Shown: piece by piece, positions 1 to 64,000 of the stretch | Layout of the letters: every line of letters starts with the position of its first letter | Numbering within the stretch: position 1 is the first letter of the stretch | Origin: Methylococcaceae bacterium | GTDB lineage: Bacteria; Pseudomonadota; Gammaproteobacteria; Methylococcales; Methylomonadaceae | NCBI GenBank assembly: GCA_007280895.1 | Contig: QYQN01000023.1 | Span: 30,861 to 94,860 of the forward strand | Direction of reading: 5' to 3' | Length of the DNA: 64,000 nucleotides | Translations under genes and position numbers: made by a program | Notes under the pieces: model-generated | The model's database searches: none | What the model was told of the DNA's origin: nothing | The model's input: only the letters and a program-made list of their open reading frames with translations

Positions 1-278
1 AACTGGATCCAGACGTACTAACTCTTGATGTAGAAATGCCTAGAATGAACGGAATTACTTTTTTACGTAATTTGATGCGCTTGCGTCCAATGCCTGTGGT
101 GATGATTTCAGCCTTAACGGAAAGCAATGCTGAAGTGACACTTGAAGCGTTATCAATAGGGGCGGTCGATTTCATTGCAAAACCAGTCGTTAATGTTGAA
201 AATACATTAAATGATTACGCTGATGATATTATTACAAAAGTAATTATGGCCTCCAAAGCTAACTTCAGGACAACGTAA
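1..278 (+). CDS. CheB-type receiver (REC) domain protein without a methylesterase domain; 5' end lies outside the window
   Basis: The reading frame is open from base 3 ([29 protein letters not shown]...) and stops at 276-278. It aligns colinearly with residues ~49-139 of the downstream CheB. The phospho-acceptor context LTLDVEMP and the FIAKP lysine are retained. It ends in the linker (ASKANFRTT). Confidence 0.7.
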
Positions 279-342
279 TTATGGGCACAAAAAAGATTAG
301 TTTACTTTTACTATTAAACGAATGATTTAAGGTTCTTCTGAT

Positions 343-1422
343 ATGAATAAAATTCGAGTTTTGATAATAGATGATTCTGCATTAGTCAGAAAAATTTTAA
401 CTGAAGTTCTCACCTCTTCACCTGACATTGAGGTTATTGGCACTGCAGCAGATCCCCTGATTGCTAGAGAAATGATTAAACAATTAAATCCAGATGTATT
501 AACGTTGGATATAGAAATGCCCCACATGGACGGCATAACCTTCTTAAGAAATCTGATGCGTTTACGGCCTACGCCTGTGATCATGATTTCAACCCTAACC
601 GAAAAAGGTGCCGAAGTCACTTTAGAAGCCCTATCGTTAGGCGCTGTTGATTTTATTTTTAAACCTAAAGTTAATGTCGTCAAAACACTGAATGACTATG
701 CTGACGAAATTATTGCTAAAATCAGGGTTGCCGCCAAAGCAAATGTCCGTAATATCAACTACAGACAAGTAAAATCAAAAGCTGATGATATTGTCCCAAA
801 AACAGCGCTGTCTCCCAAATCATCGAACACTGACAATGCGAATACCATTATTGCCTTAGGTGCTTCAACCGGCGGTACTGAAGCAATTAAAGTAGTGGCT
901 AAGGGACTCACAGCTGAAACGCCACCATTATTTATAACTCAACATTTGCCCGCAGCATTTAGTGTGTCATTCGTCCAACATGTTGATATGGTCACGGAAA
1001 TGAAAGCAAGTATTCCTACTCATGGGGAAATTGCTAAGAAAGGACATATCTACCTCGCGCCAGGCGATAGACACATGCTCGTGATTAGGGAAAATGGTCA
1101 ATATGTCATTCATTTAAACGATAGCGACCCTGTCAATAGACATAAACCAGCCGTTGACGTGCTCTTTCAATCTATTGCTGAATGCGCAGGAAAAAATGCT
1201 ATTGCAGTCTTACTAACTGGCATGGGTGCTGACGGCGCAATAGGCATGAAACAAATGCATGATATGGGGGCTAAAACGCTTATTCAAGACGAGCAATCCA
1301 GTGTCGTGTGGGGAATGCCAGGAGCCGCTTATAAACTAGGCTGCACTGATTACGTATTACCCATAGACGACATCGCCAATCAAATTCAAACGTTAATAAA
1401 ACAAATCAAACATAACAATTAA
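343..1422 (+). CDS. cheB: Protein-glutamate methylesterase/glutaminase CheB (REC plus methylesterase domains)
   Basis: N-terminal REC domain (VLIIDDS, LTLDIEMP, FIFKP). The C-terminal domain carries the catalytic-triad contexts GASTGGTEA (Ser), TQHLP (His) and GMGADG (Asp). Confidence 0.93.
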   Translation: MNKIRVLIIDDSALVRKILTEVLTSSPDIEVIGTAADPLIAREMIKQLNPDVLTLDIEMPHMDGITFLRNLMRLRPTPVIMISTLTEKGAEVTLEALSLGAVDFIFKPKVNVVKTLNDYADEIIAKIRVAAKANVRNINYRQVKSKADDIVPKTALSPKSSNTDNANTIIALGASTGGTEAIKVVAKGLTAETPPLFITQHLPAAFSVSFVQHVDMVTEMKASIPTHGEIAKKGHIYLAPGDRHMLVIRENGQYVIHLNDSDPVNRHKPAVDVLFQSIAECAGKNAIAVLLTGMGADGAIGMKQMHDMGAKTLIQDEQSSVVWGMPGAAYKLGCTDYVLPIDDIANQIQTLIKQIKHNN

Positions 1423-1498
1423 ACAAAATAAGCAACGATTAGGTATTAATTTAATTAACGAATTTTGATGATAAACCTTAACAACAAATAGCCTTCCT

Positions 1499-2107
1499 AT
1501 GAACATTCAAACAAAATCTCAATTTGTTGCCGTAGCATCTATTACATCTGAATTAAGTGCGGTCATGGTCGTTGCTAAGGAAATATCATTAGCCGCAGCT
1601 AATGCTAAAGCCATTGCATTTAGAGCGGGAGACAAAGCGAAAGGATTTCAACCAATCACTGATTTCATTAATGAGCTCGCTAAAGAAACAATCGAGTTAG
1701 TCACCAGTATCAACGTCTATGCACTTTCACTATACCAACTAACTGTTAATGAATATCGTAAAACAATAGCTTACAATAAATTTGAATTAATCGCTGAGTT
1801 ATCAAAAGATGCGGCTCATGCTCACTCTATGGAAGAGCCTCTTGAAAAAGCAAAACTTACCATGGAAAACTGTCAACGACAATTTAAACGCGATGTAAAA
1901 CAATTATTAGATCAGCTAGAAGCAGTTATGCACCATGCTAGAGCGGCACGAGTAATTGCTGCAAATTCACGAATCGAAGCATCTCAAGCCGGCGAATATC
2001 TACAAAGTTTACAAGCAGTAGCTGAAAGTGTAGATAAAGCCGCACATACCATTCACGATAATGTACAGCGTTGTAGAATCGCATTATCTCTTTATAGAAA
2101 TAATTGA
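1499..2107 (+). CDS. Small soluble MCP-signalling-domain-like protein with two hairpin-tip motifs; no sensor, TM, HAMP or methylation region
   Basis: Residues 31-63 (LAAANAKAIAFRAGDKAKGFQPITDFINELAKET) and 152-185 (VIAANSRIEASQAGEYLQSLQAVAESVDKAAHTI) both resemble the conserved MCP tip LALNAAIEAARAGEqGRGFAVVAdEVRkLAerS. The rest of the protein looks helical. No hydrophobic TM segment. Confidence 0.6.
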   Translation: MNIQTKSQFVAVASITSELSAVMVVAKEISLAAANAKAIAFRAGDKAKGFQPITDFINELAKETIELVTSINVYALSLYQLTVNEYRKTIAYNKFELIAELSKDAAHAHSMEEPLEKAKLTMENCQRQFKRDVKQLLDQLEAVMHHARAARVIAANSRIEASQAGEYLQSLQAVAESVDKAAHTIHDNVQRCRIALSLYRNN

Positions 2108-2130
2108 ACCCTAAAGTAAGGCAGTGTCTC

Positions 2131-2862
2131 ATGAAAATGACAAAAATATACGAAGGCTCGCATCAATGGATTATGTTTGGTAGAGATGAAAACAAGCCTT
2201 CCAATATCATAGACAGCAACCAATATGCTGTAAGAACAGCCAATAAATGCTTATTAATGGATCCGGGCGGTTCTGAATTATTTGCTCCAATGATGGCAGC
2301 TATTTTGCACCACGCTCCGGTAGAGCAAATAACTGATTTGTTCGCATCCCACCAAGATCCAGATGTAATTTCATCATTAGGTTTATGGGATCAAGCGCTT
2401 TCAAATGCAAAATTACACGCACCGGCGCTTTGGGAAGGCTTTATTCGTCATTATCTTGGCTGTGAATCAATTGAATATGTACCAATTCCAGACAATGGTG
2501 GAACGATAAAATTAGAAAATATTGAATTGCAACTGATTCCAGCTCATTATCTACACTCATCTGCTAACTTTCATGTCTATGATCCTCAAGCAAAAATTTT
2601 AATGTCTGGCGATGTAGGTTCTGCATTGGAACCGGCGGGCACGCCGATGTTTGTAGAAAACTTTGATTCACATATTGAAAAAATGAGATATTTTCATCAA
2701 CGCTGGATGCCATCAAATCATGCCAAAAGAGCATGGATTGAACGCGTAAGAAATTTAGATATTGATATTCTTGCACCACAACATGGCCGAATTTTTAAAG
2801 GCGATGATGTTAAGCACTTCTTAGATTGGTTTGATGCATTACAAGTAGGAGTTGCTGTTTAA
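2131..2862 (+). CDS. Metallo-beta-lactamase-fold protein, ODP-like (candidate di-iron oxygen/iron sensor for chemotaxis)
   Basis: The ORF track starts at a TTG at 2104; the ATG at 2131 (MKMTKIYEG) is preferred. Motifs spaced as in the MBL/flavodiiron fold: SHQDPD, IPAHYLH, MSGDVGS, APQHGRIF. It lies 24 nt downstream of the mini-receptor stop, or overlaps that stop if the TTG is used. Confidence 0.55.
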   Translation: MKMTKIYEGSHQWIMFGRDENKPSNIIDSNQYAVRTANKCLLMDPGGSELFAPMMAAILHHAPVEQITDLFASHQDPDVISSLGLWDQALSNAKLHAPALWEGFIRHYLGCESIEYVPIPDNGGTIKLENIELQLIPAHYLHSSANFHVYDPQAKILMSGDVGSALEPAGTPMFVENFDSHIEKMRYFHQRWMPSNHAKRAWIERVRNLDIDILAPQHGRIFKGDDVKHFLDWFDALQVGVAV

Positions 2863-2879
2863 CACAGCAACTATTTTTT
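2851..2879 (+). terminator. Rho-independent terminator after the ODP-like gene
   Basis: Perfect 8-bp stem gttgctgt / acagcaac (2851-2858 and 2864-2871) with a 5-nt loop that contains the TAA stop. It is followed by tatttttt. The T-run lies inside the 3' end of the convergent mlaA-like gene. Confidence 0.65.
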
Positions 2880-3779
2880 AAAACGATTTAATTTACTTTC
2901 TGCCTGCCTATAATCTTCTACTGCTTTCTCAAAGTGGTAAATAGTTTTATCAAAAACTAATGAAGACGCTTTAAAAGAATTGCGCAATTTAGGTAAAGTG
3001 CTTGTTGAATTTAAAGCACTTTCATCTAACTCTTCGTCAAAATCTAAAGATTGATTTCCCTTCCCATCAGAGGATAAATTTCTCCGCCATTGCAAGAAAG
3101 ATTCTCTAGTAAATAAATAGGGGTCTAACGCTGCTTCATCAATAAATTTTAACGCCCCTTCTGCATTAGCACGGGCATTTAAAATAGACAACAACTGTAT
3201 TGGCGCACCAATATAACTTGTAGGATTAGTTGCAGTATCAAACATAGCACCAGGAACTCCGCGTAAAGTGAGTGGGCCTACAATTGGCAATACTAAATAA
3301 GGCCCCTCTGGAACACCCCACACAGCAAGCGTTTGATCAAAATCTTCATCATTTTGCTCAAGCCCCAAATCTTTAGCCACATCAAAGATACCTAATAAGC
3401 CTAAACTTGTATTGACGACTAACCGTCCTGAGTCTTTAGCACTCTGCTTAAATTTTGCCTGTAACACATCATTGAAAATAACATTAAAATTTCTTAAATT
3501 AGTATAGAAATTAAAAATACTATTTTTAACAAACTGAGGAGCGACATACTGATAAGCATTTGAAATAGGCTCAGCCAAGTATTCATCAAGATAATCATTG
3601 AAGACAAATACTTTCCTATTAATGTTCTCATAGGGATCAGTCTTTTTAACCATGGAGTTGTGGTCTAAAACAGGCTGAGACGCGCACCCACTTATAACGA
3701 CAAAGACCAAGGATAAAAAATAAAAAACTCTTTTTTTACCCAACCAAAGAGCAAACAAGTTTAATAAATAAGCAGTCAT
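2871..3779 (-). CDS. mlaA: MlaA/VacJ-family outer-membrane lipoprotein
   Basis: Lipobox VVISGC. VacJ-like core (DPYENINRKVFVFNDYLDEYLAEPISNAY...GLLGIFDVA). Carries a C-terminal extension of about 60 aa. Confidence 0.8.
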   Translation of the reverse strand: MTAYLLNLFALWLGKKRVFYFLSLVFVVISGCASQPVLDHNSMVKKTDPYENINRKVFVFNDYLDEYLAEPISNAYQYVAPQFVKNSIFNFYTNLRNFNVIFNDVLQAKFKQSAKDSGRLVVNTSLGLLGIFDVAKDLGLEQNDEDFDQTLAVWGVPEGPYLVLPIVGPLTLRGVPGAMFDTATNPTSYIGAPIQLLSILNARANAEGALKFIDEAALDPYLFTRESFLQWRRNLSSDGKGNQSLDFDEELDESALNSTSTLPKLRNSFKASSLVFDKTIYHFEKAVEDYRQAESKLNRFKK

Positions 3780-3791
3780 AACTAGGATTTG

Positions 3792-4406
3792 TTATTGTTT
3801 AGAATAAATAGTAATCTTTTCATTAATCTTAGCTATTAAAGCATCAAAGCCTTCATGTTGCAAAATGTTGGTGTATTCAGAACGCTTTACAGCCAGATCA
3901 CTTACCCCGTTAGCTATGATATTGATAATTTTCCAATGCCCTGCAATTTCTTTGAGATTATAGTCAAATTTGACAGCTTTATCGTTAGGAATGACTAAAT
4001 GAGAATGTACAACAACCCCGCCTCTTGCCGTCTCTTCCTCCGAATCAAAAACAAAGCTTTCACCTGAATATTCTTTAAAATTATGAGCATAAGAAGCAAC
4101 GCTGTACTTGCTAAAAGTAGTGACCAAGATATCTTGCTGCTCTTTTGACAACCCCTCCCACTCTTTACCCACTACAATACGCACTATCTTAGTTAAATCA
4201 TGAGTATCTGAAACAGGCTCATAAAGCGCTTCATAACGCCCAGAATACCCAAGCTGCTTGCCCTTTTTCATAGCAGTAAGCAATTGCGACTGAAAGCCTT
4301 CAACAACTTGACGAGCAGTTAATAGCTCTTGAGCCGAAACAGTAAAAACTACCAAGCATAATACACATAAATACAAAAACTTAACTTTAGTTAACAACAT
4401 CAGCAT
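3792..4406 (-). CDS. hpnM: MlaC/Ttg2D-family periplasmic lipid-binding protein, HpnM-like
   Basis: Signal peptide, about 200 aa, with the size and pattern of the Ttg2D/MlaC family. It lies immediately downstream of hpnH, as hpnM does in hopanoid loci. Confidence 0.7.
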   Translation of the reverse strand: MLMLLTKVKFLYLCVLCLVVFTVSAQELLTARQVVEGFQSQLLTAMKKGKQLGYSGRYEALYEPVSDTHDLTKIVRIVVGKEWEGLSKEQQDILVTTFSKYSVASYAHNFKEYSGESFVFDSEEETARGGVVVHSHLVIPNDKAVKFDYNLKEIAGHWKIINIIANGVSDLAVKRSEYTNILQHEGFDALIAKINEKITIYSKQ

Positions 4407-4414
4407 TCCTTAAA

Positions 4415-5536
4415 TTAAATCGATTCACCCTGTAATTTTTCTACAACTTCGACGTTAACAGGAATTTTGGATAAAGATGATGCTACAACCTCTTCAAAAC
4501 GTGACTCTGGCACCATTTCACCCTCAGTTTTAATGCCTTTTAAAGATAACACCAAGGCCTTAAAGGGATTTCTTAACATATCCTCAACGGCAGTAGCCTC
4601 ATAACCACAATGCGCCATACAGCTTGCACATTTTGGATTACTATTATTGCCATATTTTTCCCAAGGAGTCGTTTCCAGTAACTCATTAAAACTCGCTGCA
4701 TTACCTTCATCAGCCAATAAATAACACGGTTTTTGCCACCCAAATACATTTCGCGTTGGATTGCCCCAAGGCGTACACTCATAATTTTGATTACCAGCTA
4801 AAAAATCAAGATACAGCGAGGAATGATTTAAACTCCATTTACGCTGCTTCCCGATTTTAAAAATACCTCTAAATAACTCCTTAACATCACGACCTTTAAT
4901 AAAGACATCTTGTTGCGGTGCGCGTTCATAACTGAAGCCTGGAGCAATCGTGACGCCTTCAACACCTAAATCAGTAACGTAATCTAAAAACTCAGCAACT
5001 TCGTGGGCATTTTCGCCTTGAAATAACGTACAATTTACTGTCACCCTAAAACCTTTAGTTAAGGCTAGTTTTATAGCTTCCACAGCACGTTCAAAAACCC
5101 CCTCCTGACAGACAGACGTATCGTGCCGATCTTGCATACCATCCAAATGAATTGAAAACGTTAAATAAGGCGACGGCTTATAATCATCAATACGCTTTTT
5201 CAACAACAATGCATTAGTACACAAATACACATATTTTTTTCTAGCAATAATGCCTTCAACAATTTGCGGCATCTCTTTATGGATTAATGGTTCGCCTCCA
5301 GGAATAGATACCATTGGCGCATTACATTCATCAACAGCCTGCATACATTCCTCAAAAGATAATCTTTTATCCAAAATGTCATCTGGATAATCAATTTTAC
5401 CGCATCCTGCACAAGCTAAATTACAACGAAAAAGAGGCTCTAACATCAACACCAAGGGATATTTTTTAACGCCTTTTAGTTTTTGTTTAATCAGATAACT
5501 GCCAACAGTCAATTGTTGACGCAAAGGAACACCCAT
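4415..5536 (-). CDS. hpnH: Adenosyl-hopene transferase HpnH (radical SAM)
   Basis: CNLACAGCGKI radical-SAM CxxxCxxC motif and a C-terminal Cys cluster. The start was moved to the ATG at 5536 (MGVPLRQQLTVGSYL), which has a GGAGG Shine-Dalgarno 4 nt upstream. The 25-codon extension in the ORF track has no support. Confidence 0.9.
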   Translation of the reverse strand: MGVPLRQQLTVGSYLIKQKLKGVKKYPLVLMLEPLFRCNLACAGCGKIDYPDDILDKRLSFEECMQAVDECNAPMVSIPGGEPLIHKEMPQIVEGIIARKKYVYLCTNALLLKKRIDDYKPSPYLTFSIHLDGMQDRHDTSVCQEGVFERAVEAIKLALTKGFRVTVNCTLFQGENAHEVAEFLDYVTDLGVEGVTIAPGFSYERAPQQDVFIKGRDVKELFRGIFKIGKQRKWSLNHSSLYLDFLAGNQNYECTPWGNPTRNVFGWQKPCYLLADEGNAASFNELLETTPWEKYGNNSNPKCASCMAHCGYEATAVEDMLRNPFKALVLSLKGIKTEGEMVPESRFEEVVASSLSKIPVNVEVVEKLQGESI

Positions 5537-5993
5537 AAAACCTCCAAAATGATTATTTATCGACAAAGATAAACTGAAAATAAAATTTTCATAATAATAA
5601 GCTTGTAGCAATAAAACAACAACAAATTACCACTTCACAACAGTAAATAAATAGGCCTTACACTCAGGTAGCTTATAAAAACACGATAAAACGGATAAAC
5701 CATTGCAAAAATTATTTCAGTCTAAATGTCATCTAGCTGCACTGTACAAAGCAATTAATCAACCAGACTAATTGTCAAATTGACTCCCCTAAATACAACA
5801 ACATCAGTAAATATTAAACGCCCAAACGCGCACAACATACCTTAGCTTAAGTAAGGCAAAGCACTTTCTCAAAAAATCAATACCTCTAAACCTACTCATA
5901 AATTAGCTTTAAAACAACATTGCTTTGCAAAATACCAACAAACAGTCTATGATTTAAAAAAATAATTAAGACAATTTAGTAAATATCGAGCGT

Positions 5994-7112
5994 ATGGGAA
6001 AGTTTGCAATTGACTTAGAAAACCCAAAATCACTAAATCAACTTTCAGATAACGATTTTCAATTAGCATTATTGGAAGGCGTATCCAGAACATTTGCCTT
6101 AACAATTCCTCAACTACCCCCTGAATTATTCGCTCCGGTAGCTAATGCTTACTTGCTATGCAGAATTGTCGATACAATTGAAGACGAAGTGTCGTTATCA
6201 GTGCGTCAAAAAGAATATTTTTGTGCCGAATTTACTACAATTGTCACGACTGGCGAAAATACAGAATTATTTGCTATAGAACTTGCCCCGTTATTATCGG
6301 ATCAAACCCTTGCAGCAGAACATACGCTGATACATGTTTTACCACGCGTAATCCAAATCACTCATACTTTTGCGCCCGAGCAAATTACAGCTTTATCAAG
6401 ATGCGTAGCAACAATGGCGAAAGGCATGCCTGTTTATCAATCAATGGAATTACAAAAAGGCTTAGCAACCCTTAAAGACCTGGATTTATATTGCTACTAC
6501 GTAGCTGGATGCGTTGGCGAAATGCTCACCGAATTATTCTGCTTTTACTCCTCAGACATTGCTAAACACCGCACTGAAATGCTGGCTCTTTCAGTATCTT
6601 TTGGACAGGGTTTACAAATGACCAATATTTTAAAAGATATTGCAGATGATGCTCAACGTGGTGTGTGTTGGCTGCCACAAGACATCTTCACCGAAGTCGG
6701 CTTTGATTTAAAATCTCCAGCATTTGATAAAAACACCGCTCAATACCGCGCAGGCGTAAAGAAATTAATTGCCATAGCGCATGGTCACTTAAACAACGCA
6801 CTAAAATACACGCAGCTATTACCAAAAAATGAACCTGGGATTCGTAATTTCTGCTTATGGGCCGTAGGCATGGCTATTTTGACCCTTAGAAATATACAAA
6901 AAAATACAGCAAGCAGAGCAGAAACGCCGATCAAAATTAGCCGAAATGATGTTAAAAAAACCATTTTTATCACAAATCTATTCAACAAAAATAATACCAT
7001 GCTGGATTTAATTTTTAATTTAGCAAGCTTGGGTTTAACAACATCCAAAAAAACAGCTCAACCTATGTCAACTCAAACCAATGTTACAAAGTTTCTACAT
7101 TTAAAAAAATAA
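5994..7112 (+). CDS. sqs: Squalene synthase (farnesyl-diphosphate farnesyltransferase, single-enzyme Sqs type)
   Basis: Squalene/phytoene synthase fold: SRTFALTIPQLP, Asp-rich motifs RIVDTIEDE and NILKDIADDAQRG. At 372 aa it is longer than HpnC/HpnD. It lies directly upstream of shc. Confidence 0.75.
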   Translation: MGKFAIDLENPKSLNQLSDNDFQLALLEGVSRTFALTIPQLPPELFAPVANAYLLCRIVDTIEDEVSLSVRQKEYFCAEFTTIVTTGENTELFAIELAPLLSDQTLAAEHTLIHVLPRVIQITHTFAPEQITALSRCVATMAKGMPVYQSMELQKGLATLKDLDLYCYYVAGCVGEMLTELFCFYSSDIAKHRTEMLALSVSFGQGLQMTNILKDIADDAQRGVCWLPQDIFTEVGFDLKSPAFDKNTAQYRAGVKKLIAIAHGHLNNALKYTQLLPKNEPGIRNFCLWAVGMAILTLRNIQKNTASRAETPIKISRNDVKKTIFITNLFNKNNTMLDLIFNLASLGLTTSKKTAQPMSTQTNVTKFLHLKK

Positions 7113-7151
7113 GAAGCCAGCATAAATCAACTATTTTTTTAAGGACTTACT

Positions 7152-9119
7152 ATGTTTACTGATGCCAATCAACATTCCAATGCACGCGTCACTGCAAGCG
7201 CATCCGTTGCAATTCTATCGCATGCTAATAACTTAGATAACGCAATTGATAGCGCAAAAAAACAGCTACTTCAGCTTCAAGACCAGCAAGGCTATTGGTT
7301 ATTTGAACTCGAAGCAGACTGCACTATCCCTGCTGAGTACATTCTAATGATGCATTATCTTGATGATATTGATCATACTTTGCAGGCAAAAATGGCGACC
7401 TACCTAAGATCTCGTCAATCAGAAGATGGCAGTTACCCTTTATTTACAGGCGGACAAGGTGATATTAGCTGCAGTGTTAAGGTTTATTATGCCTTGAAAT
7501 TATCAGGTGATGACAGCAATGCACCCCACATGCAAACACTAAGAGAATTTATTCTTAAGCAAGGTGGTGCGGCAAAAGCAAATGTATTTACTCGAATTGC
7601 ATTAGCTATTTTTGGTCAATTACCTTGGCGCGGCGTCCCCTATATTCCTGTTGAAATCATGCTTCTACCCTCATGGTTTCCCTTCCATTTAGACAAAGTC
7701 TCTTACTGGTCAAGAACGGTAATGGTGCCTCTTTTTATTTTATGCACATTACAAGCTAAGGCTAAAAACCCATTAAATATTAATGTCCTTGAGCTTTTTG
7801 TCACGCACCCTGATAAAGAACAACATTACTTCCCAAACAGAACAGTATTAAATAAAATTTTCTTAGGTCTTGATAAGGCGGGACGGGCGTTCGAATCATT
7901 CATTCCTTCGGGCTTTAGAAACAAAGCACTTAAAAAAGCCGAGGCGTGGTTTGTAGAAAGACTTAATGGCGAGGATGGTTTAGGTGGTATTTTTCCAGCG
8001 ATGGTCAATGCTTATGAAGCCTTACTGTTATTAGGCTATGCTGAAGACAATGAATTAGTCATTACTGCTCGTAAAGCAATAGATAAACTACTAGTCGTCA
8101 ATGAAGAGGATGCGTATTGTCAACCATGCTTATCCCCCATCTGGGATACTGCATTAGTCGCATTAGCATTACAAGAAGTGGACAAGAGTGCTCCCCAACC
8201 TGTCATTCAACACAGTCTAGCATCAGCATACTCATGGTTAAAATCTAAACAACTCACTGATGAGCCCGGCGATTGGCAAATAAAAAATCCACGCTTAGCC
8301 GGTGGTGGCTGGGCGTTTCAATTTGCTAACCCTCATTATCCAGATGTAGATGATACTGCAGTTGTCGCTTTTGCAATGGCTGATTCTCACTTAACCAATT
8401 TAAATGAATCCATTACTAGAGCCACTAAATGGATAGCTGGCATGCAATCTGATAATGGCGGTTATGGTGCATTTGATATTAACAATACCAGTTACTATTT
8501 AAATGAAATTCCTTTTGCAGACCACGGCGCCTTACTTGACCCACCTACTGCTGACGTAAGTGCACGTTGCGCCATGTTGTTAGCTAAAATCTGCACCACC
8601 AATGGCGACTATTTACCCGAATTAACACGCACACTTAACTATTTGCGCAAAGAGCAAGAAGAAGATGGCTCGTGGTTTGGTCGGTGGGGCACCAACTATA
8701 TTTATGGAACTTGGTCGGTGCTTATTGCGTTAGAACAAACTGACACGCCCAAAACAGATTCAGTTTTTGTCAAGGCGGCTCAATGGTTAAAAAGTATTCA
8801 ACGTCCTGATGGCGGATGGGGGGAAGATAACTTTAGCTATCACGACACGACCACTAAAGGACGCTACCACTTCAGTACCTCTTTTCAAACAGCATGGGCC
8901 TTATTAGGCTTAATTGCAGCTGGCGAAGTACATTCAGCAGAAGTAAAAGCGGGCATAGATTTTATTTTACGTCACCAACAAACTGATGGTTTTTGGAATG
9001 ACAAATGTTTTACTGCCCCCGGTTTCCCAAAGGTTTTTTATTTGAAATATCATGGCTATGATAAATTCTTCCCATTATGGGCCTTAGCTAGATACCGTAA
9101 TGAGAGTCGTCAATCGTGA
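7152..9119 (+). CDS. shc: Squalene-hopene cyclase
   Basis: 655 aa. Repeated QW motifs (QDQQGYW, RQSEDGSYP, QRPDGGWGE, QQTDGFW) and the catalytic DVDDTA motif. Confidence 0.95.
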   Translation: MFTDANQHSNARVTASASVAILSHANNLDNAIDSAKKQLLQLQDQQGYWLFELEADCTIPAEYILMMHYLDDIDHTLQAKMATYLRSRQSEDGSYPLFTGGQGDISCSVKVYYALKLSGDDSNAPHMQTLREFILKQGGAAKANVFTRIALAIFGQLPWRGVPYIPVEIMLLPSWFPFHLDKVSYWSRTVMVPLFILCTLQAKAKNPLNINVLELFVTHPDKEQHYFPNRTVLNKIFLGLDKAGRAFESFIPSGFRNKALKKAEAWFVERLNGEDGLGGIFPAMVNAYEALLLLGYAEDNELVITARKAIDKLLVVNEEDAYCQPCLSPIWDTALVALALQEVDKSAPQPVIQHSLASAYSWLKSKQLTDEPGDWQIKNPRLAGGGWAFQFANPHYPDVDDTAVVAFAMADSHLTNLNESITRATKWIAGMQSDNGGYGAFDINNTSYYLNEIPFADHGALLDPPTADVSARCAMLLAKICTTNGDYLPELTRTLNYLRKEQEEDGSWFGRWGTNYIYGTWSVLIALEQTDTPKTDSVFVKAAQWLKSIQRPDGGWGEDNFSYHDTTTKGRYHFSTSFQTAWALLGLIAAGEVHSAEVKAGIDFILRHQQTDGFWNDKCFTAPGFPKVFYLKYHGYDKFFPLWALARYRNESRQS

Positions 9120-9823
9120 TTACGGGCATTATCATCGCACTTCCAAACGAACTAACAACGCTTACATCCAAACGCATTGACCGCGGTCATTGTGTTTTTA
9201 TTGCAGATAAAATACTTGTAGCCTACTCTGGTGCAGGCGCGACCAATGCGCAAATCTCTGCCGAATTATTAATAAGTAAAGGCACAAATCAACTGATTAG
9301 CTGGGGGTGCGCTGCTGCGTTAGATGGCGCTTTAAAACCAGGTGACTTAGTTATCGCAGATCGCTTAATCACTCGAGATGATGAATACATTGAGGTAAAT
9401 AAGCGTTGGCACGCCCATGCACATAGCCTATTAAGCCCGTTACTTACAACATTTATTGGTGGCTTAACCGAAAGCGCAAGCATTGTTTCTTCTAACAAAG
9501 AAAAACAGCATCTACACACAATAACTCAAGCGATTGCCCTTGATATGGAAAGTGCTGCAATAGCTAAAACTGCACAAGAAAAAAATCTACCTTTTTTAAC
9601 GATTCGCGTTATTGTTGACCCCGCCACGATGAACATGCCGGCAGCCATAAACTACGCCATTAATGATCATGGCGAAATCAGCCTAAAAAAGTTAGCTCTC
9701 TTTATCGCCTTACATCCTAATGAATTAGTTGATTTAATTCGTTTGGGCTTTTATTTTAATGCAGCAAAATCATCACTTAAACAGGTTGCTAAAAAAATTG
9801 ACGCCCTAAGCCACTTTCAATGA
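9116..9823 (+). CDS. hpnG: Hopanoid-associated phosphorylase/nucleosidase HpnG
   Basis: PNP/MTA-nucleosidase-like fold (ALDMESAAIA). The GTG start overlaps the shc stop (GTGA). Its position after shc is typical of hpnG. Confidence 0.8.
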   Translation: MITGIIIALPNELTTLTSKRIDRGHCVFIADKILVAYSGAGATNAQISAELLISKGTNQLISWGCAAALDGALKPGDLVIADRLITRDDEYIEVNKRWHAHAHSLLSPLLTTFIGGLTESASIVSSNKEKQHLHTITQAIALDMESAAIAKTAQEKNLPFLTIRVIVDPATMNMPAAINYAINDHGEISLKKLALFIALHPNELVDLIRLGFYFNAAKSSLKQVAKKIDALSHFQ

Positions 9824-9881
9824 GTCAAATACCATAACTTTTACTCTTTAAACCCGATCCACTAGCTATCAAAGATATATC

Positions 9882-11270
9882 ATGACCTTCAGTATCTCCG
9901 AGCTTTTCACCAAGCATAATTTAGAAAAATTTGATCTACACGAAGAATACCTTAACAACCAAATGGTTAGGGTATTAAAAACAATAGGCTATGATCGTTG
10001 TTATGATAGAGCCATTGGGCAATATTTGTACGATCAACAAGGAAATGAATATTTAGACTTATTGAGCGGTTTTGGTGTATTTGCTATTGGACGCAATCAC
10101 CCAACCGTAATAGCGGCTTTAAAAGAAACGCTTACTTTAGAATTACCTAATCTAGTACAACTAGATGTATCGGTATTAAGTGGCTTGCTGGCGAAAGAAA
10201 TACTTAAAACAACACCTGAAAACATTACTAAAATGTTTTTTTGTAATTCAGGAACTGAAGCCGTTGAAGCCGCCATAAAATTTGCGCGCTACACCACAAA
10301 AAGAGAAAAAATTGTCTTCTGTGAGCATGGCTATCATGGCTTAACCATGGGCGCATTATCTTTAAACGGCGAACATATTTTTAGAGAAGGCTTTGGGCAA
10401 TTACTCCCTGGCTGTAGCTCCGTGCCTTTTAACGATCTTGCTGCATTAGAATCAGCGCTTGAAAATAAAGATGTGGCGGCATTTATCGTTGAACCTATTC
10501 AAGGAAAAGGCGTAAATCTTCCAGATGAAAACTACCTTCCCGAAGTAGAACGGTTATGCAACAAATACGGCACCTTATTTGTTGCGGATGAGGTTCAAAC
10601 AGGTTTAGGTAGAACAGGAAAGTTTTGGGCTATTGACCATTGGCATGTAAAACCTGACATGATTTGTATGGCAAAAGCCTTATCTGGCGGCTTTGTGCCT
10701 GTTGGCGGTGTCGCGATTACTCAAAAAATAATGGATACTGTTTACAATCGCATGGATAGAGCGGTTGTTCATGGCTCAACCTTCTCAAAAAACAATATGG
10801 CTATGGCCGCAGGCTTAGCCACTTTGCATGTTTTAGAAGAAGAAAAGTTAGTTGAAAACAGCGCTAAAATAGGCAATGAAATTATTCAAAGTCTGCATGC
10901 TTTAGCGGACAAATATGAATTCCTGAAAGAAGTACGCGGCAAAGGCATGATGATTGCCGTAGAATTTCAAGCACCTAAAAGCATGACATTAAAAGCCGCG
11001 TGGGCAATGCTTGAAGCCGCAAATAAAGGACTATTTTGCCAAATGATCACTATTCCATTATTTAAAGACCATCATATTCTTACTCAAGTTGCTGGGCATG
11101 GCATGAATGTCGTCAAATTACTCCCCCCACTAAATTTAACAATAAAAGATCGTGATCATATTGTCACTGCCTTTGATAAGACCATCCATGAAACCCATCA
11201 AATACCTGGTTCACTCTGGGATCTAGGAAAAAATCTCGCCAGCCACGCGCTGAAAAACAAAAAAGGATAA
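9882..11270 (+). CDS. hpnO: Class-III PLP aminotransferase, HpnO-like (aminobacteriohopanetriol synthase candidate)
   Basis: Class-III aminotransferase pattern (CNSGTEAVEAAIKFAR, ADEVQTGLGRTGKFWA, MAKALSGG). Follows hpnG. Confidence 0.7.
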   Translation: MTFSISELFTKHNLEKFDLHEEYLNNQMVRVLKTIGYDRCYDRAIGQYLYDQQGNEYLDLLSGFGVFAIGRNHPTVIAALKETLTLELPNLVQLDVSVLSGLLAKEILKTTPENITKMFFCNSGTEAVEAAIKFARYTTKREKIVFCEHGYHGLTMGALSLNGEHIFREGFGQLLPGCSSVPFNDLAALESALENKDVAAFIVEPIQGKGVNLPDENYLPEVERLCNKYGTLFVADEVQTGLGRTGKFWAIDHWHVKPDMICMAKALSGGFVPVGGVAITQKIMDTVYNRMDRAVVHGSTFSKNNMAMAAGLATLHVLEEEKLVENSAKIGNEIIQSLHALADKYEFLKEVRGKGMMIAVEFQAPKSMTLKAAWAMLEAANKGLFCQMITIPLFKDHHILTQVAGHGMNVVKLLPPLNLTIKDRDHIVTAFDKTIHETHQIPGSLWDLGKNLASHALKNKKG

Positions 11271-11273
11271 GTC

Positions 11274-11630
11274 ATGCGTGCCCAACATTTCTTACTCTGC
11301 ATACTGCTACTCCTTGCTTACCAAGAACAGCTTTACGCGCACGCCGTCGTCACCGAACATTCTTTTGCCATCACTAAAATCCATGCCAATCATGAAGAGC
11401 AAGTGAGCCTTGATTTTAATTCAAAAATTGAATTAGGTTTATCTGAAATTTTTTTAGTCAGCAAAGGCGATGTATATACATTATTACCTATTTCTAAAGG
11501 TAAAAAACAAGGGCAAATCTTAATTAACATTCCTGCATTAGCATCAGGTGAATACGCTATTAAACTTAAAGTGTTTGCTGCTGATGGTCATTTAACTGAA
11601 GATGTTATTTATTTTTCCGTTATTCCTTAG
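11274..11630 (+). CDS. copC: CopC-domain periplasmic copper-binding protein
   Basis: A signal peptide is followed by a mature N-terminus HAVV. C-terminal pattern GEYAIKLKVFAADGHLTEDVIYFSV, typical of CopC. Confidence 0.75.
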   Translation: MRAQHFLLCILLLLAYQEQLYAHAVVTEHSFAITKIHANHEEQVSLDFNSKIELGLSEIFLVSKGDVYTLLPISKGKKQGQILINIPALASGEYAIKLKVFAADGHLTEDVIYFSVIP

Positions 11631-11639
11631 GACATTTGC

Positions 11640-13310
11640 ATGGCCGGCATTGCTGATTTTCTTGATTCCTTAATTGGTGGCTTTTCACTTATTTGCTTTG
11701 CGCTAGCAGTAGGTAGCTTATTTTGGGGATTATTTATCCTACAACCTTGGCAAAAAAAGGCTGACCTACCACCAGTTTTATTAGATAAAACTATACGTTT
11801 ATTAAGCCTAGGCGGCATAACCTTAGCTTGCACCCAACTTTTTAAAGTAATTTTAAAAATTTGGCTTATGAGTGCCGTGCTTAATCACTCCCCATTTCCT
11901 GAATTTGCAGACACAACGCAATTTATTGGGGGCCTTGTGCGCACCTTATTAACGGCTATTTTTACAGGTTATTGTGCTTTAGTTTTAGCAAAAAATCCGT
12001 TTTCCAAAGTTTATTGGTATAGAGCAGCATGGCTAGCCATGCCCATGATTATTTCAGGAGCATGGCTAGTTCATGCTGCAGGGCGTTTTGATAATCCCTA
12101 TATTCTTATGGGGCTTACCGTTATTCACCAACTTGGCGCTGCGGCATGGGTAGGTGGCGTGTTCCATTTAGTACATATTTGGATACTAACAAAACAACAG
12201 ACAATCCCCGCCACACTTTGGCCCAAATTATTAAAACGCTTCTCTATTTTTGGCTTTAGTTCAGTAGGCGTGATTTTATTAACCGGCTTACCCATGGGCT
12301 TGCAATATATTGACAGCTGGAATGGATTAATTGGCACAGGTTACGGCAACTTACTGACGGTAAAAATCATTCTTCTTGGACTGGCGTTAAGTCTTGCCTG
12401 GCTCAATAAGTCAACGGTGCACGCGTATTTTTTAACAGATAATGATCACGGCTTAAACACTCGCCTACCTCATTACCTTGAAGCAGAAGCATTTGTATTA
12501 ATTACGTTATTATTTACCGCTGCAAGTTTAGCCTCACAACCACCCGCCATTGACATTCCTCATCTTACGGCGACGTGGCAAGAGGTCATCACGATGTTTG
12601 CCCCTCAATGGCCAAGCATAGCCTCACCGTCACACCACGATTTAATCGCTGGCGAAGCCGGTCGTGTAGCAATTATTGGTCAAACACCTTCTGAAGCAGC
12701 AACGGCTTGGTCAAATTATAATCATAATATTGCGGGTATTTTTCTCACTATCATGAGTTTTTTTGCCATGCTTTCTTATGTTAAACAACGCCCCCATAAT
12801 GCCTCGGCAGCGCTTGAAATCTTCTTCTCACTGATTACACGGTATTGGCCAATAGGCTTTATTGCACTGGGTGTTTTCTTATTTTTCCGCAGCGATGCAG
12901 AAACGTGGCCTCTTGGGCCCATCGGTTTTTGGGAAAGCACTTTTAATAATGGCGAAGTTTTACAACATCGAATTGCAACATTGCTGGTCTTTTCGTTAGG
13001 CGTGATTGAAGTATTTGCTCGACTACCCAAATACCAAAAAAGTCATCTTCCTTATTTTTTTCCTATCTTAGCGGCTTTTGGCGGACTCATGTTGTTAACC
13101 CATTCCCATATTGGATTTCAAGCTAAAAGCGCATTTTTAATACAAGTAGGCCATACCTTAATGGGTATTTTTTCTTTGATTCTTGCCTGTGGACGCTGGC
13201 TGGAATTGAAATTAGATCGACCAGGTAAGGATATTGCTGGATTTATTTCTGTAGCCGCCCTGTTTCAAATTGGACTTATTTTAATGTTCTATCGTGAACC
13301 CCTTTATTAA
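11640..13310 (+). CDS. copD: CopD-family integral membrane protein with a long extra C-terminal membrane domain
   Basis: Polytopic membrane protein. CopD-like HQLGAAAWVGGVFHLV motif. At 556 aa it is roughly twice the usual CopD length. Immediately follows copC. Confidence 0.7.
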   Translation: MAGIADFLDSLIGGFSLICFALAVGSLFWGLFILQPWQKKADLPPVLLDKTIRLLSLGGITLACTQLFKVILKIWLMSAVLNHSPFPEFADTTQFIGGLVRTLLTAIFTGYCALVLAKNPFSKVYWYRAAWLAMPMIISGAWLVHAAGRFDNPYILMGLTVIHQLGAAAWVGGVFHLVHIWILTKQQTIPATLWPKLLKRFSIFGFSSVGVILLTGLPMGLQYIDSWNGLIGTGYGNLLTVKIILLGLALSLAWLNKSTVHAYFLTDNDHGLNTRLPHYLEAEAFVLITLLFTAASLASQPPAIDIPHLTATWQEVITMFAPQWPSIASPSHHDLIAGEAGRVAIIGQTPSEAATAWSNYNHNIAGIFLTIMSFFAMLSYVKQRPHNASAALEIFFSLITRYWPIGFIALGVFLFFRSDAETWPLGPIGFWESTFNNGEVLQHRIATLLVFSLGVIEVFARLPKYQKSHLPYFFPILAAFGGLMLLTHSHIGFQAKSAFLIQVGHTLMGIFSLILACGRWLELKLDRPGKDIAGFISVAALFQIGLILMFYREPLY

Positions 13311-13325
13311 TCAGCAGATGTCAAT

Positions 13326-15188
13326 ATGAACCCATCATCGAACTTTTTTTTATTAAACGACATACATTCTCCTGCCGATGTAAGAAAGTTACCTAAGGAT
13401 TTGCTAAAACCATTAGCAGAAGAACTTAGAGAATTTTTAACACACTCAGTGAGCATTTCAGGTGGACATTTTTCTGCTGGTTTAGGCACTGTTGAACTAA
13501 CAGTTGCCCTACATTACGTATTCAATACCCCGTCAGACCAATTAGTTTGGGACGTAGGCCATCAAGCTTACCCTCATAAAATTCTTACCGGCCGCAAGGA
13601 TAAAATGACCACAATCCGTGCGCAAGGCGGCATTTGTGCCTTTCCTAATCGCTCAGAAAGCGAATACGATGCATTTGGCGTGGGTCATTCAAGCACTTCA
13701 ATTAGTGCGGCCTTAGGAATGGCGATAGCCTCCTCGCTTCAAGGTCACGATAAGCAAATGGTTGCGATTATTGGTGACGGCAGCATTACCGGCGGCATGG
13801 CATTTGAAGCAATGAACCATGCGGGTGCTATTGATGCAAATCTACTGGTCATACTTAATGATAATGACATGTCAATTTCACCCAACGTGGGTGCAATGAA
13901 TAATTATTTATCAAAAATATTATCAAGCCGCTTATATTCTTCAATGCGCGAAGAAAGTAAAAAAGCCCTGAGCAAAATGCCAACGGTGTGGGAATTAGCA
14001 AAACGTACAGAAGAACACATTAAAGGGATGGTGATTCCTGGTACCTTATTTGAAGAATTAGGCTTTAATTATATTGGTCCAATCGATGGGCATGATTTAG
14101 ATGTGTTAGTGGAAACCTTAGAGAATCTTAAACACATTAGTGGCCCTCGCTTCCTTCATATCGTCACAAAAAAAGGCAAAGGTTACGCCCCTGCAGAAAA
14201 AGATCCTTTAGCTTATCACGGCGTTCCAGCCTTTGATCCAAGTAAAGAATGCTTACCAAAATCTACGCCATCACCACACCCTACTTACACAGAAGTATTT
14301 GGTAACTGGTTATGTGATATGGCTCAGCAAGATGAGCGCTTATTAGGGATTACACCTGCTATGCGTGAAGGCTCGGGGCTAGTTAAATTTTCACAACGCT
14401 TTCCTTCGCGCTATTTTGATGTTGCCATTGCTGAACAGCACGCCGTCACACTAGCGGCAGGTCAGGCATGCCAAGGCGCAAAACCAGTGGTTGCCATTTA
14501 TTCAACGTTTTTACAACGCGGATATGACCAATTAATTCATGATGTTGCTTTGCAAAACTTAGATATATTGTTTGCCCTCGACCGCGCGGGACTCGTAGGT
14601 CCGGATGGTCCAACTCATGCAGGCAGCTTTGATTACAGTTTTCTTGCCTGTATCCCCAATATGGTTATTATGGCACCTGCTGATGAAAACGAATGTCGAC
14701 GCATGCTTACCACAGGCTTTATGTATAAAGGTCCTGCATCTGTTCGCTATCCACGCGGCAAAGGCCCCGGTAGTGTCGTCGAAACAGAATTAAACACTCT
14801 TGAAATAGGTAAAGCAGAGATTCGCTTGACTGGCAAACGCATTGCTATTCTTGCTTGGGGCAGTATGGTCACGCCAGGTCTTGAGGTTGGTAAACAACTG
14901 AATGCAACAGTAGTAAATATGCGGTTTGTGAAACCACTTGATGAAACAATGATTTTACAGATGGTAAAAACTCATGAAATTTTTGTCACGTTAGAAGAAA
15001 ATGTCTTATCAGGCGGTGCCGGAAGTGCAATTAACTTATTCTTACAAAAACAACGTATCTTAATGCCTGTTTTAAATATTGGTCTTCCTGATGAGTTCAT
15101 TGAGCAAGGCACACGCGAGCAACTTTTAACGCAATGCGGATTAGATATACAAGGCATACTTGATCAAATCGAAACATTTTGCGCATAA
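13326..15188 (+). CDS. dxs: 1-deoxy-D-xylulose-5-phosphate synthase
   Basis: 620 aa. [21 protein letters not shown], the [18 protein letters not shown] ThDP motif, and transketolase-like C-terminal domains. Confidence 0.95.
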
Positions 15189-15221
15189 GAAATTATTACC
15201 CCATACGCCTTAGTTGAATTT

Positions 15222-15737
15222 ATGCATAGATTAAAAAATAAAATTCGTGAAATACCTGATTTTCCAAAACCTGGCATCTTATTTAAAGACATTACCCCTT
15301 TAATTAAAGATCCCGCAGTTCTGAAACTGACTATTCACCAATTAATTCAGCCCTTTTTAGGTGAACATATCACTGCTGTTGCAGGGATGGAAGCAAGAGG
15401 ATTTATTTTTGGCTCGCTAGTCGCATGGGAACTAAACCTGCCTTTTATTCCATTACGCAAACCCGGCAAACTTCCTTACAATGTACACAGTGTTGCCTAT
15501 GACTTAGAATACGGTTCAACCATGCTGGAAGCGCATATTGATGCTGTAGACAATACCGATCAGGTTCTTTTAATCGATGATTTATTAGCTACGGGTGGTA
15601 CAGCTAAAGCAAGTTGTGAATTAATTGAAAAATTAGGAGCAACTATAGTGGGATGCGCTTTTGTTATCGAACTCGACGCATTGGCAGGAAGAAAAAAATT
15701 ATCAGATTATACTATTCATTCTTTAATACGCGACTAA
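15222..15737 (+). CDS. apt: Adenine phosphoribosyltransferase
   Basis: PDFPKPGILFKDITPL and the PRPP-binding loop VLLIDDLLATGGTA. Confidence 0.93.
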   Translation: MHRLKNKIREIPDFPKPGILFKDITPLIKDPAVLKLTIHQLIQPFLGEHITAVAGMEARGFIFGSLVAWELNLPFIPLRKPGKLPYNVHSVAYDLEYGSTMLEAHIDAVDNTDQVLLIDDLLATGGTAKASCELIEKLGATIVGCAFVIELDALAGRKKLSDYTIHSLIRD

Positions 15738-15780
15738 ACTTAACAAAGTATTGTAAAACAATATATTACAAGGATTAGCG

Positions 15781-15975
15781 ATGACAACGAAGCGCGCCAA
15801 CACCTCCCCCCCACAGCAACAATGGATTGCTGTCGCCGCGTATTATAAAGCCCTTTCCCGAGGATTTACGCCACATAATGCGCAACAAGATTGGCTAGAA
15901 GCTGAACAAGAATTGTCGCACTACAGTCAACTTGCGCCAAAAAAAATCGGCCTGATTACGCTGCGCCGCGCATAA
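15781..15975 (+). CDS. DUF2934-like small protein
   Basis: IAVAAYYKALSRGF...DWLEAEQEL pattern, characteristic of the DUF2934 family. Confidence 0.55.
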   Translation: MTTKRANTSPPQQQWIAVAAYYKALSRGFTPHNAQQDWLEAEQELSHYSQLAPKKIGLITLRRA

Positions 15976-15976
15976 T

Positions 15977-17065
15977 TTATGATGAGCGCCGATACTGATA
16001 ATACGCTGCACACGCACCTTCTGCCGACACCATTGTTGCGCCTAACGCTGATTCTGGTGTGCACCGCGTAGCAAATTGTGGGCATTGTGGTGGCTTAATA
16101 AGCCCCTTTAACACTTGTCCACTTAAGCACTCAACAGCTTCCTGAGTATTTATCATGCTGACATCAAAAAACGATTCAGCATTCCATTGCTGAAATTCAG
16201 AACGTAATGCTAAGCCGCTGCCAGCAATTGTCCCCAAACCACGCCAATCTCTATCCACAACCTCAAAAACTTGCATCATTAATTGTTGGGCAGGAAGGTT
16301 TCCCCTCTCATTGACGGCACGTTGATAGCTATTCTCAACAGCATAATGGTTATTTTCTAATTGCCTAACACAGCATAAAATTCCTTTTACAATATCAACA
16401 GGTTCAAAACCTGTTATGACAATAGGAATCTGGTAGCGCTGGGTAAGGGGGAGATATTCATGATAACCCATGACCATACAAACATGCCCAGCACCTAAAA
16501 AACCATGAATCTGATGATCTGGTGAAGATAAAAGCACCTCCATGACAGGTGGAACACGAACATGACTAATCAACAAAGAAAAATTTTTAACCCTCAATAA
16601 TTTTGCTTGATACGCAGCCATTGCAGTAGTGGGTGCGGTTGTTTCAAAACCAACACCAAAAAAAACAACATGCTTATCTGTGACTTGTTGCGCTAAATGA
16701 ACTGCGTCAATAGGTGAATAAACAATTCTTATGTCAGCCCCTTGCGCCTTTAAATGCAATAAATCAGACTGCGAACCTGGCACGCGTAACATATCGCCAA
16801 ACGTACAAAAAATGACATTAGGTTGAGCGGCAATACTCAATGCTTTATCAATATACGCTAAGGGTGTCACACATACTGGACAACCAGGTCCATGAATTAA
16901 GGTAATTGAGTCAGGCAACAATTGATCAAGTGCATATTTAATGATGCTATGCGTTTGCCCACCACACACCTCCATAATATTCCAGGGACGAGTAATACAA
17001 CATTTGATTGCCTCGATGTATTCAAACACCTTATCAGGATGCTGAAACGCCTTAAGATAATTCAT
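15977..17065 (-). CDS. hypD: [NiFe]-hydrogenase maturation protein HypD
   Basis: [14 protein letters not shown] and GFETTAP motifs plus a C-terminal Cys cluster. Appears full length. Confidence 0.92.
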
Positions 17066-17309
17066 TTATACGTTCAAAAGCACTTAGTTCAACAAAGGCA
17101 TCAAGCGTTTGTTGAACTTCGGCTTGATCAAGAATGGATAAGGCAAAACCTGCATGTACGATCACGTAATCATTTTCCTTTGCTTCGGGCACAAAAGCTA
17201 AAGACACCGCCTTGGTAAGGCCTGAAAAATCTACCACTCCCATAACTAACATGTCATTATTTTCATGCTTAATAATACTGATAATTTTAGCTGGCAAAGC
17301 AAGACACAT
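17052..17309 (-). CDS. hypC: [NiFe]-hydrogenase maturation chaperone HypC
   Basis: N-terminal MCLALPAKI with the essential Cys2. About 85 aa. Overlaps the hypD start by 14 nt. Confidence 0.88.
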
Positions 17310-17366
17310 AAGCTGTTACCTGTAAAAAGAGATAGTCGGAAAGGGATGCTAAAAACATGATGAGCC

Positions 17367-18188
17367 TTAAGCTTTAGCTGCTAAAAGAAGTTTGTTGCGC
17401 TCAATTTGTAAAATATAACTTTGAATATGATCTTCAAAAACAGGAGCAATGCGAGTAAATTTACAGCCAATGCGCTCTATTTTTAAATAAAATTCATGCG
17501 TAAATTTAAATATAAATCTTTTTTTAACAGACTCCTCGATACGCTTAAATCGACAACCCAACTCTTTTAATGACCTAGCATTTTTTTCAGTTAACACCTC
17601 TTGGTACTGAATTTCAAATGAAACAATACCTTCAAAGCTATTAGCTAAAAATATCCTACAGTTTAAAAACTGCTTACCTTCTGTGAATAGAGAGGATAGG
17701 GCGCTTCGCTCATTTAATAAAGCAAAGCCCGTCAAGCTAATATCTATTAATTTTATTTGTACTTCTTCCTGACCAAACCAAGGCAGTAAACAATAATTTG
17801 ATTTTTCTTGAGGTAAAGTGACGCGATGAAATCCTCTAAATTCTAACCAAGCCAAACTATCTGGAAAAGGAACTAAAAATGCGCGGGCATTACTAAAACG
17901 CGTTTCCTGCAACGCTTGAGTAGTAAAAACAATTTTTACACCATGATAATCTGAATTAAAAGCAAGGCTAGAACACGCTAAAAATTGCTTAGTCAAGGTA
18001 AGCTTAGGATCAAGGTAAAAAATTAATGTGCGTGTTTGAAGGTTAATTTCTAATAATTTAGTTCTTACAACTTCATCATTATGATCATCAGTAGAAGCAT
18101 ACATAACACAATCATGCTTACATAAAATTGCCAATTTATTAGCAATTAACTCCGGCTTGGTTATTACAAGAACAGGATCTATTTTCAT
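17367..18188 (-). CDS. flgZ: PilZ-domain flagellar brake-like protein (YcgR/FlgZ-like)
   Basis: RGFHR (RxxxR, residues 118-122) and DISLTG (DxSxxG, residues 149-154) with typical spacing. An N-terminal YcgR-like domain is plausible. Third gene after flgM-flgN, as in the Pseudomonas flgMNZ operon. Confidence 0.65.
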   Translation of the reverse strand: MKIDPVLVITKPELIANKLAILCKHDCVMYASTDDHNDEVVRTKLLEINLQTRTLIFYLDPKLTLTKQFLACSSLAFNSDYHGVKIVFTTQALQETRFSNARAFLVPFPDSLAWLEFRGFHRVTLPQEKSNYCLLPWFGQEEVQIKLIDISLTGFALLNERSALSSLFTEGKQFLNCRIFLANSFEGIVSFEIQYQEVLTEKNARSLKELGCRFKRIEESVKKRFIFKFTHEFYLKIERIGCKFTRIAPVFEDHIQSYILQIERNKLLLAAKA

Positions 18189-18296
18189 ATTACGATCTAC
18201 AACACAACAAGTTAAGAGGAATAATGCACAAACAATTACTTAATTTACTAAAAATTGCCAAACAACAGACGAAGCTTAATAAGCAATGAAGCAGAA

Positions 18297-18806
18297 TTAT
18301 ACCGAAAATAAAGAGCGTGAGTGTAACTCAGATTGACTTGCCCCGTTGGGGCCGTAAGTATTGGAGACTAGAGTGCTACCTTTTACAATTTGCAAAGCAC
18401 GCTCTGTGTGACGGCTTAATAATAAGATACTAGCCCCATTTTGATCATTTAATTGCTTGCACAGCAATGCATTTTCCTGGATTTTTTGCCAATCGCTTTC
18501 TAACGCAATCATATTTAATCCAGCAGACCCTACATTTTTAAAATATTGTCCAATGCCAATTCTATCAATAGATAAATTTTCAAGCCTTAAAACATCAACT
18601 AATTGCTTATTAAATGCTTCTAAATCGGCAACAAGACGCATTTTTTCCCCCGCTTTTTGACTAATTGAATCAGGGCTTGACGCAGTTTTTAATACTTTTG
18701 CCTCATCTTGCAAGGTTTTTTCCAAAACAATAATGCGCTTTAACATATCAGTCAATAAATTGACAACAAGAGGATAAGTATTTTCTATCATGGGGAAATA
18801 ACTCAA
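18297..18806 (-). CDS. flgN: Flagellar export chaperone FlgN
   Basis: Helical protein of about 165 aa directly after flgM, with FlgN-like size and position. The start is uncertain: TTG at 18806 or ATG at 18791. Confidence 0.65.
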   Translation of the reverse strand: MSYFPMIENTYPLVVNLLTDMLKRIIVLEKTLQDEAKVLKTASSPDSISQKAGEKMRLVADLEAFNKQLVDVLRLENLSIDRIGIGQYFKNVGSAGLNMIALESDWQKIQENALLCKQLNDQNGASILLLSRHTERALQIVKGSTLVSNTYGPNGASQSELHSRSLFSV

Positions 18807-18815
18807 AGAAATTTG

Positions 18816-19112
18816 TTAAGGTAACGCCAGCTCAAATTCAAGCATTTTTTTTGCAATCCTTTCAGCATTAATAACATAACTACCTTCTGATAAGGCTTTC
18901 TTTACACTATTGACTTTTTCTAAATCAAATGACTCAGAAGCCGAAGAGGATTCAAACGCTTTTTTAATTCCTTGCGCCATCGTCGTAATGGACACATCAT
19001 CTGTATCAATGTTACTTACAGCATCCGTCTTAGTGCTTTCAGGCTGATTTTTAGGGGCGCTTTTACTAGCCAATGGTGTCTGTAAGCGACCATTTATAGA
19101 TTCTATAGTCAT
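18816..19112 (-). CDS. flgM: Anti-sigma-28 factor FlgM
   Basis: 98 aa. C-terminal KVNSVKKALSEGSYVINAERIAKKMLEFE matches the FlgM sigma-28-binding region. AAGGAG Shine-Dalgarno upstream. Confidence 0.75.
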   Translation of the reverse strand: MTIESINGRLQTPLASKSAPKNQPESTKTDAVSNIDTDDVSITTMAQGIKKAFESSSASESFDLEKVNSVKKALSEGSYVINAERIAKKMLEFELALP

Positions 19113-19509
19113 ATGAAACTCCTTTATTTAAACTTTAAACTTGCAACTAGTAACGGCACCATCAATTCATTCTTTAAACATACGGTGTGACTAATTTTAA
19201 AAAATCAAAAAGTTTTTAACCATAACCTATAGATGCAATGACATTGCCGGCAAATTTTTCATTCGTCGTAAGCGTAATTCAATAGCATTAAAAACTAATA
19301 ATGCATAATAATACTCTTTGCCCATTTTGCTATTCAACCACAAATAATGAATAACAAATCAGCATTGCGCCCTCAAGCGATAACACAAATGTTAATTTCT
19401 TAAATAAAACCACGTCATAAAAAATAAGAAATTACGGATATAACAGTCTTCGCGTTAGTCATCGCTATACTATTTACGAACGACACTCACGCATTTTGGC
19501 AAACATAAC

Positions 19510-19550
19510 ATAAACAGCTTAAGCTATAAACCTATAGCAAAGCTGTTTAT
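19510..19550. repeat. 41-nt near-perfect inverted repeat (11-bp plus 6-bp arms) upstream of motA
   Basis: ataaacagctt (19510-19520) pairs perfectly with aagctgtttat (19540-19550). Inner gctata (19523-19528) pairs with tatagc (19533-19538). The loop is aacc. Confidence 0.8.
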
Positions 19551-19636
19551 TGTCGACCTACCTGAGGTTGTACGTATAATTTTAAAACATACTTGTTATT
19601 TACCTTTTACCAGTAATTTTCAATTCAGAGGAATTT

Positions 19637-20485
19637 ATGTTAGTCATTATCGGATATGTAGTTATTCTTGCTTGCCTTGGTGGTGGGTTTGTTGGAGGCG
19701 GCGGCCACATGGGAGTACTTGTTCAACCCTTTGAATTTCTTATTATTATTGGCGCAGCATTGGGTGCCTTTGTTGCGGGGAACTCCATGGACATTGTTAA
19801 AGCAGCATTTAAGGGTGGTACCGCTACCTTAAGCAACTCACCTTACAATAAAACTTTTTATCTTGAGCTCTTGCTATCGTTTAATGCCTTAACCAATAAG
19901 ATACGCAAAGAAGGCTTACTGTCGTTGGAAGATATTATTGATGAACCTCAAATTGATACTATTTTTATGCCTGCCGTATTAAAAGACCATCATTTAATGG
20001 AGTTTGTTCGCGATAATTTACGCTTAATGCTAACAGGGGTCGAGGTTGCAGCACTTGAGGAATTAACAGATCAAGTATTAGAGACGCATCATGAAGATGG
20101 ACATGGCCCGATTAAAGCCGTGCAATCCGTTGGTGATGGTTTACCCGCCTTTGGTATTGTGGCCGCTGTATTAGGTGTTGTTCACACGATGGAATCAGTG
20201 GGCATTCCACCCGCAGAATTAGGTAAACTTATTGCAGCAGCGCTTGTAGGAACATTTTTGGGTATTTTATTGGCCTATGGCTTTGTTAATCCTGTTGCCT
20301 CAGTCATGCAACAACGCTTTGAAATGGCGAGTAATGCTTATAAGTGCGTACAAAAAGGTTTACTCTGCTGCTCGAAAGGCTTATCACCCACCATGACAGT
20401 AGAATATATGCGGGCAATGATTACAGAAAATATGCGTCCTGACTTCTTTGAGCTCGAAGCGCAAATTAAAGCGAACAAAAAATAG
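19637..20485 (+). CDS. motA: Flagellar stator protein MotA
   Basis: 282 aa, 4-TM MotA/TolQ/ExbB-family pattern with a long cytoplasmic loop. GAGGA Shine-Dalgarno. Followed by motB. Confidence 0.9.
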   Translation: MLVIIGYVVILACLGGGFVGGGGHMGVLVQPFEFLIIIGAALGAFVAGNSMDIVKAAFKGGTATLSNSPYNKTFYLELLLSFNALTNKIRKEGLLSLEDIIDEPQIDTIFMPAVLKDHHLMEFVRDNLRLMLTGVEVAALEELTDQVLETHHEDGHGPIKAVQSVGDGLPAFGIVAAVLGVVHTMESVGIPPAELGKLIAAALVGTFLGILLAYGFVNPVASVMQQRFEMASNAYKCVQKGLLCCSKGLSPTMTVEYMRAMITENMRPDFFELEAQIKANKK

Positions 20486-20494
20486 GAAGCAACT

Positions 20495-21427
20495 GTGGCA
20501 GATCAACCTATCATCATCAAAAAAATTAAAAAGAAAGGCCGTGAACACCATGGTGGCGCATGGAAACTTGCCTATGCCGATTTCGTTACCGCCATGATGG
20601 CCTTCTTTTTACTTATGTGGCTTTTATCATCCACCACGCCTGATCAAAAAAAAGGCATTTCAGAGTATTTTCAAGACCCCTATAAAATTTCTTTAAATGG
20701 TGGGGAAGATGTAGGGGATAGAACTCAAGTTGAATCTCAAGGCGGACGCGACATTACCTCAGATGATCCAGGCCAGGTAGAAGATAAAACTGCCGAAGCA
20801 GCGGCATTACAACAACTAGAGCAATTAAAAAAAACCATTGAAGAAATGATTAATACAAAGCCAGAAATGAACGAATTTAAAGATCAAATAAATCTTGAAA
20901 TCACCCCAGAAGGCTTACGTATTCTCATTACTGACAAAGACAACCGCCCCATGTTTCAGCTAGCCAGCTCAGCCACCGAAGAGCATATTAAAGAAATTCT
21001 AAGGGCGTTAGGCTCAACAATAAATGGCTTACCCAATAAAATTTCTATCAATGGTCACACAGATTCACGCCCTTTTCCAGAGAATCAATCTGGTTATACA
21101 AATTGGGAATTATCAGGCGATCGCGCTAATGCGGCACGTCAAGAATTAATTGATGGTGGACTAGAAGAGCAAAAAATTTTACGCGTTTCAGGACTATCTT
21201 CTAGTATTCCTTTAAATACTGATGACCCTAATGATCCAATTAATAGAAGAATATCGATTATCGTTATGAATAAGAAGACAGAAATGAATATTATTGATAG
21301 CTTAGGTGGCGTCCCCTCGACCACTGTACCTACGGAAACAACTGTACCTACGGAGACCACTGAACCCGCTGAACTTAATGTAGAATTACCTACCGCACCA
21401 GCAGCTAATACAGCTGAACTGCAATAA
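20495..21427 (+). CDS. motB: Flagellar stator protein MotB (OmpA-like peptidoglycan-binding domain)
   Basis: GTG start. GGAWKLAYADFVTAMMAFFLLMW plug/TM region with the conserved Asp. OmpA-like domain (INGHTDSRPF...NWELSGDRANAARQ). Confidence 0.88.
   Translation: MADQPIIIKKIKKKGREHHGGAWKLAYADFVTAMMAFFLLMWLLSSTTPDQKKGISEYFQDPYKISLNGGEDVGDRTQVESQGGRDITSDDPGQVEDKTAEAAALQQLEQLKKTIEEMINTKPEMNEFKDQINLEITPEGLRILITDKDNRPMFQLASSATEEHIKEILRALGSTINGLPNKISINGHTDSRPFPENQSGYTNWELSGDRANAARQELIDGGLEEQKILRVSGLSSSIPLNTDDPNDPINRRISIIVMNKKTEMNIIDSLGGVPSTTVPTETTVPTETTEPAELNVELPTAPAANTAELQ
21320..21373 (+). repeat. In-frame 18-nt tandem repeat (about 3 units) at the motB 3' end
   Basis: accactgtacctacggaa / acaactgtacctacggag / accactgaacccgctgaa, encoding TTVPTE-TTVPTE-TTEPAE beyond the OmpA-like domain. 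Confidence 0.8.
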
Positions 21428-21456
21428 ATCGCAATAACTTACTATTTTTAGCCAAA

Positions 21457-21486
21457 GAATACACCCGCTTTACTCATGGTGTATTC
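21457..21486. terminator. Hairpin between convergent motB and flgA (candidate terminator)
   Basis: 9-bp perfect stem gaatacacc / ggtgtattc with a 12-nt loop. No strong T-run, so this is tentative. Confidence 0.4.
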
Positions 21487-21539
21487 CTTAACTAACTACT
21501 GAAATTAACTCCCGCCGTAAAACATAAATACACCTAGCG

Positions 21540-22232
21540 TCAATCAACTAACACCAAGCCCGCGTCAACAATCGTTGCATTAATAATACGACTAGAACTT
21601 TCATTTTTAACACGAATACGCTGCCCCTTCGCCCCATCCATAAGAGCAATACCCGTCATAGAAATAGAGAGCCCAGATTTTTCACTACGAATTGCGACTT
21701 TATCGCCTTTTTTAATAAGCACTGGCTCCACAATATTGCGCACACTTATCACACTACCTGCCGACATTGATCGAACTACCTGCTTATTAAGCACCTGAGA
21801 AATATCGGTAAAAAAGTCTTCTCGCAGACTTGAAATATCGCGTCGCTCAATTGATAACATGGTCTCAGTAATAATATCCCCACGCTGCATAGGTCTAGTA
21901 AGCATCACAACATCTTTAAAGACACTAATTAACACAGAGACGTAAATCGTCCATTTTTTTTCTCCCTTGCAACGCACGCCAACTGAATAACGCCCAGCGT
22001 TAATTGTTTCAGAGGACGAAAAGGCTTCGAGCGCAACCGAACACTCGGCAAGCTGTAACTGGTTATCCAAAGGCATAATATTGACTGAATAATCTACACT
22101 TGCCACCAATTTGGCATGAATGAACTGCGTAATCGTTTGATAAATATCATCATGGACAGGTAACTTCTGCTCCGCTCCCACCGCACTGATACTCATTGCA
22201 ACGATAAAAATAAGATACATTTTTTTCATCAT
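21540..22232 (-). CDS. flgA: Flagellar P-ring assembly chaperone FlgA
   Basis: Signal peptide. C-terminal SAF-like region (IKKGDKVAIRSEKSGLSISMTGIALMDGAKGQRIRVKN). Divergent from flgB. Confidence 0.85.
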   Translation of the reverse strand: MMKKMYLIFIVAMSISAVGAEQKLPVHDDIYQTITQFIHAKLVASVDYSVNIMPLDNQLQLAECSVALEAFSSSETINAGRYSVGVRCKGEKKWTIYVSVLISVFKDVVMLTRPMQRGDIITETMLSIERRDISSLREDFFTDISQVLNKQVVRSMSAGSVISVRNIVEPVLIKKGDKVAIRSEKSGLSISMTGIALMDGAKGQRIRVKNESSSRIINATIVDAGLVLVD

Positions 22233-22328
22233 AGCTCACGTACTCCTTGAATTAACCACAGCAAAACGCCAAAAAAAATAAGCCTAGGTCGTAACGCTAA
22301 GCCATTTTTTTGACGAATCCTAATAAGA

Positions 22329-22345
22329 TTGCCTAAAAAAAACCA
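22329..22345 (-). promoter_or_regulatory. Candidate sigma-54 promoter for flgA
   Basis: The minus strand reads TGGTTTTTTTTAGGCAA, giving GG-N10-GC spacing. The -12 element is weak (AGGCA against TTGCA). Confidence 0.3.
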
Positions 22346-22386
22346 AAATAACAGCCACTACATTGATAAGTATAATAAAAAATTAT

Positions 22387-22402
22387 TGGCACAAAGCATG
22401 CT
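22387..22402 (+). promoter_or_regulatory. Sigma-54 (-24/-12) promoter for flgB
   Basis: TGGCACaaagcaTGCt: exact TGGCAC, correct GG-N10-GC spacing, about 45 nt upstream of the flgB ATG. Confidence 0.6.
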
Positions 22403-22447
22403 TTAGCTTTTGTAAAATTAATTAAAACGCAATACGAGGACTACATT

Positions 22448-22840
22448 ATGACAATTAGCTTTAACAAAGCGTTAGGCATTCATCCTCAAGCGCTGGCATT
22501 ACGAGAAAAACGCAGTGAAATGATTGCTGCAAATTTAGCGAATGCTGACACGCCTAACTATAAAGCACGTGATTTGGATTTTTCTGCCGTGTTACAGAAA
22601 ACCATGTCATCAACAATGGGACTTCAACAAACGCAACAAGGACATTTAAGCTTAAGTAATGAAATGTTAGGTGCGCATTTAAAGTATCGCAATCCTAACC
22701 AAGTGTCATTAGACGGTAACACAGTTGAAGAGCATTTAGAACAAGCAAATTACTCTCAAAATGCCGTGCAATATGAAGCCAGTTTACAGTTTTTATCCAA
22801 TAACTTTGCCGGTCTAATGACCGCCATAAAAGGGCAATAA
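22448..22840 (+). CDS. flgB: Flagellar basal-body rod protein FlgB
   Basis: N-terminal rod motif (IAANLANADTPNYKARD). Correct size and position. Confidence 0.92.
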   Translation: MTISFNKALGIHPQALALREKRSEMIAANLANADTPNYKARDLDFSAVLQKTMSSTMGLQQTQQGHLSLSNEMLGAHLKYRNPNQVSLDGNTVEEHLEQANYSQNAVQYEASLQFLSNNFAGLMTAIKGQ

Positions 22841-22842
22841 TC

Positions 22843-23259
22843 ATGTCATCACTCAATATTTTTAATATTGCCGGCAGCGGCATGAATGCACAATCACTAC
22901 GACTTAACTTAGTCGCGAGTAATATTTCCAACGCAAGCAGTGTGAGCAGCAGCGAGGAAGACACCTATAAATCAAGACAACCGGTATTTTCCGCAGAGTT
23001 AAAAAATATACTTAATCAAAAAGATGCGGCTAGCAAAGTTAACGTATTGGGCGTTTTAGAAAGTGAAGCACCTGCGATTATGGAATACGCGCCTAATCAC
23101 CCGAAAGCTGACAAAGATGGGTATATTTTCAAACCTAATGTAAATACGGTTGAAGAAATGGCCAATATGATGTCAGCCTCTCGCTCTTATCAAAACAATG
23201 TTGAAGTGTTAAACACAGCCAAACAACTTATTTTACAAACGTTAAAAATGGGGCAATAG
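22843..23259 (+). CDS. flgC: Flagellar basal-body rod protein FlgC
   Basis: SGMNAQSLRLNLVASNISNA at the N-terminus and SRSYQNNVEVLNTAKQL at the C-terminus. Confidence 0.93.
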   Translation: MSSLNIFNIAGSGMNAQSLRLNLVASNISNASSVSSSEEDTYKSRQPVFSAELKNILNQKDAASKVNVLGVLESEAPAIMEYAPNHPKADKDGYIFKPNVNTVEEMANMMSASRSYQNNVEVLNTAKQLILQTLKMGQ

Positions 23260-23269
23260 GAATTAAATC

Positions 23270-23941
23270 ATGAGCACTATCAATCCTTATGGCGGTATTA
23301 GTAATAGCTTGCAAAACACCGGCAGCAACACTAAAAAAAATACCTTAGATCAAACTGAGTTTTTAAAATTAATGACCACGCAAATGACCCACCAAGACCC
23401 AACTAAGCCCATGGATAATAGCGAGTTTGTTTCGCAAATGGCACAATTTGGCACGGTCTCAGGCATTCAAGAGTTACAGCAATCCTTTAAAGATTTCTCT
23501 ACGTCAATTAGTTCAGATCAATCCTTACAGGCTGCAAGCTTAGTAGGACGCAATGTTTCAGTAGCCTCAGATTTTGGCGTATTACCCGCAGGTGGTGACA
23601 TTAACGGCAACTTTACCTTAGCCACCAGCTCAGCATCCACCCATGTCATCATCAGCGATCCCAATACAAATGAAATTATTAAAACAATCCCTTTAGATTC
23701 ACAGTCTGCTGGCACGATTCCATTCCAATGGGATGGCACTAACGACAACGGCGTTATGGCCAACCCAGGTCTGTATAAAATCAGAGCAGAAGCGCTCATT
23801 GATGAAACGAATACAGCCATTCAACCGAATATCATGTCAAAAGTTGACAGCGTCACCATGAGCAACAATTCAACCGGCGTGCAAGTCAATATTGCTGGCT
23901 TAGGTGCAATGAGTTTTAACAAAATTAAAGAAATACTTTAA
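23270..23941 (+). CDS. flgD: Flagellar hook capping/assembly protein FlgD
   Basis: LDQTEFLKLMTTQMTHQDPTKPMDNSEFVSQMAQF motif and a FlgD Ig-like C-terminal domain. Confidence 0.9.
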   Translation: MSTINPYGGISNSLQNTGSNTKKNTLDQTEFLKLMTTQMTHQDPTKPMDNSEFVSQMAQFGTVSGIQELQQSFKDFSTSISSDQSLQAASLVGRNVSVASDFGVLPAGGDINGNFTLATSSASTHVIISDPNTNEIIKTIPLDSQSAGTIPFQWDGTNDNGVMANPGLYKIRAEALIDETNTAIQPNIMSKVDSVTMSNNSTGVQVNIAGLGAMSFNKIKEIL

Positions 23942-23961
23942 ACATCAACAGGAGAAATATC

Positions 23962-25167
23962 ATGAGTTATTTAACTGCACTCAGCGGCCTAAGTGCCGCA
24001 TCGAATAGCTTATCTGTCACAGGTAATAATATTGCTAACGCTAACACCTCAGGATTTAAAAAATCACGTACTGAATTTGCCGACATGTATTCCGGTACCT
24101 TATTAGGTGCCAGTAAAACACAACCAGGCTCTGGCGTAGCCTTATCGCAAGTTGCCCAACAATTTAACCAAGGCAACATTGATACGACGGAAAACGTATT
24201 AGACTTAGCGATTGGTGGCGAAGGTTTTTTTACTCTTGCTCAGGATCCAACGCATCTAAATGATATGAGCTATACACGAAATGGCGCATTTAAAGTCAAT
24301 AGCGATGGTGCTGTCGTAAACAATAACGGCAATGCGCTCATGGTTACTGATGTGGGAGGCGGCACGTTAAGACCCTTGTTTTTACCAGCACGTGGCTTGC
24401 CCACAGCCACGAGCACCATGAGTTTAAATATCAATTTAGATTACAATCAAACACCGATTACTGATACCTTTGATCCTTTAAACGCCAAAACTTATAATAA
24501 CCGTAATGACTCTATTATTTACGATTCATTAGGTGGGCAACATAAAATGACCACCTATTTTACCCGCACGTCAGCTGCTGAATGGACCGCTCATCATTAC
24601 ATCACCGACGATCCCTTTACCCCTGTTCCCATCGGTAGTGGAAACGGCACACCCACCACGGTAATACCGGTTCCTTCAACGCCCTTCGCTGTGGGCCCTT
24701 GGTCGCCACCAAATGGCTCAGATCCAATTTCCATAACCATGGATTATTCAGGCTCGACATCTTTTGCCTCGCCATTTAGTGTGTCTAAGATTTCGCAAAA
24801 TGGCTATGCAGCAGGTGAATTAACAGGGATTAATATTGATGGTGATGGCTTAGTTAATGCCAAATTCAGTAATGGTGCCACGGTACCGCAAGCTCAAATT
24901 GCACTCACCCGCTTTATCAATCCTCAAGGTCTCGCAAAAATAGGTGATACCAATTGGAAAACAAGTATTGACTCAGGCTTACCCGTAACGGGTAATCCTG
25001 GCACAGGTCGGTTTGGCAATATTAAATCCAGCGCCTTAGAGCTTTCCAATGTGGATTTATCTAACCAATTAACTAATTTAATTGTTGCACAGCAAGCCTA
25101 TCAAGCTAATGCCCAAACGATTTCAACTGAAACCAGCATTATGCAAACCTTGCTACAAAAACTGTAA
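23962..25167 (+). CDS. flgE: Flagellar hook protein FlgE
   Basis: N-terminal TALSGLSAASNSLSVTGNNIANANTSGFK and C-terminal LSNVDLSNQLTNLIVAQQAYQANAQ. Confidence 0.92.
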   Translation: MSYLTALSGLSAASNSLSVTGNNIANANTSGFKKSRTEFADMYSGTLLGASKTQPGSGVALSQVAQQFNQGNIDTTENVLDLAIGGEGFFTLAQDPTHLNDMSYTRNGAFKVNSDGAVVNNNGNALMVTDVGGGTLRPLFLPARGLPTATSTMSLNINLDYNQTPITDTFDPLNAKTYNNRNDSIIYDSLGGQHKMTTYFTRTSAAEWTAHHYITDDPFTPVPIGSGNGTPTTVIPVPSTPFAVGPWSPPNGSDPISITMDYSGSTSFASPFSVSKISQNGYAAGELTGINIDGDGLVNAKFSNGATVPQAQIALTRFINPQGLAKIGDTNWKTSIDSGLPVTGNPGTGRFGNIKSSALELSNVDLSNQLTNLIVAQQAYQANAQTISTETSIMQTLLQKL

Positions 25168-25184
25168 ACTTTAGGACATAAGCC

Positions 25185-25925
25185 ATGGACAGAAGCCTTT
25201 ATATTGCAATGAGTGGTGCCAAACAAACCTTAATGGCACAAGCGACAAATGCCAATAATTTAGCCAATGCCCAAACCACTGGCTTTAAATCAGACCTGGA
25301 ACAATTTCGCAGTATGCCAGTATTTGGCGCTGGCTACCCAACGCGTGTTTATGCCATGACTGAACGACCTGGAACAGACTTTACCCCAGGTGCGATACAA
25401 ACCACGGGCAAAGAGTTGGATGTGGCCATTAATGGCGCTGGTTTTTTTGCCGTCCAAGATAGCGAAGGCAAAGAAGCATATACTCGTGCTGGTGACTTAC
25501 ATTTAACCACAGAAGGTTTATTGCAAACTGGAACGGGCTTACAAGTGCTTGGTCAGAACGGGCCGATAGCCATTCCTCCGGCTCAAAAAATGGATATTGG
25601 CAGCGATGGCACTATCAGCATTGTTCCCTTAGGTGCAAATCCAAATGCCTTGGTGGTTCTTGATCGCATCAAGATGGTTGATTTACCTGAAAACACTATT
25701 TTAAAAAAAACGGATGGGTTAATTCACACCCAAGATGGTCAGCCTCAACAAGCCAGTGCTAATGTCAGCCTTGTGCAAGGTGCGCTTGAGAGCAGCAATG
25801 TAAATTCAATTCAAGCGATGGTTGAAATGATCGAACTATCAAAGAATTTTGAATTACAAACCAAGGTGATGAAAAGTGCAAATGAGCTATCTGGCGTCAG
25901 TGCAAAACTCATGCAAATGTCATAA
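25185..25925 (+). CDS. flgF: Flagellar basal-body rod protein FlgF
   Basis: Rod-family N- and C-terminal motifs (NNLANAQTTGFK; LESSNVNSIQAMVEMIELSKNFE). Confidence 0.9.
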   Translation: MDRSLYIAMSGAKQTLMAQATNANNLANAQTTGFKSDLEQFRSMPVFGAGYPTRVYAMTERPGTDFTPGAIQTTGKELDVAINGAGFFAVQDSEGKEAYTRAGDLHLTTEGLLQTGTGLQVLGQNGPIAIPPAQKMDIGSDGTISIVPLGANPNALVVLDRIKMVDLPENTILKKTDGLIHTQDGQPQQASANVSLVQGALESSNVNSIQAMVEMIELSKNFELQTKVMKSANELSGVSAKLMQMS

Positions 25926-25975
25926 ACGTATGTGTTCGCGCTGATGTTATTAACTAATCAAACAAGGAAATTATC

Positions 25976-26764
25976 ATGACAGAACGTGCATTATGGGTAG
26001 CCAAAACTGGACTAGATGCCCAACAAACAAGAATGGCAGTTATTTCAAATAACTTAGCTAACGTCAACACCACAGGATTTAAAAAATCCAGGGCGATATT
26101 TGAAGATTTAATTTATCAAAATATTCGCCAAGTGGGTGCTCAGTCTAATCAAAATAACACCTTACCTTCTGGACTACAGCTGGGCACTGGGGTAAAGACA
26201 GTCGCCACAGAAAAAATTCATAGCCAAGGCAATATTCAACAAACAGGCAATGATTTAGATGTGGCGATTAGTGGACGTGGTTTTTTTCAAATCCAAATGC
26301 CCAATGGTGATATCAATTACTCCCGCGATGGCTCGTTTAAACGAGATGCCGCAGGGCAGTTAGTTACCTCGGGGGGCTTAGTGTTAAATCCACCCATTAC
26401 CATTACGCCAACGGCCTTAAGTATTACCATAGGCAGTGATGGCACAGTCTCCGAGTTACAACCTGGTAACGCCACGCCTGCGGTTGTCGGTCAGATTCAG
26501 ACCGCTAATTTTATCAACCCCACTGGCATGGAACCCATTGGTGAAAATTTATATCGCGAATCCGCAGCCAGTGGCCCACCCATTGTAGGCGTGCCAGGAC
26601 AAAATGAATTTGGTGCCTTGATGCAAGGCTCCTTAGAAACATCCAATGTAAATGTGGTAGAAGAATTGGTCAGCATGATTGAAACGCAGCGTGCCTATGA
26701 AATGAACTCAAAAGCCATTTCTACCACAGATCAAATGTTGTCTTATATAAATCAACAACTTTAA
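25976..26764 (+). CDS. flgG: Flagellar distal rod protein FlgG
   Basis: [33 protein letters not shown]; [27 protein letters not shown]. Confidence 0.95.
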
Positions 26765-26778
26765 CGTGGAATAAACTC

Positions 26779-27456
26779 ATGAATGCGTCCTTATTACGGG
26801 TCTTTACCCTCGCATTATTAACATCTGCCTGCGCACCGCTCCCACCACAACGCGATCCAGCCTTTGCGCCTGTTGCACCGGCCGACTTAAGACCGCCGGC
26901 ACAAAACAGTGGTGCGATTTATCAATCGGGATTTGATATGCGTTTATTTGAAAATATTGCGGCGTTTCGCGTGGGTGATATTTTAACGGTCAAATTACAA
27001 GAAAAAACACAGGCACAAAAAAATGCAGACTTAAATTCCAAAAAAGACACCAGCTTAACTGCTGATGCGCCAGTATTATTGGGCATGGGGGCAGGGGCAC
27101 TGTTATCTGGCAATGGCATGGAAACAACACTTAAATCTTCGCATTCGTTTAAAGGCTCTGGTGATTCCGCCCAAAGCAATAGCTTAACGGGCAATATTGC
27201 CGTCACTGTGATTGAATTACTTCCCAACGGCAATTTAAAAGTACGCGGGGAAAAAGTGGTCAATTTAAATGAAGGCGATGAATATATTCGTGTTTCTGGT
27301 ATTGTCAGACCCGTCGATATTGATGTATCCAATACCATTACAACAGATAACTTAGCCGATGCCACGATCACTTATACCGGCAGTGGAGCCTTAGCAGACG
27401 CCAGTAAAATGGGCTGGTTATCACGTATTATTAACAGCTCTTTGTTTCCTTTTTAA
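26779..27456 (+). CDS. flgH: Flagellar L-ring lipoprotein FlgH
   Basis: Lipobox LLTSAC. GDILTVKLQEKT and ITVIELLPNGNLKVRGEK motifs. Confidence 0.93.
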   Translation: MNASLLRVFTLALLTSACAPLPPQRDPAFAPVAPADLRPPAQNSGAIYQSGFDMRLFENIAAFRVGDILTVKLQEKTQAQKNADLNSKKDTSLTADAPVLLGMGAGALLSGNGMETTLKSSHSFKGSGDSAQSNSLTGNIAVTVIELLPNGNLKVRGEKVVNLNEGDEYIRVSGIVRPVDIDVSNTITTDNLADATITYTGSGALADASKMGWLSRIINSSLFPF

Positions 27457-27504
27457 ACGCAAGCGAAGACTTTTTATTTCCTGAAATTTTCAAAGGACGT
27501 TGTC

Positions 27505-28623
27505 ATGAACAAGCAAGCCACCCCGTTACTTTCTATTACGTTTTACGTCATCACCAGTTTATTGCTGTGTTATGCGCCGGCTACCTTAGCCGAACGAATT
27601 AAAGACATTGCCTCTGTTCAGGGCGTTAGATCAAACCAACTCGTGGGCTACGGCTTAGTCGTAGGACTAGCTTCTTCTGGCGATAAAACAACCTTCACAG
27701 GACAAAGCTTACGCAGCATGTTGGCAAGATTAGGTGTAAGACTCCCCCCCACTATTGATCCTAAATCTAAAAATATTGCAGCGGTTACCATTTCAGCTGA
27801 TTTACCGCCTTTTGCCAAACCTGGGCAAAAAATTGATGTCACCGTATCGTCAATTGGCGATGCAAAAAGCTTGCGTGGTGGTATGTTGTTAATGAGTCCT
27901 CTGAAAGGGGCAGATGGTCAAGTGTATGCCATCGCCCAAGGTAACCTAGTAGTCAGTGGTGTGAGTGCTTCTGGGCAAAGTGGCTCCAGTATTACCGTCA
28001 ATAATCCAAGCGTAGGAAGAATCAATGGCGGCGGCACGGTAGAGCGTAGTGTGAACACGCCCTTTACGAACAGCAAAGAACTTATTTTTGATCTATTTTC
28101 ACCTGACTTCACCACCGCTAACCTTGTGGTTGAGGCTATTAATAAAACCTTGGGTGCAAACACGGCCAAAGCCTTAGATGCCACCTCGGTGCTAGTGAGA
28201 GCACCTTTCAATCCAGCCCAAAAAGTCAATTTTACGGCAATGGTAGAAAATATTATTGTCTTACCCGATGACGCGCCAGCACGCATCATTATTAATTCCA
28301 GAACAGGAACAGTCGTTATTAACGGCAATGTGCGTGTTAAACCAGCGGCAGTTTCACATGGCAATTTGTCAGTGACAATCAGTGAGCGCCCACAAGTCTC
28401 ACAACCTAATGCCTTAGCCAATGGTCAAACTGCGGTTACACCGCAAACACAAGTAGCTGTCAACGAAGAAAAAAACCAAATGTTTTTATTTAACCCAGGT
28501 ATTTCTTTAAATGAAATCGTACAATCGGTCAATAATGTGGGCGCTAGCCCAAGTGATTTAATGGCCATTCTGGAAGCACTTAAAGCGGCTGGCTCAATTC
28601 ATGCTGAGTTAATTATTATCTAA
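27505..28623 (+). CDS. flgI: Flagellar P-ring protein FlgI
   Basis: Signal peptide, then [26 protein letters not shown]-terminal [21 protein letters not shown]. Confidence 0.95.
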
Positions 28624-28661
28624 TTCATGAAAGTTAATACACATTAACTACCGAGGCGTTT

Positions 28662-29723
28662 ATGTTAACGGGTGCAAATACAGATGTTTATAATGACTTT
28701 AATGGCTTAGCTAAGCTAAAACAGCAAGCTAAAAAAGAAGCACCTGAGGCATTAAAAAAAGCAGCGCAGCAATTTGAAGCAATTTTTTTAAGTAATATTC
28801 TTAAAGAAATGCGCCAAGCTAAATTATCAGAGGGCTTACTTGATAACGATCAAAGTCACTTTTACAATGAAATGTATGACCAACAACTGGCATTACACTT
28901 ATCAGGCACGCCAGGCGTAGGCTTGGCTGACATGATTGTCAAACAACTTAGTCCACATCCTGCTACGCCAAAAAATACTGCTCATAGCCTAAGTGATCAG
29001 CCCATTCAGGCAAGTCAAGCAACGTCTGTTGCGCCCAATCACAGTCCTGCTTATCGCCCAAACCTACCGCAAACACCCTATAACAGCATCAAGTCAACAC
29101 TGCTGTTGACACCTGGTCAAGCAACGCTTCGCGCTTACCTTGACGAACCCAACTCTTCTCATAAAATACAAGCAACACCATTTCAGCTTAACGCACCTCT
29201 GCCGATACACTCTCAAGCCCACCAACCTATCTCGTCGACAACTGACTTTGTCACGAGATTGCAGCCTTTAGCGCAAAGGGCGGCAAAAAAACTAGGCATT
29301 GATCCCAAAGCACTATTGGCTCAAGCGGCACTAGAATCAGGATGGGGGAAAGCCGTGATTAAACATAAAGACGGCAGTAGTAGCTATAATTTATTCAACA
29401 TCAAAGCAGATAAATCATGGCAAGGCAGGCAAACGCGTATTACTACCTTAGAATTTGAACAAGGCATTACCAAAAAAGTTAATGCAGGATTTAGAGCCTA
29501 TAATTCCTACGAAGAAAGCTTTAATGATTATGTTGACTTTATACAAAATAATCCACGTTATGCTGATGCCTTAAAAAACACCGCGCACACCGAGCACTAT
29601 ATGCATAAATTACAACAGGCTGGATACGCGTCCGACCCAAATTATGCAAATAAAGTTATTGAAATTTATCATAGTGATACTATAAATAACCCACTAGCAG
29701 ACAATTTTGTTGCTATGAATTAA
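28662..29723 (+). CDS. flgJ: Flagellar rod-assembly protein/peptidoglycan hydrolase FlgJ
   Basis: N-terminal rod-binding domain (AAQQFEAIFLSNILKEMRQA). A P/Q/S-rich linker of about 100 aa. C-terminal glucosaminidase domain (LAQAALESGWGK...YNLFNIK). Confidence 0.9.
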   Translation: MLTGANTDVYNDFNGLAKLKQQAKKEAPEALKKAAQQFEAIFLSNILKEMRQAKLSEGLLDNDQSHFYNEMYDQQLALHLSGTPGVGLADMIVKQLSPHPATPKNTAHSLSDQPIQASQATSVAPNHSPAYRPNLPQTPYNSIKSTLLLTPGQATLRAYLDEPNSSHKIQATPFQLNAPLPIHSQAHQPISSTTDFVTRLQPLAQRAAKKLGIDPKALLAQAALESGWGKAVIKHKDGSSSYNLFNIKADKSWQGRQTRITTLEFEQGITKKVNAGFRAYNSYEESFNDYVDFIQNNPRYADALKNTAHTEHYMHKLQQAGYASDPNYANKVIEIYHSDTINNPLADNFVAMN

Positions 29724-29766
29724 CAACAGACATAGCCTCAATAATTAACATTAGAAGGTAATTACC

Positions 29767-31401
29767 ATGGCAGGCGTTTTAGGCATCTCATTATCAGGTC
29801 TTTTAGCTGCTCAACAAGCACTGGAAACCACAGGACATAATATTGCCAACGTCAACACCGACGGTTACAGTCGCCAACGTGTTGACATGGCTCCCAAAGA
29901 GTCTCAATTTAGTGGCGATGGCTTTGTGGGGCAAGGGGTCACCGCGTCCATTTCGCGTGTGTATGATAAGCTTGTCTCAGACCAACTGGTTTCTAGCACC
30001 TCAACATTTTCCGAATCAGCTATTTTTTCAGGCTTAGCAACTCAAGTGGATAACTTAGTTTCTAACAAATCAACTAATCTGTCGCCCGCACTCACGTCAT
30101 TTTTTAATGCCGCGAATGATGTTGCGAATGATCCAACCTCATTACCTGTGCGGCAAATTATGATTGCTAAAGCAGACTCTATTGCACAAAAGTTCAATTT
30201 AATGTCTAACCAACTTGAAGACATCAGTAAACAAACAAATGTACATATAAGCAACACTGTGGATGAAATCAATGCTTACGCACAAAATATTGCTTATTTA
30301 AACGATAAAATATCACTTAAATACAGTCGTTCAAATACTGGCCAATTACCCAATGACCTCATGGATCAACGCGACTTGTTAATTTCAAAAATTGCTGAAA
30401 AAGTAAATGTCTCCTCCCTGCCTCAAACTGATGGCGGTGTAAATGTCTTCATGGCAAACGGCCAATCATTGGTATTAGGCAAAAATGCATCAAGTGTATC
30501 CGTCAATATTACGGGAAGTGATGGCACCGATATTGTGATAGATATGGATGGTCTAGATATTACGCAGCAAATCAGCAGCGGTGAATTATCTGGCATTATC
30601 AAATTTAAAGAACAAATGCTAAATCCTGCCCAACAAAATATTGGTTTATTAGCTGCGGGGGTTGCTGTAAAAATTAATGAAATTCATCAAGCTGGCTTTG
30701 ATTTACAAGGGAACCCAGGTCAAGATTTATTTTCAATTAATGCCCCTCAAGTTGTCCCTAGCAGCAATAACGTCGGCGTAATTAGTGTTAATTATGATGC
30801 CGCATCAATGAATCAATTAATGCCAAGTGATTATCAACTTAGCTACGATGGCGTGCAATTTTCCTTAACCCGCTTAACTGACAACACTGTCACCACCTTT
30901 CAAAGCCAACCTCCGACAACAATCGATGGGCCAGGCTTTAAAATTGATGCCTCAGATACTACGCTTTCTGCAGGCGATACGTTTTTAATACAGCCTACCT
31001 TAAAAGCGGCTGGGACATTCAAGTCCATTATTACTGATCCGCTCATGATTGCAGCGTCCAGCAGCCTTAACCAATTACCAGGTGATAATCAAAATGCCTT
31101 AACAATGGCTAATGCAGGAAACCTAAGTTTTTTATTAAATGGCAGAACGACGTTTAACGATCTAAATGGTAATTTTATTGCTCAAATTGGTTCACAAACC
31201 AATGCGGCTAAAATAAATGATGCAGCACAAGAAGCCTTATTTAATGCAGCCAAGACCACTAAAGAAAGTTTTTCTGGGGTTAACTTAGATGAAGAAGCGG
31301 CTAATTTAATTAAATACAAACAATCTTACGAAGCCGCTGCGCAAGCGATTTCAGTATCAAACTCATTATTTGATACGCTTATACAAGCAACTAGAAGCTA
31401 G
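29767..31401 (+). CDS. flgK: Hook-filament junction protein FlgK (HAP1)
   Basis: N-terminal LSGLLAAQQALETTGHNIANVNTDGYSRQ and C-terminal GVNLDEEAANLIKYKQSYEAAAQ. Confidence 0.9.
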   Translation: MAGVLGISLSGLLAAQQALETTGHNIANVNTDGYSRQRVDMAPKESQFSGDGFVGQGVTASISRVYDKLVSDQLVSSTSTFSESAIFSGLATQVDNLVSNKSTNLSPALTSFFNAANDVANDPTSLPVRQIMIAKADSIAQKFNLMSNQLEDISKQTNVHISNTVDEINAYAQNIAYLNDKISLKYSRSNTGQLPNDLMDQRDLLISKIAEKVNVSSLPQTDGGVNVFMANGQSLVLGKNASSVSVNITGSDGTDIVIDMDGLDITQQISSGELSGIIKFKEQMLNPAQQNIGLLAAGVAVKINEIHQAGFDLQGNPGQDLFSINAPQVVPSSNNVGVISVNYDAASMNQLMPSDYQLSYDGVQFSLTRLTDNTVTTFQSQPPTTIDGPGFKIDASDTTLSAGDTFLIQPTLKAAGTFKSIITDPLMIAASSSLNQLPGDNQNALTMANAGNLSFLLNGRTTFNDLNGNFIAQIGSQTNAAKINDAAQEALFNAAKTTKESFSGVNLDEEAANLIKYKQSYEAAAQAISVSNSLFDTLIQATRS

Positions 31402-31408
31402 GTTCACA

Positions 31409-32368
31409 ATGAGAATATCAACAGCATGGTCACAACAGGTTGAAGTAAATGCCTTACAAAGCCAACAATCAAAATTAGTACAAACACAAATTCAATTAGG
31501 CAGTAACCAAAAAATTAATAATGCCTCGGATGATCCTCTGGCGACCTTAACTATTAATAATTTAAATAAAAGTATTGCTCAAACAACTCAATATCAAACC
31601 AATATTACGACTGCAGAACAACGCTTAGAATTAGAAGACAGTGTCTTGCAAAGCGCAACCGACATTCTGGGCAGAATAAAAGAGCTGGCTGTACAGAGCC
31701 TCAATGCAACGTATTCAGCGAATGATCGATCAGTCATGGCAATGGAAATGGAAGGGTTAAATGATGAACTCATGAGTATTGCCAATACTAAAAATACCAA
31801 TGGCGAATATATATTTGCAGGCTTTAAAAGCTCTACGCCCGCATTTACTAAAGCAACGCCTTCTAGCAATGCTTCCGCTACTGATGCTACATCAGTCAGC
31901 ATGCTGACATATACTGGCGATCTCAATACTCGCTCAATACAAATTGGCCTAAACAGACAAATTAAAGATGGTGATAATGGAGTAACTGTCTTTGGAGAAC
32001 CTAATACCACAGACAGCCTTGCCAATATACCAGCGGGCTCATTTACCAATGTTTTTCAAGGCATCGAAAAAATGGTTACTGATTTAAGAGCCAATCAACC
32101 AAATGATTTATCGCTAACTGATCTTGATAATTCATTAAATAAATTAGTGTCTGCACGTGCATCGGTTGGTGTGCGCTTAAATGCCTTAGAAGACCAAAAC
32201 ACCATCAATGACGACTTTCTACTGGGCATGAAATCCGTGTTATCTGATACCCAAGACCTTGATTATACAGAAGCCATTTCTAGGCTTAATGCACAATCAC
32301 TCTCCTTACAAATTGCCCAACAATCTTACGCACAAATCAAACAGTTATCGTTATTTAAATACTTGTAA
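31409..32368 (+). CDS. flgL: Hook-filament junction protein FlgL (HAP3)
   Basis: Start moved to the ATG at 31409 (MRISTAWSQQ). Flagellin-like N- and C-terminal helices (SDDPLA; ISRLNAQSLSLQIAQQSYAQI). Confidence 0.85.
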   Translation: MRISTAWSQQVEVNALQSQQSKLVQTQIQLGSNQKINNASDDPLATLTINNLNKSIAQTTQYQTNITTAEQRLELEDSVLQSATDILGRIKELAVQSLNATYSANDRSVMAMEMEGLNDELMSIANTKNTNGEYIFAGFKSSTPAFTKATPSSNASATDATSVSMLTYTGDLNTRSIQIGLNRQIKDGDNGVTVFGEPNTTDSLANIPAGSFTNVFQGIEKMVTDLRANQPNDLSLTDLDNSLNKLVSARASVGVRLNALEDQNTINDDFLLGMKSVLSDTQDLDYTEAISRLNAQSLSLQIAQQSYAQIKQLSLFKYL

Positions 32369-32633
32369 AGTAAGTATTCGCCCCGCCTTTTTTTTAAATA
32401 CCCAAAGGGAATCGTGAGGGGGGGGCTGTAACGCGAGGACACATTTCTGAAAAATCTCCTTTACTCGCTATTAAAAAAGAGGGTGGCTAAATAATTACGA
32501 AGTCATCCTTTTGATAGGCCAATAATGATGCTAAATACGCATCAACCATCACTGGAAATAATCATTCAGGTAATGCAGAATACTCTTACAATGATATTTC
32601 ATACTATAAAGTTAAAAACCAAGGTTATTTACT

Positions 32634-33140
32634 ATGGCTGAACAAGCATCAGACGACGACGGCAGTCGTAAAGTTGTTAAAACAAAACTGTTAATTCTCA
32701 TCGGCGCAGGGATTTTACTGTTGGCTCTGGGTGGCGGTGCGGTCTATTTTTTCATGGGCGGCTCAAGTGCTAAAAACACCCACGCTGAAGAACCTGTAGA
32801 AGAAGTTAAAAAAGAATGGGTGGACGCTCTTTATTTTGACGTAACCAAACCTTTTATTGTTGACTTTCCAACTGGCTCATCAATGCAGTTGGTGCAAGTA
32901 GCGGTCACGTTTGTTGTCGAAAATGAAGCCGTCATCGCTGGCTTGAAAAAAAATGAACCCATGGTAAGAAATAACTTACTCAACATTATCAGTGCACAAA
33001 CGCCAGAAATTTTAAATACCACTGAAGGTAAAGAAGCGTTACGAAAAAGCATGCTTGATGAAATTAATGCTATTCTTAAAAAACTTGAGATACATGGAGA
33101 AACCAAAGAAGTGTTATTTACGTCTTTTATAATGCAATAA
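32634..33140 (+). CDS. fliL: Flagellar basal-body-associated protein FliL
   Basis: Single N-terminal TM segment, size about 168 aa, FliL-like C-terminal region (EALRKSMLDEINAIL). Directly precedes fliM. Confidence 0.8.
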   Translation: MAEQASDDDGSRKVVKTKLLILIGAGILLLALGGGAVYFFMGGSSAKNTHAEEPVEEVKKEWVDALYFDVTKPFIVDFPTGSSMQLVQVAVTFVVENEAVIAGLKKNEPMVRNNLLNIISAQTPEILNTTEGKEALRKSMLDEINAILKKLEIHGETKEVLFTSFIMQ

Positions 33141-33143
33141 ATC

Positions 33144-34112
33144 ATGAGTGACTTACTCTCGCAAGAAGAAATCGATGCACTTTTATATGGTGTAGACGAA
33201 GGTGAAATACCTACAGATAGTAATGATTCATACGATAAAAGTATTGTTAGAGAATATAACTTTGGTAGTCAAGAAAGAATCATTCGTGGGCGTATGCCTA
33301 CCATGGAAATGGTTAATGAACGCTTTACGCGCTTATTACGCAATTCCTTATTTTTGTTTCTTCGACGCTCCGCAGAAGTATTTATAACGGGCATACAGGT
33401 AAAGAAATTTTCAGAGTATGTCTTAGGACTTCACGTTCCAACCAATCTCAATATTATTCGTGTTGCTCCGCTAAGAGGTCGTGCATTAGTCGTTATTGAA
33501 TCGCCATTAGTCTTTACTTTAGTAGAAAATTTTTTTGGTGGCGGTGGTCAGTTTCATCCAAAAATGGATGGTCGTGAATATTCCGCCACCGAAATGCGCG
33601 TTATTAAGTTAGTTATCGATATTCTTTTTAAAGATTTAAAAATTGCCTGGAAACCGGTCATAGAGCTGGATTTTGAATACTTAGGCTCAGAAACAAATCC
33701 TCAATTTGCCAATATTGTTAGCCCGGCTGAAATTGTTGTCATCTCTGCACTACATATTGAATTAGAAGGCGGTGGCGGCGACATCAACATTACCATGCCC
33801 TATTCAATGCTGGAACCCATCCGAGATTTACTGGTTGCCATTAGTAGCGACGCGGGTGAAACAGATGGTAGTTTTCAAATAGGCTTACGCAATGAATTAT
33901 TAAGAACAGAAATGGAAGCCAACTGCTTATTAGTAGAAAAAAATATTACCTTAAGAGATGTGATGAGTTTTAAAAAAGGCGATATTATTCCCTTTGATAT
34001 GGCAAAAACGCTCACCTTAGATATTGGCGGAGTTCGGGTATTTGATTGTAAAGTAGGGGTTTCTGACGGAAACTATGCCGTGCAAATACTCAACCAACAT
34101 ATTGATGAATAA
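33144..34112 (+). CDS. fliM: Flagellar motor switch protein FliM
   Basis: N-terminal CheY-P-binding motif LSQEEIDALL, a central FliM domain and a C-terminal SpoA-like domain. Confidence 0.93.
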   Translation: MSDLLSQEEIDALLYGVDEGEIPTDSNDSYDKSIVREYNFGSQERIIRGRMPTMEMVNERFTRLLRNSLFLFLRRSAEVFITGIQVKKFSEYVLGLHVPTNLNIIRVAPLRGRALVVIESPLVFTLVENFFGGGGQFHPKMDGREYSATEMRVIKLVIDILFKDLKIAWKPVIELDFEYLGSETNPQFANIVSPAEIVVISALHIELEGGGGDINITMPYSMLEPIRDLLVAISSDAGETDGSFQIGLRNELLRTEMEANCLLVEKNITLRDVMSFKKGDIIPFDMAKTLTLDIGGVRVFDCKVGVSDGNYAVQILNQHIDE

Positions 34113-34164
34113 AGTTATTTTTCATACTATGCCCTTAATATTAACCACTACTTAAAGAACCATT

Positions 34165-34578
34165 ATGAGTGAAGATACCGAAGAAGAAACCGAAGAATAC
34201 AACTATGATGAAGAATATGTTCAACCAGAAAGAGAAGAAGATCTGGCTGCGGCAACCTTTGAAGAACTAGAAAATCCATTCAAAGACAAAAAACCACCAC
34301 AATGGTCTTCAGAAGAAGTCAACATGGATGTGATTTTAGACGTGCCTGTCACCATTGCCATGGAAATTGGTCGCGCTCAAATCAATATCAGAAACTTACT
34401 GCAACTTAACCAAGGGTCGGTGGTGGAATTGGATCGTTTTGCTGGTGAACCTTTGGACGTACTGGTTAACGGAACGTTAATCGCACATGGCGAAGTTGTT
34501 GTCGTTAATGATAAATTTGGCATTCGCTTAACCGAAGTTATTAGCCCTTCAGAACGGGTAAGACGATTAACAAAATGA
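34165..34578 (+). CDS. fliN: Flagellar motor switch protein FliN
   Basis: Acidic N-terminus. C-terminal SpoA domain (LDVPVTIAMEIGRAQINIRNLLQLNQGSVVELD...VVVVNDKFGIRLTEV). Confidence 0.92.
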   Translation: MSEDTEEETEEYNYDEEYVQPEREEDLAAATFEELENPFKDKKPPQWSSEEVNMDVILDVPVTIAMEIGRAQINIRNLLQLNQGSVVELDRFAGEPLDVLVNGTLIAHGEVVVVNDKFGIRLTEVISPSERVRRLTK

Positions 34579-35015
34579 CAGCACCTCACTTTGCATTTAA
34601 CAGCGTTATCCTATTATTTTTTTATTCAACCTATTGTGTGGGTGCAACCGAACCCGCATCGAGCATAGTCAACCCTCACTTCTACAGCTCAGGCGGCATT
34701 GCATTAGTGTTGGTGGTTATGCTATTTCTTATTAGCGCCTGGGGATTTAATAAACTAACGTCGCGCCCACCCTCTCAAACGACCAACAAAATGCACATTG
34801 TAGATGGGATATCCTTGGGCATGAGAGAAAAAATAATGCTTTTGCAACTAGGTAAAAAACAATTAGTTATTGGTGTTACGCCAGGAAAAATAGAGACACT
34901 CTATGTGCTTGAAGGCGAGGAATGCTTAATACGTGATAACGACTCATCAAAACTAAATTTATCGCCTTTTGCACAAAAATTAAAACAATCCATGATGCAA
35001 CGCGCCGACACTTAA
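34575..35015 (+). CDS. fliO: Flagellar export apparatus protein FliO
   Basis: ATGA overlap with fliN. Single TM segment. [27 protein letters not shown] motif. Position between fliN and fliP. Confidence 0.7.
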
Positions 35016-35086
35016 TCACCTCTTCCAAGCATTATAATGATAACAACGACACACCATGCGTTATACCCAAAACAACATCAAGGCAG

Positions 35087-35848
35087 TTGGCAATGATTAG
35101 TCGCGTGTTGCGTGTCATCGTCGGCGTAGGTCTATTATTATTTGCACTAGAGCCTTCCATAGCAAGCCCTGGCGTTGATGCCGTCACCGTCACCAGCAAT
35201 CCTGAAGGTGGACAAACTTACAGCGTCACCTTACAAATTTTAGCGTTAATGACTTTATTAACCTTATTGCCCTCCTTATTATTGGCAATGACGTCATTTA
35301 CCCGCATTATGATTGTACTTAGCTTATTACGCCAAGCACTCGGCACAGGACAAGCACCTAGCAATCAAATTCTATTAGGGCTATCGTTATTCTTAACTAT
35401 CTTCATCATGATGCCCGTCTTCGAACGCGTCAACACGGAAGCAGTGCAACCTTATTTAGAAGAAAAAATAGACCCCATGACCGCAATAAAAGTGGCCTCT
35501 GAGCCATTTCGTCAATTTATGCTTAAACAAACCCGAGAAGCTGACTTAGAAATGTTTATCAGAATTTCAGGTAAAGCCGAATTGAAAAGTGCTGACGATG
35601 TACCTTTTTCACTACTCTTACCCGCTTACGTTACCAGTGAATTAAAAACAGCTTTTCAAATTGGCTTTTTACTCTTTTTACCTTTTTTAATTATCGATTT
35701 GGTAGTCTCCAGCGTCTTAATGTCCATGGGCATGATGATGTTATCGCCCATGGTCATTTCCCTTCCCTTCAAAATTATGCTGTTTGTGTTAGCAGATGGT
35801 TGGTCCTTAATTATGGAAATGCTGGCGGCTAGTTTTTATGTTAGTTAA
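35087..35848 (+). CDS. fliP: Flagellar export apparatus protein FliP
   Basis: Conserved FliP core ([29 protein letters not shown]...; [34 protein letters not shown]). The start is TTG at 35087 or ATG at 35093. Confidence 0.95.
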
Positions 35849-35863
35849 CGGTCTCACTATTTC

Positions 35864-36133
35864 ATGACTCCGGAAATTATTTATCGCGTTAGCCAAGATG
35901 CAATGATAATAGCGGTAAAGCTATCGGCACCAATGCTTTTGCCATCCTTAGTCATTGGTTTAATCATTGCTATGTTTCAAGCTGCCACACAAATTAATGA
36001 ATCCACCTTAACATTCGTCCCTAAATTAATCATTATGGTGCTTGTTTTGCTCATTTTAGGCCCCGGAATGCTACAAATGTTCCTTGATTATTTTCAAGAT
36101 TTAATCAGAGATATTCCTCACCTCATCGGTTAA
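35864..36133 (+). CDS. fliQ: Flagellar export apparatus protein FliQ
   Basis: 89 aa, 2 TM segments, FQAATQINESTLTFVPK motif. Confidence 0.93.
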   Translation: MTPEIIYRVSQDAMIIAVKLSAPMLLPSLVIGLIIAMFQAATQINESTLTFVPKLIIMVLVLLILGPGMLQMFLDYFQDLIRDIPHLIG

Positions 36134-36137
36134 CGAT

Positions 36138-36911
36138 GTGAAGATAACCGAAGCCGAAATACTTCAGTGGATTGCCCAATTTGTATGGCCATTAATTCGT
36201 ATTAGCGCCATGTTTATTGCTATGCCAATTTTTAGTATTCAATCGGTACCCGCGCGATCACGGCTAATTTTAGCGCTAGTTATCACGTTGTTTATGATGC
36301 CACTGTTGCCCCAATTACCCCAAGTAGAGCTCTTTAGTTATAGCGGCATTATGATTTCTATTCACCAAGTCATCATCGGCTTAGTTACTGGCTTTATTTT
36401 ACAAATGGCCTTTGCAGCGGTGGTATTTGCTGGACAAGGCGTAGCCTTAAGCATGGGTTTAGGCTTTGCATCGATGATTGACCCTCAAAATGGCCAACAA
36501 GTACCTGTTATTGCACAACTTTATGTTATCTTAACAACACTGATTTTTTTAAGCTTTAATGGCCACTTACTGGTTATTAAAATGTTATTGGATAGCTTCA
36601 CCAGCTTACCCATTGGCTTAGATGGCATAACACGCAATGATATTTGGATCATTAGCTCCTGGTGTAGTCATATTTTTGCCGCTGGTTTATTATTATCCAT
36701 CCCCATCATCATCAGCTTATTACTCATTAATATTTGCTTTGGTATTGCCGCACGTGCGGCTCCGCAACTAAATATATTTTCAATTGGCTTTCCATCTTCA
36801 TTATTTTTAGGCACCTTATTAATTTGGCTGACATTACCCGATATACTCGACCAATTTTCTGATATTCTGATAGAAACCTATAATCTAATTGAAAATACAC
36901 TTCGTCTATAA
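36138..36911 (+). CDS. fliR: Flagellar export apparatus protein FliR
   Basis: GTG start. Polytopic FliR pattern. Position between fliQ and flhB. Confidence 0.9.
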   Translation: MKITEAEILQWIAQFVWPLIRISAMFIAMPIFSIQSVPARSRLILALVITLFMMPLLPQLPQVELFSYSGIMISIHQVIIGLVTGFILQMAFAAVVFAGQGVALSMGLGFASMIDPQNGQQVPVIAQLYVILTTLIFLSFNGHLLVIKMLLDSFTSLPIGLDGITRNDIWIISSWCSHIFAAGLLLSIPIIISLLLINICFGIAARAAPQLNIFSIGFPSSLFLGTLLIWLTLPDILDQFSDILIETYNLIENTLRL

Positions 36912-36914
36912 GCC

Positions 36915-38045
36915 ATGGCTGAAGATTCAGATCAAGAAAAAACCGAAGAACCCACTGGTAAACGCTTAGAAGACGCTCAGAAAAAAGGGCAGATTGCACG
37001 CTCTAAAGAGCTTAATACCTTTGCCATGCTACTTACTAGTGCCTCCTTATTTATGATGCTGGGTGATGGCATCGGCAATAGCTTAATAGTCATGATGAAA
37101 AAACAGTTTCACATTAGTCGTGAAGCTATTTTTGATACCGCTCATCTGACCATACAATTTAAACAAAGCATGATTGATGGTCTATTACTGGTTACCCCTA
37201 TTCTTGCCACCTTAGTCGTTATCGCAATTATTGCACCATTAGCCTTAGGTGGCTGGATCATGAGTTGGGATGCTATCAGCCCTAAATTTGAAAAAATGAA
37301 CCCCATTGCAGGCTTAGCCAGAATGTTTGCGGTTCATGGTTTAATTGAAATGTGCAAGGCCTTGTTTAAAGTTATTCTCATTGGCATCGTCTCTTATTCT
37401 TTGTATCAACGTTTTATTTTGCCCTTGCTTACTTTAGGTGCCGAACCACTAGAACAATCAATACATCATGGCTTAGATATTATCAGTCAATGTATCCTGA
37501 TTTTAAGTGCTTCGCTGATTGCCATTGTTTTGTTTGACGTGCCCATGCAATTAATGGAGCACAACAAAAAATTAAAAATGACCCTGCAAGAAATTAAAGA
37601 TGAAATGAAAGAAAGCGAAGGTAGTCCTGAGGTTAAAGGTCGCCAGCGACGTATGCAAATGGATATGGCACAAAATAGGATGATGGCTGAAGTCCCAAAC
37701 GCTGATGTGATCATCACCAACCCAAGTCATTATGCGGTTGCCTTAAAATATGACCCTGAAAAAAATGCTGCACCTCGCTTAGTGGCTAAAGGTGTCGATT
37801 TAATGGCGGCACAGATACGCAATGTCGCTATTGCGTCAAATATTCCTTTACTTGCTGCACCGCCTTTGGCACGCGCCCTGTATTATTCCACCGAATTAGA
37901 AAGAGAAATCCCACAAGGCTTATACCTTGCCGTTGCCCAAGTTCTTGCGTATATTTTTCAATTAAAGACCGCGCGTGAACAACGTCAATCAGAACCCATC
38001 CCGCCACGGGATCTACCTGTTCCCAAAGAATTTAAACAATCTTAA
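36915..38045 (+). CDS. flhB: Flagellar export switch protein FlhB
   Basis: EKTEEPTGKRLEDAQKKGQIARSKEL N-terminus and the NPSHY autocleavage motif (NPxH type). Confidence 0.95.
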   Translation: MAEDSDQEKTEEPTGKRLEDAQKKGQIARSKELNTFAMLLTSASLFMMLGDGIGNSLIVMMKKQFHISREAIFDTAHLTIQFKQSMIDGLLLVTPILATLVVIAIIAPLALGGWIMSWDAISPKFEKMNPIAGLARMFAVHGLIEMCKALFKVILIGIVSYSLYQRFILPLLTLGAEPLEQSIHHGLDIISQCILILSASLIAIVLFDVPMQLMEHNKKLKMTLQEIKDEMKESEGSPEVKGRQRRMQMDMAQNRMMAEVPNADVIITNPSHYAVALKYDPEKNAAPRLVAKGVDLMAAQIRNVAIASNIPLLAAPPLARALYYSTELEREIPQGLYLAVAQVLAYIFQLKTAREQRQSEPIPPRDLPVPKEFKQS

Positions 38046-38284
38046 TTATTGTGATTAAGTTTCCCCTTAAAAACCTTCGGGCTGCCAACTTAAAGCGAGA
38101 CATCGTGAAAAGTTAAGTCGTTCGTGGAGAGTTATAAACCATGAGCAACTTAACAGCCTAGCCCACTCAAAAGGACTCAGGGCGAACGTTCAAGCCTTGT
38201 TGAGTGTCCAGTGTTAAAGTGGTCGCTAACTTACGGTGTAACATGACAATCTTAAAACAACATACCGTACTATAAAATAAACTC

Positions 38285-38302
38285 TTGGTATTTTTTTTGC
38301 TT
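38285..38302 (+). promoter_or_regulatory. Candidate sigma-54 promoter for flhA
   Basis: TTGGTAttttttttGCTT with GG (38287-38288)-N10-GC (38299-38300). It lies about 52 nt upstream of the flhA ATG at 38354. Confidence 0.5.
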
Positions 38303-38353
38303 AAGAAATACTCATCATGCCTGTATATTTTTATACCTTTAAGCGACTCATCT

Positions 38354-40462
38354 ATGAATTTTAATAAATTAACTGCCGCTTTACAGCTGTTGGGGAAAGC
38401 AGAACTGGGTGCACCGCTAATTATTGTCATTATTTTGGCAATGATTATGCTGCCATTACCCACATTTTTATTAGATTTATTGTTCACGTTCAATATCGCA
38501 TTTTCACTCATTATTCTTCTTGTTGTCGTATACACCTTAAAACCTCTTGAGTTTGCCGCCTTTCCAACTGTCATTTTATTGGCAACCTTACTACGCTTAG
38601 CCCTCAACGTCGCCTCAACACGTATTGTATTATTAGAAGGGCACAATGGTGGCGATGCCGCAGGCAAGGTAATCGAAGCCTTTGGTGCCTTTGTTATTGG
38701 CGGTAACTTTGCAGTGGGTATCGTGGTCTTTGCAATTTTAGTGATTATCAATTTTGTCGTCGTCACCAAAGGTGCTGGGCGTGTTGCTGAAGTGGGCGCT
38801 AGATTCACCCTAGACGCGATGCCTGGTAAACAAATGGCAATTGATGCTGATCTTAACGCCGGCTTAATCGATCAAGATGAAGCCCGTATACGACGCGTTG
38901 AAGTCGCTACCGAAGCTGATTTTTATGGCTCAATGGACGGTGCGAGCAAATTCGTTCGCGGTGATGCCGTGGCGGGTATTATTATTTTATTTGTAAACGT
39001 TATTGGTGGTTTAGCTATTGGCATGGGACAACATAACCTAAGCTTTGCCCAAGCTGCCGAAAACTATGTACTCCTCACTATTGGTGACGGCTTGGTGGCA
39101 CAAATTCCTTCATTACTATTATCTTCAGCGTCTGCATTAGTTGTGACTAAAGTGGGCAGTAGTGGACAAAATATTGGTCAACAAGTCAGCACTCAGCTTT
39201 TCGAAAATCCTAAATCCTTATTAATTACTGGCGGCATGATTGGCGCGCTAGGTTTAATTCCTGGCATGCCTAATTTAGTATTTATTTTATTAGCAAGCAG
39301 TTTAGCTGGCTCAGCCTATTTAATTGAAAAAAAGCATAAAGCTGCAAAATTAGCCGCAACAACTGGAGACTCAAGCGCTTCAGTGCAGGCAAATTTACCA
39401 GAATCTCCTAAACCTATTGAATTAAGCTGGGATGATGTGATGCCAGTGGATATTATCGGTTTAGAAGTTGGCTACCGTTTAATTTCCTTAGTCGACCAAA
39501 ATCAAGGTGGACAATTAATGATGCGCATCAAAGGCGTAAGAAAAAAATTATCCCAAGAATTAGGATTTTTAATCCCTTCCGTACACATCAAAGATAATCT
39601 TGATTTAAACCCAACCACGTACCGAATCTCTCTGATGGGCGTACCCTTAGGCGAAGCTGATGTCTTTCCTGACATGGAAATGGCGATCAATCCAGGGCGC
39701 GTTTTTGGCACCATACAAGGTCGCCCCTGCAGAGACCCGGCCTTTGGTTTAGAAGCATTATGGATTGAACCGCGACAAAAAGATCAAGCCCAAACCCTTG
39801 GCTATACCGTAGTTGATCCTGGCACCGTCATTGCCACCCACTTAAGTCATTTATTGCAATCTCATGCGCATGAGTTATTAGGCTACGAAGAAACACAAAA
39901 ATTATTAGATAATTTAGCCAAATCAGCCCCTAAATTAGTGGATGATTTAATTCCAAAAACGTTGCCTCTGGGTATTATTGTCAAAGTATTGCAAAACTTG
40001 CTGTTAGAACGCATTCCGATTCGAGACATTCGAACAATCGCCGAAACTTTGGCGGACTATGGCGGGAGAAGTCAAGATCCGGACGTGTTAACCTCAGCAG
40101 TACGCACTGCACTTGGACGATTAATTATCAGTGTTATCAGCGGTATACAAGATGAATTGCCAGTAATGACGTTAGATCATGAATTGGAACAGTTGTTGCA
40201 TAACTCAATACAGACTGCGAGTGAAACAGGTGTCGGCATTGAACCTGGATTAGCCGAGCAAATGCACCAATCGTTACAAGAAAATGTTCAAAAAATGGAA
40301 ATGGATGGTCAAAGCCCCATTTTATTGGTCTCTTCTTATATTCGTCCTTGGCTTGCTCGCTTCATTCGCCACTCAATCCAAGACTTACATGTTTTGGCTT
40401 ACACAGAAATACCCGCCGACCGTCAAATAAAAGTCGTGGCAACGGTAGGTCGTCGATCTTAG
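38354..40462 (+). CDS. flhA: Flagellar export gate protein FlhA
   Basis: Start moved to the ATG at 38354 (MNFNKLTAALQLLGKAELGAPLIIV). Conserved FHIPEP region (RFTLDAMPGKQMAIDADLNAG...GASKFVRGDA). Confidence 0.95.
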   Translation: MNFNKLTAALQLLGKAELGAPLIIVIILAMIMLPLPTFLLDLLFTFNIAFSLIILLVVVYTLKPLEFAAFPTVILLATLLRLALNVASTRIVLLEGHNGGDAAGKVIEAFGAFVIGGNFAVGIVVFAILVIINFVVVTKGAGRVAEVGARFTLDAMPGKQMAIDADLNAGLIDQDEARIRRVEVATEADFYGSMDGASKFVRGDAVAGIIILFVNVIGGLAIGMGQHNLSFAQAAENYVLLTIGDGLVAQIPSLLLSSASALVVTKVGSSGQNIGQQVSTQLFENPKSLLITGGMIGALGLIPGMPNLVFILLASSLAGSAYLIEKKHKAAKLAATTGDSSASVQANLPESPKPIELSWDDVMPVDIIGLEVGYRLISLVDQNQGGQLMMRIKGVRKKLSQELGFLIPSVHIKDNLDLNPTTYRISLMGVPLGEADVFPDMEMAINPGRVFGTIQGRPCRDPAFGLEALWIEPRQKDQAQTLGYTVVDPGTVIATHLSHLLQSHAHELLGYEETQKLLDNLAKSAPKLVDDLIPKTLPLGIIVKVLQNLLLERIPIRDIRTIAETLADYGGRSQDPDVLTSAVRTALGRLIISVISGIQDELPVMTLDHELEQLLHNSIQTASETGVGIEPGLAEQMHQSLQENVQKMEMDGQSPILLVSSYIRPWLARFIRHSIQDLHVLAYTEIPADRQIKVVATVGRRS

Positions 40463-40479
40463 ATTAAGGAATAGGCAAA

Positions 40480-41964
40480 ATGAAAATGAAACGTTTTTTT
40501 GCAAAAGACATCAAACAAGCAATGCGCATGGTTAAAGATGAATTAGGCGCTGATGCCGTGATTATGTCTAATCGCACCGTCGATGGGGGCGTTGAAATTG
40601 TTGCCGCTCAAGATTTTGATGCACAAACGCTTCAGCACCAAATAAATCAATCCACTACAGCTATTCCAGCACCCGAACCTACACCTGAAACAAAAAAATC
40701 AAGCTTACCTACGTTCGATTCCGCAAAAAAACATCTACACATTTTAAGCAGTTCCCGTAAACAAAATTCAGACACTAAAAATAAACCCACACGGACGCTT
40801 AATGAGCCACCTGTTAGATCAACATTTAAATTTTCTGAAGATGATCAATTTGTTGGCTATGCGGAAAAAGTACATCTACAAACAAAACCCACAGTATCAA
40901 AAGCCAAGCCATTAAACACGGTAAATGAAATAAAATCTGCCATTGAACAGGAACGCGCTGCGTTTAATGAACGTTTAGAAAAAAATCAGAACTCGCCACA
41001 ATCCCAAGCCACACCACGTACTGACCTATCTTCTGATAAATTATTATTAGAAATGAGCAAAGAATTAAAAAACTTACGTACTGCCTTAGATACAAAACTA
41101 ACACAACCACATTGGGCAACAGCCTCAGCACCTGCAAATCCAATCCGCATTGATTTATTACAACGCCTAATGGGCATGAGTATTTCAAAAAAACTCAGCC
41201 TTAAACTTGCTAACCAATTAGCTGAGCAGCATGATTCAGACTCGGTGTTTACAAAAGCACAAAACATATTAATAGACTCTCTCCCTATTGCCACGGATAC
41301 TATTTTAACCTCTGGCGGCATTATTGCCTTAGTTGGCCCGACAGGTGCCGGAAAAACAACCACTATTGCCAAACTAGCAGCTAAATTTATTTTAAAACAT
41401 GGGCCTAGACAGATTGCAATCATTACTACAGACAATTACCGCATAGGAGCGCATGAACAAATCAATACCTATGGTCGCATTTTAGATGTGCCGGTTCGTG
41501 TTGCTAATAACGCCACTGAGCTACAGCAGTTAATCCAGAGCTTTGCTGATAAAAAACTTATCTTAATTGATACGGCTGGAATGAGTCATCGCGATATGAA
41601 ATTAGCCGAGCAAATTGATACACTCAAACAAAGTAATATCCCTATTAACGCTTACTTAGTCATGTCAGCCGCCACAGAATATCGTGCTTTACATGAAACC
41701 ATTAAGGCTTTTCAGGTATTTGAACCTCAAGGCTGTATTTTGACCAAAGTAGATGAAGCCGTTACTTATGGCCCAGCCATCTCTGCTATCATAGAACACA
41801 ATCTTCCGTTATTTTCTATTACCAACGGGCAACAAGTCCCTGAAGATATGCATTGGCCCTGCGCAAAAGACCTAGTGCGGCAATGCGCTGCTGAATTAGA
41901 TAACAAAACAGATTATACTGATGACCTGAATGACGGCTTAAGGGTGGCTCAAGGCTATGCATAA
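40480..41964 (+). CDS. flhF: Flagellar placement SRP-type GTPase FlhF
   Basis: N-terminal MKMKRFFAKDIKQAMRMVKDELGADAVI. NG domain with GPTGAGKTTT, DTAGMS and TKVDE motifs. Confidence 0.9.
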   Translation: MKMKRFFAKDIKQAMRMVKDELGADAVIMSNRTVDGGVEIVAAQDFDAQTLQHQINQSTTAIPAPEPTPETKKSSLPTFDSAKKHLHILSSSRKQNSDTKNKPTRTLNEPPVRSTFKFSEDDQFVGYAEKVHLQTKPTVSKAKPLNTVNEIKSAIEQERAAFNERLEKNQNSPQSQATPRTDLSSDKLLLEMSKELKNLRTALDTKLTQPHWATASAPANPIRIDLLQRLMGMSISKKLSLKLANQLAEQHDSDSVFTKAQNILIDSLPIATDTILTSGGIIALVGPTGAGKTTTIAKLAAKFILKHGPRQIAIITTDNYRIGAHEQINTYGRILDVPVRVANNATELQQLIQSFADKKLILIDTAGMSHRDMKLAEQIDTLKQSNIPINAYLVMSAATEYRALHETIKAFQVFEPQGCILTKVDEAVTYGPAISAIIEHNLPLFSITNGQQVPEDMHWPCAKDLVRQCAAELDNKTDYTDDLNDGLRVAQGYA

Positions 41965-42829
41965 TCAATCAGATCAAGCTGCTGGACTAAGAAAAATGAA
42001 ACAAATGAAGCCTGTAAGAGTCATTGCTATTACCAGTGGAAAAGGCGGCGTTGGTAAAACTAATTTATCAGTAAACCTTGGTATCGCCTTAGCACAGCTT
42101 GGCCAACGTGTGGCTATTCTTGATGCCGATATGGGCTTAGCCAATGTTGATATTTTATTAGGCTTATACCCAAAATTTAATTTGTCTCATGTCTTGTCAG
42201 GTGATAAAACACTCGATGAAATTATGTTAGTTGGTCCAGCTGGCTTAAAAATCATCCCAGGTGCGTCAGGTATACAAAAAATGGCAGAACTATCCATTAC
42301 TGAACAAGCAGGTATTGTGCGTGCATTTAGTGAAATAGACCAAGACTTGGATGTGTTAATTGTTGATACCGCAGCAGGTATTTCTGCTAATGTTATTAAC
42401 TTTGCACGAGCATGTCAGGAAATTATTGTCGTTGTCTGTGATGAACCCACCTCACTTACCGATGCCTATGCTTTTATAAAATTACTCAACCGAGATTACG
42501 GGCTAAGCCAATTTCATGTTTTAACCAATATGGTTCAGTCTTTTCAACAAGGTCAGGCTTTATTTCAAAAACTTACCAAAGTAACTAATCACTATTTAGA
42601 TGTAAGTTTACACTTTGAAGGCGCAGTCCCTTTTGATGATTTTTTAAGAAAATCTGTACAAAAACAGACGCCTGTCGTCATTGCCTTTCCAGGAAGCAAA
42701 GCAGCTATCGCCATTAGAGCAATTGCTGAAAAAATAAATCGTTGGCCTTTAAAATCTCAAACGGGCGGCTATATTGAATTTTTTATTGAAAAAATGATTA
42801 AGTATGGCGCCAAGGAATATGCAACATGA
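41957..42829 (+). CDS. fleN: Flagellar number regulator FleN/FlhG (MinD/ParA-type ATPase)
   Basis: Deviant Walker A SGKGGVGKT. Overlaps the flhF stop. Followed by fliA. Confidence 0.9.
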   Translation: MHNQSDQAAGLRKMKQMKPVRVIAITSGKGGVGKTNLSVNLGIALAQLGQRVAILDADMGLANVDILLGLYPKFNLSHVLSGDKTLDEIMLVGPAGLKIIPGASGIQKMAELSITEQAGIVRAFSEIDQDLDVLIVDTAAGISANVINFARACQEIIVVVCDEPTSLTDAYAFIKLLNRDYGLSQFHVLTNMVQSFQQGQALFQKLTKVTNHYLDVSLHFEGAVPFDDFLRKSVQKQTPVVIAFPGSKAAIAIRAIAEKINRWPLKSQTGGYIEFFIEKMIKYGAKEYAT

Positions 42830-43557
42830 GTCGAGTAGCAATGTATGCCTCTGTTAAAGGGGGCGGCACGAATGAAATGGTTTTACAACACGCTCCTTTG
42901 GTGAAACGGATTGCCTACCATTTATTAAGTAGATTACATGATTCCGTACAAATAGAAGATTTAATTCAGTCAGGTATGTTAGGTTTATTAGAAGCCATTA
43001 AAAACTATGATCCCACCCAAGGGGCAAGTTTTGAAACCTATGCAGGCATCAGAATTCGTGGCTCAATGATAGATGAAGTAAGGCGTTCAGATTGGACACC
43101 ACGCTCTGTTCATAAAAAATCGCGTGGCGTTGCAGAAGCCATTCGAGAAATTGAAAATTCCACAGGACGCGAAGCGAAACCCGCCCAAATAGCCAAACAT
43201 CTGAACATTAGTTTAGATGAATATCACCAAATTTTACTGGATTCAAGCACTTCAAAAGTGTTTAGTGTTGAAGAATTAATCGAAAATACAGGTGACCAGT
43301 ATCTCGAGGATTCACATAATGGTACCGATGATTCTATTGAAAATTTAAGCCAAGAACATTTTAAACACGCCTTAACTAAAGCAATTGAAGGTCTTCCAGA
43401 ACGTGAACGCTTAGTCATTTCACTGTATTACGATGAAGAACTTAATCTTCGAGAAATTGGCGAAGTATTAGGTGTTAGTGAATCAAGAGTGTGTCAAATT
43501 AATAATCAAGCCGTATTGCGCTTACGCTCCAGACTTTCAGAATGGACACAAAACTAA
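42826..43557 (+). CDS. fliA: Flagellar sigma factor FliA (sigma-28)
   Basis: ATGA overlap with fleN. Region 2 (DLIQSGMLGLLEAIKNYDP), region 3, and region 4 (LNLREIGEVLGVSESRVCQI). Confidence 0.93.
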   Translation: MSRVAMYASVKGGGTNEMVLQHAPLVKRIAYHLLSRLHDSVQIEDLIQSGMLGLLEAIKNYDPTQGASFETYAGIRIRGSMIDEVRRSDWTPRSVHKKSRGVAEAIREIENSTGREAKPAQIAKHLNISLDEYHQILLDSSTSKVFSVEELIENTGDQYLEDSHNGTDDSIENLSQEHFKHALTKAIEGLPERERLVISLYYDEELNLREIGEVLGVSESRVCQINNQAVLRLRSRLSEWTQN

Positions 43558-43600
43558 TTTTTAAAATAGCTTAAATAACATTGAGTCAGAATTCATTCAA

Positions 43601-44371
43601 ATGAAATTTAAATTTTTTGATTTTTTAAGTGTTCTTGGTATTACCTTTGGAATTGGCTCTGTTTTATTAGGAAACGCCTTAGAAGGCGGTCAAATTAATT
43701 CCTTAATTAATATTCCTGCTTTTATTATTGTGTTGGGTGGTACATTAGGAGCAACATTATTACAATTTCCGCCCCATATTTTTTTTAAAAGTCTAAGCAT
43801 GTTAATTTGGATTATCAGACCCGTCCAAATTGATGCAGAAAAACAAATTGAATTAATTATTTATTGGAGTCATCAAGCAAGAAAATCTGGTTTACTTGCA
43901 CTTGAAGATGAAGTTGAAGCAGCGACCGATCCTTTTATAAAAAAAGCCTTACAATTACTTGTTGATGGTAAAGATGAAAACGCCATTACACATTCGCTAG
44001 AATTAGATATTAGCGTGAAAGAACAAAGAGATTATCAGGCAGCAAAAGTATTTGAAGCCATGGGGGGGTATTCACCCACGTTAGGTATTTTAGGCGCTGT
44101 GCTTGGTTTGATTCATGTTATGCAAAATCTTGGCAATACTGAGCTACTAGGCTCAGGTATTGCTACCGCATTTGTCGCAACCATTTATGGCGTTGCCTTA
44201 GCTAATTTAATTTTTTTACCCATTGCAAATAAACTAAAAAGTCATATCTTTGAGATGATTCAATTAAAAGAAATGCTAACTTTAGGCATAATATGCATTG
44301 CTAACAATGAAAACCCTCAAAATATTGAATTACAACTTAGCGGGTATCTTCATAATCCTATAATGAAATAA
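43601..44371 (+). CDS. motC: Second stator A subunit (MotC/PomA-like MotA-family protein)
   Basis: 256 aa, 4-TM MotA/TolQ-family pattern (GGYSPTLGILGAVLGLIHVM; IATAFVATIYGVALANLIFLPI). Immediately after fliA. Confidence 0.85.
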   Translation: MKFKFFDFLSVLGITFGIGSVLLGNALEGGQINSLINIPAFIIVLGGTLGATLLQFPPHIFFKSLSMLIWIIRPVQIDAEKQIELIIYWSHQARKSGLLALEDEVEAATDPFIKKALQLLVDGKDENAITHSLELDISVKEQRDYQAAKVFEAMGGYSPTLGILGAVLGLIHVMQNLGNTELLGSGIATAFVATIYGVALANLIFLPIANKLKSHIFEMIQLKEMLTLGIICIANNENPQNIELQLSGYLHNPIMK

Positions 44372-44378
44372 CACTATT

Positions 44379-45284
44379 ATGAGATTAAGGAAAAAAAAAT
44401 CACACGATTCTGAAAATGAAGGCAATCAAGAGCGCTGGCTAGTCTCTTATGCTGATTTTATTACCTTACTCTTTGCTTTTTTTGTGGTGATGTATTCTGT
44501 TTCATCGGTTAATGAAGCAAAATACAAAAGCTTAGAGGCTTCCTTAGGAAGTGCTTTCTCCACAAAAAAAACAAAACCTGAGACCACAGGTTCAACGGAC
44601 TCAGACACCATAACTGAGGCCGAAGCCGAGGCATTTAAAAATTTACCTGAAAAAAAAAATACTCAACCGTTAGATAAAGCATCTAAAGAAGAAATAGATA
44701 GAAAACGTCAATTAAGCGAAGAAATTTTAAAAGAAAGACGACAATTAAATAAAGTCTCCGAATTATTAAAGGAAACACTACATGTCGTTATAGAAGAAAA
44801 ATTAGTAGAAGTTATCAATAATGATTATTGGATATCTCTACAAATGAATAGTGAATTATTATTTTTAAGTGGTGACTCTGAGTTATCAAAAAAAGCTTTG
44901 CCTATACTTGAAAAAATCACAGATGTTATTAATGAAATGCAAAATGCTATAAATATTGAAGGGCACACGGATAACATCCCTATTTCCAATATAAAATTTA
45001 GATCAAATTGGGATTTATCTGCTGCGCGTGCATCAAGTGTGGTCATGGAATTTGAACAACTAGGTATTAATCCAACGCGCTTATCTGCAATTGGTTATGG
45101 TGAATTTCATCCAGTGGCTGATAATTTAACGGAAGAAGGTCGTTTTAAAAATCGGCGTGTAGTTCTTGTGCTTATGTCTCAAGCATTTTCACGCTATGGC
45201 GCAAATGATGAAGAACGCGCAAAATTATTAAACTTAGATCCAAATCTATCTGAGCAAGATAGCCAAACCACGCCAGCTAATTAA
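44379..45284 (+). CDS. motD: Second stator B subunit (MotD/PomB-like, OmpA-like domain)
   Basis: RWLVSYADFITLLFAFFVVMY plug/TM region with the conserved Asp. OmpA-like domain (IEGHTDNIPI...NWDLSAARASSV...NRRVVLVL). Confidence 0.85.
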   Translation: MRLRKKKSHDSENEGNQERWLVSYADFITLLFAFFVVMYSVSSVNEAKYKSLEASLGSAFSTKKTKPETTGSTDSDTITEAEAEAFKNLPEKKNTQPLDKASKEEIDRKRQLSEEILKERRQLNKVSELLKETLHVVIEEKLVEVINNDYWISLQMNSELLFLSGDSELSKKALPILEKITDVINEMQNAINIEGHTDNIPISNIKFRSNWDLSAARASSVVMEFEQLGINPTRLSAIGYGEFHPVADNLTEEGRFKNRRVVLVLMSQAFSRYGANDEERAKLLNLDPNLSEQDSQTTPAN

Positions 45285-45313
45285 TTTTGTTTTTATAAAA
45301 GTACGAAAAGCAT

Positions 45314-45730
45314 GTGTTAACTAATTCTTTTTTAATATTTTTTTTAATTATAACGTTCCTCTGCATACTACTGCTGAGTGCTGTGATAATTTGGCTTTTT
45401 TTCTCTCATCAAGCACATAAAAAAAATTTTCAACGTTTAAATGAACGCATCAATAATTACCAAAGTGATTTATCAGGTTTGTGTTCAGCCGCCTTACTTA
45501 TTGATAAACAATTAGAAAATATTACTGAACACGTTAATGAACAACTAACACTAATGGATTCAAAATTAGTGGAAATAACTCAACATCCTTCACCAGAAAT
45601 CAATAATCATCCTTATCAATCAGTTATTCAAAAAGTAAAAGCAGGGGCTAACATCAGCGAATTAATGCAAAGTGCTGGTTTAAGTCACGATGAGGCAGCC
45701 TTGTTAATTCGCTTACATAGTAAAAAATAA
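45314..45730 (+). CDS. DUF2802-like flagellar-locus protein
   Basis: GTG start, N-terminal TM segment, C-terminal GANISELMQSAGLSHDEAALLIRLH, typical of DUF2802 genes in polar-flagellum loci. Confidence 0.6.
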   Translation: MLTNSFLIFFLIITFLCILLLSAVIIWLFFSHQAHKKNFQRLNERINNYQSDLSGLCSAALLIDKQLENITEHVNEQLTLMDSKLVEITQHPSPEINNHPYQSVIQKVKAGANISELMQSAGLSHDEAALLIRLHSKK

Positions 45731-45732
45731 TA

Positions 45733-46041
45733 TTAACCCTCTTTATTTTCTCCTTCTACATTATCCAAAGAGTCTTCTTTATTTTCCTCATCATCCACAA
45801 CATCCTCATTTTTTTCTTCTACAGGCTCAGTTTGAATAGGTGCTTCAGGAAATAAAAAATCTGCAAAAAATACAGGAAAAAATAAAAAAATCATGAACGC
45901 AATCGCCACAAAACCCGGATTTATAATACCTGATAACCAATAGGCCATTACACAAGCACAGATTAAAGCAATAGGACCGGGTGCTTCTAAGTCGTCCTTT
46001 TTAACCTTAATTTTAACCTTGATTTTCCGTGTTTTTGCCAA
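45733..46041 (-). CDS. Hypothetical small membrane protein (basic N-terminus, 2 TM segments, acidic tail)
   Basis: TTG start with an AGGTGA Shine-Dalgarno 5 nt upstream. No recognisable family. Confidence 0.45.
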   Translation of the reverse strand: MAKTRKIKVKIKVKKDDLEAPGPIALICACVMAYWLSGIINPGFVAIAFMIFLFFPVFFADFLFPEAPIQTEPVEEKNEDVVDDEENKEDSLDNVEGENKEG

Positions 46042-46097
46042 AACAGTTCACCTTTACAACATTAATCATTAACTTATAACGAATACAAACTCATCAG

Positions 46098-47282
46098 TTA
46101 TGAAACCGCGAGTTTAATGCGTGACAGTGCATTTTCTAAATTTTTCATACTTGTTGCAATAGAAATTCGAATATGACCATCACAACCAAATGCTGATCCT
46201 GGAACTAAAGCAACACCTGCTTTTTCAATTAAAAATTCAGAAAAATCAAGGTCATTATGAATATTATCTAAGCGCTGAATTAATTTTTTTACATCAGGAA
46301 AAACATAAAACGTACCGTCTGTGGGAATACACTCCACACCTTCAATTTCATTTAATGATGCTACCACCCAATCATGACGTTTCTTAAATTCTTGACACAT
46401 GTAATCAATAAAAGATTGATCGCCTGTTAATGCCGCTTCTGCAGCTATCTGTGAGATTGATGTAGGATTTGAAGTACTTTGAGATTGAATTGTACACATT
46501 GCCTCAATTAACTCAGCTGGGCCAGCTGCATAACCAATTCGCCATCCAGTCATTGAATACGCCTTTGAAACACCATTCATTACGACCGTGCGTTCATACA
46601 AATCAGGATGTGCATTTAAAATATTTACGAAACTCCCCTTATTCCACAAAATATGTTCGTACATATCGTCAGTAGCAATAATAATTTTAGGAAATTCTTT
46701 TAATACTTCCCCTAAAGCAAATAATTCTGCTAACGAATAAGCAATACCAGATGGATTAGAGGGGCTATTAATAAAAATTAATCGAGTTTTATCGGTAATT
46801 ACAGCTCGCAATTGTGTAGGCGTAATTTTAAATTGCTGCGCCTGCGAGGTTTCAATAATAACCGGAATACCACCTGCTAATAACACCATATCGGGATAAG
46901 AAACCCAAAAAGGCGCAGGAATAATTACTTCATCACCATCATTTAGTAAAGCTTGCGTCAAATTAAAAGAACTTTGTTTGCCACCACAGGAAACTAAAAT
47001 CTGTTTAGCTTGATAAGTTAAGCCATTATCGTTTTTAAATTTCTGAATAATTGCTTGCTTTAAACTTGGAATACCATCAACCGCAGTGTATTTAGTAAAG
47101 CCGTTTTCAATAGCCTTAATCGCTGCACTTTTAATGTGATCTGGTGTATCGAAATCAGGTTCACCAGCGCCTAAACCAATAATATCTTTACCTGCTGCTC
47201 GCATTGCAGCAGCACGGGCAGTCACCGCTAATGTTGGTGAAGGTTTCACTGATTTAACTCGATTAGAAAGAATAATGCTCAT
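46098..47282 (-). CDS. aspC: Class-I PLP aspartate/aromatic aminotransferase
   Basis: GAGEPDFDTP, NSPSNPSG and the SKAYSMTGWRIGY PLP-lysine motif. Confidence 0.85.
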   Translation of the reverse strand: MSIILSNRVKSVKPSPTLAVTARAAAMRAAGKDIIGLGAGEPDFDTPDHIKSAAIKAIENGFTKYTAVDGIPSLKQAIIQKFKNDNGLTYQAKQILVSCGGKQSSFNLTQALLNDGDEVIIPAPFWVSYPDMVLLAGGIPVIIETSQAQQFKITPTQLRAVITDKTRLIFINSPSNPSGIAYSLAELFALGEVLKEFPKIIIATDDMYEHILWNKGSFVNILNAHPDLYERTVVMNGVSKAYSMTGWRIGYAAGPAELIEAMCTIQSQSTSNPTSISQIAAEAALTGDQSFIDYMCQEFKKRHDWVVASLNEIEGVECIPTDGTFYVFPDVKKLIQRLDNIHNDLDFSEFLIEKAGVALVPGSAFGCDGHIRISIATSMKNLENALSRIKLAVS

Positions 47283-47585
47283 ATTACACTCATATGAATA
47301 GGATTAAATCGGCTAATTATACACTATCAACATTAGCTTTCTCACTAACAACTTTAAGGATAAGCCATCTAATACAAATGACGCCATATAATAAATAATA
47401 ATTTAAAATTCTTTATTTTTATTATTATTAGGCAATAATATTTTAGGTAAAACCGTATTTTTATCTAAAATATCATATAGTTAATTTTAAATAACTATGT
47501 CAATAGACCTGTGTATATACTGTGCATAGATTTTTTATACATTGTTATCCACAGTGTTTTACCTTACATCCACACAGCATATCTT

Positions 47586-48725
47586 ATGTCTTTTTCATCA
47601 TTAAGCTTATACATTCACATTCCTTGGTGCATAAAAAAATGTCCTTATTGTGATTTTAATTCTCATGCGGTAAAAAATACCTTACCCGAATTTATTTATA
47701 TTGATACCTTATTAAAAGATTTAAGTAATGACATTGATTTATATAATCTTTATGAAAAAAAACTGCATTCTATTTTTATTGGTGGAGGCACACCAAGCCT
47801 CTTTTCCGCCGAAGCTTTTTTTAGATTATTTACCGGTATAAAACAACAATTAGCCTTTAGTGAAAACATAGAAATCACTTTAGAGGCAAATCCAGGCACA
47901 TTTGAAATTGAAAAATTTGCGGAATTTCAACAATTGGGAATAAATCGATTGTCCATAGGCATACAAAGTTTTAATGATGCTATGTTAAAAAAATTAGGTC
48001 GAATTCATTCTGCCAATGAAGCAATACGCGCAATTGAAATGGCTCATCACGTCGGCTTTACTAATATTAATATTGATTTAATGTATGGCTTACCAAACGC
48101 AACACGGCAAACAAATCGTTATGATATAGAAACAGCGATTAAACTAAAGCCAACACATATCTCCTATTATCAGCTCACCTTTGAACCTAATACTTTGTTT
48201 TATAAGTACCCCCCTAGCGTTCCTACTGATGACCATATCTTTACTATGCAATGCGATGCACAGACTTTATTAGCTAGTGCTGGGTATCAACAATATGAAA
48301 TATCGGCTTATAGCCAAGAGGACAAACAATGCCGTCATAATGTTAATTATTGGCAATTTGGTGATTATCTTGGTATAGGCGCAGGAGCACATGGAAAGAT
48401 TAGTGTTGAACGGCCTGATAAAATTATTCGCACCATGAAACCTAAGCATCCAGAACATTATGAACACAATTTGTATCAAAAAAGTTTAACGCAGAGTATT
48501 TCTAACCAAGAATTACCAATAGAGTTTTTAATGAATCATTTACGCTTAAAAGAAGGCTTTACTTTGCAACAGTATGCCCAAACTACCGGCTTAACGAGTG
48601 ACACACTAGAGCCTGCATTATCAACCTGTGTTAATGATGGTTTATTACACTTTGCGCAAAAATCATATTTTTGTAGTAAAAAAGGATGGGATTTTCTTGA
48701 TAATATTTTAGAAAGATTTATTTAA
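47586..48725 (+). CDS. hemW: Radical-SAM heme chaperone HemW (HemN-like)
   Basis: Start moved to the ATG at 47586 (MSFSSLSLYIHIPWCIKKCPYCDFNS). CxxxCxxC motif. GGGTPS. Confidence 0.88.
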   Translation: MSFSSLSLYIHIPWCIKKCPYCDFNSHAVKNTLPEFIYIDTLLKDLSNDIDLYNLYEKKLHSIFIGGGTPSLFSAEAFFRLFTGIKQQLAFSENIEITLEANPGTFEIEKFAEFQQLGINRLSIGIQSFNDAMLKKLGRIHSANEAIRAIEMAHHVGFTNINIDLMYGLPNATRQTNRYDIETAIKLKPTHISYYQLTFEPNTLFYKYPPSVPTDDHIFTMQCDAQTLLASAGYQQYEISAYSQEDKQCRHNVNYWQFGDYLGIGAGAHGKISVERPDKIIRTMKPKHPEHYEHNLYQKSLTQSISNQELPIEFLMNHLRLKEGFTLQQYAQTTGLTSDTLEPALSTCVNDGLLHFAQKSYFCSKKGWDFLDNILERFI

Positions 48726-48759
48726 ACGTAATTACTTAGTATTGAATACTAATAATTGT

Positions 48760-48786
48760 TTGACATCATTAAGCGTTATCTATAAG
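48760..48786 (+). promoter_or_regulatory. Candidate sigma-70 promoter of cspA
   Basis: TTGACA (48760-48765), 15-nt spacer, TATAAG (48781-48786). The spacing is suboptimal. It implies a 5' UTR of about 150 nt, as is typical for cspA. Confidence 0.35.
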
Positions 48787-48939
48787 CTGAAACAAGCTCG
48801 AAATTTGTTGCCACTATGCTTATCTTTACGAAGTTTTTCTGTTTTTAATTTTTTCGTCCTGTTTATCATTTGTCATTCTTAAATTTTCTTGCGCCACCCT
48901 TGCCTTAAATGGCTTTTACAAATTATATTAGGATTACAA

Positions 48940-49140
48940 ATGACTATCGGTACAGTTAAATGGTTTAACTCAGAAAAAGGTTTTGGTTTTATTCAACAAG
49001 AAAGTGGTCCAGACGTTTTTGTTCATTTCAGAAATATTAACAGTTCTGGCTTTAAATCTTTAGATGAAGGTCAAAAAGTTCAGTTTACAGTAACACAAGG
49101 ACAAAAAGGTCCTCAAGCAGAAGAAGTAACAATTATCTAA
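48940..49140 (+). CDS. cspA: Cold-shock protein CspA family
   Basis: Start at the ATG at 48940 ([18 protein letters not shown]). RNP1 KGFGFI and RNP2 VFVHF motifs. Confidence 0.93.
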
Positions 49141-49145
49141 TTGTT

Positions 49146-49187
49146 AAAGGCGGTAAGCTATTAAAACAGCCTACCGCCTTTTTTGTT
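49146..49187 (+). terminator. Rho-independent terminator after cspA (abuts the hemL stop)
   Basis: 10-bp stem aaaggcggta / taccgccttt (49146-49155 and 49172-49181), continuing into a T-run (ttttttg). Confidence 0.65.
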
Positions 49188-50468
49188 TTACATGGTTTTA
49201 AATGCTGCTCTAACTGCACGTAGAGTAGTATCGATAATATTGTCATTATGTGCAGCAGAGACAAAACCAGCCTCAAAAGCTGAAGGTGCAAAATAAACAC
49301 CTTCTTTTAACATAGCATGAAAAAAACGCTTAAAAAGTGTCTGATCTGATTTCATCACATCAGCATAAAATACAGGCGGCTTTTCTAAACCAAAAAACAT
49401 CCCAAACATTCCCCCCACATTAGTTTTAGCAAAGGGAATACCTGCTAAATCTGCTTCGTTTTGTAAGCCATTAACTAATTGTTCAGTTTGTGCAGCTAAA
49501 TTTTCAAAAAAGCTAGGTTCAGAAACTAATTCTAAGGTTTTTAATCCCGCTGCCATTGCAACTGGGTTTCCTGAAAGCGTACCTGCTTGATATACGGGTC
49601 CAATAGGTGCCAAATATTCCATAATTTTTTTTGATCCCCCCAATGCACCGACAGGCATTCCGCCACCAATAACTTTACCCAACGTGGTTAGATCTGGTTG
49701 AACGTCATAAATCCCTTGCGCACCATGCAGGCCTACTCTAAAACCAGTCATTACTTCATCAAATATTAATAGGCTATTAAATTCATTACAGACACGCCTT
49801 AATGTTTGAAGAAATTCAGGTGCAGGTAAAATGCAGTTCATATTACCTGCTACAGGTTCCACAATAATGCACGCAATCTGATGGCCGTATTCTTTAAAAG
49901 CATTCACAACAGCAGTGCTATCATTATAGGGCAACGTCAAGGTATGTTCAGCAAGACTCACAGGAACACCCGGAGAACTTGGTATGCCCAAAGTTAAGGC
50001 ACCAGAACCTGCCTTAACCAACAAACTATCTGAATGTCCGTGGTAGCAACCTGCAAACTTGATAATCTTATCTCGTCCTGTGTACCCTCGTGCTAAACGA
50101 ATTGCGCTCATTGTGGCTTCAGTCCCCGAATTCACCATTCTTACTAATTCGATTGACGGCAGTAAGGCACAAATTTTTTCTGCCATTAACGTCTCAAGTT
50201 CAGTGGGTGCACCAAAGCTTAAACCTTTCTCTAAGGTCTTTTTTACCACCTCAATGACTGCTGGATGCGCATGTCCTAAAATCATTGGCCCCCATGAGCC
50301 TACATAATCAATATAAGCCTGTTTATCACAATCATAAAGATAAGCCCCTTTTGCATGATCAATAAAAACTGGCTCTCCCCCAACGCCATTAAATGCGCGT
50401 ACAGGAGAATTTACTCCTCCTGAAATAACGTGTTTTGCTTTTAAAAAAAGTGTTTCAGAATTGGACAT
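49188..50468 (-). CDS. hemL: Glutamate-1-semialdehyde 2,1-aminomutase
   Basis: 426 aa. [20 protein letters not shown] and the [16 protein letters not shown]-lysine motif. Confidence 0.95.
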
Positions 50469-50611
50469 TGTTTTTTTTTAAAATAGTAAAGTGAAATTTA
50501 AAATAACTTTATCATGATTGAAATAATTTGATGCGTTAAAATGCTAACGTAATCAGATAAACACTAACATTGTTGTTAGATAACCCTAAAACTTGTCTCT
50601 TTAACACACTT

Positions 50612-51148
50612 ATGAAAGCAAGAAAAAATAGAAAGGGCTTAATATTAATTAATACTGGTGACGGAAAAGGTAAATCAACCAGTAGTTTTGGCACTATATT
50701 TCGCGCCGCAGGATGGGGATTAAAGATCTGTATTATTCAGTTTATTAAAGGCCAATGGCAAACAGGCGAGCAATTAGCTGCAAAGCGTTTTGATAATATT
50801 GACTGGTATGCGCTGGGCGATGGCTTTACATGGGATACAAAAAATCCTGAACAAGACATTAAAACAACAATGGAAATTTGGGAGTTTGCTAAAGAAAAAA
50901 TTATTTCAAAAGACTATGATATTGTTTTATTAGATGAAATTAATTATTGCTGTGATTATGGCTGGTTATCAGGTCAAGAAATCGCTGAATTTTTACACAA
51001 CTCAAAAGCACCCTGGATGCATATTATCTTATCCGGCAGAAATGCGGCACCCGAAGTTATTGCCATCGCCGATACGGTCACTGAAATGAAAAAAATAAAA
51101 CATGCGTTTGATAAAGGAATTAATGCAGAACAAGGTATCGAGTTTTAA
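50612..51148 (+). CDS. cobO: Cob(I)yrinic acid a,c-diamide adenosyltransferase (CobO/BtuR)
   Basis: P-loop GDGKGKSTSSFG. FIKGQWQTGE. DEINY. The start is uncertain: ATG at 50612 is preferred over the TTG at 50570 in the ORF track. Confidence 0.85.
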   Translation: MKARKNRKGLILINTGDGKGKSTSSFGTIFRAAGWGLKICIIQFIKGQWQTGEQLAAKRFDNIDWYALGDGFTWDTKNPEQDIKTTMEIWEFAKEKIISKDYDIVLLDEINYCCDYGWLSGQEIAEFLHNSKAPWMHIILSGRNAAPEVIAIADTVTEMKKIKHAFDKGINAEQGIEF

Positions 51149-51206
51149 ATCGATTAAAATATATTTTTTAATCTGTGTAGTGTAATCAAACCATAAGGAC
51201 AATAAA

Positions 51207-51569
51207 ATGACTGAAACGATGAAAATAGTAATTGCTATTGGCTGTGTTTTTGCCTCTGGATTTATTTTAGTAGGGCTTAGTAAACAAGAATCGCCCGCTA
51301 AAGCTGAAGCCGCTTCAATGATTAGGAATTATGCGGCAATTCAAACTATGGCAAATGAAAAATGTCCTATTGCAGTAAAAAAAGCCACGGGCGAACAAGT
51401 CTATTTCCCTTCTGAAACACAAAGCGATAAAGAAAATTATATAACTTTAAAATGGAAAGGTGAAAATAGCGATAAAGGTGGCTTTAAAGCGGCTTCATGC
51501 ACTCTTCTTTCTTCATTAGGTGGAATTTCTGAATTAATTATTGATAACAAAGTGATTATCAAAAAATAA
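51207..51569 (+). CDS. Hypothetical membrane-anchored small protein
   Basis: N-terminal hydrophobic anchor (IVIAIGCVFASGFILVGL), about 90-aa soluble part with two Cys. No family recognised. Confidence 0.5.
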   Translation: MTETMKIVIAIGCVFASGFILVGLSKQESPAKAEAASMIRNYAAIQTMANEKCPIAVKKATGEQVYFPSETQSDKENYITLKWKGENSDKGGFKAASCTLLSSLGGISELIIDNKVIIKK

Positions 51570-51577
51570 ACCAACTC

Positions 51578-51631
51578 TTTTTTGTGTGTTTAACGATGAA
51601 ACATAGTGCTAACCGTTAGACACACAAAAGA
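51578..51631. repeat. Long hairpin-forming inverted repeat (about 18-bp stem, 18-nt loop) upstream of relA
   Basis: ttttttgtgtgtttaacg (51578-51595) pairs with cgttagacacacaaaaga (51614-51631), with two T-G wobble positions. No T-run follows on either strand. Confidence 0.8.
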
Positions 51632-51721
51632 CTCTATTGTGTTATTCAACAGCACTCTGCAAGCCCTTAATTTAATAACTACTGTTAATTGCACCTGAGG
51701 TTTTTTATTTATTTAGGTCTT

Positions 51722-53848
51722 ATGAAAAAAAATACACCTCACTCTATTTCATTGCTTAATGGGTTTTCTGATCAAGACAAAAAAGTCATAGAACAAGCAC
51801 TTGCAGTGGTTGGCCAAATTCCTAATGATGAACACTATATGCGTCCTAAAGGCATAGAAGTTGCCACCATTTTGTTGGAATTTAATGTTGATCTTTCTAC
51901 CTTAATTTCTGCTATTTTAAGTGATCCAAGATTACTTAACTTATCCCTAAAACCTCCTATTAAAGATCACTTTGGTCATACTGTTGCAGAAATTGTTAAG
52001 GATGTTAACTGGCTGAATACCATCACAGTTTACTCCCCAGAAATGGCTGAACAACCCAATCAAGCTGAAATTTTGCGACGTATGCTATTGTCAATGACGC
52101 AAGATGTCAGGGCAGTTTTGATAAAGCTGGCATTTCGTATGCAACGCCTGCGCGGCTTAGCCCAAGAAGCGCAGGAAATTAGACAATTTATTGCTAAAGA
52201 AACCTTAGATATTTATGCACCTATTGCAAATCGAATGGGTGTCTATCAATTGAAATGGGAATTAGAAGATATGGCTTTTCGTTATTTACAGCCAAAAGCC
52301 TATCGTGACATCGCTAAATCACTTAATGACAACAGAATTTCTAGAGAAAATTCTGTTACGCGCTTTATTGATTTACTTAAAGAAAAACTTAGAGAAGAAG
52401 ACATTGACGCGCAAATATGTGGTCGACCAAAACATATTTATAGCATTTGGAAAAAAATGCAGCGTAAAAATCTGGCTATTGATGAATTGTACGATTTACT
52501 CGCAGTACGGGTAATTGTTGATAATTTAACCCGCTGCTATGCTTCTTTAGGCGTTGTACATAATTTTTGGCAAATGATTCCTAAAGAATTTGATGATTAC
52601 ATTGCTAATCCCAAAGAAAATGGATACCAATCGTTACATACGGTGATTGTAGATTCTGAAGGTAACCGTATTGAAGTACAAATTCGCACTCAAGCCATGC
52701 ACGATTTTGCAGAATTAGGTGTTGCTGCTCATTGGTCCTACAAAGAAGGTGGAAGACACGATGCAGCTGTTACTAAAAGTATAAATTCATTACGTAAACT
52801 AATTGCTAATCGGGATGTTGAAGATGAATCCCTAGGTGAGAGTTTTCGTAACGAATTATTTCATGATCGCGTTTATGTGTTAACGCCAAAAGGACAATTG
52901 ATTGATTTAGTTAAAAATGCCACACCTTTAGATTTTGCTTATGCTATTCATACTGAAATTGGTCATCGGTGTCGAGGTGCAAAAATTAATGGTCGTATCG
53001 TCAATTTAACCTACAAACTAAAATCTGGTGAGCAAGTTGAAATTATTACAACCAAAGAGGGGGGGCCTAATCGCAATTGGATAGACCCTAATTTAGGGTA
53101 TTTAAAAACCTCTGCGGCGATTAGTAAAGTTAAAAGCTGGTTTAAACATCAACAACACAGCCCAAACATACCAACGGGTAAAGCCATTTTAGAAAAAGAA
53201 ATACAGCGTTTAGGCGTTAAATTTCCCAGCCTGTCAGAATTAATCAAATATTTCAAACAAGAAGATGCAAATAAATTATACGAAGCGATTGCTCGAAATG
53301 ATATTACAGCCCAGCAATTAGCCGCGTTTTTTAAAATTCCTGAATTAGAATCATCACTTATTGATCTTGATTCAGCAAAAAATCAACGTTTAAAGAAAAA
53401 TCCTTTGTCCATTATTTGCGTTGAAGGTGTGGATAATGTACTGACATCCTTTGCTAGTTGTTGTGGACCCGTGCATGGTGATGACATTATTGGTTTTATT
53501 TCCTTAAAGAAAGGCATTACTGTGCATCGAAAAAACTGTGACAATATTGCTCAACTTAATCCAGAACAGCAAGCACGTTTAATTAATGTCTCGTGGGGTA
53601 CAAAAGAAGCACGGTATTTTGTGCCCATCATTATTCATGCGTTTAGTGCCCAAAATATGTTAAACAACGTTACACAGGTACTCAGTCAAGCAAAGATACA
53701 TATTGCTACTGCTTTTTTAGATACACATCCTGATTTTTCAGCAGAATTACATTTAACAATTCAAGTGAAAGATACCGATCAATTAGTCGCTATTTTTAAT
53801 AAAATTAGCTGTTTACCCAATATTATTGAGGTTAAAAGAAAAACCTAA
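51722..53848 (+). CDS. relA: GTP pyrophosphokinase RelA ((p)ppGpp synthetase I)
   Basis: Start at the ATG at 51722 (MKKNTPHS). Degenerate HD region with no HDxxED motif. Synthetase motifs (DLLAVRVIV, YIANPKENGYQSLHTVI, EVQIRT). TGS and ACT-like C-terminus. Confidence 0.9.
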   Translation: MKKNTPHSISLLNGFSDQDKKVIEQALAVVGQIPNDEHYMRPKGIEVATILLEFNVDLSTLISAILSDPRLLNLSLKPPIKDHFGHTVAEIVKDVNWLNTITVYSPEMAEQPNQAEILRRMLLSMTQDVRAVLIKLAFRMQRLRGLAQEAQEIRQFIAKETLDIYAPIANRMGVYQLKWELEDMAFRYLQPKAYRDIAKSLNDNRISRENSVTRFIDLLKEKLREEDIDAQICGRPKHIYSIWKKMQRKNLAIDELYDLLAVRVIVDNLTRCYASLGVVHNFWQMIPKEFDDYIANPKENGYQSLHTVIVDSEGNRIEVQIRTQAMHDFAELGVAAHWSYKEGGRHDAAVTKSINSLRKLIANRDVEDESLGESFRNELFHDRVYVLTPKGQLIDLVKNATPLDFAYAIHTEIGHRCRGAKINGRIVNLTYKLKSGEQVEIITTKEGGPNRNWIDPNLGYLKTSAAISKVKSWFKHQQHSPNIPTGKAILEKEIQRLGVKFPSLSELIKYFKQEDANKLYEAIARNDITAQQLAAFFKIPELESSLIDLDSAKNQRLKKNPLSIICVEGVDNVLTSFASCCGPVHGDDIIGFISLKKGITVHRKNCDNIAQLNPEQQARLINVSWGTKEARYFVPIIIHAFSAQNMLNNVTQVLSQAKIHIATAFLDTHPDFSAELHLTIQVKDTDQLVAIFNKISCLPNIIEVKRKT

Positions 53849-54822
53849 GTCATCTCTATAGGCGACACGATAAACGCACGAATAGAGGCAATTCCCTGAG
53901 CCCCATATTCAATAGCAGACTCAAGATCTGATAAGTTCATACCACCTAAGGCATAAACAGGAAGAGTACATTCTGCCACCCACTTGGAAAATTGTAACCA
54001 CCCTAAAGCTGGCGCTTCATGGTGTGTTTTGGTTGGCATAACAGGTGCCAAAACAGCAAAGTCAATGCCAATTTTTTCAGCATGCTGTAATTCCTCAAGA
54101 CTATGACATGAAGCCGACACCCACAGATAAGCATGTGGTCGTTGCGAACAACGCAGCAAATCATGACTCGTTAAATGCAGTCCTTCTGCTTGATAAGCAG
54201 CACAAGGTTGATTCGCAGAATTGGTCATTAATATCACTTTTTGGTCACGACATCGCGGCACTGCGTAGTCAAAAAACTGCGTAGTTTCTAAACTAGAACT
54301 TGTTTTTAATCGCGCTTGAATGAGTGTGATATTTTGCTTAAGCAGCTCAGTTAATTGCTGTTGGGGAGAAAGCTTGCGGGTATCATCGACGATTGCATAA
54401 TAAACAGGTAATCGAATTGCTGTAATGATTGGTTGATTAGCCTTTAAAAAAGGATAATCTTTGAGCAAATGTGGAGTAACCCAGCGTAACGGTTGATTTT
54501 CACAACATGTAACCTCACCTAAAAATTCATTTACCCAAAAAACATGCAAATGTACGATTAAGTCTGGATAACGATGATAAAGGGTTATTAAACGGCTAAT
54601 TTTTTTAACAACAATACCAATTTCTTCCTGTAATTCACGTACTAAAGCCATTTCTGGTGTTTCATTACATTCTAATTTCCCCCCTGGAAATTCCCACAAC
54701 CCACCCTGATGCGCTGACTTATGCCTCTGAGCAATTAAAATTTGCCCTTGAGCATTTTTAACAATACCCACTGCAACGTGCAGTGGAGGTGATGTATTCA
54801 TGAGCGATTTATCAAATAACAC
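53845..54822 (-). CDS. mutT: Bifunctional-type Nudix (MutT-like) / thiamine-phosphate-synthase-like (ThiE/TenI fold) protein
   Basis: N-terminal Nudix box GGLWEFPGGKLECNETPEMALVRELQEEIGI. C-terminal TIM-barrel ThiE-like half (ADFAVLAPVMPTKTH...YALGGM). The stop overlaps the relA stop. Confidence 0.8.
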   Translation of the reverse strand: MLFDKSLMNTSPPLHVAVGIVKNAQGQILIAQRHKSAHQGGLWEFPGGKLECNETPEMALVRELQEEIGIVVKKISRLITLYHRYPDLIVHLHVFWVNEFLGEVTCCENQPLRWVTPHLLKDYPFLKANQPIITAIRLPVYYAIVDDTRKLSPQQQLTELLKQNITLIQARLKTSSSLETTQFFDYAVPRCRDQKVILMTNSANQPCAAYQAEGLHLTSHDLLRCSQRPHAYLWVSASCHSLEELQHAEKIGIDFAVLAPVMPTKTHHEAPALGWLQFSKWVAECTLPVYALGGMNLSDLESAIEYGAQGIASIRAFIVSPIEMT

Positions 54823-54831
54823 GCGCTACAG

Positions 54832-55542
54832 TTAAGGAATGATAGGTAAATAAAATTGCTGGGCGGTAAAGGTAACGTCATTACCTTGGCGAGTCTGCTG
54901 CACATGAAATTTACCCGAAGCAAGAACAACTTGTTGATGATCATACATAATGAATGCCTGAGCTAAGGTCGCCTCAGAGCTACCTACAGCAGATAAATCA
55001 AAGGCAGAAACAGCACGAACTTTATGCTTATTAAGGTAATAACTATTAGTAACAAAACAAGGTGTAGTGACGCACCGTATACCATTATCTTGAAGGCCTA
55101 CAACAACGCCAGCAATTAACGCAGGCGTTGCTGAACGATACGCTTGTTTCAATCTCATTACTGGCAAGGCAGTAAACGGTGCGATGGCTTTATTTAGCAA
55201 GGTGCCTTGTAATAAATGCGCTGACGACAACTCAATAGTTGGTTGGCTAAGCACCAGCGCCACATAACATTCAGTTTGCACCGTTCCATCGGGGCAATGC
55301 GTTACTTTTTTATTGACAGATTTAACAAAAATACCTCCACACAAAGGTGCGAGGCATTTTCGATAATCTTGTCGGAAGGTATAAAAATGATACGGATTAA
55401 AGTTATTAGTGGTTAAGGTTCTCTCTACAGAATGTTTTTGAGCTGCTTCAGTGTTAAATTGCTCAACTCCCCCCCACACATGCGTCGATGACACCAAACT
55501 AGTAGCCAGTAAGTAGCAAAATAACCGCATAGAAAAAAACAT
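54832..55542 (-). CDS. Hypothetical secreted protein with conserved Cys pairs
   Basis: Signal peptide (LLATSLVSS). YTFRQDYRKCLAPLCGGIFVKSVN...THCPDG...CYV and CVTTPCF motifs. Family not recognised with confidence. Confidence 0.5.
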   Translation of the reverse strand: MFFSMRLFCYLLATSLVSSTHVWGGVEQFNTEAAQKHSVERTLTTNNFNPYHFYTFRQDYRKCLAPLCGGIFVKSVNKKVTHCPDGTVQTECYVALVLSQPTIELSSAHLLQGTLLNKAIAPFTALPVMRLKQAYRSATPALIAGVVVGLQDNGIRCVTTPCFVTNSYYLNKHKVRAVSAFDLSAVGSSEATLAQAFIMYDHQQVVLASGKFHVQQTRQGNDVTFTAQQFYLPIIP

Positions 55543-55560
55543 AACTATTTAAAGGTAAGG

Positions 55561-57336
55561 TTATTTAGCAGCAGGTTTAATTAAGCGTATGCCCAGCTCT
55601 TTTAATTGCTCATCACTGACCACGGCAGGTGCATTAACTAAAGGACATGCGGCTGATTGCGTTTTTGGAAAAGCAATTACATCACGAATTGAACTAGACC
55701 CCGTCATTAACATCACCAAACGATCTAAACCAAAGGCTAAACCACCGTGTGGTGGCGCTCCATATTTTAAGGCATCTAATAAAAAGCCAAATTTTTCCCG
55801 CGCTTCATCTTCTTTAATACCCAGAATATCAAAGACGGTTTTTTGCATTGCTGAACGATTAATACGAATTGACCCTCCGCCCACTTCAGTACCATTTAAC
55901 ACCAAATCATAAGCGCGCGAAAGTGCAGCACCAGGATTAGCAACTAACTCTTCTGTAGAGCAACTAGGTGCGGTAAATGGATGATGAATTGCAGAAAAGC
56001 GCTGTGCTTTTTCATCCCACGCAAACATTGGGAAATCGATAATCCATACGGGTTTCCAATCACCTTCAAGTAATTTTAAATCATGTCCTAATTTCACCCG
56101 TAAGGCACCCATCGCTTCATTAACAATGGTCGCTTTATCGGCGCCAAAGAAAATTAAATCTCCCGCTTGCGCTCCTGTTTTGACAAGTACATTTGCCCAG
56201 ATTTCTGCTGAAGCGTACTTAACAATAGGTGATTGCAAGCCTTCAACGCCTGTAGTTAAGTCATTGACTTTAATGTAAGCTAAACCTTTAGCACCATAAA
56301 TACTGACGTATTTAGTTAAATCATCAATATCTTTACGACTTAACTCGCCTCCTGTGGGTACGCGCATCGCCACCACTCGCCCCTCTGGATCATTTGCAGG
56401 GCCAGAGAACACTTTAAAATCAACAGACTGCATTTCTTCAGCAATATCAACTAATTCTAAGGGGATACGTAAATCTGGACGATCAATACCAAAGCGCGAA
56501 ATGGCTTCTTGATATGTCATACGAGGAAACTGTGCGCCTAAATCAATATTAATGACCGTGGCAAATAATTGCCTAATCATTTCTTCCATAATGTCCATGA
56601 TGTCATTTTCTGTCATGAACGACGTTTCAATATCTAACTGAGTGAATTCAGGTTGTCTATCTGCACGTAAATCTTCGTCACGAAAACAACGCACCACTTG
56701 ATAATACCGATCCATGCCTGCAACCATTAAAATTTGTTTATACAATTGCGGTGATTGTGGCAGTGCAAAAAAAGTATTTTGATGAGTACGACTAGGCACA
56801 ATATAGTCGCGCGCTCCTTCTGGCGTTGCTTTAGTTAAATAGGGTGTTTCAATTTCAAAAAAGCCATGATCATCTAAGAAGTTTCTTAAAACACGCGTTA
56901 CGTCCCGACGTACCTTCATTTTTTCTTGCATTACCGTGCGACGCAAATCGATATAGCGATAACGTAAACGTAATTCTTCATTCACTTCAATATCGCTTTC
57001 TACAGGAAAAGGCGGCGTTTCAGATTCATTTAACACTTCAATATTCTGAGCTAATAATTCAATTTCACCTGAATACATGGCCAAATTAATAGTGCCGTCT
57101 GGGCGAGAACGAACGATACCGCTTACTTTTAATACATACTCACTACGCACCTGTTCAGCGGTGGCAAACGTATCGATAGTATCGGGATCTACAACAATCT
57201 GAACAATTCCTGCACGATCGCGTAAATCGATAAAAATGACGCCGCCGTGATCTCGACGACGATGTACCCAACCGCAAATATCTACCGTTGTGCCTAATTG
57301 TTCTGTATTAAGTTCTCCGCACTGATGGGTACGCAT
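55561..57336 (-). CDS. aspS: Aspartyl-tRNA synthetase
   Basis: 591 aa. N-terminal OB fold ([19 protein letters not shown]). Class-II motifs ([18 protein letters not shown]; GGGSIR; GLAFGLDR). Confidence 0.96.
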
Positions 57337-57410
57337 AATTATTCCCTGTAATAAAATGTAAGAGTTATAGATGATGTATAGAGTTAAATAAAAGTACCCT
57401 ATTTAAAAAT

Positions 57411-57680
57411 TTAAACGGTTTTATTCGCCTCTTTTTTTGTAGAAGTACTCGTGCTCGCTGCTGAAGATGAAGATTCACCTGCTACATTTTTTTTATTGCC
57501 ACTTTTAAAATCTGTTTCATACCAGCCACTGCCTTTTAAACGAAAACCTGCTGCTGATATTTTTTTAAGTAATTCTGGTTCGTTACAGGCTGGACAAATA
57601 AGCAGTGGTTCAGCAGAAATTTTTTGCAATGCTTCATGCTCATTACCGCAAGCTCGACATTGATATTCATAAATTGGCAT
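57411..57680 (-). CDS. FmdB-family zinc-ribbon protein
   Basis: MPIYEYQCRACGNEHE...CPACN, a CxxC...CxxC zinc ribbon with the YEY signature. Confidence 0.8.
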   Translation of the reverse strand: MPIYEYQCRACGNEHEALQKISAEPLLICPACNEPELLKKISAAGFRLKGSGWYETDFKSGNKKNVAGESSSSAASTSTSTKKEANKTV

Positions 57681-57801
57681 TCACGACCTCCTAAAATAAC
57701 TAAATTAATGGTAAAAATAAGGTGTAGTATGCGTTTTTCAAGGCATTTAATGAAGAACTTACTATAAAATGCCCCATCATTTTACTGCCACCTTCACCAC
57801 A

Positions 57802-58833
57802 ATGAAAACATTAAGCCTAACTCGCCCCGATGATTTCCATCTTCATGTCAGAGATGGAGCCTTATTAACCATGGTTATTGCTCATTCGGCCAAGCAATTT
57901 GCGCGTGCCATGATTATGCCAAATTTAAAGCCCCCCATTGTTACTGTTCAGCAAGCAGAATGCTACCATCAAGAAATTTTAACTGCATTACCTCCAGAGG
58001 CTACGTTTAAGCCACTGATGAGCTTATATCTCACCGAGGCGACCAGTATTGATGAAATAAAAAAAGCTGCACATAGTGACGTTGTTTATGCCTTTAAGTT
58101 ATATCCCGCTGGGGCTACAACGCATTCTGATTTAGGTGTAAAAAATATCACCTCCATTTATCCTTTATTTGCAGAAATGGAAAAACAAGATATTCCCTTG
58201 TTAATTCATGGTGAAGTGACTGATGAAAAGTACGATATTTTTGATCGGGAACGTGTTTTTATTGAGCGTTATTTAGTAGATGTGCATCAACAATTCCCAG
58301 CACTACGTATTGTATTAGAGCACTTAACCACGGCTGAAGCAGTGCAATTTGTTAGTGCGGCTAGCTCTCAGGTTGCCGCAACCATTACGCCTCAACACCT
58401 GCTATACAATCGCAATGCCTTGTTCAGCGGCGGCATACGCCCACATTATTATTGCTTGCCCATTCTTAAGCGGGAAGAACATCGTTTAGCTTTGGTTAAC
58501 GCTGCGACCAGTGGTAATCCTAAATTCTTTTTAGGCACAGATAGCGCGCCCCATACCCAAACCATGAAAGAAAATACATGTGGCTGCGCTGGCTGTTACA
58601 GTGCCTTTGGAGCCTTAGAATTGTATGCGGAAGCCTTTGAGCGTGCCGAAGCCTTAGATAAATTAGAAGGTTTTGCCAGTTTTTATGGTGCAGATTTTTA
58701 TCATCTCCCTAGAAATACAGACACCATTACTTTAGTCAAATCAGCATGGCAAGTCCCTGATAATTATGGTAATAATGAAATAAATATTGTGCCTTTAGCT
58801 GCGGGCAGCACCTTACAATGGCGACAATCATAA
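57802..58833 (+). CDS. pyrC: Dihydroorotase (class II, homodimeric type)
   Basis: Start at the ATG at 57802 (MKTLSLTRPDDFHLHVRDG). MPNL, FKLYPAGATT (carboxylated Lys), HGE, FLGTDSAPH. Confidence 0.92.
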   Translation: MKTLSLTRPDDFHLHVRDGALLTMVIAHSAKQFARAMIMPNLKPPIVTVQQAECYHQEILTALPPEATFKPLMSLYLTEATSIDEIKKAAHSDVVYAFKLYPAGATTHSDLGVKNITSIYPLFAEMEKQDIPLLIHGEVTDEKYDIFDRERVFIERYLVDVHQQFPALRIVLEHLTTAEAVQFVSAASSQVAATITPQHLLYNRNALFSGGIRPHYYCLPILKREEHRLALVNAATSGNPKFFLGTDSAPHTQTMKENTCGCAGCYSAFGALELYAEAFERAEALDKLEGFASFYGADFYHLPRNTDTITLVKSAWQVPDNYGNNEINIVPLAAGSTLQWRQS

Positions 58834-58929
58834 GCCAAATTTTTAAGCAAATTAGGCTGTTAATTTTTAAAATGACGGCAACTTAACGTAACATGCGTAA
58901 TTATTTAGTTTTAGGATAGCTTATTTCCA

Positions 58930-59601
58930 ATGGAAAAGCCGATGACACCGTTAAACAATCGATTTCGAGGCTATCTGCCAGTTATTATTGATATCGAAAC
59001 AGCAGGCTTTAATGCCAAAAAAAATGCCTTATTAGAAATTGCCGCTATCATTGTTGAGTTAAATAGCCAAGGTGATTTACACCTCACCGAGCGTTATTCT
59101 GCACACGTTATTCCCTTTAAAAACGCAGAGTTAGATGAAGCTGCCTTAAAATTTAATGGCATTGATCCCTATCATCCTTTTCGTATGGCAATTGAAGAAA
59201 AAGAAGCCTTAGAACATTTATTTACGCCTATTCGCCATGCTGTAAAACGCAACAATTGCACGCGTGCTATTTTAGTGGGGCACAACCCTGCTTTTGATAT
59301 TGGCTTCTTAAATGCAGCCATACAGCGTACAAAAATCAAACGTAGTCCTTTTCACCCGTTTAGTAGTTTTGATACGGCGACACTCGGAGGTTTGGCGTAC
59401 CAACAAACTGTCTTAGCAAAAATTGCTGAAACGGCTGGACTTCACTGGGATAACGCCAAAGCCCACTCAGCCTTATATGATGCAGAAAAAACAGCTGAAT
59501 TATTTTGTTTAATAGTGAATCGTTGGCGCGCACTTGAAAATTTAGCCGCTTTGTCAACGCAAGCAGAGGAAGTGGAAACAAACGTGCTTGTCTCCACTTA
59601 A
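58930..59601 (+). CDS. rnt: Ribonuclease T
   Basis: RFRGYLPVIIDIETAG (DEDD exo I), VGHNPAFD (exo II), HSALYDAEKTAELF (exo III). Confidence 0.9.
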   Translation: MEKPMTPLNNRFRGYLPVIIDIETAGFNAKKNALLEIAAIIVELNSQGDLHLTERYSAHVIPFKNAELDEAALKFNGIDPYHPFRMAIEEKEALEHLFTPIRHAVKRNNCTRAILVGHNPAFDIGFLNAAIQRTKIKRSPFHPFSSFDTATLGGLAYQQTVLAKIAETAGLHWDNAKAHSALYDAEKTAELFCLIVNRWRALENLAALSTQAEEVETNVLVST

Positions 59602-59740
59602 GTGATGGTTACAACCTTCTCACGTACTGTACGTCTTAGCCTCTCACCACACAAAGTTAAGTACTCGTCGCTGGTGGAGCAGAAACCCTTAACAATTTAG
59701 GTGCTCATCTTAATGTTGTGCAACAAAGCTTTTCACTACA

Positions 59741-60079
59741 TTACTCATCAGCAGGCAGTGACGGTGTGCCAACCAACAAGTTTGCTAATTCACCTTTTTC
59801 AAATAAATCAATCACAATATCGCAACCGCCAATTAATTCACCCTTAACATAAAGTTGAGGATATGTTGGCCAATGAGAATATTCTTTTAATGCTTCACGT
59901 AACTCAGGATCATCAAAAATATTTACTGTCGCGTATTTGGCATTACACGCATCCAATAACTGCACAGTGCGTCCAGAAAAACCACATTGTGGGAAATCAG
60001 GTGTTCCTTTCATATACAACACAACCGAGTTAGAAGACAGTTGATGTTTAATTTTATCTATCACATTCATGGTAGTCAT
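59741..60079 (-). CDS. grxD: Monothiol glutaredoxin Grx4/GrxD
   Basis: CGFS active site (PQCGFSGR). WPTYPQLYVKGELIGGCDI. Confidence 0.92.
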   Translation of the reverse strand: MTTMNVIDKIKHQLSSNSVVLYMKGTPDFPQCGFSGRTVQLLDACNAKYATVNIFDDPELREALKEYSHWPTYPQLYVKGELIGGCDIVIDLFEKGELANLLVGTPSLPADE

Positions 60080-60151
60080 TCCTCAAAATATAAAAACCTA
60101 GTAATTCTATCAAGATTAAGCGACTAAAAAAAGTAACTTACGTGGGTAGAC

Positions 60152-60180
60152 TTGCTTAGGGCGTATTTGAAATTTATAAT
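60152..60180 (+). promoter_or_regulatory. Candidate sigma-70 promoter of argD-argF
   Basis: TTGCTT (60152-60157), 17-nt spacer, TATAAT (60175-60180), 55 nt upstream of the argD ATG. Confidence 0.5.
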
Positions 60181-60234
60181 CGAACATTTTTTTAATGGTT
60201 GCAATTCAACCATTTTGGCTAATTAGGTAAATTT

Positions 60235-61413
60235 ATGAATAATCACATTATGCCCACCTACCAACGTTTACCTGTTTCTTTTGAAAAAGGAAACGGTGTT
60301 TGGTTATGGGATGATGCTAATAATCGCTACCTTGATGCATTATCTGGTATTGCTGTATGTAATCTTGGTCACGCACATCCAGCCATACATCAAGCCTTAA
60401 CGGAACAAAGTGGAAAATTAATTCATACCTCCAATATTTATCGCAATACGCTTCAAGAACAATTAGCTGACCGTTTAATTGAAAAAAGCACAATGGATAA
60501 TGTGTTTTTTTGCAATTCAGGAGCTGAAGCTAATGAAGCTGCGATAAAAATAGCCAGAAAATACGGTCATGAGCAAGGTATCGATCTCCCCGCCATTATA
60601 GTCATGGAAAAAAGTTTCCATGGTCGTACTTTAGCTACCTTAAGTGCAACAGGCAATACTAAAGTTCAACAAGGTTTTGCCCCCTTAGTTGACGGGTTTG
60701 TTCGTGTTCCTTTCAACAATGTCACAGCAATCGAAGACGCTATTAAAAATAACCCTTCAATTGTCGCCATTTTAGTAGAGCCCATTCAAGGCGAAGGGGG
60801 CATTAATATTCCTGATCCAGATTATTTACAGCAACTTCGACGTATTTGTGATGAACACCAGTTACTTATGATGCTTGATGAAATTCAAGCCGGAATTGGT
60901 CGTACTGGAAAGTTTCTTGCTTATCAACATAGCACGAGTATTCCAGATGTTTGTACCTTAGCTAAAGCCTTAGGCAATGGCGTGCCTATTGGCGCCTGCT
61001 TAGCACGTGGTAAAGCTGCTGAAATATTAACAGCCGGCACGCACGGCTCAACGTTTGGTGGTAACCCACTTGCTTGCAGCGCAGCATTAGCGGTATTAAC
61101 AACGTTAGATAGCGATGATTTAATTTCATCAGCACGCACTAAAGGTGATCTTATTTGTGCTGGATTTTCTGCAAAGTTAAAAAACAATCAACATATTATC
61201 GATATTAGGCATGTTGGCTTAATGATCGGCATCGAAGTAGATCGTCCCTGTGCAGAACTTGTTAAAATGGCCTTACACCAGCATTTACTTATTAATGTCA
61301 CCAATGATAATGTTATTCGCTTATTGCCCCCATTAATTATCAATGAAGAACAAATACACCTTCTTGTTGAGCAATTAACACACCTTATTCACGAGTTCAC
61401 CCAACCACTATGA
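60235..61413 (+). CDS. argD: Acetylornithine (succinylornithine-type) aminotransferase
   Basis: Class-III aminotransferase ([40 protein letters not shown]). Overlaps the argF start (ATGA). Confidence 0.85.
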
Positions 61414-62318
61414 AACCAAGACATTTTATAAGCCTGTTAGATTTAAGCAGTAATGAATTACGGCAACTTATTTATCGAGCCATCGAATTAAAACATCATC
61501 GTGACCCACACTACCAACCGTTAAAAGGTCAGGTATTGGCCATGATCTTTGAAAAATCATCGACACGCACACGTATTTCGTTTGAAGCAGGAATGGTTCA
61601 TTTTGGTGGCAGTGCCTTATTTTTATCGCCACGTGACACCCAATTGGGTCGTGGTGAACCTTTACGTGACAGTGCAAAAGTTATTTCAAGTATGGTTGAT
61701 TGCGTCATGTTAAGAACAAATACACATGAAACCGTCACCACCTTTGCCGAACATTCCCGTGTACCTGTTATCAATGGGCTTACCGATCAACAACATCCCT
61801 GTCAATTGCTTGCAGATATGCAAACCTATTTTGAACTACGAGGTGATATTCAAGGGAAAACGGTGACTTGGATTGGCGACGGCAATAATATGTGTCATTC
61901 GTATATACATGCTGCAAAGCAATTAAACTTTAGGTTAAATATTGCTTGCCCAGAAGGCTATTATCCTGACCAAGAAATAAGCCAGCATGCACACGAACAT
62001 ATTCATTTTTTTTCTGATGCAATCACTGCGGCACAACAAGCAGACTTAGTCGTAACTGATGTGTGGGCTAGTATGGGGCAAGAAGAAGAGCAACAGGCAC
62101 GGGTCATTGCATTTAAAGACTACCAAGTCTCACAAACAATTATGGCAGTGGCTAAACAAGACGCCATTTTTATGCATTGCTTGCCTGCTCACCGTGATGA
62201 GGAGGTAAGTAGCGAGGTGATTGATGGTCATCAAAGTGTGGTTTTTGCCGAAGCAGAAAATCGCTTACATGCTCAAAAAGCATTATTGGAATTTTTGTTG
62301 TGCAACCAACACCCATAA
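61410..62318 (+). CDS. argF: Ornithine carbamoyltransferase
   Basis: [33 protein letters not shown]. Confidence 0.9.
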
Positions 62319-62405
62319 AATCTATACTTTAACTTGTTATAGAAAACATAACAGTCTACGTATATTATTTAAATTAAATTTCAGTTAACACTAGAGATTC
62401 TTACC

Positions 62406-63071
62406 GTGAAAAAAATAGTTATTGCATTCATAAGCTTTTTAATTGGTTTCGGTAATGCTCATGCTGAAATTGTTTACGTCACTGATAATTTAAATCTAAG
62501 CTTACGAAGTGACAGTTATAACGAAGCAAAAGTAGTTAAATTAATTCCAACAGGAACGCCGCTTACCGTGACTGGAGAAAAAACTCCTACCGGTTTTTTA
62601 CCTGTACAAATGAACAATGGCACAGCAGGATTTATCTTAGCTCGTCACGTGCAAAAAGAAGTGCCAGCACGCGACCAATTTGAAAACTTGACTAAAACGA
62701 TTAAAACGCTGGAAAACGAAAATGCTAGCTTAAAAACAGAGCTAAAAAAAACCAAAGACATTATCACCCCAGGTTCTACCTTAGAAAAAACACTGGCTAA
62801 GCAACGCGATGATTTAACACTAGAATTAGACGCACTTAAACAATCTGCCAGCGGTGTGGTGCAATTAAAAAATGAACGGGATGAACTGCAAGAACGTGTA
62901 GTCAATGCTGAACGCGAATTACAACAATTAAAACTTGAAAATCAATCTCTTAAAGACAGCACCAATCAAGATTGGTTTTTATACGGCGGCTTACTTTCTT
63001 TCCTCAGTGTGTTATTAGGCTTTATTTTGCCCAAACTTGGTTGGCGCCGTAAAAACAGCTGGGGCTATTAA
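62406..63071 (+). CDS. SH3-domain protein with a coiled coil and a C-terminal TM anchor (YgiM/TIGR04211-like)
   Basis: GTG start, signal peptide, bacterial SH3-like segment (YVTDNLNLSLRS...GFILARHV), a long coiled coil and a C-terminal hydrophobic helix. Confidence 0.7.
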   Translation: MKKIVIAFISFLIGFGNAHAEIVYVTDNLNLSLRSDSYNEAKVVKLIPTGTPLTVTGEKTPTGFLPVQMNNGTAGFILARHVQKEVPARDQFENLTKTIKTLENENASLKTELKKTKDIITPGSTLEKTLAKQRDDLTLELDALKQSASGVVQLKNERDELQERVVNAERELQQLKLENQSLKDSTNQDWFLYGGLLSFLSVLLGFILPKLGWRRKNSWGY

Positions 63072-63159
63072 TCGTCCTCGGCAAAACAATAAAGATAAGG
63101 CTAACCTTATTTCACTCTCTACTAACACTACAAAATAGTATATTTTTCAGGAATTTTCT

Positions 63160-64000
63160 ATGTCTCATTCGGACGATAAAAACATGCGGAGTTTTTCTTC
63201 ATTAGTGGTTGATGGTATGGAGCGCGCACCCAGTCGAGCCATGCTTCATGCCGTTGGCTTTACTAATGACGATTTTCACAAGCCACAAATTGGCATTGCT
63301 TCAACATGGAGCATGGTTACTCCCTGTAATATGCATATCAATCAATTAGCAGATGCCGCCGCCATTGGCGTTAATCAGGCTCAAGGTAAAGCGGTTATTT
63401 TCAATACCATTACTATTTCAGACGGTATTTCAATGGGTACAGAGGGAATGAAATATTCCTTGGTATCGCGTGAAGTCATTGCTGACTCTATAGAAACTGT
63501 CGTCGGTTGTCAGGGCTTTGATGGAGTTGTTGCCATTGGTGGCTGTGATAAAAACATGCCCGGCTGTATGATCGCTATATCACGATTAAACCGTCCTGCT
63601 ATTTTCGTTTATGGAGGCACGATCATGCCTGGCTGCCATAAAGACAAAAAACTAGATGTGGTCTCAGTTTTTGAAGCAGTAGGCGCTCGTGCAAATAATA
63701 AGATTGATGATGCTGAATTAGCAGAAATTGAAGCCAAAGCCATCCCAGGAGCCGGTTCGTGTGGTGGTATGTATACAGCTAATACCATGGCCTCAGCCAT
63801 TGAAGCCTTGGGCATGAGCTTACCCAATAGTTCTGCACAAGCTGCCATTTCCAATGATAAACGCATCGATTGTGAGCAGGCAGGTGCCGCCGTTTTAGAA
63901 TTATTAAAAAATAATATAAAACCCAGTGACATCATGACTAAACCAGCCTTTGAAAATGCAATTACTATTGTTATTGCTCTTGGCGGTTCAACCAATGCTG
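63160..64000 (+). CDS. ilvD: Dihydroxy-acid dehydratase (3' end outside the window)
   Basis: Read directly from the sequence; not in the ORF track because the frame is open-ended. [34 protein letters not shown]...TPCNMHI...[20 protein letters not shown]...GGCDKNMPG. Confidence 0.93.

What the first reader, a model, noticed from the sequence alone, without database searches (positions are those of the whole stretch)
1499..2107. 202-aa soluble protein with two chemoreceptor hairpin-tip motifs in tandem: a possible single-chain mimic of an MCP dimer tip
Seen directly: the protein has no TM, sensor, HAMP or methylation-helix region. It contains two segments resembling the most conserved part of MCP signalling domains (consensus LALNAAIEAARAGEqGRGFAVVAdEVRkLAerS). 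These are residues 31-63, LAAANAKAIAFRAGDKAKGFQPITDFINELAKET (nt 1589-1687), and residues 152-185, VIAANSRIEASQAGEYLQSLQAVAESVDKAAHTI (nt 1952-2053). Inference: if each AG(D/E) turn is a hairpin U-turn, the chain would run helix 1 (about 44 aa), tip 1, helix 2, a top loop near residues 100-112, helix 3, tip 2, helix 4. That is a four-helix bundle with both tips at the same end, which is the geometry normally built from two MCP subunits. Known minimal soluble receptors such as Thermotoga TM14 are single hairpins that dimerise. I do not know of a described tandem-hairpin receptor. It sits directly after cheB and is coupled to a putative sensor gene.
Basis: partly seen in the sequence, partly recalled or inferred. 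Interest (0 to 1): 0.75.

Follow-up and report, generated by a model that had tools for sequence, protein, structure and literature searches.

The report
Single-chain two-tipped mini chemoreceptor
A 202-residue soluble protein encoded just before an oxygen-binding di-iron sensor gene contains two copies of the chemoreceptor hairpin tip in one chain, so a single molecule probably imitates the tip of a normal receptor dimer, a design so far known only from engineered proteins.

Summary
ORF 1499-2107 encodes a 202-aa protein with two diverged copies of the MCP hairpin tip. The halves resemble each other (score 71 vs 25.6±4.3 shuffled). Each half-profile independently hits the tip of T. maritima TM14 in register (E 6e-8 and 2e-6).

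AlphaFold2 models of this protein and of a ~31-33%-identical relative are confident. They superpose best on ~196-aa single-chain four-helix bundles (rmsd 4.7-6.9 Å). Covariation independently places turns at residues 44/45, ~105 and ~166, with helices 1/3 and 2/4 parallel. That gives a four-helix bundle with both tips at one end.

The gene belongs to a ~200-aa gammaproteobacterial family. An ODP (oxygen-binding di-iron protein) gene follows it in 86 of 86 loci, with or without che genes nearby. Only tip 1 keeps the residues that contact CheA-P5 and CheW (Tsr N381, R388).

Best reading: a natural single-chain "pseudo-dimer" receptor that relays ODP's O2/Fe signal to CheA.

ODP-coupled sensorless receptors, the two-ended receptor DosM and engineered single-chain dyads are known. 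I found no description of this natural architecture.

Caveats: no coordinates were available, DSSP shows no break at tip 1, a domain-swapped dimer is not excluded, and no binding was tested.

The parts
1499..2107 (+). Gene for the 202-aa single-chain two-tipped mini receptor (stop codon included)
   Evidence: ORF. A 100% identical protein in Methylovulum sp. MAGs is annotated 'chemotaxis protein'. It belongs to a family of about 200 aa with 176 clusters at 50% identity and E<1e-10.
1505..1627 (+). Helix 1 (residues 3-43), equivalent to an MCP N-helix running towards tip 1
   Evidence: AF2 models. Covariation band with helix 2 is centred at i+j=89, p 4e-10.
1589..1690 (+). Tip 1 motif (residues 31-64), LAAANAKAIAFRAGDKAKGFQPITDFINELAKET, with the predicted U-turn at G44/D45. 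It keeps the CheA-P5/CheW contact residues N35 (Tsr N381) and R42 (Tsr R388), plus G44 (G390) and G49-F50 (G395-F396).
   Evidence: Family conservation: N35 100%, R42 94%, G44 99%, F50 89%, with no indels. The N-half profile hits the TM14 tip at E 6e-8. HMMER aligns residues 15-70 with Tsr 361-416. Interface residues come from PMC13098124, Table 1.
1634..1801 (+). Helix 2 (residues 46-101), equivalent to an MCP C-helix running away from tip 1
   Evidence: AF2. Covariation with helix 3 is antiparallel at i+j=210, p 6e-15. Covariation with helix 4 is parallel at offset 119-121.
1802..1819 (+). Top loop (residues 102-107) joining the two hairpins
   Evidence: Non-helical in both AF2 models. This is the region of the family alignment where insertions and gaps concentrate, and it is followed by a Ser/Thr and Pro-rich helix start.
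1820..1981 (+). Helix 3 (residues 108-161), the second N-helix equivalent
   Evidence: AF2. Covariation with helix 1 is parallel at offset 120-123, p 2e-8.
1952..2053 (+). Tip 2 motif (residues 152-185), VIAANSRIEASQAGEYLQSLQAVAESVDKAAHTI, with the turn at 162-166. It is a degenerate MCP tip that keeps E160 (Tsr E385), A161, L171 (F396 position) and A175, but not the N381 and R388 equivalents.
   Evidence: The C-half profile alone hits the TM14 tip at E 2e-6 in register. Conservation: E160 99%, G165 56%, N156 22%, R at 163 27%. There is a DSSP break at 162-164. Some members have one-residue insertions after G165.
1991..2101 (+). Helix 4 (residues 165-201), the second C-helix equivalent
   Evidence: AF2. 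Covariation with helix 3 is antiparallel, best at i+j=331-334, p 4e-5.
2131..2862 (+). ODP (oxygen-binding di-iron protein) gene, the presumed sensor partner. An alternative TTG start lies at 2104.
   Evidence: PF19583 at E 1.7e-69. Full-length match to the crystallised ODPs 6qrq/6qwo (E 3e-60) and 6qnm/6r9n (E 5e-51). It lies directly downstream of the mini receptor in 86 of 86 loci with room.
2850..2872 (+). Terminator-like hairpin followed by a T-run at the end of the ODP gene
   Evidence: Consensus scan. This is a pattern match only.
343..1422 (+). cheB, the last classical gene of the che operon that runs off the left edge of the window
   Evidence: Response_reg plus CheB_methylest. The full operon was read in L001. 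cheB is adjacent in 67 of 88 loci, so the adjacency is lineage-specific.

Best explanation
The gene encodes a minimal cytoplasmic chemoreceptor made of two tandem, diverged copies of the MCP hairpin tip. The chain folds back on itself into one four-helix bundle about 8 nm long, with both tips at the same end. One polypeptide therefore stands in for the tip of a conventional receptor homodimer.

It has no sensor domain, HAMP domain or methylation region. Its input comes from the protein encoded by the next gene, ODP. In Treponema denticola, ODP is an O2 sensor for chemotaxis that is genetically coupled to a sensorless soluble receptor.

The two tips are not equivalent. Tip 1 keeps the residues that contact CheA-P5 and CheW in E. 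coli core complexes (N381, R388 and the I377 position). Tip 2 has lost N381 and R388 but keeps the E385 equivalent and the core positions. I infer that tip 1 docks to CheW or CheA-P5. I infer that tip 2 plays the role of the inward-facing partner subunit, providing bundle and trimer contacts. On this reading the built-in asymmetry of a receptor dimer in an array has become hard-wired.

ODP in its O2- or iron-loaded state would bind the bundle and shift CheA kinase output, giving aerotaxis in a methanotroph that lives at oxic-anoxic interfaces.

Shown here: the duplication, the homology of both halves to MCP tips, the conserved pairing with ODP, and the predicted fold with supporting covariation.

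Inferred: monomeric state, CheA/CheW binding, ODP binding, the division of labour between the tips, and the physiological signal.
For: Duplication:
- Half-versus-half score 71 against 25.6±4.3 in shuffles.
- hhalign of the half-profiles gives E 5e-5.

Both halves are MCP tips:
- N-half profile E 6e-8 and C-half profile E 2e-6 to the same region of TM14, plus TM1143, 6s18 and Tsr.

Fold:
- AF2 gives pLDDT 95.1/pTM 0.87 for this protein and pLDDT 90/pTM 0.81 for a Teredinibacter homologue about 31-33% identical.
- The best PDB matches of both models are single-chain four-helix maquettes: 6z0c_C at TM 0.63, rmsd 6.1 Å; 6z0c_B at rmsd 4.7 Å over 199 columns.

Covariation (Neff 143):
- All six helix-pair bands expected for this bundle are enriched.
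- Free register scans peak at i+j = 89, 210, 331-334 and 208, and at parallel offsets of about 120.

Sequence features of turns:
- G44 is 99% conserved, G49 87%, P52 59%, and there are no hydrophobic residues at 42-49.
- Indels occur only at the top loop, after G165 and at the termini.

ODP link:
- ODP is adjacent in 86 of 86 loci.
- These include five of five distant genomes where no che genes are nearby.
- ODP is homologous to the crystallised ODPs.
- ODP is genetically coupled to, and works with, a sensorless receptor in T. denticola (PMC7666581; PMC6978683; PMC7319448).

Tip asymmetry:
- Conservation table read against the interface residues in PMC13098124, Table 1.

Feasibility:
- Engineered single-chain dyads of 71-residue Tm14 or Tar tip hairpins bind CheA and CheW and change kinase activity (bioRxiv 10.1101/2020.03.27.011866).

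Context:
- This is the only receptor-like ORF in the che operon and in the 64-kb window.
Against: - The DSSP line of both AF2 models shows a continuous helix through tip 1 (H3-101 and H11-104). I could not inspect coordinates, so the U-turn there rests on the Foldseek rmsd, covariation and homology.
- AF2 was run on a monomer only.
- Covariation cannot distinguish intra-chain contacts from the same contacts made between chains.
- The Pfam MCPsignal score is below the gathering threshold.
- Tip 2 is weakly conserved at its glycine (56%).
- No binding to CheA, CheW or ODP was tested.
- In most lineages outside Methylobacter and Methylovulum the gene pair is not next to che genes.
- I could not read Muok et al. 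2019. I therefore cannot exclude that TDE2496 or other ODP partners have the same architecture, or that it was noted there.
Confidence: 0.62

Rival explanations
1. Open or domain-swapped assembly. The chain does not close on itself. Either both tip motifs stay helical and two long hairpins (loop at 102-107) pack antiparallel, or helices 2 and 3 are collinear and two chains swap hairpins. The second form would be a rod of about 16 nm with a double tip at each end, a miniature DosM able to bridge two CheA/CheW baseplates in a cytoplasmic array.
For: These assemblies reproduce exactly the same covariation bands between chains, so cannot exclude them. DSSP shows no break at tip 1 in either model. 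The operon carries a ParA-like ATPase and two cheW genes. From my own knowledge, that composition is typical of cytoplasmic-array systems such as R. sphaeroides PpfA; I did not check it here. DosM shows that two-ended receptors exist.
Against: Both AF2 monomer models are compact bundles, with rmsd 4.7-6.9 Å to 196-aa four-helix bundles. That is impossible for a 15-nm hairpin or rod. G44 is 99% conserved at the position that forms the U-turn in all solved MCPs. Helix-breaking residues and indels mark 102-110 and 165/166 as loops. In most genomes the pair is an orphan without its own CheA, CheW or ParA.
Confidence: 0.15
2. A tip mimic rather than a signalling receptor. The protein binds CheW or CheA-P5 (or receptor trimers) as a decoy or inhibitor whose availability ODP controls. 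Alternatively, in the orphan loci it passes ODP's signal to something other than CheA, such as c-di-GMP enzymes.
For: There is no adaptation region and no methylation motif. Only one tip keeps the CheA/CheW contact residues. Engineered single-chain tip dyads deactivate CheA. Orphan pairs in Teredinibacter, Grimontia and Thaumasiovibrio are flanked by GGDEF, EAL, HD-GYP-type and PilZ genes.
Against: The conservation pattern is that of the MCP protein-interaction region and peaks at both tips. In the window's lineage the pair ends a complete che operon that has no other receptor gene. The characterised ODP acts through its receptor on CheA. The enrichment of c-di-GMP neighbours was not tested against chance.
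Confidence: 0.15
3. An ordinary short MCP fragment: a single hairpin with its tip at residue 44 that homodimerises like TM14. On this view the second 'motif' is generic coiled-coil composition.
For: Single-sequence Pfam scans of C-halves give MCPsignal in only 3 of 34 members at E<1, alongside many coiled-coil families. PDB hits of the full sequence align mainly to motif 1.
Against: The C-half profile hits MCP tips specifically and in register at E 2e-6, with TM14 best, as for the N-half. Internal similarity is about 10 sd above shuffles. A tip at residue 44 of 202 would leave a 155-residue unpaired arm. Both the H3-H4 covariation band and the AF2 turn fall at 162-166.
Confidence: 0.03

Closest known systems
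ODP-coupled sensorless soluble chemoreceptors (T. denticola TDE2496 with ODP TDE2498; T. maritima TM14, PDB 3g67/3g6b)
   Same: Both are cytoplasmic and have no TM, sensor or HAMP region. TDE2496 is genetically coupled to an ODP gene, and ODP serves as the O2 sensor acting through the receptor on CheA (PMC7666581; PMC6978683). TM14 is the best PDB match of both halves.
   Different: TM14 is a single symmetric hairpin of about 213 residues, with its tip in the middle, and it forms a homodimer. Here each hairpin is about half that length and two are fused in one 202-aa chain, with non-equivalent tips. Whether TDE2496 is single or tandem could not be checked. That TM14 is the ODP partner in T. 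maritima is from my memory of Muok et al. 2019, which is not held in the library.
DosM (V. cholerae VC1403), the 'double signaling domain' receptor of F9 cytoplasmic arrays
   Same: One polypeptide carries two MCP signalling regions. It is cytoplasmic (PMC7534058).
   Different: DosM is an extended rod with one signalling domain at each end, and it staples two CheA/CheW baseplates together. Here the models and covariation place both tips at the same end of a short bundle. DosM is much larger and is not ODP-linked.
Engineered single-chain receptor 'dimers' (fused dyads of 71-residue Tm14 or Tar tip hairpins, with or without a foldon; single-chain Tsr/Tar constructs)
   Same: Same design principle and similar size: two tip hairpins joined head to tail so that one chain forms the four-helix protein-interaction region. 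The engineered versions bind CheA and CheW and alter kinase activity (bioRxiv 10.1101/2020.03.27.011866; PMC4692393, listed).
   Different: Those are laboratory constructs with two identical hairpins. This one is natural and conserved across gammaproteobacterial orders. Its two hairpins have diverged to about 25% identity and have complementary conservation.
Two-protein receptors such as CetA/CetB (a separate sensor protein plus a signalling protein)
   Same: Sensing and signalling are split between two adjacent genes (PMC12442639).
   Different: CetA is a membrane-anchored conventional MCP and CetB is a PAS-FAD protein. Neither has a tandem-tip architecture or an ODP sensor.

Membership tests
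MCP signalling domain (Pfam PF00015) | Scores above the Pfam gathering threshold | tested here: not met
   27.3 bits against a cut-off of 34.6, E 3.8e-6, two stretches. Some family members carry a precomputed PF00015 hit and many do not.
MCP signalling domain (Pfam PF00015) | Conserved hairpin-tip signature (Tsr N381, R388, G390, G395-F396 equivalents) | tested here: met
   Tip 1: N35 100%, R42 94%, G44 99%, G49 87%, F50 89%. The register comes from the HMMER alignments to TM14 and Tsr. Tip 2 keeps only part of the signature: E160, A161, L171, A175.
MCP signalling domain (Pfam PF00015) | Long antiparallel hairpin with flanking flexible-bundle and methylation-helix regions | tested here: not met
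   Each hairpin has arms of only 37-56 residues. There is no methylation-site motif, and the tip-distal region is the least conserved.
MCP signalling domain (Pfam PF00015) | Four-helix bundle formed by two identical subunits | tested here: not met
   The bundle is predicted to form within one chain from two diverged repeats. Oligomeric state was not measured.
MCP signalling domain (Pfam PF00015) | Binds CheW and CheA-P5 and controls CheA | not testable with these tools
   Supported only indirectly, by conservation of interface residues in tip 1 and by operon context.
ODP-coupled sensorless cytoplasmic receptors | Gene adjacent to, and co-oriented with, an ODP gene | tested here: met
   86 of 86 loci with room downstream, including five distant genomes.
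ODP-coupled sensorless cytoplasmic receptors | No transmembrane or sensor domain | tested here: met
   No Pfam or NCBIfam domain other than the weak MCPsignal match. The borderline hydropathy segment 8-26 is part of helix 1.
ODP-coupled sensorless cytoplasmic receptors | ODP-dependent modulation of CheA | not testable with these tools
   Reported for T. denticola according to PMC7666581 and PMC6978683. Not tested for this family.
DosM-type double-signalling-domain receptors | Two signalling regions in one chain | tested here: met
   Both regions are tip-only fragments rather than full MCPsignal domains.
DosM-type double-signalling-domain receptors | Extended rod with one tip at each end, spanning two baseplates | tested here: not met
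   The models are compact four-helix bundles with a conserved loop at 102-107. A domain-swapped dimer with this shape is not excluded experimentally.
DosM-type double-signalling-domain receptors | Encoded in an F9-class che cluster | not tested
   The class of the window's che operon was not determined. The operon has cheY-cheA-cheW-cheW-parA-like-STAS-cheR-cheD-REC-cheB. Most family members are not in any che cluster.

The most novel reading that the evidence does not exclude
This would be a natural single-chain receptor 'dimer' whose two hairpins have divided the two jobs that the subunits of an ordinary receptor dimer take on by position in the array. Tip 1 would dock to CheW or CheA-P5. 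Tip 2 would serve as the inward-facing partner. The whole 22-kDa protein would act as a plug-in adaptor that lets the O2/iron sensor ODP speak to any resident chemosensory array. It would be the smallest natural chemoreceptor and a ready-made asymmetric minimal system for core-complex structural work.
Probability: 0.4. Interest if true: 0.75.

Novelty: new variant of a known kind. Interest (0 to 1): 0.64.

Why it matters
All characterised chemoreceptors signal as homodimers. Inside arrays the two identical subunits do different things: one faces the trimer axis and the other touches CheW or CheA. That asymmetry is hard to study because the subunits cannot be mutated separately, which is why single-chain receptors were engineered.

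A natural 202-aa single-chain version with already-diverged tips would allow each half to be mutated independently. It would also give a very small, soluble building block for reconstituting core signalling units. It would show that evolution reached the same solution as the protein engineers.

Most family members score below the Pfam MCPsignal threshold. Surveys that define chemoreceptors by that domain (for example the method described in PMC7184735) will miss them.

The ODP pairing suggests a portable oxygen/iron-taxis module in methanotrophs, shipworm symbionts (Teredinibacter) and some Vibrionaceae. For methanotrophs, positioning in O2/CH4 counter-gradients is ecologically central.

Tried and rejected
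- The search for related loci with the 67-sequence alignment failed because no stretch was conserved enough. A 10-sequence alignment worked, but the 80 loci kept were all Methylococcales.
- Both the first protein search and the profile search were also swamped by Methylococcales. A third search seeded with distant member P0170 was needed to reach Cellvibrionales and Vibrionaceae.
- Muok et al. 2019 (PNAS), the primary ODP paper, is not held in the library by DOI or PMC id. The length and architecture of TDE2496 therefore remain unknown to me.
- Single-sequence Pfam scans of C-halves were uninformative. Only the profile-to-PDB search showed the specific tip homology.
- No model coordinates are exposed. 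Topology had to be inferred from Foldseek rmsd/TM values and from my own mean-field DCA.
- Long-hairpin reading (tip near residue 105), rejected: an rmsd of 4.7-6.9 Å to 70-Å four-helix bundles is incompatible with a 145-Å hairpin, and the H1-H2, H3-H4 and parallel covariation bands would be unexplained within one chain.
- Three-helix bundle with a protruding helix 1, rejected on the same rmsd argument.
- Papers on CetA/CetB, CheWS, IsmP/ImcA, the F7 system and the Vibrionales survey do not mention this protein family.
- Literature searches for a natural pseudo-dimeric or single-chain receptor found only engineered ones.
Full report
**What is there.** The window carries an ORF at 1499..2107 (+) encoding 202 aa. 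It lies 76 nt after cheB (343..1422). A gene follows whose product is an ODP-family metallo-beta-lactamase-fold protein (PF19583, E 1.7e-69). That product is a full-length homologue of the crystallised oxygen-binding di-iron proteins 6qrq/6qwo (E 3e-60) and 6qnm/6r9n (E 5e-51). An identical 202-aa protein occurs in Methylovulum sp. MAGs under the name 'chemotaxis protein'.

The window starts inside a che operon. Read from an identical contig (L001), the operon is cheY-cheA-cheW-cheW-parA-like-STAS-cheR-cheD-REC-cheB-[202 aa]-ODP. A terminator-like hairpin overlaps the ODP stop codon. Neither that operon nor the 64-kb window contains any other ORF that matches the family's half-profiles.

**The observation.** Pfam gives only a sub-threshold MCPsignal match (27.3 bits against 34.6, two stretches) and no TM, HAMP or sensor domain. 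NCBIfam has no model for it.

The two motifs are not chance:
- The halves align with score 71 against 25.6±4.3 in 500 shuffles, with none reaching it.
- The register puts G44 on G165, and hhalign of the family half-profiles gives E 5e-5 (E 6e-3 with a smaller set).
- The N-half profile hits the hairpin tip of T. maritima TM14 (4jpb, 3ur1, 3g67) at E 6e-8 to 7e-7, and also TM1143, 6s18 and Tsr.
- The C-half profile alone hits the same region of TM14 at E 2e-6, and TM1143 and 6s18 at about 3e-4, with SRvEAsrage…vvAdn aligned on NATIEAARAGE…IVANE.

Single sequences of the C-half are too diverged for Pfam, with only 3 of 34 matching at E<1.

**The family.** An exhaustive search of 1.84 billion representatives finds 255 clusters at E≤1e-3 and 176 at E<1e-10. 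Nearly all are 196-220 aa and match end to end.

Both motifs are conserved family-wide:

| Feature | Conservation |
|---|---|
| Tip 1 | N35 100%, A36 94%, R42 94%, A43 91%, G44 99%, G49 87%, F50 89% |
| Tip 2 | E160 99%, A161 90%, L171 86%, A175 88%, G165 only 56% |
| Whole protein | Highest around both tips, lowest at residues 81-130, as in MCPs |

Named members come from three groups:
- Methylococcales: Methylovulum, Methylobacter, Methylomonas, Methylomarinum, Methyloglobulus.
- Cellvibrionales: Teredinibacter, Agaribacterium, Exilibacterium, Aurantivibrio.
- Vibrionaceae: Enterovibrio, Grimontia, Thaumasiovibrio.

**Topology.** AlphaFold2 with a 67-sequence alignment gives pLDDT 95.1 and pTM 0.87. 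A second model, for Teredinibacter turnerae P0397 (about 31-33% identical), gives pLDDT 90 and pTM 0.81. Both have a loop at 102-107 (105-110 in P0397) and a break at 162-164 (167-168).

The tool's three-state DSSP line shows no break at tip 1, and coordinates are not exposed. I therefore used the fold searches as a ruler:
- The best PDB matches of both models are ~196-aa single-chain four-helix bundles. These are 5vju (TM 0.57, rmsd 6.9 Å), 6z0c_C (TM 0.63, rmsd 6.1 Å over 208 columns) and 6z0c_B (rmsd 4.7 Å over 199 columns).
- The long-hairpin MCP 2ch7 gives rmsd 67 Å.
- A 145-Å hairpin, or a three-helix bundle with a protruding helix, cannot superpose on a 70-Å bundle at 5-7 Å over all residues. 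The models must therefore contain a U-turn at tip 1.

As an independent test I ran mean-field DCA on 349 family sequences (Neff 143). Free scans of the register in each helix-pair block peak as follows:

| Helix pair | Orientation | Best register | p (Mann-Whitney) |
|---|---|---|---|
| H1-H2 | antiparallel | i+j = 89 (turn at 44/45) | 4e-10 |
| H2-H3 | antiparallel | i+j = 210 | 6e-15 |
| H3-H4 | antiparallel | i+j = 331-334 | 4e-5 |
| H1-H4 | antiparallel | i+j = 208 | 0.02 |
| H1-H3 | parallel | offset 120-123 | 2e-8 |
| H2-H4 | parallel | offset 119-121 | 2e-5 |

These are the six bands of a four-helix bundle with both tips at one end.

Sequence features agree:
- G44, G49 and P52 cluster within nine residues, and positions 42-49 have no hydrophobic residues.
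- Insertions occur only at the top loop, after G165 and at the termini.

Covariation cannot tell intra-chain contacts from the same contacts made between chains. A domain-swapped dimer therefore remains possible.

**Link to ODP.** ODP follows the gene directly on the same strand in 86 of 86 loci with room. These include five of five distant genomes: P0271 from an unnamed MAG, plus Teredinibacter, Grimontia, Thaumasiovibrio and Agaribacterium. In those five the neighbourhood is otherwise unrelated and has no che genes. cheB is adjacent in only 67 of 88 loci. The conserved unit is therefore the two-gene module. In the Methylobacter/Methylovulum lineage that module has been appended to a che operon.

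According to PMC7666581, ODP is the O2 sensor for chemotaxis in T. denticola. It is genetically coupled there to TDE2496, an MCP homologue without TM or sensing modules that can modulate CheA. PMC6978683 and PMC7319448 summarise the same finding and the existence of MCP-ODP operons in both gene orders.

**Mechanism proposed.** Table 1 of PMC13098124 lists the Tsr residues within 4 Å of CheA-P5 and CheW in both 6S1K and 8C5V:
- I377, L380, N381, V384 and R388 contact both partners.
- Q374 contacts CheA only.
- R404 contacts CheW only.

The HMMER register (query 15-70 = Tsr 361-416) maps these onto the two tips:
- Tip 1 keeps N381 (N35, 100%), R388 (R42, 94%) and the I377 position (L31, 82% L).
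- Tip 2 has T/N/S at the N381 position (N in 22%) and Q/R at the R388 position (R in 27%). It keeps E385 (E160, 99%), which tip 1 has lost (I/L/V).

By the established geometry of trimers of dimers, only the outward-facing subunit of a receptor dimer touches CheW or P5. I therefore infer that tip 1 is the docking hairpin and tip 2 the partner hairpin, and that ODP binding to the bundle shifts kinase control. This division of labour, the monomeric state and all binding steps are inferences.

The feasibility of the design is shown by engineered single-chain dyads of 71-residue Tm14 or Tar tip hairpins. These bind CheA and CheW and deactivate the kinase (bioRxiv 10.1101/2020.03.27.011866).

**Comparison with what is known.**
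- ODP-coupled sensorless receptors are known. The one with a solved structure, TM14, is a single symmetric hairpin that dimerises.
- DosM has two signalling domains, but at opposite ends of a rod that spans two baseplates (PMC7534058).
- Single-chain receptor dimers exist as engineered constructs (PMC4692393).
- I found no description of a natural single-chain tandem-tip receptor.
- The library lacks the primary ODP paper, so prior recognition cannot be excluded.

I rate this a new variant of a known kind.

**Verdict.** The function as the ODP-coupled input to CheA is well supported by context but untested.

Main open points:
- the DSSP discrepancy at tip 1;
- monomer versus swapped dimer;
- whether the protein activates, inhibits or merely occupies CheA/CheW sites.

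Interest 0.64.

Noticed in passing
window 1..278 (+), continuing upstream as L001 8364-8780: A stand-alone 138-aa receiver protein sits directly before cheB. It is 74% identical over 136 aa to CheB's own receiver domain plus linker, and it best matches CheB models at positions 1-136 of 357. It looks like a recent duplicate of the CheB receiver without the methylesterase domain, possibly a phosphate sink or a competitor of CheB.
   Followed up: partly
L001 5634-6801 (upstream of the window's left edge): The che operon contains a ParA-like ATPase and an overlapping STAS-domain gene between the second cheW and cheR. It contains no conventional MCP gene. From my own knowledge, ParA-like genes in che operons are associated with positioning of cytoplasmic receptor clusters; that was not tested here.
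   Followed up: partly
L087 10391-11674; L088 5320-8578 and 10444-10854; L089 2988-5779 and 10406-11209: The orphan mini-receptor/ODP pairs in Teredinibacter, Grimontia and Thaumasiovibrio are flanked by c-di-GMP genes (GGDEF, EAL, HD-GYP-type HD_5, PilZ) and a BLUF photoreceptor gene. This could be coincidence in genomes rich in such genes.
   Followed up: no
window 2104..2137: The ODP start is ambiguous. TTG 2104 overlaps the mini-receptor stop codon. ATG 2131 is the start used by public gene calls and has AAGG 9 nt upstream. The mini-receptor gene itself has no obvious Shine-Dalgarno sequence.
   Followed up: partly
window 2871..9119: Immediately after the module come MlaA-like and MlaC-like lipid-transport genes on the minus strand. 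They are next to hopanoid biosynthesis genes: an hpnH-like radical SAM gene (4415..5611), a squalene synthase-like gene (5994..7112) and squalene-hopene cyclase (7152..9119). According to the public gene calls these are followed by PNP_UDP_1, aminotransferase and CopC/CopD genes.
   Followed up: no
models ma589d19d55ba and mc5d0e71f7468 (residues ~40-50): The three-state DSSP summary reads a continuous helix through the first tip in both AlphaFold2 models, although the global fit to four-helix bundles requires a U-turn there. Either the turn is tight enough to be read as helical, or the summary hides a kink. Coordinates are needed to tell.
   Followed up: partly
window 2131..2862 versus L085-L090: ODP is much better conserved than its partner. 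It is about 64% identical between the window and distant genomes, against 31-41% for the mini receptor. The receptor is therefore the faster-evolving half of the pair.
   Followed up: partly

Follow-up and report, generated by a model that had tools for sequence, protein, structure and literature searches.

A probable sensory cassette of an oxygen-binding di-iron protein and a double-tip mini-receptor at the end of a methanotroph chemotaxis operon

The window, that is, the whole stretch of 64,000 nucleotides that was analysed and to which all positions refer, comes from a Methylovulum-type methanotroph (Methylococcales) with 39% GC. It opens in the distal part of a chemotaxis operon with the order cheY-cheA-cheW-cheW-parA-like-STAS-cheR-cheD-REC-cheB-mini-ODP, in which both CheW genes are single-domain (178 and 168 aa). 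The last two genes code for a small receptor-like protein, hereafter the mini-receptor, and for a member of the ODP (oxygen-binding di-iron protein) family. The genes and the end of the operon are laid out as follows.

1-278, + strand: 3' end of a separate REC (CheY-like) gene, paralogous to the receiver domain of CheB; operon context, outside the module
343-1422, + strand: cheB (receiver and methylesterase), directly upstream of the module; CheB_methylest E 6e-56, Response_reg E 7e-24
1499-2107, + strand: mini-receptor gene; 202 aa, soluble, without a sensor domain, two MCP-tip-like hairpins per chain
2131-2862, + strand: ODP gene; 243 aa, MBL/flavodiiron-type fold, without a flavodoxin domain
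2850-2879, no strand assigned: terminator-like hairpin (2850-2872, 9 bp stem, 5 nt loop) and T-run, from a terminator scan
2871-3779, - strand: mlaA, convergent with the ODP gene

The full REC gene, present in locus L001, codes for 138 aa that match the Pfam Response_reg model, and its product is 74% identical to the CheB N-terminus over 136 aa. An earlier note on this DNA had placed the module downstream of cheB and described both of its genes, which are present as ORFs at 1499-2107 (+, 202 aa) and 2104/2131-2862 (+). It had also reported a terminator at the end of the module, and our scan recovered the hairpin at 2850-2872 with a T-run to ~2879. This hairpin overlaps the ODP stop codon, abuts mlaA, and is terminator-like, so that the operon probably ends there, between the two convergent genes. 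No Rfam match was found in positions 1-6000, and the promoter scan returned 13 sites vs 15.1 expected by chance; hence, no internal promoter is claimed.

The mini-receptor comprises hardly anything beyond the tip by which a chemoreceptor interacts with the kinase. Its best PDB relatives are tip fragments of Thermotoga maritima TM14 (3UR1, 4JPB and 3G67). Against the Pfam MCPsignal model (PF00015) it scores 27.3 bits, below the cut-off of 34.6 bits, as compared with 101-176 bits for the conventional MCPs of related loci; because the mini-receptor falls under the threshold, domain-based censuses of MCPs largely miss it. Although the operon carries cheR, cheD and cheB, the methylation consensus [ASTG][ASTG]xx[EQ][EQ]xx[ASTG][ASTG] has no match in the mini-receptor, whose single EE pair lies in the loop region. 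The following elements were delineated in the gene.

1622-1648, + strand: tip 1 turn motif R42-A-G-D-K-A-K-G-F50, equivalent of the canonical MCP R-A-G-E-x-G-R-G-F
1802-1819, + strand: predicted loop from hairpin 1 to hairpin 2, residues 102-107; break in the AlphaFold2 DSSP string
1985-2011, + strand: tip 2 turn motif Q163-A-G-E-Y-L-Q-S-L171, degenerate, aligned without gaps to tip 1

Across 72 diverse aligned family members (24-64% identical), tip 1 has an invariant N35, and conservation reaches at least 90% at R42, A43, G44 and F50. Tip 2 retains only the I-E-A-x-x-A-G-E arm and has lost G-x-G-F; its E160 and A161 are conserved in at least 90% of the family. The region of residues 102-107 is a variable mid-protein segment with indels and low conservation in the family alignment, and a conserved Pro114 lies nearby.

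The two tips are related to each other. Residues 12-91 and 132-200 align without gaps at a BLOSUM62 local score of 71, whereas 500 shuffles gave 25.5 +/- 4.5 with a maximum of 45 (z ~10). At the sequence level, the mini-receptor thus contains a tandemly duplicated short tip hairpin, with a similarity above chance, in line with the earlier description of an even more reduced, double-tip receptor. Both halves match the same region of the MCPsignal profile, at 20 and 16 bits, each below the Pfam threshold; the C-terminal half covers profile positions 14-86 (E 0.008), and the C-terminal halves of four distant family members gave no MCPsignal match. Family-level hhalign of the N-half against the C-half aligned 57 gap-free columns in the register of the tips (E 2.5e-4), with a probability of just 43%. 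Mapped onto Escherichia coli Tsr, tip 1 retains the equivalents of N381, R388, G390 and F396, and tip 2 those of E385, G390 and E391. Since they keep different sets of Tsr-equivalent residues, the two halves have diverged asymmetrically.

AlphaFold2 predicts four helices for the mini-receptor of the window (residues 3-47, 51-101, 108-164 and 166-200; pLDDT 85, pTM 0.73), which form a four-helix bundle, and the same kind of bundle for a 36-41% identical relative (pLDDT 90, pTM 0.81). In this relative, P0391, a distant family member with no MCPsignal match on record, the predicted helix break falls at the place equivalent to residues 102-107. Foldseek searches of the PDB with both models returned de novo single-chain four-helix bundles of ~196 aa as best matches (TM up to 0.6), at E-values that are not significant, as expected of plain helical bundles, and that make the matches informative on overall shape only. 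Covariation was analysed by mean-field DCA (Neff 157). Residues 43-54 of tip 1 couple with residues 163-171 of tip 2 at ranks 2, 4, 5, 12, 13 and 18, and equal-height couplings between the hairpins amount to 33 of 89 vs an 18% background (~2-fold, p = 2e-5, phylogeny uncorrected). Based on the models and the couplings, the hairpins are most likely packed side by side in a single-chain four-helix bundle of ~7-8 nm, a natural pseudo-dimer. The AlphaFold2 runs were made on the monomer and do not discriminate between a closed four-helix bundle and an antiparallel dimer with swapped domains, and the covariation contact map fits both alike.

That same ambiguity of the map leaves some room for a different architecture. 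DosM (VC1403) of the Vibrio cholerae F9 cytoplasmic arrays carries tandem signalling domains, usually without a sensor domain, and forms a rod whose two ends each bear a signalling domain (PMC7534058, PMC9321776); its signal input must thus come from other proteins. The mini-receptor could be a miniature scaffold of this kind, an extended rod bridging two CheA/CheW layers of a cytoplasmic array. The two ends of the rod would bear one tip each in a parallel dimer, or one composite tip each in an antiparallel domain-swapped dimer, and ODP would then be an accessory. The ParA-like ATPase and the STAS protein of the operon would fit such an arrangement, as does the DosM precedent itself. Nevertheless, we consider it unlikely. 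In a parallel rod, whose homotypic tips lie at opposite ends, no covariation between tips 1 and 2 is expected, yet some of the strongest couplings are of this kind. The central helix, with 114 residues, would reach ~17 nm, whereas the F9 baseplates are 35 nm apart, and this helix is broken at residues 102-107 in two AlphaFold2 models, in the region of the indels and of Pro114. The models of the two members are compact four-helix bundles rather than extended rods. Finally, the triple-domain CheW that is the hallmark of F9 is not found in the window operon, which has two single-domain CheW genes and a gene order resembling that of F7 stage 1 (PMC7184735).

Whatever its exact fold, the mini-receptor is tightly linked to ODP. 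In the window, the ODP start lies 23 nt downstream of the mini-receptor gene. Using only mini-receptor peptide patterns taken from an 11-sequence alignment, we gathered 80 species-level loci. An ODP gene lies directly downstream on the same strand in 75 of them, i.e. in 75/75 with room to tell, as the other five have just 142-735 nt of contig left, too short for an ODP gene. The same arrangement was found in loci L001-L004 and L085/L086. None of the genomes examined departs from this gene order and strand or from the short intergenic spacing (median ~30 nt), regardless of the neighbours, which substantiates the linkage to a receptor gene that had been proposed from the window alone. We take the mini-receptor to be the dedicated partner of ODP.

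The family is widespread and comprises at least 255 clusters at 50% identity (E <= 1e-3), nearly all of 195-220 aa and matched over their full length. A protein search with the family profile retrieved almost solely Methylococcales members again, together with the distant P0391. The cassette hosts include Methylococcales, among them Methylotuvimicrobium buryatense 5G (L022), Chromatiales-like lineages of Gammaproteobacteria, and one Ca. Manganitrophaceae MAG. The genetic environments are of three kinds, namely the end of a che operon, the vicinity of flagellar genes, and housekeeping regions. Many lineages have the cassette as the closing unit of a che operon or behind the flagellar genes fliH-I-J-K-flagellin. 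It is found between tol-pal/queC and miaB/phoH/ybeY in Methylomonas, behind msbA-lpxK-kdsB in Chromatiales, and among dacA/rlpA, rlmH/maf or folK/folB/tsaD in other lineages. The pair moves as a self-contained, portable cassette. In locus L051, an ODP paralogue is coupled to a GGDEF-EAL protein.

The location of the cassette among housekeeping rather than che genes in Methylomonas, Chromatiales and other lineages means that in these lineages the gene context does not by itself demonstrate a coupling to CheA. One might envisage that the cassette bypasses CheA altogether, ODP and its coiled-coil partner forming a stand-alone O2- or iron-responsive regulator of some other target, with the position behind cheB being incidental. 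The ODP paralogue of L051 indicates that ODP can serve other outputs. We regard this as quite unlikely, as the partner has kept MCP residues of receptor-receptor and receptor-CheW/CheA contacts (N35, R42, A43, G44 and F50), the solved protein closest to it is the tip of a chemoreceptor, and the pair is often last in a che operon or behind flagellar genes. Moreover, the sensor-less receptor of Treponema denticola is encoded away from cheA and still acts on the single CheA of that organism (PMC7666581).

The second gene of the cassette was assigned by profile searches and by comparison with solved proteins. The ORF at 2131-2862 matches Pfam PF19583 over all of its positions (1-194 of 194) with 234.2 bits (E 1.6e-69; cut-off 27.2 bits). 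Its closest solved relatives are ODPs, 6QRQ (E 3e-60) and 6QNM (E 5e-51), which align to residues 7-241 and are 42% and 37% identical to it over the full length. Flavodiiron proteins rank next in the profile search (E ~1e-9), and hydrolases such as methyl parathion hydrolase have E > 1e-3. Judged by these comparisons, the ORF encodes a true member of the ODP family, as the ODP-like label of the earlier note had suggested; its best homologues are ODPs and not hydrolytic MBL proteins. That note had left the start open between ATG 2131 and TTG 2104, for a protein of about 245 aa. Homologues begin with MKMTKIYEG, at the equivalent of ATG 2131, and the protein thus has 243 aa. The TTG at 2104 was dropped as a start. 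The metal-site features of the gene are the following.

2350-2364, + strand: H74-Q-D76-P-D78, first metal-binding motif, invariant in the alignment with both solved ODPs
2545-2556, + strand: H139-Y-L-H142 in IPAHYLH, with H139 at 2545-2547 and H142 at 2554-2556
2611-2613, + strand: D161 in MSGDVGS, aligned to the bridging Asp of flavodiiron proteins (S-x-D motif)
2782-2784, + strand: H218 in APQHGRIF (A-P-Q-H-G), invariant, aligned to the last ligand His of flavodiiron proteins

The ligands were assigned by mapping positions from flavodiiron proteins through an alignment with T. maritima 1VME, in combination with their invariance. HQDPD corresponds to H-x-E-x-D-H in flavodiiron proteins, except that V79 stands in place of the fourth His (NHTEPDH in 1VME vs SHQDPDV in the window protein). 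H142 aligns to a ligand His of these proteins and A-P-Q-H-G to their P-G-H-G, while H139 is an invariant, ODP-specific His. The window ODP and both solved ODPs agree at H74, D76, D78, H139, H142 and H218, and APQHG is invariant. D161 is kept in seven of eight aligned ODPs, including the window protein and the two solved ones. The di-iron ligand set (H74, D76, D78, H142, D161 and H218), shared with the T. denticola and T. maritima proteins, thus appears conserved and intact. In motif form it corresponds to H-x-D-x-D, a His within P-x-H-x-x-H-S, the S-G-D Asp and the A-P-Q-H-G His. Three of the motifs (IPAHYLH, MSGDVGS and APQHGRIF, which hold H139, H142, D161 and H218) are present as noted before, and the first motif is indeed of the HxDxD rather than the HxHxDH type. 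As for SHQDPD, the motif itself is present, and the range 2350-2364 previously given for it covers HQDPD only, the Ser codon being 2347-2349.

That the ODP-like gene might encode an enzyme, either an O2/NO-reducing scavenger of the flavodiiron type or an MBL hydrolase, next to an unrelated coiled-coil protein, is very improbable: the fold is common to both enzyme groups (Lactamase_B E 2.6e-18) and JGI and NCBI pipelines label the homologues 'flavorubredoxin', 'flavoprotein' or 'MBL fold metallo-hydrolase', but the only Pfam matches are the ODP and Lactamase_B models, with no flavodoxin or rubredoxin module in a 243-aa protein that the ODP model covers, HxHxDH is found neither in the window ODP nor in any aligned relative, solved O2-sensing ODPs match ~50 orders of magnitude better than any enzyme, and the neighbour stands beside ODP in 75/75 loci with room to tell.

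Taken together, we propose with a probability of roughly 0.7 that positions 1499-2862 form a two-gene sensory cassette that closes the chemotaxis operon and consists of ODP and its dedicated mini-receptor partner. The ODP match, the metal positions and the genetic linkage all support the analogous sensor-receptor module postulated in the earlier note, and none of the outcomes that the note named as refuting it was obtained. By analogy with the T. denticola and T. maritima ODPs, the di-iron site should report the availability of Fe(II) and O2 through a conformational change. The mini-receptor would insert into CheA/CheW assemblies, or dock onto them, through its composite tip, and the binding of ODP to the mini-receptor, dependent on metal and O2, would bias CheA activity. 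The outcome would be an input for aerotaxis or iron-taxis that needs no transmembrane or PAS/heme sensor.

More tentatively, and at somewhat less than even odds, the mini-receptor may represent a naturally occurring receptor 'dimer' in a single chain, with diverged tips, which with ODP would make a minimal, horizontally portable O2/Fe(II) input cassette for the CheA/CheW array of the host. In such a dimer, tip 1 would keep the trimer-contact and C-arm residues (equivalents of N381, R388 and F396) and the other tip the N-arm equivalents of E385, G390 and E391. The diverged tips would then fix in the sequence an asymmetry which, in ordinary receptors, arises between the subunits of a dimer once it sits in a trimer of dimers. 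Such a pseudo-dimer, natural and with unlike tips, would parallel in evolution the engineered Tm14/Tar 'foldon' constructs, and would permit direct tests of which dimer face meets CheA/CheW and which makes the trimer contacts.

Aerobic methanotrophs inhabit oxic-anoxic interfaces, and their growth there is decided by where they stand with respect to O2 and dissolved Fe(II). An ODP-based chemotaxis input, if confirmed, would be a concrete, testable sensor for this positioning. Members of the cassette family are currently labelled 'chemotaxis protein', 'hypothetical' or 'flavorubredoxin'. The principle of an ODP coupled to a receptor was reportedly published in 2019 by Muok et al. in PNAS. In our literature searches, natural two-hairpin, single-chain or pseudo-dimer chemoreceptors yielded only DosM and engineered constructs, and no report of ODP in methanotrophs was found. 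Both the family of two-hairpin receptors and the strict coupling of its members to ODP thus appear undescribed in the literature searched.

Several characterized systems share features with the cassette. Flavodiiron proteins (FprA, ROO and NorV; 1VME, 1YCF and 1E5D) have an MBL-like di-iron domain like that of ODP, with H-x-(E/D)-x-D, His, bridging Asp and final His aligned between them. In contrast, ODP has no flavodoxin domain, its fourth ligand His is replaced by Val, and its family is described as a sensor and not as an oxidoreductase. DosM has two signalling-tip regions in tandem in one chain, to which the two tip-like repeats of the mini-receptor, each below the Pfam threshold, may correspond. 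However, DosM is a long rod that spans two baseplates 35 nm apart and works with a triple-domain CheW, whereas the mini-receptor has 202 aa and tips predicted to lie side by side, in an operon with single-domain CheW genes and F7-like order.

The engineered receptor foldons, fused dyads of 71-residue tip segments of Tm14 or Tar, bind CheA/CheW and alter kinase activity (Greenswag 2015; bioRxiv 10.1101/2020.03.27.011866). Like the mini-receptor, they carry two tip hairpins head-to-tail in one polypeptide, meant as a dimer-mimicking four-helix bundle. They are laboratory-made, with identical tips and an added trimerisation motif, whereas the mini-receptor is natural, with ~100 aa per hairpin, diverged tips and a dedicated sensor partner.

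The Treponema and Thermotoga systems are also close parallels. ODP of T. denticola is an O2 sensor for chemotaxis that is genetically coupled to the sensor-less receptor TDE2496, a modulator of CheA (PMC7666581). In ODP mutants of this organism, the order of the arrays is altered. The earlier note had taken Td2498 for the receptor; TDE2498 is the ODP and TDE2496 the receptor (PMC7666581). ODP genes occur with MCP genes in two operon types (PMC7319448), and pairs of ODP with a sensor-less soluble receptor are TDE2498 with TDE2496 in T. denticola and ODP with TM14 in T. maritima (Muok et al. 2019, as relayed in PMC7666581, PMC7319448 and PMC6978683). Structures of the two ODPs are available (6QRQ/6QWO and 6QNM/6R9N). 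The window ODP belongs to the same family, with the same metal-site residues and 37-42% identity, and, as in these organisms, the gene of the di-iron sensor adjoins that of a soluble receptor without its own sensor domain. The tip of TM14 is also the closest solved relative of tip 1. The receptors themselves differ, as TM14 and TDE2496 consist of one long homodimerising hairpin, with the tip of TM14 in a central position (residues 76-146 of 213). The window receptor, instead of this single central tip, has two direct tip repeats, the second degenerate, and four predicted helices of 35-57 residues in ~200 aa. It further stands apart from both systems by its score below the Pfam MCPsignal threshold and by its gammaproteobacterial methanotroph host, the pair being either the final unit of an F7-like che operon or a cassette that moves on its own.

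The mini-receptor gene and the gene for the putative oxygen-binding di-iron protein (ODP) form a pair located immediately 3' of cheB, 23 nt apart, in a window with 39% GC. The following features delimit the pair:

1-278 (full gene at 8364-8780 of L001, a locus on a longer contig): stand-alone REC gene, 138 aa, directly upstream of cheB
343-1422: cheB (Pfam CheB_methylest, E 6e-56)
1499-2107, plus strand: mini-receptor ORF, 202 aa
2131-2862, plus strand: ODP ORF, 243 aa
2850-2879: terminator (hairpin and T-run) at the 3' end of the pair, against convergent mlaA

The terminator hairpin shares nucleotides with the ODP stop codon (2860-2862) and with the end of mlaA (2871), and it probably stops transcription arriving from both sides. 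The ODP start is the ATG at 2131, since homologues begin with MKMTKIYEG; the TTG at 2104, proposed as an alternative start in the earlier note, is thereby ruled out. The motif positions of that note were correct wherever stated, except that SHQDPD was one codon too long: HQDPD occupies 2350-2364, and the Ser is the codon before.

The ODP protein matches Pfam PF19583 (ODP) over the entire model, with an E-value of 1.6e-69 and 234 bits for a cut-off of 27.2. Its closest solved relatives are two sets of oxygen-binding di-iron proteins aligned over residues 7-241, 6QRQ/6QWO (E 3e-60, 42% identity) and 6QNM/6R9N (E 5e-51, 37% identity). In the profile search flavodiiron proteins (FDPs) rank next, with E-values of about 1e-9, and the hydrolytic metallo-beta-lactamases (MBLs), i.e. 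methyl parathion hydrolase, lactonases and glyoxalase II, have E-values >1e-3. The HxHxDH motif of the latter is absent from every aligned ODP relative. Alignment with the Thermotoga maritima FDP 1VME places S-H74-Q-D76-P-D78-V on N-H-T-E-P-D-H, L-H142-S on L-H-W, S-G-D161 on S-C-D and P-Q-H218-G on P-G-H-G. Ligand-competent residues, identical to those of the solved ODPs, therefore fill six of the seven FDP ligand positions, and the fourth FDP ligand His is Val in all aligned ODPs. The predicted set of iron ligands follows from this mapping together with the identity to the solved ODPs. The ODP alignment also revealed additional, ODP-specific invariant histidines (H139, H107, H181 and H189). 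Altogether, these comparisons show that the MBL-fold gene codes for a genuine member of the ODP family with an intact predicted metal site.

In a Methylomarinum MAG (L051), the locus with the mini-receptor/ODP cassette also encodes a second ODP, a paralogue with E 8e-64 on Pfam ODP:

7944-10285 of L051, minus strand: ODP paralogue and GGDEF-EAL gene with a 4-nt overlap, beside a TonB-dependent receptor gene

This one genome thus appears to wire ODP both to the mini-receptor and to c-di-GMP turnover.

The match of the mini-receptor to MCPsignal is weak, with 27.3 bits (E 3.8e-6) for a cut-off of 34.6 bits. Among solved structures, the protein is most similar to T. maritima TM14, both as tip fragments and as the full chain (3UR1, 4JPB and 3G67; E about 1e-4); TM14 is the receptor that works with ODP in T. 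maritima. Self-alignment revealed a gap-free repeat between residues 12-91 and 132-200, with a score of 71 compared with 25.5 +/- 4.5 for 500 shuffles. Family profiles of the two halves align in the same register over 57 gap-free columns (E 2.5e-4, probability 43%). Taken alone, the N- and C-terminal halves match positions 32-92 (20 bits) and 14-86 (16 bits) of MCPsignal, respectively, and hence one shared tip region. Tip 1 reads N35...R42-A-G-D-K-A-K-G-F50 and tip 2 N156...E160-A-S-Q-A-G165-E-Y-L-Q-S-L171. In what we take to be the equivalent positions of Escherichia coli Tsr, tip 1 retains N381, R388, G390, G395 and F396, with Ile at the E385 position, and tip 2 retains E385, G390 and E391, with loss of the G-x-G-F glycines and Leu for F396. 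Both tip regions are invariant within Methylococcales, and residues about 84-128 are variable, with indels. Neither a methylation consensus nor a long hydrophobic segment suggestive of a membrane anchor was found in the mini-receptor sequence. These analyses show that the mini-receptor is homologous to receptors but reduced to their tip, which is duplicated, in agreement with the double-tip receptor proposed in the earlier note.

The AlphaFold2 model of the mini-receptor, based on a 43-sequence alignment, comprises helices at residues 3-47, 51-101, 108-164 and 166-200 (H1 to H4; mean pLDDT 84.8, pTM 0.73). The same helix breaks were predicted for P0391, a database protein 36-41% identical (pLDDT 90.3, pTM 0.81). 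In the PDB, both models match best to single-chain four-helix bundles of de novo design, about 196 residues long (5VJS, 5VJU, 8D9P and 6Z0C), with TM-scores reaching 0.6 across about 200 columns and non-significant E-values. Mean-field DCA of 319 family sequences (Neff 157) gave noisy output, with tip 1-tip 2 pairs among the strongest couplings (54-171, 54-168, 43-163, 49-171, 47-171 and 51-171). The registers are compatible with parallel H1/H3 and H2/H4 and antiparallel H1/H4 and H2/H3 pairs. Inter-hairpin couplings at equal height, as in a same-end bundle, represent 12/31 among the 60 highest-ranked (p = 0.006) and 33/89 among the top 150 (p = 2e-5), about two-fold over the 18% background; this enrichment is similar to that of the intra-hairpin positive control. 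The predicted couplings argue for the two tips being side by side, and they fit a closed monomer and an antiparallel domain-swapped dimer alike, because the contact maps are identical.

When 1.84 billion cluster representatives were searched exhaustively with HMMER, 255 mini-receptor clusters were obtained at E <= 1e-3, 176 of them at E <= 1e-10. Almost all measure 195-220 aa and align over their full length at 24-45% identity; mini-receptors thus form a distinct, broad family. Of the listed members, only between about one third and one half have a precomputed MCPsignal match, and the distant P0391 has none. Domain-threshold chemoreceptor censuses will undercount this family.

Using the patterns FQPIT[DN][FY]I and NAKA[IV][AS]xRAG, derived from the mini-receptor only, 143 relatives were collected from one genome per GTDB species. 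The ORFs of the best 80 of these 143 loci were searched with HMMs built from the ODP and mini-receptor alignments. In 75 of the 80 loci the next gene downstream, in the same orientation, is an ODP gene, with estimated gaps mostly of 20-45 nt, and the other five have just 142-735 nt of contig beyond the mini-receptor. A 104-aa database protein, P0280, runs from the first 83 residues of a mini-receptor into a C-terminal ODP segment (...FVDNFTAHIEKMRYFH). A deletion or assembly artefact spanning the pair probably accounts for this protein, which is an incidental sign of adjacency. The hosts named in the records include Methylomonas, Methylobacter, Methylovulum, Methylomarinum and Methylotuvimicrobium/Methylomicrobium, as well as Chromatiales, Thiohalophilus, Ectothiorhodospiraceae, Immundisolibacteraceae, a bivalve symbiont, one Ca. 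Manganitrophaceae MAG and one 'Acidobacteria' MAG. With the ODP identity and the duplicated tip, this conserved linkage supports the initial proposal of an ODP sensor-receptor module.

The genetic environments of the cassette are diverse. It is found at the end of the che operon in the window, 3' of fliH-fliI-fliJ-fliK-flagellin in other loci, between tol-pal/queC and miaB/phoH/ybeY in Methylomonas, 3' of msbA-lpxK-kdsB, or among dacA/rlpA, rlmH/maf or folK/folB/tsaD. In Methylotuvimicrobium it lies 3' of cheB and of genes for a conventional 401-aa MCP and an HATPase_c_2 protein. Given these widely differing flanks, the pair acts as a self-contained cassette. In Methylotuvimicrobium buryatense 5G (L022), the upstream 401-aa MCP is accompanied by the anti-sigma-kinase-like HATPase_c_2 protein, which ties the cassette to the partner-switching genes that F7 stage-1 clusters are reported to contain, and a 1417-aa hybrid protein with Hpt, multiple PAS, HisKA, HATPase and three REC domains is encoded right after the cassette (7508-11761).

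The identical 202-aa mini-receptor is encoded on Methylovulum-type (Methylococcales) metagenome-assembled genomes, whose longer contigs, with Pfam checks, gave the full operon: cheY, cheA, cheW, cheW, ParA-like ATPase, STAS, cheR, cheD, stand-alone REC, cheB, mini-receptor and ODP. The stand-alone REC is 74% identical to the CheB receiver domain over 136 aa and is thus a recent duplication of it; it is present in some relatives only (L042, L066, L070 and L077) and missing from others with the same operon. In some relatives a conventional HAMP-containing MCP gene (MCPsignal, 101-176 bits; 172-176 bits in the comparison with L061, L067, L072 and L079) precedes the second cheW. In the window's lineage, 304 nt of non-coding sequence stand in its place (L001 4819-5123, upstream of the window), and the mini-receptor is therefore the sole remaining receptor-like gene of the operon, which apparently lost its regular receptor and retained the mini-receptor/ODP pair alone. 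The ParA/MinD-like ATPase and STAS-domain protein between cheW and cheR (L001 5634-6801, upstream of the window) were also noted, the former being reminiscent of partitioning ATPases in cytoplasmic or polar chemosensory clusters. Downstream of the module (2871-13310) are mlaA, mlaC, a hopanoid-type cluster (radical-SAM/DUF3463, squalene/phytoene synthase-like, squalene-hopene cyclase, PNP_UDP_1 protein and aminotransferase), then copC and copD, an ordinary methanotroph membrane-lipid/copper context unrelated to the module.

In published work, ODP is described as the O2 sensor for Treponema denticola chemotaxis, genetically coupled to TDE2496, a CheA-modulating receptor without transmembrane or sensor modules, and its loss alters CheA order in the arrays (PMC7666581). 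The ODP-receptor interaction is reported to be conformation-dependent (PMC6978683), and ODP genes are described in operons either with MCP genes, for which two arrangements exist, or with signalling genes of other kinds (PMC7319448). By analogy, the di-iron site would report Fe(II)/O2, ODP would then bind or release the mini-receptor, and the composite tip of the latter, docked on CheW/CheA of the operon's array, might bias kinase activity. As the mini-receptor has no methylation sites, adaptation would have to be provided by other receptors.

The ODP identity is already known from Pfam and from some NCBI names ('oxygen-binding di-iron domain-containing protein'), and the ODP-MCP pairing principle is published. 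In the literature searched, we found no description of the two-hairpin, roughly 200-aa receptor family, of the fold predicted for it, a single-chain pseudo-dimer whose tips are asymmetric, or of how strictly it is coupled to ODP in many Gammaproteobacteria, part of which the supplement of the 2019 ODP paper might cover. The same principle underlies the ODP-receptor pairs of T. denticola and T. maritima, and the ODP of the window belongs to the same family; TM14 and TDE2496 are of the single-hairpin type, unlike the mini-receptor. The operon resembles, in gene order, the F7 'stage 1' of Methylomicrobium alcaliphilum and Vibrio cholerae, i.e. cheY-cheA-two cheW-aer2-like MCP-cheR-cheD-cheB-mcpA-like MCP (PMC7184735). 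The mini-receptor has two closest conceptual relatives. One is a set of engineered proteins in which 71-residue Tm14 or Tar tip segments are fused as dyads in a single chain; these bind CheA/CheW and alter its activity (bioRxiv 10.1101/2020.03.27.011866). The other is the F9 receptor DosM, which has a double signalling domain, forms a long rod bearing one tip at either end and goes with a triple CheW, whereas the operon described here has single-domain cheW genes.
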